From Promethearchaeota archaeon (GTDB lineage Archaea > Asgardarchaeota > Lokiarchaeia > Sigyniarchaeales > SOKP01): a DNA stretch of 23,928 bases. The notes beneath the pieces are model-generated. The model did no database searches. It saw nothing but the letters and a program-made list of their open reading frames with translations, and was not told where the DNA came from. Both the position numbers and the translations under genes were made by a program. This document shows, piece after piece, positions 1 through 23,928 of this stretch (its first letter is position 1; the number at the start of each line of letters is the position of its first letter). The stretch is taken from NCBI GenBank assembly GCA_019058015.1, contig JAHLWH010000047.1, forward strand, positions 1 to 23,928, in the 5' to 3' direction.

Positions 1-666
1 AATAAATATTTATCGAACATTTGTTTAGAATTAATTAATTTAGGATGTGATATCATCTTAGTGGATGGTGCATTTGATAGAAGATCATATGCGGCTCCTT
101 TAATATCTAATGCTACAATACTATCAACAGGGGCAGCTATATCAGAAGATATTGATAAAGTTGTTGATTTAACCGCTCATACAGTTAAATTATTGACTAT
201 AGAAAATGAAAAGGAAGTAGAAATACTCAAATTGGCTAATAAGATTATTCAACACTCAAAAATTGGGATTATTGATTCAAAAAATTCGATAAAAATGCTA
301 GATGTAATAACATCATTAGACGCAGCTATAGATATAAATGAAAATTTAAACAGTAATACAAAATACGTTGTAATAAAAGGACCAATTTCTGATAAAGTGT
401 TAAGTGATTTAATGGATTCTACTGAAAAATATAAAGGTGTTACATTTTTGGTGGAGGATGGAACAAAATTATTCTTAAGTAAATGTTTACTGGAAAAATT
501 CCAAAAGAAAGGGGGTATTTTAAAAGTATTAAACCCAATAAAATTAATTGCTGTAACCGCAAATCCAACCTCTCCATTTGGATACGAGTTCGATAAAAAT
601 GAATTTTTAACATTATTAAAAGAAAAAATTAATATCCCCCTTTATGATCTTGGACCTAGTGATTAA
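1..666 (+). CDS. KamB-like protein (putative lysine 5,6-aminomutase reactivase subunit), 5'-truncated by the window
   Basis: Frame is open from base 1 (NKYLSNICLELINLGCDIILVDGAFDRRS...), so GTG at 61 is not the real start. The segment LVDGAFDRRSYAAPLISNATILSTGAAIS resembles, from memory, the conserved protein encoded upstream of kamCDE in lysine-fermentation loci, and it lies just upstream of kamD. Confidence 0.6.
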   Translation, partial: NKYLSNICLELINLGCDIILVDGAFDRRSYAAPLISNATILSTGAAISEDIDKVVDLTAHTVKLLTIENEKEVEILKLANKIIQHSKIGIIDSKNSIKMLDVITSLDAAIDINENLNSNTKYVVIKGPISDKVLSDLMDSTEKYKGVTFLVEDGTKLFLSKCLLEKFQKKGGILKVLNPIKLIAVTANPTSPFGYEFDKNEFLTLLKEKINIPLYDLGPSD

Positions 667-710
667 CTAAAACCATTTAGATTAAAAAATGGAAAGATTG
701 GTGGTTTTAG
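667..710. promoter_or_regulatory. Intergenic inverted repeat (possible mRNA hairpin)
   Basis: ctaaaacca (667-675) is the exact reverse complement of tggttttag (702-710). It starts at the base after the stop codon. No U-tract follows on the + strand. Confidence 0.35.
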
Positions 711-766
711 AAGTAAAGAAAAAATTGTAAATACAATCAAAAATATAAAAAAATATCATATTTAAA

Positions 767-2350
767 GTGAAAAAAATGAATAATAAAGCAGTAAATAGCA
801 AATTGAATTTAGATTTCTCAATGGTAAAAAAAGCAAGAGAGACAGCAAAAACTATTGCTTTAGACACCCAAAAATTTATAGATAAACACACTACAACCTC
901 AATTGAAAGAACTATCTGTAGATTGCTTGGTATAGATGGTATAAATGAATTTGGTGTCCCTTTACCAAACATTGTTGTGAATAATATAAAAAAAGGCAAG
1001 GGGCTTGGGATTGGTGCTGCTATCTTTATTGGAAATGCAATTCTCCAAAAAAATCTATCACCGCAAGAGATTGCAGAAAAAGTATCAAAAGAAGAAATTG
1101 ATCTGACAAAACTTCCTATGAATGATTTAATTGAAATAAAGAGGGCTATAACTAATTTAGCTAAAAAAACTTTAGAAAAAATAAAAAAAAATAAAAAAAA
1201 GAGAGAAGATTATCTTGAAAAATTTGGTGAAAAGGAAGGTCCTCTTCTATATATAATTGTTGCAACAGGAAATATTTATGAAGATATCACTCAAGCAAAA
1301 GCTGCCGCAAAACAAGGAGCAGATATCATTGCAGTTATAAGATCTACTGGACAGAGTCTTCTTGATTATGTGCCTTATGGTGCAACAACAGAAGGATTTG
1401 GTGGTACTTATGCAACTCAAGAAAACTTTAGGCTTATGAGAAAAGCTTTAGATGAAGTTGGAGAAGAATTGGGAAGATATATAAGATTAACTAATTACTG
1501 TTCTGGACTTTGCATGCCTGAAATAGCTGCTATGGGAGCATTTGAGAGACTTGATGTGATGCTTAATGATGCTCTTTATGGAATATTATTTAGAGATATC
1601 AATATGAAAAGAACCATTATTGATCAATACTTTTCAAGATTGATTAATGGATTTGCAGGTGTAATTATTAATACTGGAGAAGATAATTATCTAACTACAG
1701 ATGATGCATTTGAAGCAGCTCATACAGTGCTTGCTTCTCAATTTATAAATGAACAATTTGCTCTACTTGCTGGTTTAAAAGAAAAACAACTTGGATTGGG
1801 TCATGCTTTTGAAATGAATCCTGAGTTGGAAAACGGATTTTTATATGAACTTGCACAAGCTCAAATGGCAAGAGAAATATTTCCTAAAGCCCCCTTAAAA
1901 TATATGCCCCCAACTAAGTTTATGTCGGGAAATATTTTTAAGGGCTATATTCAAAACGCTTTATTTAATATGATAACTATTATGACTAATCAGAAAATCC
2001 ATCTGCTTGGAATGCTAACCGAGGCCATACACACTCCCTTTATGTCTGATAGAGCATTATCTATAGAAAATGCGAAATATATTTTTAATAATATGAAGTC
2101 TTTAGGAGAAGAAATTGCTTTTAAACGAGGTGGAATAATGGAGAAGAGAGCTAATGAAGTTCTAAATAAAACCTATAAACTTCTGAAAGAAATAGGAAAA
2201 GAAGGCTTATTCAGTACAATCGAAAAAGGAATATTTGCTGGAATAAAGAGGAAAATAAATGGTGGCAAAGGTTTGGAAGGTGTGGTTGAGAAAGAAAAGG
2301 ATTATTTTAATCCATTTATTGAATTAATGGTTCAAGAAAATCTAATGTAG
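767..2350 (+). CDS. kamD: D-lysine/L-beta-lysine 5,6-aminomutase alpha subunit
   Basis: Conserved motifs YIIVATGNIYED, ADIIAVIRSTGQSLLDYVPYGATTEGFGGTYATQENF, NYCSGLCMPEIA, INTGEDNY, KYMPPTK and GMLTEAIHTPF. Length is typical. Start may be the in-frame ATG at 776. Confidence 0.96.
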   Translation: MKKMNNKAVNSKLNLDFSMVKKARETAKTIALDTQKFIDKHTTTSIERTICRLLGIDGINEFGVPLPNIVVNNIKKGKGLGIGAAIFIGNAILQKNLSPQEIAEKVSKEEIDLTKLPMNDLIEIKRAITNLAKKTLEKIKKNKKKREDYLEKFGEKEGPLLYIIVATGNIYEDITQAKAAAKQGADIIAVIRSTGQSLLDYVPYGATTEGFGGTYATQENFRLMRKALDEVGEELGRYIRLTNYCSGLCMPEIAAMGAFERLDVMLNDALYGILFRDINMKRTIIDQYFSRLINGFAGVIINTGEDNYLTTDDAFEAAHTVLASQFINEQFALLAGLKEKQLGLGHAFEMNPELENGFLYELAQAQMAREIFPKAPLKYMPPTKFMSGNIFKGYIQNALFNMITIMTNQKIHLLGMLTEAIHTPFMSDRALSIENAKYIFNNMKSLGEEIAFKRGGIMEKRANEVLNKTYKLLKEIGKEGLFSTIEKGIFAGIKRKINGGKGLEGVVEKEKDYFNPFIELMVQENLM

Positions 2351-2395
2351 AATTATTTGTTAATTATGAATTAAATAATAATAAGGAGAAAAAAT

Positions 2396-3160
2396 ATGAA
2401 TAACAATTTCAATAAAAACCTTGATTTGACAAAAATTAGGCCATATGGAGATACTTTTAACGACGGAAAAGTGCAAATAAGTTTTACACTTCCAGTAGAA
2501 GACGATGAAAAAGCTATAGTGGCTGCAAAAATATTGGTTAGAAAAATGGGGGTAAAAAATCCTTCTGTTGTATATCATTGTCCACTAGATAAAGGATTTA
2601 CCTATTTTGTTGTTTATGGAAATTTAAATCAAACTATAGATTATACAGAAATTCATATAGATGCTATAGATAAAGAAATTATGTCTATAGAGCAGATAAA
2701 TGAATATATAAAAGAAAATATTAAACGTAAAATTATAATACTTGGAGCAACAACTGGAACAGATGCACACACCGTAGGTATAGATGCTATAATAAATAGG
2801 AAAGGTTATAAAGGTCATTACGGGCTTGAGAGTTATGAAATGGTAGAAGCTTATAATATGGGTAGTCAAGTAAAAAATGAAGAGTTTATTAAAAAAGCAA
2901 TTGAATTAAACGCGGATATATTGCTTGTATCTCAAACAGTTACACAAAAAAATATTCATCTAAAAAATCTAACACAGCTTGTAGAACTTTTAGAAAGTGA
3001 AGGATTAAGAGAAAAGATTATTTTGATTTGCGGAGGCCCTAGAATAACTAATGAGCTTGCAAAAGAATTAGGATATGATGCAGGATTTGGACCTGGTAAA
3101 TATGCTGAAGATGTAACCACATTTGCTATCAAGGAGATAGTAAATAGAAAAAAGCTTTAA
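2396..3160 (+). CDS. kamE: Lysine 5,6-aminomutase beta subunit (AdoCbl/PLP-binding)
   Basis: N-terminal PYGDTFNDGKVQISFTLP dimerisation domain; base-off/His-on B12 motif DAHTVG; PLP lysine motif RKGYKGHYGLE; SQTVTQ and GGPRI...GYDAGFGPG. Shine-Dalgarno-like AGGAG lies just upstream. Confidence 0.95.
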   Translation: MNNNFNKNLDLTKIRPYGDTFNDGKVQISFTLPVEDDEKAIVAAKILVRKMGVKNPSVVYHCPLDKGFTYFVVYGNLNQTIDYTEIHIDAIDKEIMSIEQINEYIKENIKRKIIILGATTGTDAHTVGIDAIINRKGYKGHYGLESYEMVEAYNMGSQVKNEEFIKKAIELNADILLVSQTVTQKNIHLKNLTQLVELLESEGLREKIILICGGPRITNELAKELGYDAGFGPGKYAEDVTTFAIKEIVNRKKL

Positions 3161-4330
3161 TTATACTTTCCTTTTCCGCCAAATAATGAAAATCACAAGT
3201 GTTGGTACTGCTATTATAATTAAAATAATTATTAACAATACAAACAAATCCAATTCTACATCCCATACATTTTCATTTAATGAAGAAAAATCAGGATCAA
3301 AATATTTTATAATATTAAAAGCATAATATGTTGTTATCATGGAAGAATAAGATGTAGAACCATCTGATTTTGATTCTGAAAAGCCTCCATCGATTGGATT
3401 CTGAGATTTTAGAACCCACTGAAGGATTGTTTGAGAATCCAGCTGACTAGAATCCAATAAATTTACGGTAGAAACACAAAAATATGTTGAACTAATAAAA
3501 CTATTAGAAGGAGACTCTGTTTGAGAAAACCCACCATAATTTGAAGAATCGAAAATATCAGAAACGTAAAAATTCATCATATATTGAATAATTGAATCTT
3601 TTTGCGATGATAGATTATTAATATTTGTAGTAAAATTAACTCCTAAAACTGCATAATGGGTACTAATTATCGATGAATTTAATGTTGTATTTCCGCCAAA
3701 ACCACCATCGGAATGATAACAACTAATTATCCATTCGGTATGTTTCTGACTGTCGGAAATATTTTCTGGACTTAATAGAGACAAAATTTTAACTGAAAAA
3801 TATGTATGAAATACGGTTGGAGAGGAACTATTATAATTTTTAAAACCACCATTTTCATGTTTTGATTGATTTATCCAATTGATAATTTCATTTTTATTAT
3901 CTGTACTAATTTTATCTAAGTTATCTCCTATAAGATTTAATGAGAGGAGTAAATAATAAAGGGTTACCAGAGAATTATCAGTCAAATTATCAAGTTCGGT
4001 TTGAACATTATGAGCAAGCATTGTTGCCATAATATCTAAATCTTCTTGAGTTTCAAGTAAATTTAAATCTTTAAGCATTTTTAAAGCATAGTAAGTTGAT
4101 TGTTCGGAAATGGTGTCTTCTTCTAAGATTGAATTTGAATAGCCTAAATTTTCAATTCTATTATTGAGAATAAAATCAGTTAAGTAAGTTCTTCTTGATC
4201 TTGCAGTTACTGGGGAAAATATTGCACCTAATGAAACCGTAATTAAACTCAATAAAAATAGTATAATAAAAATTTTATTCCATCTAATTTTTAAAGTCAC
4301 TCTTATTGTGGGTTCTCTTTTTAGATTCAA
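3161..4330 (-). CDS. Prenyltransferase/squalene-oxidase repeat (alpha/alpha barrel) protein, secreted and C-terminally membrane-anchored
   Basis: Repeated W..(S)Q..DGGF.......(S)TYYA..L units (ENGGF, SDGGFGG, NYGGF, IDGGF); N-terminal hydrophobic signal-like segment; C-terminal TM helix followed by RKRKV. Start is uncertain (TTG). Confidence 0.8.
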   Translation of the reverse strand: MNLKREPTIRVTLKIRWNKIFIILFLLSLITVSLGAIFSPVTARSRRTYLTDFILNNRIENLGYSNSILEEDTISEQSTYYALKMLKDLNLLETQEDLDIMATMLAHNVQTELDNLTDNSLVTLYYLLLSLNLIGDNLDKISTDNKNEIINWINQSKHENGGFKNYNSSSPTVFHTYFSVKILSLLSPENISDSQKHTEWIISCYHSDGGFGGNTTLNSSIISTHYAVLGVNFTTNINNLSSQKDSIIQYMMNFYVSDIFDSSNYGGFSQTESPSNSFISSTYFCVSTVNLLDSSQLDSQTILQWVLKSQNPIDGGFSESKSDGSTSYSSMITTYYAFNIIKYFDPDFSSLNENVWDVELDLFVLLIIILIIIAVPTLVIFIIWRKRKV

Positions 4331-4428
4331 TTTATTATTTTAAAAATATTTTAAAATAAATAAAATTATCGAATCGAATAATGAGTAAATTAAGTTTAAG
4401 TGAGAAAAGATGAGGAATTAAAAATTAT

Positions 4429-5964
4429 TCATTCGATTTTGAAAATTTCCGAGATATCATGATATAATAGATTTGGATTTGAAGCAAATTGATTCGAGTT
4501 AATAAATAATTTCCTAAAAGATGGTAATGATCCTAATATTGAGCCTCCTAGGAAAATTGCAAATTGTTTGTTCTCGGGTATAAAAAAATTAAATAATTCA
4601 GATACATCTTCATAATAAGTAGGGATTGCGGCTATTGATTCAGGATATTCTTTTATAGGTATTTCTTGACCTTGAATTTTCTGGCCACAAAACGGACAAA
4701 ATACATGTTCTGAATCTGGGGGCAATTTTTTTTTACAATGTGGACATTTCTTTATTCCCTTTTGTTTCTTTTTATCACTCAATTCTGTGCCTACTTTTAA
4801 AGGAATATCAATTGTTACTGTTTTCATAGTATTACCACAATATGGACAAATTTTAATTCCCGAGCTTAAATCAACTAAGTTTCCACATTTCTCACAAGTA
4901 TCTTGAAGGGTAGATGTTCCCTCATGGGTAATTAATGATTTTTCTGCTGGAATTTGTGGTTCTTCTGGAATTGCTGGGATTGGTCCTAAATTAGGTAAAA
5001 TTGTAATTAATTCTGCTTTTAATCTTTCAATAAAACCATTATAGGAAGAATTTCCACCTGATACAACTATATTTTTTAATAATAGTGCCCAATATTCACT
5101 ATTTATATTTCTAAGGCAACTGATAACAGCTTCTGGAATGCTTTGTATATTATAACCTAAAATTGAAGGTTGAAATAAAATTTCAGGAGAAAGATACATA
5201 GACTCATTATAAATATTAATTGTCTCTCCATCAGGTAGGACATAACTTTGTTTTTCTGTTTTTACTTTTGGACTGATAGAGGAAGGATCTAAGGCAATAT
5301 AACAAAATTTCTCAATAATTTCTCTTAAAATTACTTTTTGAGCAGAAAATTCTAAATTAATGCCTTGTCTTAATAATAATGATTTCAAATTAAGACTTAC
5401 ATCATATCCGGCTAGTGTTAATATCTGCACAGCTGGATAATAAATCTTTCCATCTATTATGGGAACTATATTAGTTATACCTTCTCCACTCTCAATAACT
5501 AAACCTGTAGTTAAACCAACAGAAAATAAAGATAATAATGGAGAGGGGATCATCATTAATTTTTTAACACGATGTGTCTCAAAAAATAATCTTGCAATAT
5601 ATTCTTTTGTTTCTTTAGGGATACTGATCGGTTCTGCATATAATATTTCATATTCGATGGGATTTATTCTTAGCAAATTATAAAAAATATGATTTATAAT
5701 TTCATAAAAGTTTTCCCACTGAGTAATATTTCCTCTTGAAATTGGATAGGTGATTTTTAAAACACCTCTCATCTTCATACAGTCCTCTCCGACATAAATC
5801 AATTTACCCCTGGCTTCTCCTATATCAACCATGATTGATCTATATTTCTCAGTACCAGTCATACATGGAAATACAACTCTAGGAATTTGATCCCCAGCAA
5901 AACCTATTTTTACATATGCTTCACCAATATCAATGATAATTGGAACATTTACAGGTATTTCCAT
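4429..5964 (-). CDS. Actin-related protein (Asgard-type) with an inserted double zinc ribbon
   Basis: Colinear actin motifs: IIIDIGEAYVKIGFAGD..PRVVFP, YVGE, YPISRGNITQW, FFETHRV, LSLFSVGLTTGLVIESGEGITNIVPI, LAGYD, EKFCYIALD, SYVLPDG, PEILFQPS, NIVVSGG, FLGGSILGSL. Insert carries CEKC/CPYC/CPHC/CPFC. Confidence 0.92.
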   Translation of the reverse strand: MEIPVNVPIIIDIGEAYVKIGFAGDQIPRVVFPCMTGTEKYRSIMVDIGEARGKLIYVGEDCMKMRGVLKITYPISRGNITQWENFYEIINHIFYNLLRINPIEYEILYAEPISIPKETKEYIARLFFETHRVKKLMMIPSPLLSLFSVGLTTGLVIESGEGITNIVPIIDGKIYYPAVQILTLAGYDVSLNLKSLLLRQGINLEFSAQKVILREIIEKFCYIALDPSSISPKVKTEKQSYVLPDGETINIYNESMYLSPEILFQPSILGYNIQSIPEAVISCLRNINSEYWALLLKNIVVSGGNSSYNGFIERLKAELITILPNLGPIPAIPEEPQIPAEKSLITHEGTSTLQDTCEKCGNLVDLSSGIKICPYCGNTMKTVTIDIPLKVGTELSDKKKQKGIKKCPHCKKKLPPDSEHVFCPFCGQKIQGQEIPIKEYPESIAAIPTYYEDVSELFNFFIPENKQFAIFLGGSILGSLPSFRKLFINSNQFASNPNLLYHDISEIFKIE

Positions 5965-6203
5965 GATATTTTTCCTAATTATTTCAATATTTGTGATTAA
6001 AGTATAATTTTTTTAATTTATTAATTTGTATATATTAATTTTCTTATTGTCTTAACTGTTCGGTAAAAATTTATAAAAAATAATAAAATCTTATAAAAAT
6101 CAAAAAACTGTCCTATTTCTTTATTTTACATTAGATGTATGAAACATCAGTTTATACAAATACTCTATTTGTTTAAATATCTACATTATAAATTATATTA
6201 GGA

Positions 6204-7694
6204 ATGATTCAAACTGTCATATTTCGGCTTTATCCATCAAAAACTCAAGAGAAAAAGTTAGATGAAATTTTCACAATCCATAATAGGATGAAGCGTATTG
6301 GTTACAAGATATTATTTAACGGAGAGAACAACATTCAACAAAAGTTAATGGCGCGATGTCGAAATAATCCCTATGTTAATACTATTCTAATTGAAAACAA
6401 TACAAAGCTCGATCAACAGAAAACATGGCTTAAAAAAAGAGAAAAGTACATGAGAAAGCAACATAAAGAAATTGAAAAAAAAATAAAAGAGATTAAAGAA
6501 AAAAATAAACGAGATAGGCGACTAAAAGGATTATACTCGCGGTTATCGTCAGTTCAAAATCGATTAGACCACCTAAAATTAAAACCAATAGTGTTTGGCG
6601 GAAAGCGATTGTTTAGAGAAAAAATATTAGGAAAAATCAGTGAGCAAGAATTTCAGATTAAACGAGATTCATCGTTTTGTTGCGTTGGAAAAAAGCAAGG
6701 AGTCAATTTAAATATCAAAATCTTAGACGATAAGACTTTAAAAATTCATACTTTTCATAAAGATAGGAATAAGAAATGGCTCATTATACCCTTTTCAGTT
6801 AATCAGAAACAAGAAATATGGTTTAGACAAATCCTTATAGTAGAAAAATACACGATAACTATTGTAAGACGGATAATTAAAGGGGATTTACGGTATTTTG
6901 CCCATGTATCTTACGAAATTCCCAAACCAGATTTAAAATATGGGTTTAAGAATGGTGCAATTGGTCTTGATTTTAATTACAATTTTGTATCTTTATGTAA
7001 TGTTGATAAAAAAGCAAGTTTAAAGAGCTATCAAGAGATAAAGTTTGGAAATTTGCATTTGTATAGAAAGGATAAACGAATGGATTACATTAGCTATAAA
7101 ATGGATAAAGTCGTTAATTATTGCATTAACAAGCGAAAAGGACTCATAATTGAAGATTTATCATTTGAACAGAACTTTTCATACAATAAAAAACTTAACA
7201 GAAAATTAAGTAATTTCAAAAAAAGAGCATTAGATTTATTAGAAAGAAAATGCATTAAAGAAGGTGTAAGTATGAGAAAAGTTCATCCTGCTTACACATC
7301 TTTAATCGGTAAATATAAGTATTTACGCTCACATAATTTATCTACTCACGTATTGGCGAGTTATGTGATTGCTCGAAGAGGTTTAGGGTTTGGGGAGTCT
7401 ATTCCACCCATTTACAAGTGGTTGCTCTCACAAGTCGGGGGCTTCGTAAAACCCCGTTTGAAAAAGGGCAGTCCCTACCGTAAATGGTCACAAATCCACG
7501 ACTTCTTCAAGTACAGCGGGATAACTTCCTTCAAGACTTCCGATGTAATGCGAAAAGCATCACAAATGAAGGATGTCTTGAATTCGGCGACGAGCGCACA
7601 GCCCGATAACCTTAAGGCTGGTCTTTCCAATAACGGAAAGATTGATGATTGGAATAAATTTTGGAATTTTATAGAAATTACCAATTTTTTATAA
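6204..7694 (+). CDS. tnpB: TnpB-related RNA-guided endonuclease family protein
   Basis: N-terminal FRLYPSKTQEKKL; IVFGGK; RuvC-I AIGLDFN (D256); RuvC-II LIIEDLSF (E317); VHPAYTS.IGKYKY; HVLASYVIARRGLG where the RuvC-III motif is expected. Confidence 0.88.
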   Translation: MIQTVIFRLYPSKTQEKKLDEIFTIHNRMKRIGYKILFNGENNIQQKLMARCRNNPYVNTILIENNTKLDQQKTWLKKREKYMRKQHKEIEKKIKEIKEKNKRDRRLKGLYSRLSSVQNRLDHLKLKPIVFGGKRLFREKILGKISEQEFQIKRDSSFCCVGKKQGVNLNIKILDDKTLKIHTFHKDRNKKWLIIPFSVNQKQEIWFRQILIVEKYTITIVRRIIKGDLRYFAHVSYEIPKPDLKYGFKNGAIGLDFNYNFVSLCNVDKKASLKSYQEIKFGNLHLYRKDKRMDYISYKMDKVVNYCINKRKGLIIEDLSFEQNFSYNKKLNRKLSNFKKRALDLLERKCIKEGVSMRKVHPAYTSLIGKYKYLRSHNLSTHVLASYVIARRGLGFGESIPPIYKWLLSQVGGFVKPRLKKGSPYRKWSQIHDFFKYSGITSFKTSDVMRKASQMKDVLNSATSAQPDNLKAGLSNNGKIDDWNKFWNFIEITNFL

Positions 7695-7706
7695 ATAATT
7701 AGAAGG
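7400..7706 (+). ncRNA. Candidate omegaRNA (reRNA) scaffold overlapping the tnpB 3' end
   Basis: Visibly GC-richer than the flanks, with consecutive stems: 7408-7415/7480-7487, 7436-7440/7452-7456, 7465-7468/7473-7476, 7530-7541/7571-7582, 7599-7603/7616-7620, 7625-7631/7648-7654 and 7661-7684. Position matches the known TnpB omegaRNA location. Confidence 0.55.
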
Positions 7707-7788
7707 TTATTTATTATCTAAAATTTTGTTTTTTTAATCTTTATTTTGACTATTTCTGTTCCTAAAATAAACATCATTAGATTAAAAT

Positions 7789-8187
7789 TTAATTATTGAC
7801 CTTTTTTAATTCAACAAAATAATTCTGAAGTTGAATTTCTGAAAATTTCTTAAATTCAATGAACAAATCTAATAAAATTTCGCCCCATTGATTTAATTTA
7901 ACCCAACCACCCCCCCCATGACCTCCTTTTCCAATAGAGACTGCAGGTATTCCTGTTCTTTCCTCAATCCTCTTTAAAATACTCCAAGCATATTTATAAC
8001 TATAATGACAAATTTCTGATGCTTTTAATAAAGATTTTCCTTTGTTTTCTTTAATAGTCTGTAGTAATTTTGACCAGCCATCCCCCAAAATATTTTGATT
8101 ATTATATTTAAACCAGATTTTAAACTCAAAATTGAGTTTTTCAATACGATCTATGATTTCTTTAGAATATTTTTTTTTAATTGCCAT
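7789..8187 (-). CDS. ModE-family (N-terminal domain only) winged-helix transcriptional regulator
   Basis: LGDG..KLL.TI......SL.KA.....SYKYAW..LKRIE...G..AV...KGGHGGGG..L pattern typical of the ModE HTH domain. No molybdate-binding Mop/TOBE domain. Confidence 0.85.
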   Translation of the reverse strand: MAIKKKYSKEIIDRIEKLNFEFKIWFKYNNQNILGDGWSKLLQTIKENKGKSLLKASEICHYSYKYAWSILKRIEERTGIPAVSIGKGGHGGGGWVKLNQWGEILLDLFIEFKKFSEIQLQNYFVELKKVNN

Positions 8188-8238
8188 TTACAATCACTAA
8201 ATATTTAATTTATTTTATTTTCGAGTCAAAATAAATAA

Positions 8239-8988
8239 TCAAAAAAAGTAATTCGCCGTACTTTCAATTATTCTTAAAGCTAATTCGATTTCTTTATTTC
8301 CATTAGCACTGTAATTCATATGCCCCGGCAATAAATATTTTACATCTAATTGGCTTAAAAATCTAATCGAATTTTTCAATTTTTCTAAAGATCCTCCAGG
8401 AAAATCAAATCTTCCAAATGCACCACCCGAAAATACTACATCTCCACTTATTAAAATTTTATTTTCTTGTTCATATAAACATATAGATCCTTCACTATGT
8501 CCAGGAGTATGTATGATCCGAAATTTATAATCTGCACAAGATATTTCTTGATTATTTGTAAGTTCATTAACATCTATTGGAATTATCTTAACTTTAAAAG
8601 TTTGTGGTCCTATTCCTAAATTTCCCGGAAATATTGCTGAAATATCTGCATTTTTAATAGTTCTTGCTGCATGTCCAAAAGCATAAATTTTAGGAAGGGT
8701 ACTTTTCATTTTTAATAATAATGGATAGATACCTAATAAATGATCAACGTGAATATGTGTTAGAATCACTTGTTTAATGTTTTTATATGATAGATTTAAT
8801 TTTTCCATCTCTTCTATTAAACTTTTAAATGAAATACCGTTTCCAGCATCTATTAACGTTAAATCTGTTTTATCTTTATTAGAAATAATATAATTATTGG
8901 CATCCAATGTAGGCGTTTCTTTGAAATAATAAACGTTATCTATTATTTTATACCCTTTCTTTGAATATATATTTCCAATATTAAACAT
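8239..8988 (-). CDS. MBL-fold metallo-hydrolase (glyoxalase II-like)
   Basis: LIDAG, THIHVDH (HxHxDH), HTPGHSEGS, ISGD, GRFDFPGGS and LPGH motifs. Confidence 0.92.
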   Translation of the reverse strand: MFNIGNIYSKKGYKIIDNVYYFKETPTLDANNYIISNKDKTDLTLIDAGNGISFKSLIEEMEKLNLSYKNIKQVILTHIHVDHLLGIYPLLLKMKSTLPKIYAFGHAARTIKNADISAIFPGNLGIGPQTFKVKIIPIDVNELTNNQEISCADYKFRIIHTPGHSEGSICLYEQENKILISGDVVFSGGAFGRFDFPGGSLEKLKNSIRFLSQLDVKYLLPGHMNYSANGNKEIELALRIIESTANYFF

Positions 8989-9253
8989 CTTTAATCAGTA
9001 AGAAAACAAATTCTATCTAATATTTAATATTGACTTAATTTGAATAACCAATTAAAATTTTTTATTCTATAATTTAAGATTAAATACAAAATACCCAATT
9101 AATCTAAAATTGATAAGAAATTTTAACCTAATCCAATGAATATGTTAAGGTTATTCAACTATGATTAATAAAAATAAATATAAATTAATTTGATTTATTA
9201 CTAAATAAAATCTACATAAAATTAATAATATAAAAATTAAGTGATGAATAACT

Positions 9254-9955
9254 ATGGCAGAAGAACAAGTCAGTGAAATATATTTAAGGACTTATCCCAA
9301 GGTAATTTTTTTATGGCCCACTCTATTATCCTCTTTTACGTTATGGATCATTACAATGATCCTTAAAGTCATGGGAGGGACAATTTTTGCTGATTCTCAA
9401 TCTTTTTTCTCATGGTTCTGGTTAATCATTTTTGCATTCAATATATTTGTAATGGCTTTTGATTTTCAGAGTACGAAATTTTTCCTATTATTAGCGGCGA
9501 TTGTAGTTATAATATTGATAGTTTTTATTTTGTGGCAAACAGGAGTATTCGGAGGAGTTAGTCTTGGTGGTATTCCAGAATTTAATATTGGACTTACAGA
9601 CAATTTTTATTTGGCAACTACAATAATTTTATTCGGAATCTTGGGAATTGTATGGTTATCAAGAAGAATAGATTATTATAAAATTGAAAGAAATGAAATA
9701 TACCACAGAAATGGATTTTTAGGTAAGGCAGAGAGGATTCCAACTTCGAATTTAACTTTTGAAAAGACAATTCCTGATGTTTTTGAATATTTATTACTGA
9801 GAACCGGTTCTTTAACCTTACACCCACATAGAGGTAAAACAATTCATTTAACTACGGTTCCCGGTATAAACAAACTTGAGGAAAAATTGGATCAATTATT
9901 ATCAAGAATTACTGTAGAAGTAGATGATATTCATAAACCAGAAGAACAAGAATAA
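9254..9955 (+). CDS. Membrane protein, four TM helices plus a C-terminal bacterial PH-like (bPH_2) domain
   Basis: Four hydrophobic segments in aa ~17-135, then Y.I...EI....GFLG....IP.........FEYLL..TGSLTL, a bPH_2-like pattern. PH assignment is tentative. Confidence 0.6.
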   Translation: MAEEQVSEIYLRTYPKVIFLWPTLLSSFTLWIITMILKVMGGTIFADSQSFFSWFWLIIFAFNIFVMAFDFQSTKFFLLLAAIVVIILIVFILWQTGVFGGVSLGGIPEFNIGLTDNFYLATTIILFGILGIVWLSRRIDYYKIERNEIYHRNGFLGKAERIPTSNLTFEKTIPDVFEYLLLRTGSLTLHPHRGKTIHLTTVPGINKLEEKLDQLLSRITVEVDDIHKPEEQE

Positions 9956-9976
9956 AACTTTATAAATGTATTCATA

Positions 9977-9997
9977 TTTTTTTTTTATTTTTTTTTT
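9977..9997 (+). terminator. Archaeal-type oligo-T terminator
   Basis: T10-A-T10 tract 22 nt after the 9955 stop, between convergent genes. Confidence 0.55.
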
Positions 9998-10086
9998 CCA
10001 ATTAATAATTTCTTTTCATTTAATTTGAAAATGCCCCAATTTAAAATCTACTTAATGATTAATATTTGTTTATTTCATTTTCTTTT

Positions 10087-11013
10087 TTAAGTAATCCTTA
10101 TTTTTATACCTAAAGATATTCCTTCAACAATACCCTTTATAATTTTAAAAAAACCTCTTAAATTTTTCTCATAACTTATTCTATTTTTAAAAAATGATGT
10201 GGGAATAATAAAAATTGAAATCAATAAATGATAAAGTATTAAAATTAAATGTAAATGCTTGAAAATGAAAAGAAATTTATTTTTAAAGTAGTTATATTTT
10301 ACAAATTTTGAAAGCTTTTCTTTATTCTCATCAGTTTTGTGATATAATACAATTTTTGGAAAATAAACTAATTTTATTCCCAATTGTTTTACCCGATAAC
10401 TAAAATCAATGTCTTCATTATACATAAAATAATTTTTATCAAATAGTTTAACTTTTCTAAAAACGTCCCTCCAAACAAACATACAACACCCCGAAATAAA
10501 ATCTACTTCCATAATTTTATTTATTTTTTTATTTCCTGGGTCAAGTAAACCTCTGCCTATTCTATTTGCTCCACTAAAATGGTAAAATTTAAAATATCCG
10601 CCCGTAAAATAAATTTTTTCTTTATTGGGATGATAGTAAATTTTTGGTCCCATAATTTTATAATTCAAATTTGAATTTAAGAAATGAATAGACTTCATTA
10701 AAAAAAATTTGTGAATGATTATATCTGAATTTAATATCAAAATAATTTTCCCTGAACTTCTTTTTACACCATAATTTATCCCACCAGAATAGCCATTATT
10801 TATTCCCTGATAAAAAACCTTTAAATTATATTGTTTCAGTTTTTGAAATTTGTTAATAAAAGAATTTAATGATTTATGATCATTTTCATTGGAATCATTA
10901 TCTACAACAATAACCTCAAAATCCTTAAAAGTTTGATTAATTAATTGCTTTAAGCAGTCTATAGTATCGCTTGAATTATTATAATTCACCAGAATAATTG
11001 AAAGTAGGGTCAT
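10087..11013 (-). CDS. Glycosyltransferase family 2 (WbbL/RfbF-like)
   Basis: LSIILVNYN, VIVVDNDS, NNGYSGGINYG, LILNSD, ISGCCMF, FDKNYFMYNEDIDFSYR and LYHK. Confidence 0.93.
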   Translation of the reverse strand: MTLLSIILVNYNNSSDTIDCLKQLINQTFKDFEVIVVDNDSNENDHKSLNSFINKFQKLKQYNLKVFYQGINNGYSGGINYGVKRSSGKIILILNSDIIIHKFFLMKSIHFLNSNLNYKIMGPKIYYHPNKEKIYFTGGYFKFYHFSGANRIGRGLLDPGNKKINKIMEVDFISGCCMFVWRDVFRKVKLFDKNYFMYNEDIDFSYRVKQLGIKLVYFPKIVLYHKTDENKEKLSKFVKYNYFKNKFLFIFKHLHLILILYHLLISIFIIPTSFFKNRISYEKNLRGFFKIIKGIVEGISLGIKIRIT

Positions 11014-11247
11014 TTTTATTATTTATTAAATATTTTCATTTAAACAAATAAATAAACCAAATAGAATCTATAAAATTAATATAAATCAATATTTTAATTT
11101 TTGTAAATTCAATTTGACTATTTATGTAAAATTTTTCTTGCTATCATTATAATATGTATCATAAATTTTAAGAAGAAGTTAAATATTAGATATATAGTTT
11201 TTATAAAATGAATTTAATTGATATATGAGATTTTTTGGTTTTTATAA

Positions 11248-12045
11248 TTGAGAAATAAATTTACATTATTCAAAATAATTAAAAAAATCTACATGATATC
11301 TAAATTGATTAATAGATTGGGTGTAAAAAGATCTTTTCATTATCTTCTATATAAAGTGATTAAATTAAATCATAATAAAATAATTCATACGAAATTTGGG
11401 GTTAAAATCCCCTTTATTGATAATAAAATTTTTCTTTATTATAATGGATATGCTGAATGTAACATTATTAAATACATTCAAAATTCCCATAATTTGAATA
11501 CTTTTATAAATATTGGTTCTGGCTATGGTGAATATTTATTTTTCTCATTTATAAACCCAAATATTCGTTATATTTACGGTTTTGAACCTGTTCCTTTTCT
11601 TTATAAAATAATTAAGAAAATTTTAAGATTAAATCCCTTATTTACTAAAAAAATACATATAAGCAATTGTGCTTTAGGTGATTTTACTGGATCTACGAAA
11701 ATATATATAAATAAAAATGCACTATTTGATAGTAGTTTAACTCCTTCAAATTCAAACACTGTCCATAATATTAATATTAAACGATTGGATGATCTTGCTC
11801 TAAAAATTCAACCACCTATTCTTCTTCTAATAGACGTAGAAGGATATGAACTTCAAGTTATTAAAGGAGCTCAAAAATTCATTGAAAAATATAAACCTTT
11901 AATGATTATTGAGGTCTGGGATAAAAATATACAAAAATATCATAATTTTATATCCAAAATGAACTATAAATATGAAATGATATGGAGAGAAAAATATTCT
12001 GATACTGAATCTTGGCATTTACGTCCCAATATTAATCATTCTTAG
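11248..12045 (+). CDS. FkbM-family SAM-dependent methyltransferase
   Basis: FINIGSGYGEY (motif I), YGFEPVP, ALGD, RLDD, LIDVEGYELQVIKGA and PLMIIEV. Start may be the ATG at 11293. Confidence 0.88.
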   Translation: MRNKFTLFKIIKKIYMISKLINRLGVKRSFHYLLYKVIKLNHNKIIHTKFGVKIPFIDNKIFLYYNGYAECNIIKYIQNSHNLNTFINIGSGYGEYLFFSFINPNIRYIYGFEPVPFLYKIIKKILRLNPLFTKKIHISNCALGDFTGSTKIYINKNALFDSSLTPSNSNTVHNINIKRLDDLALKIQPPILLLIDVEGYELQVIKGAQKFIEKYKPLMIIEVWDKNIQKYHNFISKMNYKYEMIWREKYSDTESWHLRPNINHS

Positions 12046-12132
12046 ATTAATATTTTTAATCTAGTACAGATAAAATATAATAAATAAGCAACAAATATTG
12101 ATATCTTTCTTAAATTTAAAAAAAATCTAAAT

Positions 12133-13341
12133 ATGCCCTTTACTAAAATCAGTGAAATTGCAACAAAAATTTTTAATTTTGATATTTCTAATATTAAAAT
12201 TTTTACCTTAAAAGTCCTAAAACTTATATCAATCTTAATAAGACGTAAAATTGACGAAAATTTATTGATTTTTGGCGGGAATCTTGGTAAAGCATTTTTA
12301 GGTAATACAAAATATCTTTTTCTATATTTTAATAAATATTCTAATTATAAATGTCTCTGGATCTCAAGATCTAAAGAAATTGTAAAACATCTTCAAGAAC
12401 AAGGTTTTAATTCTCTCTATGCATTTTCACTCAGAACATTTTTTAAATTACGCTCCGCTCGCTGCATTTTTATTACTCATGGTGAGGGTGATATATTACC
12501 TATAGAATTTTCTCCTCAAACTCAAATAATACTTACTTGGCATGGAAATCCAATGAAGAAAATTGGTTTTGATGCTCCAAGATTCCTTGGTAATCGATAT
12601 AATTATATAGTATTAAAAAAACTCGTAAAAGATTTAACCTATTTATTGTCTCCATCAGAAGAAATCAAAAAAAATTTCAAATCGGCATTTAAAATACCTC
12701 AAAAAAAAATTAAAATAACAGGTTTACCTCAAAATGATTTTCTTTTTAATAAAAAGAAAGGAGAAATAAAAAAATTAAAACAAAAATTTAGAGTTCCAGA
12801 AGGGATTAAAAATATCATAATGTATGCTCCAACTTTCCGAGAAGACTTTCTTGGTAAAATACCTTTTTCAAAAGAAGAATTACTAGAATTAGAAAACTTT
12901 TTGGAAGAATCTAATTCAATCTTAATTTATAAAGCTCATATTTTTATTGAAGCTTTTGACTTAAAAGATTTTAAAAGAATGATTATACCAGATAAATATT
13001 CTGATACACAAGAGTTATTGTTAATAACAGATATATTAATCTCTGATTATTCTTCTATTATGCACGATTTTTCAATTCTTCAAAAACCCATTATTGTTTT
13101 TGCCTATGATTTAGAATTATATCAGAAGCAACGGGGGATGTATTATAAAGACTATGAGAAAATTGCCCCCGGCCCAATTGCTAAAAATGGTCGAGAATTG
13201 ATTTACTATTTAAAAAATATTGCCGAATGGGCACACAAATATGAATCTAAAAGAAATAAAATCAGAGATCTTTTTAATAAATATATCGATGATAAATCAT
13301 GTGAGCGCGTTGCCAAGTTATTGAATCTAAGAATAAAGTAA
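12133..13341 (+). CDS. CDP-glycerol glycerophosphotransferase family protein (TagB/TagF-like)
   Basis: GNTKYLF, LTWHGNPMKKIGFD, TGLPQND, MYAPTFR, KAH, DILISDYSSI.HDF..LQKPII, YDLE.Y...RG.Y and PGP. Confidence 0.9.
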   Translation: MPFTKISEIATKIFNFDISNIKIFTLKVLKLISILIRRKIDENLLIFGGNLGKAFLGNTKYLFLYFNKYSNYKCLWISRSKEIVKHLQEQGFNSLYAFSLRTFFKLRSARCIFITHGEGDILPIEFSPQTQIILTWHGNPMKKIGFDAPRFLGNRYNYIVLKKLVKDLTYLLSPSEEIKKNFKSAFKIPQKKIKITGLPQNDFLFNKKKGEIKKLKQKFRVPEGIKNIIMYAPTFREDFLGKIPFSKEELLELENFLEESNSILIYKAHIFIEAFDLKDFKRMIIPDKYSDTQELLLITDILISDYSSIMHDFSILQKPIIVFAYDLELYQKQRGMYYKDYEKIAPGPIAKNGRELIYYLKNIAEWAHKYESKRNKIRDLFNKYIDDKSCERVAKLLNLRIK

Positions 13342-13377
13342 TTAATAAAATTAAATAGAAATTGAATTTAGTGATGA

Positions 13378-14100
13378 TTACGGAAATCTACCATTTTTCA
13401 TAAGATTTCGAATTAAATTTAAATCTTTAAAATCATCAATTTCCATACAATTTTTTTCATTAAAATATAATGGTTTCAAAATCACTTGTTTTAAAATTTC
13501 ATTTAAAGCATCTTCAGCATAAACATTTAATCTATTAGCCAGTACAAATTTTTCAATTTGGTTTAACCATTTTTTAAAAAAAGTTATTGTTAATTTATAT
13601 AATGGCGCTAAAAAGGCTGAATTAGGACCGAAAATATTAACACCAATTTTTAGAACTCTATCAGAAGCAATATATGCCTTAAAATCTTTTTTAGGACGAA
13701 GTTTTTTATTTATTAAAACACAATTCGACAATTTTGATTTTATAATTTTTTTTAATAATAGATTTGAAAACATCAAATCTCCGTGAATTAATATTATATC
13801 ATCGTCAATTACATCTTTAGTAAGATACATCGAATAGATGTAATTTGTTTTTTCATATTTTGGATTATAAACATATTGAACGTTTAACGAACTGTAATTT
13901 TTTCTAATATACGCCTTTATTTTATCTTCAAATGCTCCTGTAAGAATAATCAGATCATTTAATTTACATTCTATAACATTTTTAAGTTGATAATCAAGAA
14001 TTGTCAAATTTTTAGATATTTCAATGAGACATTTTGGTATCTTATTTGTTATCGGTTGTAATCGCTTACCAATACCTGCGTTTAAAATTATTACCTTCAT
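13378..14100 (-). CDS. Phosphocholine/phosphonate cytidylyltransferase (LicC/PntC-like NTP transferase)
   Basis: IILNAGIGKRL.P.T..IPKCL, YNPKYEKTNYIYSM, HGDL and EIDDFKDL. ATGA overlap with the upstream reductase stop. Confidence 0.85.
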   Translation of the reverse strand: MKVIILNAGIGKRLQPITNKIPKCLIEISKNLTILDYQLKNVIECKLNDLIILTGAFEDKIKAYIRKNYSSLNVQYVYNPKYEKTNYIYSMYLTKDVIDDDIILIHGDLMFSNLLLKKIIKSKLSNCVLINKKLRPKKDFKAYIASDRVLKIGVNIFGPNSAFLAPLYKLTITFFKKWLNQIEKFVLANRLNVYAEDALNEILKQVILKPLYFNEKNCMEIDDFKDLNLIRNLMKNGRFP

Positions 14101-15233
14101 TTAATTTCTTCTAAAATATTCCTCAAATTATATTCTGTTAGTTTTCTTGGATTGTTTTTTACACGTTCAGGATTGAATCCATTTTTAATAATTAATTCTA
14201 TATCATTTTGTGTCTTAATTCCTAATTTATTTAACTTAATTTCTAATCCAATTTTTAGCATTATCTGTTCAATTTTTTGTTTTGCTTCCAAAAAAGTAGA
14301 TACTCCAATAATTGTTTTTAATTTTTTCATTGTTTTTTTGACATAATCTAATCCTCGAGGGTCTAAAATGTCAATTTCATTTACTTTTGAATTATAGATA
14401 AACATGCTTGGTAGCGTTAATGCAACTGCATGACCATGTGAAACATTAAAATATGAAGTAATGGGATATGATATTGCATGACAAGCTGTAGTTTTAGAAA
14501 TATTTATTGCCTTACCTGCATAATGTGCTGCTATTGACATATTTCTTCTTGATTCTTTATTTAGATCATTAACCGCCTTAACTAGATTATTCACAACTAA
14601 TTTTATCGCCTTTTCTGCATATTTTTTTGATTCTTTGGTAGAATTTATATTCCAATATGATTCAATCGCTTGAGATAAAGCATCCATACCTGTTGATGCA
14701 GTTATTTTTGGGGGCAAACTATAAGTAAATTGTGGATCAACAATACTATAATCTGGAAGCATAAAGGTGGTATGCCCTAAAGAATATTTTATTTTATTTA
14801 TATATATAACTGCGAAATGAGTTGCTTGACTTCCAGAACCAGCAGTAGTTGGAATACAAATTAGTGGAGTTCCATTTTTTTCAATGTTGATTTCTTTTTT
14901 AATAAATTTTTCAATCATTCCATTATTAGTAGAAAAAATTGCAATACTTTTTGCAATATCTATTACAGAACCTCCACCAACTGCTATAATTATATTATAC
15001 TTACCCTTTTTAAAAAGTTCTAATCCTTTTTTTATATCTTCAATCTTGGGATTGGGTGAAAAATCAAAAAATCGCGTGATATTGCAATCTTTCAGAAGAT
15101 TCAATATTATTTTTTTTGCCTTAGATATTTCAAACGATTTTTTACCCGTTACAAGAAATATATTCTTAAAAGAATATTTTTTAATTATTGTTTGTAAATT
15201 TTTAATAGAATTTTTCCCAATATATTCAATCAT
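14097..15233 (-). CDS. Phosphonoacetaldehyde reductase (iron-containing alcohol dehydrogenase family; makes 2-hydroxyethylphosphonate)
   Basis: FSPNP, AVGGGSVIDIAK, IPTTAGSGSQATHFAV, DALSQAIESYW and KTTACHAISYPITSYFNVSHGHAVALT. Directly follows ppd (8-bp overlap). Confidence 0.88.
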   Translation of the reverse strand: MIEYIGKNSIKNLQTIIKKYSFKNIFLVTGKKSFEISKAKKIILNLLKDCNITRFFDFSPNPKIEDIKKGLELFKKGKYNIIIAVGGGSVIDIAKSIAIFSTNNGMIEKFIKKEINIEKNGTPLICIPTTAGSGSQATHFAVIYINKIKYSLGHTTFMLPDYSIVDPQFTYSLPPKITASTGMDALSQAIESYWNINSTKESKKYAEKAIKLVVNNLVKAVNDLNKESRRNMSIAAHYAGKAINISKTTACHAISYPITSYFNVSHGHAVALTLPSMFIYNSKVNEIDILDPRGLDYVKKTMKKLKTIIGVSTFLEAKQKIEQIMLKIGLEIKLNKLGIKTQNDIELIIKNGFNPERVKNNPRKLTEYNLRNILEEIK

Positions 15234-16362
15234 TATCTTCTAAATATCTGATAAAACTATTTTTAAGTTTGATAAAAGATGTTTTTGGTCTTCCCAAATC
15301 TTTTCGAGACCCTTGTTTTACTTTAATAACTAGCATTGAAGGACCATCTACTTTTTTAACTTTATTCAATTCAGATATTAATTGACTTTTTGATTTTATT
15401 AAAGCAGAATATTTATAATTACAATTTAAAGCAATTTCTTTAAAATTTAAGGATTTGGAAACTGTTGGTTGACCTCCTGTTGAATCATGGGATTCATTAT
15501 CAAAAACAATATGAATTAAATTAGGTGGTGATTTATGTCCAATCGTTGCTAACGCTCCCATCTGCATAATAAGAGCCCCATCACCATCTATAACAATCAC
15601 TCTTCGACCTTTTTTTTGAAGTGCAATACCAAGTCCAATCGATGCTGCACAACCCATAGATCCAACCATATAAAAATCCTTTCTGTGAACTTCATTATGG
15701 TTATCTCTATATTCATAAAGTTCTCTTGAAGTTTTACCTGTTGTACTAATAATTATTTCATTTTGATCGAATTTATCAATAATTAATTTTAAAGCCATTT
15801 CTCTTGTCATTTCATAATTTAATAATAAATTTTCCTTCGATTTTTTATTATTAATAATCCCTTTTTTAATTATTAGTGCATAAGGAGCTTTATTTGTTTC
15901 CAAGTAATTTTTTGCTTTTTTTATTTCTCTCTCAATACCTCCAATATCAAAAGGCAAAATTACATAAGGAATTTCTAAATCTTTTAATAATAAATTCATA
16001 ATTCTTCCCATCTTTTTATGTTGGGGTTCGTCTAACTTTCCAGGCTCTCCTCTCCATCCAATCATTAATAAAACAGGAATTGAATAGAGTTCAGGGTTAC
16101 AAAGCGATGTCAATGGATTTATTGTTTTTCCAAAACCAGCATTTTGCATATAAGCAACCCCAATTTTACCACTTGCTAAATAATATCCTACACATATTGC
16201 AATAGATTCACATTCATTACAAGCGATAATATTTGTTAATAATTTTTCATCATGTTCTGCTAAAAAAAGCATCCAATCTGCAAATGTAGAATCTGGAATC
16301 CCCGTAAAGAAAGTCAATTCGTATTTTTTAAAGATATTATATAATTCAAAAGAAGTAATCAT
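15226..16362 (-). CDS. aepY: Phosphonopyruvate decarboxylase (ThDP-dependent)
   Basis: FFTGIPDS, YMQNAG, NPLTSL, IGWRGEPG..DEPQH, STTGKTSREL, VGSMG, DGDGA.IM.MG, NESHDSTGGQPT and LGRP. ATGA overlap with the pepM stop. Confidence 0.94.
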   Translation of the reverse strand: MITSFELYNIFKKYELTFFTGIPDSTFADWMLFLAEHDEKLLTNIIACNECESIAICVGYYLASGKIGVAYMQNAGFGKTINPLTSLCNPELYSIPVLLMIGWRGEPGKLDEPQHKKMGRIMNLLLKDLEIPYVILPFDIGGIEREIKKAKNYLETNKAPYALIIKKGIINNKKSKENLLLNYEMTREMALKLIIDKFDQNEIIISTTGKTSRELYEYRDNHNEVHRKDFYMVGSMGCAASIGLGIALQKKGRRVIVIDGDGALIMQMGALATIGHKSPPNLIHIVFDNESHDSTGGQPTVSKSLNFKEIALNCNYKYSALIKSKSQLISELNKVKKVDGPSMLVIKVKQGSRKDLGRPKTSFIKLKNSFIRYLEDND

Positions 16363-18053
16363 ATTATCCTCTCGGTAATCTCAATATCCTTTTTATTGTG
16401 AATTTCAATCCATCCCTTATACACTTCTAATATGTTCACTTTAAAGCCTCTATCAATTATTTCCTGAATAAAATCAGTAAATGATGCCATTTCAAATGAA
16501 ACAGCTTCATGAAAAGGACCTTCATGATTTATTTTACAATCATAATATATTTTTCTAATAATATCCACACTATATTCAGAAAAGTAAGTAAGCCCCACAA
16601 ATTCGTAATCTGCCATATTTTTATCTAAAGTTTTTCCAATTCTTATTATTTCATTTTCTTTTTGGTATAATCTTCTGACTTCTTTATCGGGTTTATTTTT
16701 AGTCAAAATTAAATCGAGTTTTTTATCAACTTCATGTTTATGATAGACATAAGAATTATCTACTACTAAAACAATATCTCCTTTAGAATTTAACAAATTG
16801 TTAATAATTTGGTCATTAAAAATAATATCAGAATTTATATAGATAAAGCCGTTTTTCATATTATCTTCGGCTTTAAATAATGAATGTAATATAAAGGTCG
16901 TTAAATATTCATTATTATCAATATATTGAACTCCTTCTACATTGAAAAGATCTTTTTTATAACCTCTAATTACATTGATATCTTTAATTCCACAACGGTT
17001 TAAAATGTTTATTTGTCTTTGAAGGATTGATTTTCCTTTTATATTTATCATCGATTTTGGAATGTTAAAATTTGGATCTTCACCTGCCGCAGGAATAATC
17101 GCTCGTATCTTACCGATATCATATTTCATATCTTTTTCTTTTACTTCCAAGAATCCAACATCTTTAAAAATATTAATTACTGGACTACATATTGATTCAA
17201 CTTCTAAGCCCCTTTGATTCTTTAGAATAATTGATGCGGCTTTTTTCATTGCTTTATGAGCTGAACGCAATATATGATTTGCATATATAACAATATTAAA
17301 GCCTTTATCTTTTAATTCATGCTCTGTAACAGTATTATATGTCGTTGGAACACAAATTAAAGGTTTATTGACTCCTAACTCCCTTGATAATTTATTATAC
17401 TCTACTGCGAAGTCAAATATTTCTTTCGGATTAGTATCCTTGGAATGTATCATTATCCCATCAGCTCCAACTTGCAGAAATTTCTTGGCTCTAAACAGTG
17501 CATCTCTTAGTCCTGAACCCGAGATTAAACTTTCAATCCTTGCAACAATCATAAAATCAGATGTTATTTGAACATTTTTCCCTCTTTTAATTTTTAATGC
17601 AAATATATCAGGATCTTCTTGTGTTTGTTTTGCGCTAGGATCCAAACTATTCCTTTTTGGAAATTTCTTATCCTCTATAATAACCATTGAAACTCCCATA
17701 TCTTCTAAAGATCTTACAAAATATTCAAAATTTGTTGCCTCTCCTCCAGTATCACCATCTACAATTAATGGTTTATTTGAGCTATTTAATATTTGTCTAA
17801 TAGTTTCATATCTTGATTCAATTCCAATTATCTCTGCATCAGGGTATCCTTTAGCTGCACTTTCTGTTAAACTACTAACCCAAATTCCATCAAATTCAAG
17901 AATTTCATCTCTAACTTTTTCTTTTATATTATTCACAATTATTGCACTAAGCCCATTATGAGCTTCTATAATTCTTATTAAATTTTTCTTCTTAAGTAAT
18001 TGTTTTAAGGATTTTCTTCTATCTTCGGGTGAAATTCTATTTGTTAGGGTCAT
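16359..18053 (-). CDS. pepM: Phosphoenolpyruvate mutase fused to a C-terminal nucleotidyltransferase domain
   Basis: EAHNGLSA, WVSSLTES, DGDTGG, the diagnostic EDKxxxxxNS motif (EDKKFPKRNS, 17646-17675), ARIESLI, GADGIMIHS, VPTTY and IYANH. C-terminal domain has AIIPAAG, PK, NSDIIF and WIEIH. Confidence 0.96.
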   Translation of the reverse strand: MTLTNRISPEDRRKSLKQLLKKKNLIRIIEAHNGLSAIIVNNIKEKVRDEILEFDGIWVSSLTESAAKGYPDAEIIGIESRYETIRQILNSSNKPLIVDGDTGGEATNFEYFVRSLEDMGVSMVIIEDKKFPKRNSLDPSAKQTQEDPDIFALKIKRGKNVQITSDFMIVARIESLISGSGLRDALFRAKKFLQVGADGIMIHSKDTNPKEIFDFAVEYNKLSRELGVNKPLICVPTTYNTVTEHELKDKGFNIVIYANHILRSAHKAMKKAASIILKNQRGLEVESICSPVINIFKDVGFLEVKEKDMKYDIGKIRAIIPAAGEDPNFNIPKSMINIKGKSILQRQINILNRCGIKDINVIRGYKKDLFNVEGVQYIDNNEYLTTFILHSLFKAEDNMKNGFIYINSDIIFNDQIINNLLNSKGDIVLVVDNSYVYHKHEVDKKLDLILTKNKPDKEVRRLYQKENEIIRIGKTLDKNMADYEFVGLTYFSEYSVDIIRKIYYDCKINHEGPFHEAVSFEMASFTDFIQEIIDRGFKVNILEVYKGWIEIHNKKDIEITERII

Positions 18054-18206
18054 TGTGATTAGAAAAAATAATTTATATGTTATTTCTATTTAAATTTAAA
18101 GAAATTAATTTAATTAAATTCTATTAATTTTTCAATATTAATTCAATATCAAATTTTTATGCTTTTTTTATAGGTATTATAAATAATTACAGTTTAGTAA
18201 ACTTAA

Positions 18207-19016
18207 ATGGAAACAAAAACGAAATTTAATGAAATCTTCGAACTTTTAAGAAATAAACAAATTTATTTTTTTGATTTAGATGGTACTCTCTATTTGGAAG
18301 ATTTACTATTTGATGGAATTCTAAGTCTAATTAATAAATTGAAATCTTTTCAAAAAAAAATCTGCTTTTTATCAAATAATTCAAGTATTTCTACTAAAGA
18401 ATATATTCTTAAATTGGAGCAGTTAGGATTAGTTACTGATTTTGAAAATATTATCTTATCCACACACCCAACGATACAATATTTAAAAGAGAAAAAAATT
18501 AAAAAAATCTACCTTCTCGGAACGAAATCTTTGCAATCTGAATTTATTGAAAAAGGATTTGAAATTACAGATAAGGATCCAGAAATTATTGTTTTAGGTT
18601 TCGATAAAGAACTTACATATGAGAAACTTGTTAAAGCTTCATATTTTTTACAGGATAACTTGCCTTATATTGCTACTCATCCTGATAAAGTATGTCCAAC
18701 TAAAAGAGGATATATTCCAGATGCAGGAGCAATAATTTCTTTATTAAATGAGGCAACTGGTAAAAGACCTAAAATATTTGGAAAACCTAATAAAGAAATG
18801 CTTCTTTTTAAATTAAGGGAATTAAAAATCTCTCCAAAAGATGCCGTAATTGTCGGAGATCGATTGTATACCGATATAAAAATGGGAAAAGAAGCAGGTG
18901 TGACTACTATTTGTGTATTATCAGGCGAAACATCTCGAGAAATGATTGAAAAATCAGAAATTAAACCAGATATTATCTTAAATAAGGCTACAGATTTAAT
19001 TAATATTATAAAATAA
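18207..19016 (+). CDS. HAD-IIA (NagD-family) phosphatase
   Basis: FFDLDGTLY, LSNNSS, ATHPD, PDAG, FGKP, VGDRLYTDI and VLSGET. Confidence 0.93.
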   Translation: METKTKFNEIFELLRNKQIYFFDLDGTLYLEDLLFDGILSLINKLKSFQKKICFLSNNSSISTKEYILKLEQLGLVTDFENIILSTHPTIQYLKEKKIKKIYLLGTKSLQSEFIEKGFEITDKDPEIIVLGFDKELTYEKLVKASYFLQDNLPYIATHPDKVCPTKRGYIPDAGAIISLLNEATGKRPKIFGKPNKEMLLFKLRELKISPKDAVIVGDRLYTDIKMGKEAGVTTICVLSGETSREMIEKSEIKPDIILNKATDLINIIK

Positions 19017-19038
19017 CACTTAATTTTCATATATAGAT

Positions 19039-21756
19039 TTATTTTAAATCAAGTAAATCGTAAAGTTCAGTTAATTCTTTTCTGATTTCTTTATCATCTG
19101 GCTTAATTAGTATTTTCTTTTGATAGAAAATCAATTTTCCATAATTCAATTCTAATTCTTTAAATAATTTAACCCACGCATTAAACATATCTTCCGCCTC
19201 TCTAATTCGTTGTTCTTCTTTAAAATTTTTTATTTCTTTTCTATCTTCTTCAGATAATAATTCAAATTCTTTTTTTGAATATATGCCTTGTTGTCTTAAA
19301 AAAAAAGATGTTTTCTTAAATTTCATTACGTTTATTTGGGAGCGCCAATGAACGTAAGATTTTATTATTTCATCAAAAGATTTTTGTATAAAAGCAACTT
19401 CGGCTGGACGAATGATCTCATTATCTTTTATTAATATTTTTCTTATAGATTGAAATACTTTTTCAAATATTGAGCAATAATATTCAATTAAATTTACGAA
19501 TTGGTTAATAGAATTATTATAATTTGTTGAAAATTCACCATCAGAACTTACAAAATTGCGATTCGATTCATCATATGTTCCTATAAGAGTTTTATTTTTA
19601 ATCAGAGATTTTATAATATCTATAATCAATATATACTCATCTTCAGTTAATTTTTTTCCAGGAAATAATTCATCTATAAAGAAAATATCGGAAGATTCCA
19701 GAATTTTGTCATTAATTCCTTTCTTGGTATAATAAATTAATTGATTCTCTTCTTCATAAAAAATACCTTTTAAATTCTCTGATTGTTCTAAATCTTCAAT
19801 AATTTCTTTGACGATTAATGGTTTTATATTAAAATTTCCTAAAATTATTTGAGATTGAGATTTCGATTGAAGCTTTATCTGTTTTCTGACTTCATTTTTT
19901 ATATCTAATATTCTATCCTCATTTAAGTAAAGTATATCGCCTTTTTTGAAATAAGTAATATTTAGGCTATTAACAAAATTAAAAAATCTTTTAGAATCCA
20001 TCCCCATTTTATCCATATATTCCGTACTACTTATTTCTCCTTTATTTCTAATTATTTCACCAAATTTTTGAATTTCTTCATCAATTTTCAATTGGATTTG
20101 GTCTTTATCTATATTCAATTTATGTGCTAAAGAATAAATTTTTTGATTTTTTATCTTCTCGTCGGCAATGTTTCTAAATTTATCTATTTGGTCTTGGATA
20201 TATTTAGAATAATAGAAAACTTCTTGAAATTTATCCCAAAAACCTAATTGTGAATTTAAAATAGAAGAGATGAATGAATCAAGAAGAATTTCAGGCATAC
20301 TCAATTTTTCACTAATCTTTTTTTTATCAAAAAAACCAATTTTTTTAGAGTTCTCAAATTCATTTACTATTTTTGTTTTTCCCACGTTAGTTAGCCAAAT
20401 TGTTCTTATATGATAATCTGTCAAATAACCTTTGGGAAGTTTCTTTATAATTTTTAAAAAATTATTATCATCAAATAATCCGTGATACAGTTTCAGATTT
20501 ATAACACTTTCTTTTGAAGCTAAATGAGAAATATCTTCAATAATCTTTTTGAGAGAATAAACAGCTTTCTTAGATCTATTATATAATAATGCATAATTTA
20601 ATTCAGATTTTATATCCTTAAGAATTAATTCAATAAAATTGGGTTCAATATGCTTATACTCTGTTAAATCTATAAAACCTTGATCCACAATTTCGGTAAA
20701 TATATCTTTTTTTACATAACCATAAGAATAAAAATAAAACTCAGAAACATATCCTTTTATTAATTTAAATTGAATCAAGTTTAACAGAAATAACTTTAAT
20801 TGTGAAGTGTTTTCGATTACTTCAGATAAGACTTCTTGTAGCTCCTTAAGAGATATCCGTTTATTTTCTAAAAAGAGTAAAACTTTAGATATTTCAAATT
20901 CGATAAAAAACAGTTTCTCTTTGTCCTTTATATAGCAATAATAAATATCCTCATTTTTTATTGTATTTTTCATTTTTTTTTTAAAATCATTAATAATATT
21001 TTTTAGATTCTCATTTTTAACGATTAAATTGTATCTTTTCAGTAGAATTTTATTTGCAATTATTTCTAATAAATTTATTTTTTTATTTTTAGAGAATTCT
21101 ATATTATTAACCTCAGGAATAAATTTTGAGAGAATTTCAATTGCTCTCTTTAATATATATTCATTTTCTTGGTTTTGAATTAAAAATTTTAATGTCTCTC
21201 TAATTCTTATTATTACTGAAAGATTTCTTAGTTTAAACTTATCAATAATTTCTAAAAGTATATTTATTTTTTTAATATCCTTTTCTGTATGGAGTAAATT
21301 GAAAATTAAATCACTATTATTTTCAATAATATCTGGTTCATTTTCAGTAAAATAGTTTAAAAATAATAGTATATTTTCAACAATCTCTTTATTATCTTCT
21401 TTTAAATAGTTTAAAAATTTCTTTACTAATACTTTTTCTTTATTAAGGTTTTCACGTAAATAAAATCCAATAATTATCAATGTATTTATTTTTGCTTTTA
21501 CATTATTGGAATCCAGATTTTCTTTAATGGATTCTATGTTGTTTCTATTGAAAAGTTGTGGAAATTTCTCTGCAAGAATACTTAAAATATATAAAGCTTG
21601 AACATTAAGATGATCATCTTTTGCAAATTGCTCTAACTCTTCAATAATTTCCTTAATTTTCTCTTTTTTATCCTTATCTATAAATTTATTTAGCTTATTA
21701 ATAGTTTTGATTAAATTTTTATCGATAAAGTCATTAGGATTAATATCCATAACCAT
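19039..21756 (-). CDS. Large hypothetical protein: N-terminal HEAT/ARM-like helical repeats, tandem winged-helix/PCI-like units and a C-terminal helical region
   Basis: 905-aa uninterrupted ORF. Amphipathic helix pairs in aa ~20-240; recurring L..LI....I.G.h.....hY units (LLNLIQFKLIKGYVSEFYFYS, IIEDLEQSENLKGIFYEE, IIKSLIKNKTLIGTYDE). Domain calls are by eye. Confidence 0.65.
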   Translation of the reverse strand: MVMDINPNDFIDKNLIKTINKLNKFIDKDKKEKIKEIIEELEQFAKDDHLNVQALYILSILAEKFPQLFNRNNIESIKENLDSNNVKAKINTLIIIGFYLRENLNKEKVLVKKFLNYLKEDNKEIVENILLFLNYFTENEPDIIENNSDLIFNLLHTEKDIKKINILLEIIDKFKLRNLSVIIRIRETLKFLIQNQENEYILKRAIEILSKFIPEVNNIEFSKNKKINLLEIIANKILLKRYNLIVKNENLKNIINDFKKKMKNTIKNEDIYYCYIKDKEKLFFIEFEISKVLLFLENKRISLKELQEVLSEVIENTSQLKLFLLNLIQFKLIKGYVSEFYFYSYGYVKKDIFTEIVDQGFIDLTEYKHIEPNFIELILKDIKSELNYALLYNRSKKAVYSLKKIIEDISHLASKESVINLKLYHGLFDDNNFLKIIKKLPKGYLTDYHIRTIWLTNVGKTKIVNEFENSKKIGFFDKKKISEKLSMPEILLDSFISSILNSQLGFWDKFQEVFYYSKYIQDQIDKFRNIADEKIKNQKIYSLAHKLNIDKDQIQLKIDEEIQKFGEIIRNKGEISSTEYMDKMGMDSKRFFNFVNSLNITYFKKGDILYLNEDRILDIKNEVRKQIKLQSKSQSQIILGNFNIKPLIVKEIIEDLEQSENLKGIFYEEENQLIYYTKKGINDKILESSDIFFIDELFPGKKLTEDEYILIIDIIKSLIKNKTLIGTYDESNRNFVSSDGEFSTNYNNSINQFVNLIEYYCSIFEKVFQSIRKILIKDNEIIRPAEVAFIQKSFDEIIKSYVHWRSQINVMKFKKTSFFLRQQGIYSKKEFELLSEEDRKEIKNFKEEQRIREAEDMFNAWVKLFKELELNYGKLIFYQKKILIKPDDKEIRKELTELYDLLDLK

Positions 21757-21951
21757 ATTTATCTTTAAATTTTTAAATCTTTTATTTTTTATTCATTCGA
21801 AATTTTAAATTTTGAACAATATCTTCTCTATTGAAAAACAAAAACCTCTCGGGAATGGAATTTATTGTTAAAAACATAGAGTATTTTAATTAAGTTTTAA
21901 AAATAAAGTAATAATTATTTAGAAATCAGATACAAATAAGTAGGATTATAC

Positions 21952-22242
21952 TTAAATAACTTTTTTCTTTCTTTTAACTTTATTTAATAGACTGTCAATA
22001 TCTATTTTTTGCAATTTTACAATTTTATAAGTTTTGGGGCTATTACTTCCATTGCATCTAAGGATTCCATCATTTTCAAGAACTTTCAAGGAACGCCAAA
22101 TAAAATTAATTTTTGACCTATTTGAGGATTTAACATTAATTGTTTTTCTAATTCTCTTGACATCGACGTAGCCAATCTTTCGGTCAATTATTTTATTTAT
22201 TGCATCAACTGTTTCTTTTAAATTTTCGATAAAGAAGTCCAT
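21952..22242 (-). CDS. Small basic hypothetical protein, probable winged-helix DNA-binding fold
   Basis: 96 aa, Lys/Arg-rich; IWRSLKVLENDGIL......PKTYKI resembles a recognition helix plus wing. Confidence 0.6.
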   Translation of the reverse strand: MDFFIENLKETVDAINKIIDRKIGYVDVKRIRKTINVKSSNRSKINFIWRSLKVLENDGILRCNGSNSPKTYKIVKLQKIDIDSLLNKVKRKKKVI

Positions 22243-22432
22243 GGAGAAAAAACCCTTAAGGAAATAAAATTACCTAAAATTATATAATAAATTATTAAAC
22301 ATTATTAATTTACACCGTAAATTATTTAAACTTTTATTTCAAGTTAATCTAAGAATCATTTATACTGATTTTAAGAGTTTGTTAAAAAAGAATGAATTAA
22401 TTGTTTTAATATTGAAAAGTGAGAAATATTAT

Positions 22433-23928
22433 TTAATGTCGAAACACTCGTTTGCCACAAAATACTAATCCGCAATTAAGTTCATCTGCTTTTTTTATAA
22501 CTTCATTATCTCGAATGGATCCTCCTGGATTAATTATTGCAATAGCACCCGCTTTTACTGCAGCTTCTAATCCATCCGGAAAAGGAAAAAAAGAATCTGT
22601 ACCCATCACACTACCTGAAAGGTCATGCCCAAATTCTAAGGCTTTTTGATGTGCCAAATTAACAACATGAACACGACTTTGTTGCCCTGCTCCTATCCCA
22701 ATAGTATATATTCCATCGTGGTCCCATTTCCCAAATACTGCAGAATTTGATTTTGCATATTTACACACTTTATAGGTAAAAATTAATGCTTTTTTTTCAT
22801 CTATAGAGATTTTCCTTTTACTAACAACTTTCCATTCTTTTATTATAGGACCGAAATCATAATCTTGAAATAAAACTCCCCCAAGTACACTTCTTATTTC
22901 TGGATTTTTATATATACTTTCTCTTTTGATTAAGAAATCTCCAAATTCAAGAATTCTCATATTTTTTTTAGATTTAAGAATTTTTAAAGCACCTTCTTCA
23001 TACGCTGGTGCAAGTAGGACTTCTACAAAAATTTTCTTTTGATTCACAATAAAATCTGCAATCTCAACTGTTAATTCCTTATTTAATCCCCAAATTCCTC
23101 CAAAAGCAGATAAAGGATCGGTGTTAAAAGCTCTTTTTACTGAATTTAATTGACTTTTTCTATCTATTGCAACTCCATTTGGAGTTGTATGTTTGAAAAT
23201 TGAACAAACGTAATCTTTTGTTCCAAGCTCTAAAAGAACTTGCATGCATGCATCAATATCTAAATAATTATTGAAAGAGATTTCTCTTCCTGATATTTGA
23301 TTAATATTTTGAAGTCCTAATTCTGCTGAGATATCCTTATAAAACGCAGCATCTTGATCCCAATTTTCTCCATATCTGACATCCAGCACTTTTTTATATA
23401 TTTTTATTATATTATCTCCAAATTTTTTATCAGGGAAATTGATTTTTTGTAAATAATTAGCAATATTGGCATTATATTCTGCCATAATAGTAAAAACTTT
23501 TTGAGCTAGAAAAGCCCTGGTTTTTTCACTGATTCCACCATCATTTTCTCGTAGCTCTTTTATAATGAGTGGATAATCTTTGGGATTAGTAATAACGGCT
23601 ACATCTGGATAATTTTTTGCGGCTGCCCTTATCATCGTTGGGCCTCCAATATCGATCATTTCTAAGGCTTCTGTTAAAGTAGATTTAGGCTTAGAAATTA
23701 AGGCTTTAAATGGATATAAATTACAGACCACTAAATCAATTGGGGGGATATTATATCTTTCAGCATCTTTCATATCATCAACTATATCTCGTCGAAATAA
23801 AATACCACCTTGAATCTTTGGATGTAATGTTTTAACTCTACCATCAAACATTTCATCCGTTTTAGTATATTCTGAAATTTTTTTAAAAATTATCCCGTTT
23901 TTTTCTAGTAAAGTTCCCGTTCCACCTG
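22433..23928 (-). CDS. purH: Bifunctional AICAR formyltransferase/IMP cyclohydrolase, 5'-truncated by the window
   Basis: Frame stays open to the window edge (GGTGTLLEKNG...EMFDGRVKTLHP). Motifs NLYPF, IDIGGPTMIRAAAKN, RYGEN, SFNN, KH..P.G, AFGG, KSN, GAGQQSRV, SFFPFPDG, PGGSIRD and terminal RVFRH. Confidence 0.96.
   Translation of the reverse strand, partial: GGTGTLLEKNGIIFKKISEYTKTDEMFDGRVKTLHPKIQGGILFRRDIVDDMKDAERYNIPPIDLVVCNLYPFKALISKPKSTLTEALEMIDIGGPTMIRAAAKNYPDVAVITNPKDYPLIIKELRENDGGISEKTRAFLAQKVFTIMAEYNANIANYLQKINFPDKKFGDNIIKIYKKVLDVRYGENWDQDAAFYKDISAELGLQNINQISGREISFNNYLDIDACMQVLLELGTKDYVCSIFKHTTPNGVAIDRKSQLNSVKRAFNTDPLSAFGGIWGLNKELTVEIADFIVNQKKIFVEVLLAPAYEEGALKILKSKKNMRILEFGDFLIKRESIYKNPEIRSVLGGVLFQDYDFGPIIKEWKVVSKRKISIDEKKALIFTYKVCKYAKSNSAVFGKWDHDGIYTIGIGAGQQSRVHVVNLAHQKALEFGHDLSGSVMGTDSFFPFPDGLEAAVKAGAIAIINPGGSIRDNEVIKKADELNCGLVFCGKRVFRH

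Follow-up and report, generated by a model that had tools for sequence, protein, structure and literature searches.

To our knowledge, what has been established about the actin biology of Asgard archaea concerns Lokiactin, profilins and gelsolins, and the actin-related proteins (ARPs) of this group are known only as branches in trees. ARP diversification through the insertion of partner-binding modules is regarded as a eukaryotic habit. The available sections of one report describe an inserted DNA-binding domain and a 'grappler' with which eukaryotic Arp5 in INO80 holds nucleosomes (PMC11754651). Among the archaea, three non-Lokiactin actin homologues of Candidatus Lokiarchaeum ossiferum, listed by GenBank accession, cluster with ARPs in a tree built on a trimmed alignment, and a zinc-ribbon insert is not mentioned in the portion of that paper available to us (Rodrigues-Oliveira et al. 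2022, PMC9834061). Paired Cys4 ribbons of the CxxC...CxxC kind make up the DZR and zinc_ribbon families (PF12773, PF13248, PF13240), which are usually terminal domains of unrelated proteins, whereas the pair described here is nested in an actin fold.

The window analysed here (the whole stretch of 23,928 nucleotides) encodes a 511-aa protein in which the actin fold is split by an insert of ~135 aa, residues 325 to about 460, containing two CxxC-x12-CxxC zinc ribbons. An earlier note had claimed a double-zinc-ribbon insert in subdomain 3 of an ARP, and the insert is real, as indicated by Pfam, by alignment to PDB chains and by eight invariant cysteines. It is well supported that the protein is a lineage-specific ARP of one order of Lokiarchaeia, with a complete and collinear actin fold and a flexibly tethered zinc-ribbon module. 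The same genome encodes a 380-aa Lokiactin (L081:1498-2637) that has the same fold, collinear sequence, D-loop length and nucleotide-binding motifs, and the ARP core is 38% identical to it over 320 aligned columns with 5 gap positions. Lokiactin lacks the insert, however, as does a second ARP of this genome, and it has retained the catalytic Gln and His, unlike the insert-bearing ARP.

Gene organization and the actin core

The gene and the parts of its product are as follows.

4429..5964, minus strand: whole gene, stop codon included, for the 511-aa actin-family protein with zinc-ribbon insert
4990..5964, minus strand: N-terminal part of the actin core, residues 1-325, with subdomains 1, 2, 4 and most of 3, the D-loop and the nucleotide-binding motifs
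4903..4989, minus strand: N-linker, residues 326-354, with a conserved Pro-rich LGxIP start and the rest variable (conservation 0.53)
4828..4902, minus strand: zinc ribbon 1, residues 355-379, D-T-C-x-x-C-G ... C-P-x-C-G, CxxC-x12-CxxC
4750..4827, minus strand: spacer between the ribbons, residues 380-405, Lys-rich here and 15-27 aa across the family (conservation 0.47)
4675..4749, minus strand: zinc ribbon 2, residues 406-430, C-P-x-C-x-K ... F-C-P-x-C-G
4609..4674, minus strand: C-linker, residues 431-452, acidic (conservation 0.49, median net charge -4)
4432..4608, minus strand: re-entry strand and C-terminal actin core, residues 453-511, aligned to actin chain positions 325-368

The family HMM matches positions 1-510 of the 511-aa protein with 762 bits. 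The open reading frame, the cysteine motifs and the Lys-rich spacer are as previously described, with the interval 4590-4990 corresponding to residues 326-458 and the Cys pairs at 4687-4896 to C357 through C426.

Pfam Actin (PF00022) is matched in two segments on either side of the insert (243.8 bits, cut-off 27, E 3.1e-72), the better one at residues 8-325, and the best PDB sequence matches are actins rather than Arps (E 9e-72 to 8e-67). Residues 9-329 align with positions 3-322 of an actin chain and residues 461-503 with positions 325-368 (phmmer, PDB). The insert thus takes the place of just the short loop of subdomain 3 (actin residues about 321-327) between the end of a helix near 320 and the next strand near 328. 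This bears out the proposal that the protein is collinear with actin and that a short loop has been replaced; the position of that loop at the barbed-end face of subdomain 3 is well supported. The core of the full-length AlphaFold model has pLDDT values mostly of 80-95, excepting residues 36-73, with the re-entry and C-terminal core at 83-93, and Foldseek target-normalised TM-scores (TMt) against solved actin chains are 0.81-0.87 (E about 1e-31); core model and Foldseek matches together identify a four-subdomain actin fold. Subdomain-wise identity to Lokiactin is flat (0.34-0.38), and the idea of a remodelled barbed face opposite a preserved pointed face was discarded as unsupported at that grain.

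Residues D12, G14, K19, E158, G160, G162, G303 and G304 are invariant among 62 sequences and align with the nucleotide-binding motifs of actin, such that phosphate-1, phosphate-2 and adenosine motifs are all present, and the core is predicted from these residues to bind ATP. The catalytic residues of actin are Gln137 and His161. In the phmmer alignment to PDB chains, S141 aligns with Gln137 and N165 with His161, and the protein thus has neither of the catalytic residues of a polymerising, ATP-hydrolysing actin; position 165 is a nearly invariant Trp in the family and Asn in the window's protein. Conservation within the protein is highest in the D-loop segment (residues about 36-58), at 0.86 as against 0.78 for the core.

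These features bear on whether the protein could be a homopolymer, forming a second actin-like filament system whose projecting ribbons bundle filaments or carry cargo in the manner of ParM- or crenactin-type systems and their adaptors. As would suit such a filament, the D-loop and hydrophobic-plug region resemble those of actin in length and the insert is the sole large indel of the core, and in the predicted models the linkers are long and flexible enough that they could let the module leave the intrastrand interface. However, the insert's loop lies at the longitudinal contact in F-actin, and the replacement of the catalytic Gln and His also argues against a homopolymer, which we regard as unlikely.

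The zinc-ribbon insert

Ribbon 1 is CEKC-x12-CPYC (C357, C360, C373, C376) and ribbon 2, preceded by the Lys-rich spacer, is CPHC-x12-CPFC (C407, C410, C423, C426). Of the domain parse suggested earlier (Actin plus DZR), the Actin part stands, and the second part holds in modified form: Pfam Zn_ribbon_3 is matched above its cut-off at residues 405-430, which is ribbon 2 (31 bits, cut-off 27), whereas DZR at residues 357-427 falls narrowly under (25.8 bits against 27.3), yet is listed for most homologues. The CxxC pairs together with the Zn_ribbon_3 match on ribbon 2 identify a zinc ribbon, and zinc binding by the ribbons is predicted from these motifs. Across 62 aligned homologues with identities of 49-91%, none of the eight cysteines varies, nor do G361, F422, P424 and G427, and column conservation is higher in the ribbons (0.75 and 0.70) than in the linkers (0.47-0.53). 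It is well supported that ribbon 1 is universal and ribbon 2 optional in the family: ribbon 1 is kept in 16 of 16 order-wide sequences, and ribbon 2 is absent from three of the 16. The double ribbon as a class trait thus needs qualification, with ribbon 1 constant and ribbon 2 dispensable in some lineages.

The same in-frame architecture is found at 80 loci kept from other species-representative genomes (122 relatives found), and by Pfam in 118 of the best 120 database homologues. With the cysteines invariant and no intein or transposase signatures in the 511-aa protein, we assign next to no probability to an error in assembly or gene calling, or to a mobile element such as an intein or transposon remnant.

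Searches for the origin of the insert returned the family itself and generic ribbons. When 1.84 billion representatives were searched by phmmer with the 141-aa insert, 78 matches reached E <= 1e-3 and five of them E <= 1e-10; these five include a known family member and three proteins of 191-291 aa that cover most of the insert and are probably fragments of family members. No stand-alone donor is present among the phmmer matches, which comprise family members, probable fragments and generic multi-ribbon proteins. There was no usable match to the insert in the ESM Atlas and no Foldseek match to its fold at E <= 0.001, and a profile search of the PDB found generic zinc ribbons only, with E no better than 1e-4.

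The best of the weak ribbon likenesses are to RNA polymerase subunit P/Rpo12, ribosomal eL43, Nop10 and NOB1 (E 1e-3 to 5e-2), which raises the question of a nucleic-acid-associated ARP that, like eukaryotic nuclear Arps, would place its ribbons on DNA or RNA or on the transcription or translation machinery. The nucleosome-holding modules of Arp5 offer a precedent in the part of PMC11754651 that was accessible, and the spacer of the window's protein is Lys-rich. These likenesses are nevertheless at a level common to any zinc ribbon, the Lys-rich spacer is unconserved (0.47), and ribbon 1 is net acidic, the median net charges across the family being -2 for ribbon 1, +1 for the spacer and +1 for ribbon 2. 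The near-neutral to acidic ribbon charge argues mildly against nucleic-acid binding, and we consider this role quite unlikely.

All three linkers have pLDDT below 50 in the full-length AlphaFold model (e.g. residues 336-352 and 383-403). In a model of the insert alone the pTM is 0.30 and the ribbons have pLDDT of 74-90 (79-90 in ribbon 1). The predictions are consistent with two independently folded ribbons on low-confidence, flexible tethers. They bear also on a third possibility, in which the insert acts as an intramolecular regulator, folding over the barbed-end groove or serving as a zinc or redox switch, and holds the ARP inactive until released. Cys4 sites are redox-sensitive, and an A-x-E-F/Y motif in the C-linker, conserved in most relatives, together with predicted pLDDT of 83-87 at residues 451-470, suggests partial packing on the core; but the models do not place the ribbons confidently against the core, and in the alignments the A-x-E-F motif is missing from the window's own clade. 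Such a regulator seems to us very unlikely.

Distribution, phylogeny and gene neighbourhood

A GTDB-based survey of 400 genomes of the phylum with the family HMM found full-length matches in 128 of the 135 genomes of the window's taxonomic family and in 15 of the 19 genomes of three sister families, with none in the 246 genomes outside the window's GTDB order. The architecture sought in other Asgard genomes is therefore present, and the insert is not absent from homologues. The insert-bearing ARP is confined to one GTDB order within Lokiarchaeia/Promethearchaeia. A pan-Asgard distribution, as might be read from the NCBI labels Thor-, Odin-, Hermod-, Hod- and Heimdallarchaeota on some MAGs, was rejected, every strong match in the GTDB survey falling within one family or order. 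The apparent absence of the gene from a complete genome of the window's genus (G146) was likewise not accepted as a loss, as the syntenic contig stops about 2.8 kb short of the gene.

The insert-bearing ARPs form their own clade (SH-aLRT 100), and Lokiactins group with one fungal actin-like protein (P0258), the sole eukaryotic sequence in the tree. Across the order the insert-bearing ARPs are 37-55% identical, whereas each genome's best Lokiactin match is 86-96% identical, and the protein has neither the clade position nor the high identity of a Lokiactin. The suggestion of a possibly undescribed Asgard ARP class accordingly survives in narrower form: the proteins are distinct from Lokiactin and the insert is undescribed in the literature searched, but they are restricted to one order rather than Asgard-wide. 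As to novelty, no description of the insert was found in that literature, but public databases already list the proteins themselves, with automatic names that include 'zinc ribbon domain-containing protein', 'actin-related protein' and 'centractin' (JGI). They include named members in both cultured Lokiarchaeia, Promethearchaeum syntrophicum and Ca. Lokiarchaeum ossiferum (499 aa, P0223), the latter of which may be one of the three ARPs listed by accession in PMC9834061.

With eukaryotic ARPs that carry inserted modules (Arp5 and Arp3) this family has in common the principle of an actin fold plus an insertion giving a new binding surface. There is no sequence or fold likeness between the insert and the eukaryotic Arp modules, and because the family is confined to one archaeal order the insertion is taken to be independent of eukaryotic Arps. 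For the same reason it has little direct bearing on the eukaryotic ancestor.

Two genes flanking the ARP gene recur among its relatives.

3161..4330, minus strand: downstream neighbour, 389 aa, with an N-terminal signal/anchor segment, a prenyltransferase-like alpha-alpha toroid (Pfam Prenyltrans E 2.3e-27) and a C-terminal membrane anchor
7789..8187, minus strand: upstream neighbour, a 132-aa ModE-N-terminal-like helix-turn-helix protein (NCBIfam ModE_repress E 1.3e-8, below cut-off)

The toroid protein gene lies immediately 3' of the ARP gene on the same strand at 75 of 76 evaluable loci of the taxonomic family and at seven of eight in the sister families; the ModE-like gene is upstream on the same strand at 72/74 and 4/8 loci, respectively. 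The order of ModE-like gene, sometimes a CBS gene, ARP, toroid protein and FolD is strikingly conserved. We dismissed this neighbourhood as a functional clue because FolD is conserved there as well, the toroid protein has a predicted extracellular location and a cytoplasmic tail of 4-6 residues, and the upstream gene is a ModE-type regulator. No cytoskeletal or adaptor-like partner gene is present in the conserved block, and the dedicated operon adaptor gene that marks ParM/ParR- or crenactin/arcadin-type systems is thus missing from it, which counts further against a homopolymer. In one metatranscriptome run, 0.05 of the sampled words were present.

A proposed tethered partner-binding hook

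We favour, tentatively and with somewhat less than even confidence, a mechanism in which the ARP is substoichiometric and hydrolysis-poor, with its ribbon module serving as a tethered hook for partners on the barbed-end face of subdomain 3. The core would bind ATP and hydrolyse it poorly, as the phosphate and adenosine residues are kept and the Gln137 and His161 positions replaced, and the protein would act in low copy alongside Lokiactin rather than as a bulk polymer. It would dock on Lokiactin by its pointed end, through the D-loop, and its barbed-end face would offer the ribbon module to a protein partner as a hook on linkers of ~25-30 residues. The ARP would then serve as an adaptor or terminator at the end or side of a filament.

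Docking on Lokiactin is inferred, and the high conservation of the D-loop is counted for the pointed-end mode, given that D-loops insert into barbed-end grooves of actin-fold partners according to the accessible text of PMC9295785. Lokiactin transcripts in Ca. Lokiarchaeum ossiferum are severalfold above those of the three other actin homologues, of which the 499-aa member may be one, in the sections of PMC9834061 available; with the fast evolution of the family, this is counted for a role other than bulk polymer. The ribbon charges of -2 and +1 are counted for a protein over a nucleic-acid partner.

Some observations weigh against the tethered hook. One is the flat identity to Lokiactin across subdomains, which at that grain shows no difference between the two faces. 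Arp3 has an insert in the equivalent loop, yet templates a daughter filament, and by analogy an insert at this position need not block subunit addition. The ribbon matches are generic only, and the lack of a cytoskeletal neighbour gene is a further point against it. A more specific proposal carries a minor chance of being right: ARPs would have diversified by an inserted module independently in Lokiarchaeia, giving a one-polypeptide filament-end adaptor that sets its D-loop on Lokiactin and, by way of zinc ribbon 1, links the ends of filaments to a particular target in the cell.

The family is a concrete and conserved peculiarity: a nearly unchanged actin core that has lost its catalytic residues and bears a tethered Cys4 module on the barbed-end face. 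If the ribbon module is a partner hook, it would provide a first functional handle on how the archaeal actin cytoskeleton is linked to other cell structures, and an independent archaeal case of the 'actin fold plus insertion' route behind eukaryotic Arps. Its presence in both cultured Lokiarchaeia makes the family testable at the bench, where antibodies, cryo-tomography and transcript assays already exist, as seen in the available portions of PMC9834061 and PMC13716822.

The sister-family subclade that includes the cultured strains has in addition a basic LKKT-containing motif. Its reading as a WH2 motif was set aside, since it lies before rather than after the helix, and the window's taxonomic family lacks it. 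In the cultured-strain subclade the motif might recruit actin monomers as a built-in nucleation-promoting element.

A zinc-ribbon module nested in an actin fold

The Pfam Actin family matches the 511-aa ORF in two stretches, the best covering residues 8-325 (E 3.1e-72, 243.8 bits), and zinc-ribbon families sit between them: Zn_ribbon_3 at residues 405-430 clears its cut-off of 27 with a score of 31 bits, and DZR at residues 357-427 falls just under its own (25.8 bits vs 27.3). The gene and the main elements of the insert (residues 326-452) are as follows.

4429-5964, minus strand: actin-family ORF, 511 aa (ORF reading and Pfam)
C357, C360, C373 and C376: ribbon 1 motif, CEKC-x12-CPYC
Between CEKC-x12-CPYC and CPHC-x12-CPFC: Lys-rich spacer
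C407, C410, C423 and C426: ribbon 2 motif, CPHC-x12-CPFC

The earlier note had described an actin-related protein (ARP) with a double-zinc-ribbon insert of ~130 aa in subdomain 3, and this observation is confirmed: the motifs that it quoted are present, its coordinates translate exactly to these Cys residues, and the HMM domain parse gives an Actin match split by a zinc ribbon. The top PDB matches by phmmer are actins, headed by 9wc4_A ('HC1 actin', E 8.9e-72) and followed by eukaryotic actins, with residues 9-329 aligned to actin chain positions 3-322 and residues 461-503 to 325-368. As the alignment is colinear on either side, the ~135 extra residues take the place of no more than the short loop that follows subdomain 3's last long helix, and the placement in that subdomain was right. 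The Lokiactin (380 aa) and a second ARP (379 aa) of the same genome have a short loop at this position.

An AlphaFold2 model built from a 62-sequence alignment (mean pLDDT 73.6) has a core mostly at 80-95 and ribbons at 60-74, with low values both for residues 36-73 (D-loop, subdomain 2) and for each of the three linkers (N-linker, spacer and C-linker). Foldseek matched it to solved actins at target-normalised TM-scores of 0.81-0.87. Modelled alone (66 sequences), the insert gives a pTM of 0.30 and ribbon pLDDT of 74-90, and the two ribbons are predicted to fold as separate beads whose orientation to each other is not fixed. Foldseek returned no structural match to the insert at E <= 0.001, and a PDB profile search with the insert found only generic ribbons (Rpo12, eL43, Nop10, NOB1, YacG) at E no better than 1e-4.

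A conserved, order-restricted family

A search of 5.8 billion proteins gave 376 matches to the window's ARP, and the best 120 of these are all 457-521 aa long with an Actin domain, a zinc-ribbon Pfam family being listed in 118. Scanning one genome for each prokaryotic species turned up 122 relatives, of which the best 80 loci were kept. When 61 homologues (49-91% identity) are aligned with the query, all eight Cys and G361, F422, P424 and G427 are invariant; column conservation is 0.78 in the core, 0.86 in the D-loop segment (36-58), 0.75 in ribbon 1, 0.70 in ribbon 2 and 0.47-0.53 in the three linkers. The insert-bearing ARP is thus a conserved family and not a one-off.

The phylum was surveyed with the family HMM across 400 genomes. 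In the window's GTDB family, 128 of 135 genomes, the window's own included, have a full-length match that covers positions 1-509 at E <= 1e-171. In three sister families of the same order, 15 of 19 genomes have a match that is weaker yet still long (E 1e-116 to 1e-175). The other 246 genomes, from different orders and classes, reach an E of 3e-96 at best, with the alignment ending near position 324, a score at the level of Lokiactin. The class is thus confined to the order. The earlier note's interpretation stands in part: the window's protein is an archaeal ARP in which a zinc-ribbon module is nested, and it belongs to a conserved class, and the class is specific to one order rather than Asgard-wide.

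NCBI labels of some matching MAGs (Thor-, Odin-, Hermod-, Hod-, Heimdallarchaeota) conflict with the GTDB-genome survey and were not relied on, as the strong matches there all lie in the window's own family. One further copy in the window's family (G194, C12:3330-4412) is interrupted by five in-frame stops (3 TAG, 2 TAA), its match is limited to positions 80-441, and it is probably a pseudogene or assembly error. The gene is absent from a complete genome of the window's genus (G146), where the syntenic contig stops ~2.8 kb short of the gene, and a loss was not accepted.

In all, 43 actin-family sequences went into a quick maximum-likelihood tree: they came from the window's genome, five others of its order, ten genomes in other parts of the phylum and a single fungal protein, after one duplicate ORF was dropped and columns with <60% of rows filled were cut out. 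In it the insert-bearing proteins fall into one clade (14 rows, SH-aLRT 100), distinct from Lokiactin, with branching that follows taxonomy. Lokiactins and a second ARP group each form a clade of their own, the tree does not settle how the three groups are related, and no insert-free orthologue was seen among its sequences from outside the order. Long actin-domain ORFs in other orders of the same class (L152, 810 aa; L154, 853 aa; L155, 570 aa; Pfam Actin 82-184 bits) are actin-fold fusions or expansions of other kinds that look unrelated.

Both cultured Lokiarchaeia carry members, a 557-aa 'zinc ribbon domain-containing protein' in Promethearchaeum syntrophicum and a 499-aa 'hypothetical protein' in Ca. 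Lokiarchaeum ossiferum, so ARP function is directly testable in cultured strains. Arp3 carries a loop insert. Arp5 has a grappler (available sections of PMC11754651). No description of an Asgard actin homologue with an internal zinc ribbon was found in the literature covered, which includes the available sections of PMC12050087, PMC13716822, 10.1101/2025.02.26.640444, 10.1101/2020.10.19.343400, PMC13247210 and PMC10936438; an entry in supplementary-table catalogues is possible.

Core, insert and possible mechanism

Compared with the Lokiactin of its own genome, the ARP core is 38% identical over 320 columns that contain 5 gap positions. Identity is flat over the four subdomains (0.34-0.38), which gives no support to selective remodelling of a face apart from the insert. 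Across the order, the best Lokiactin matches per genome are 86-96% identical, whereas the insert-bearing ARPs are 37-55% identical. Several genomes of the window's family (G268, G257, G239, G233, G237, G265, G256, G277) have a second Lokiactin-like gene 79-83% identical to the first, which points to duplication within that family.

Nucleotide-binding residues are invariant in the 62-sequence alignment. Actin Gln137 and His161, which position the attacking water, are replaced in the window's ARP by S141 and N165 (PDB alignment), and at position 165 Trp is nearly invariant across the family. From these replacements beside kept nucleotide-binding residues we infer that ATP is bound but little hydrolysed. 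The very conserved D-loop suggests that it may dock into an actin-fold partner's barbed-end groove, a contact seen in actin and Arp2/3 (available sections of PMC9295785).

Eight sister-family ORFs were read and aligned to give an order-wide set of 16. Ribbon 1 is kept in all 16, while ribbon 2 is missing in three, all from sister families (L084 in G138, L087 in G279, L090 in G282), so ribbon 1 is probably the functional core of the insert. Most order-wide sequences share a Pro-rich start (LGxxP) and A/S-x-E-F/Y in the acidic C-linker, the latter absent from the window's own small clade.

Beyond its anatomy, conservation and distribution, which are established, we tentatively read the protein as a hydrolysis-poor ARP that would act at low copy number alongside Lokiactin, its D-loop docking into an actin-fold partner and its ribbons serving as a tethered hook. 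Ca. L. ossiferum has four actin homologues, Lokiactin and three ARPs, and transcripts of Lokiactin exceed those of the others severalfold; the available sections of that account (PMC9834061) do not mention a zinc-ribbon insert. A protein partner for the hook is favoured because the universal ribbon 1, with a family median net charge of -2, is net acidic and because conservation does not extend to the Lys-rich spacer; association with nucleic acid is improbable. A homopolymer with a decorated surface is unlikely given the replaced catalytic positions. An intramolecular switch is likewise improbable.

One sister-family subclade (L084-L086, L091; P0199-P0236), which takes in proteins of both cultured Lokiarchaeia, has an extra conserved motif after the ribbon(s): D-R-K-E-K-K-L/I-L/I-K-K-T, a helix-like stretch, then E-S-E-Y-G. 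By regular expression, the basic motif ending L/I-L/I-KKT is present in 25 of 38 of its proteins, with close variants in others, and in 1 of 121 in the window's family. The LKKT part recalls the WH2/thymosin actin-binding motif, but its elements stand in a non-canonical order.

Gene neighbourhood

Conserved neighbours of the ARP gene, and other genes of the window, are:

Downstream, same strand: toroid protein (prenyltransferase-like, signal peptide, C-terminal anchor), 75/76 evaluable loci of the window's family (median gap 152 nt), 7/8 in sister families
Upstream: ModE-N-like regulator, 72/74 evaluable loci, 4/8 in sister families
Nearby: FolD, 73/81 loci, 6/8 in sister families
6204-7694, plus strand: TnpB-related ORF, 496 aa (TIGR01766 35.6 bits vs cut-off 32; no Pfam match)
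767-3160, plus strand: genes for D-lysine 5,6-aminomutase alpha (E 1.7e-274) and the B12-binding beta subunit

By prediction the toroid protein lies outside the cell and has just 4-6 residues as a tail in the cytoplasm. Because of this, and because FolD shares the block, the synteny is taken as conserved gene order and not as evidence of a partner. The TnpB-related ORF separates the regulator gene from the ARP gene in the window, the two being adjacent in the closest related locus (L002), and looks like a recent mobile-element insertion. Where the window has the aminomutase genes, most relatives encode FolD, a protein of 151 aa without known function and a DRG-type GTPase, and the downstream half of the conserved block is rearranged in the window's small clade (the window, L001 and L002).
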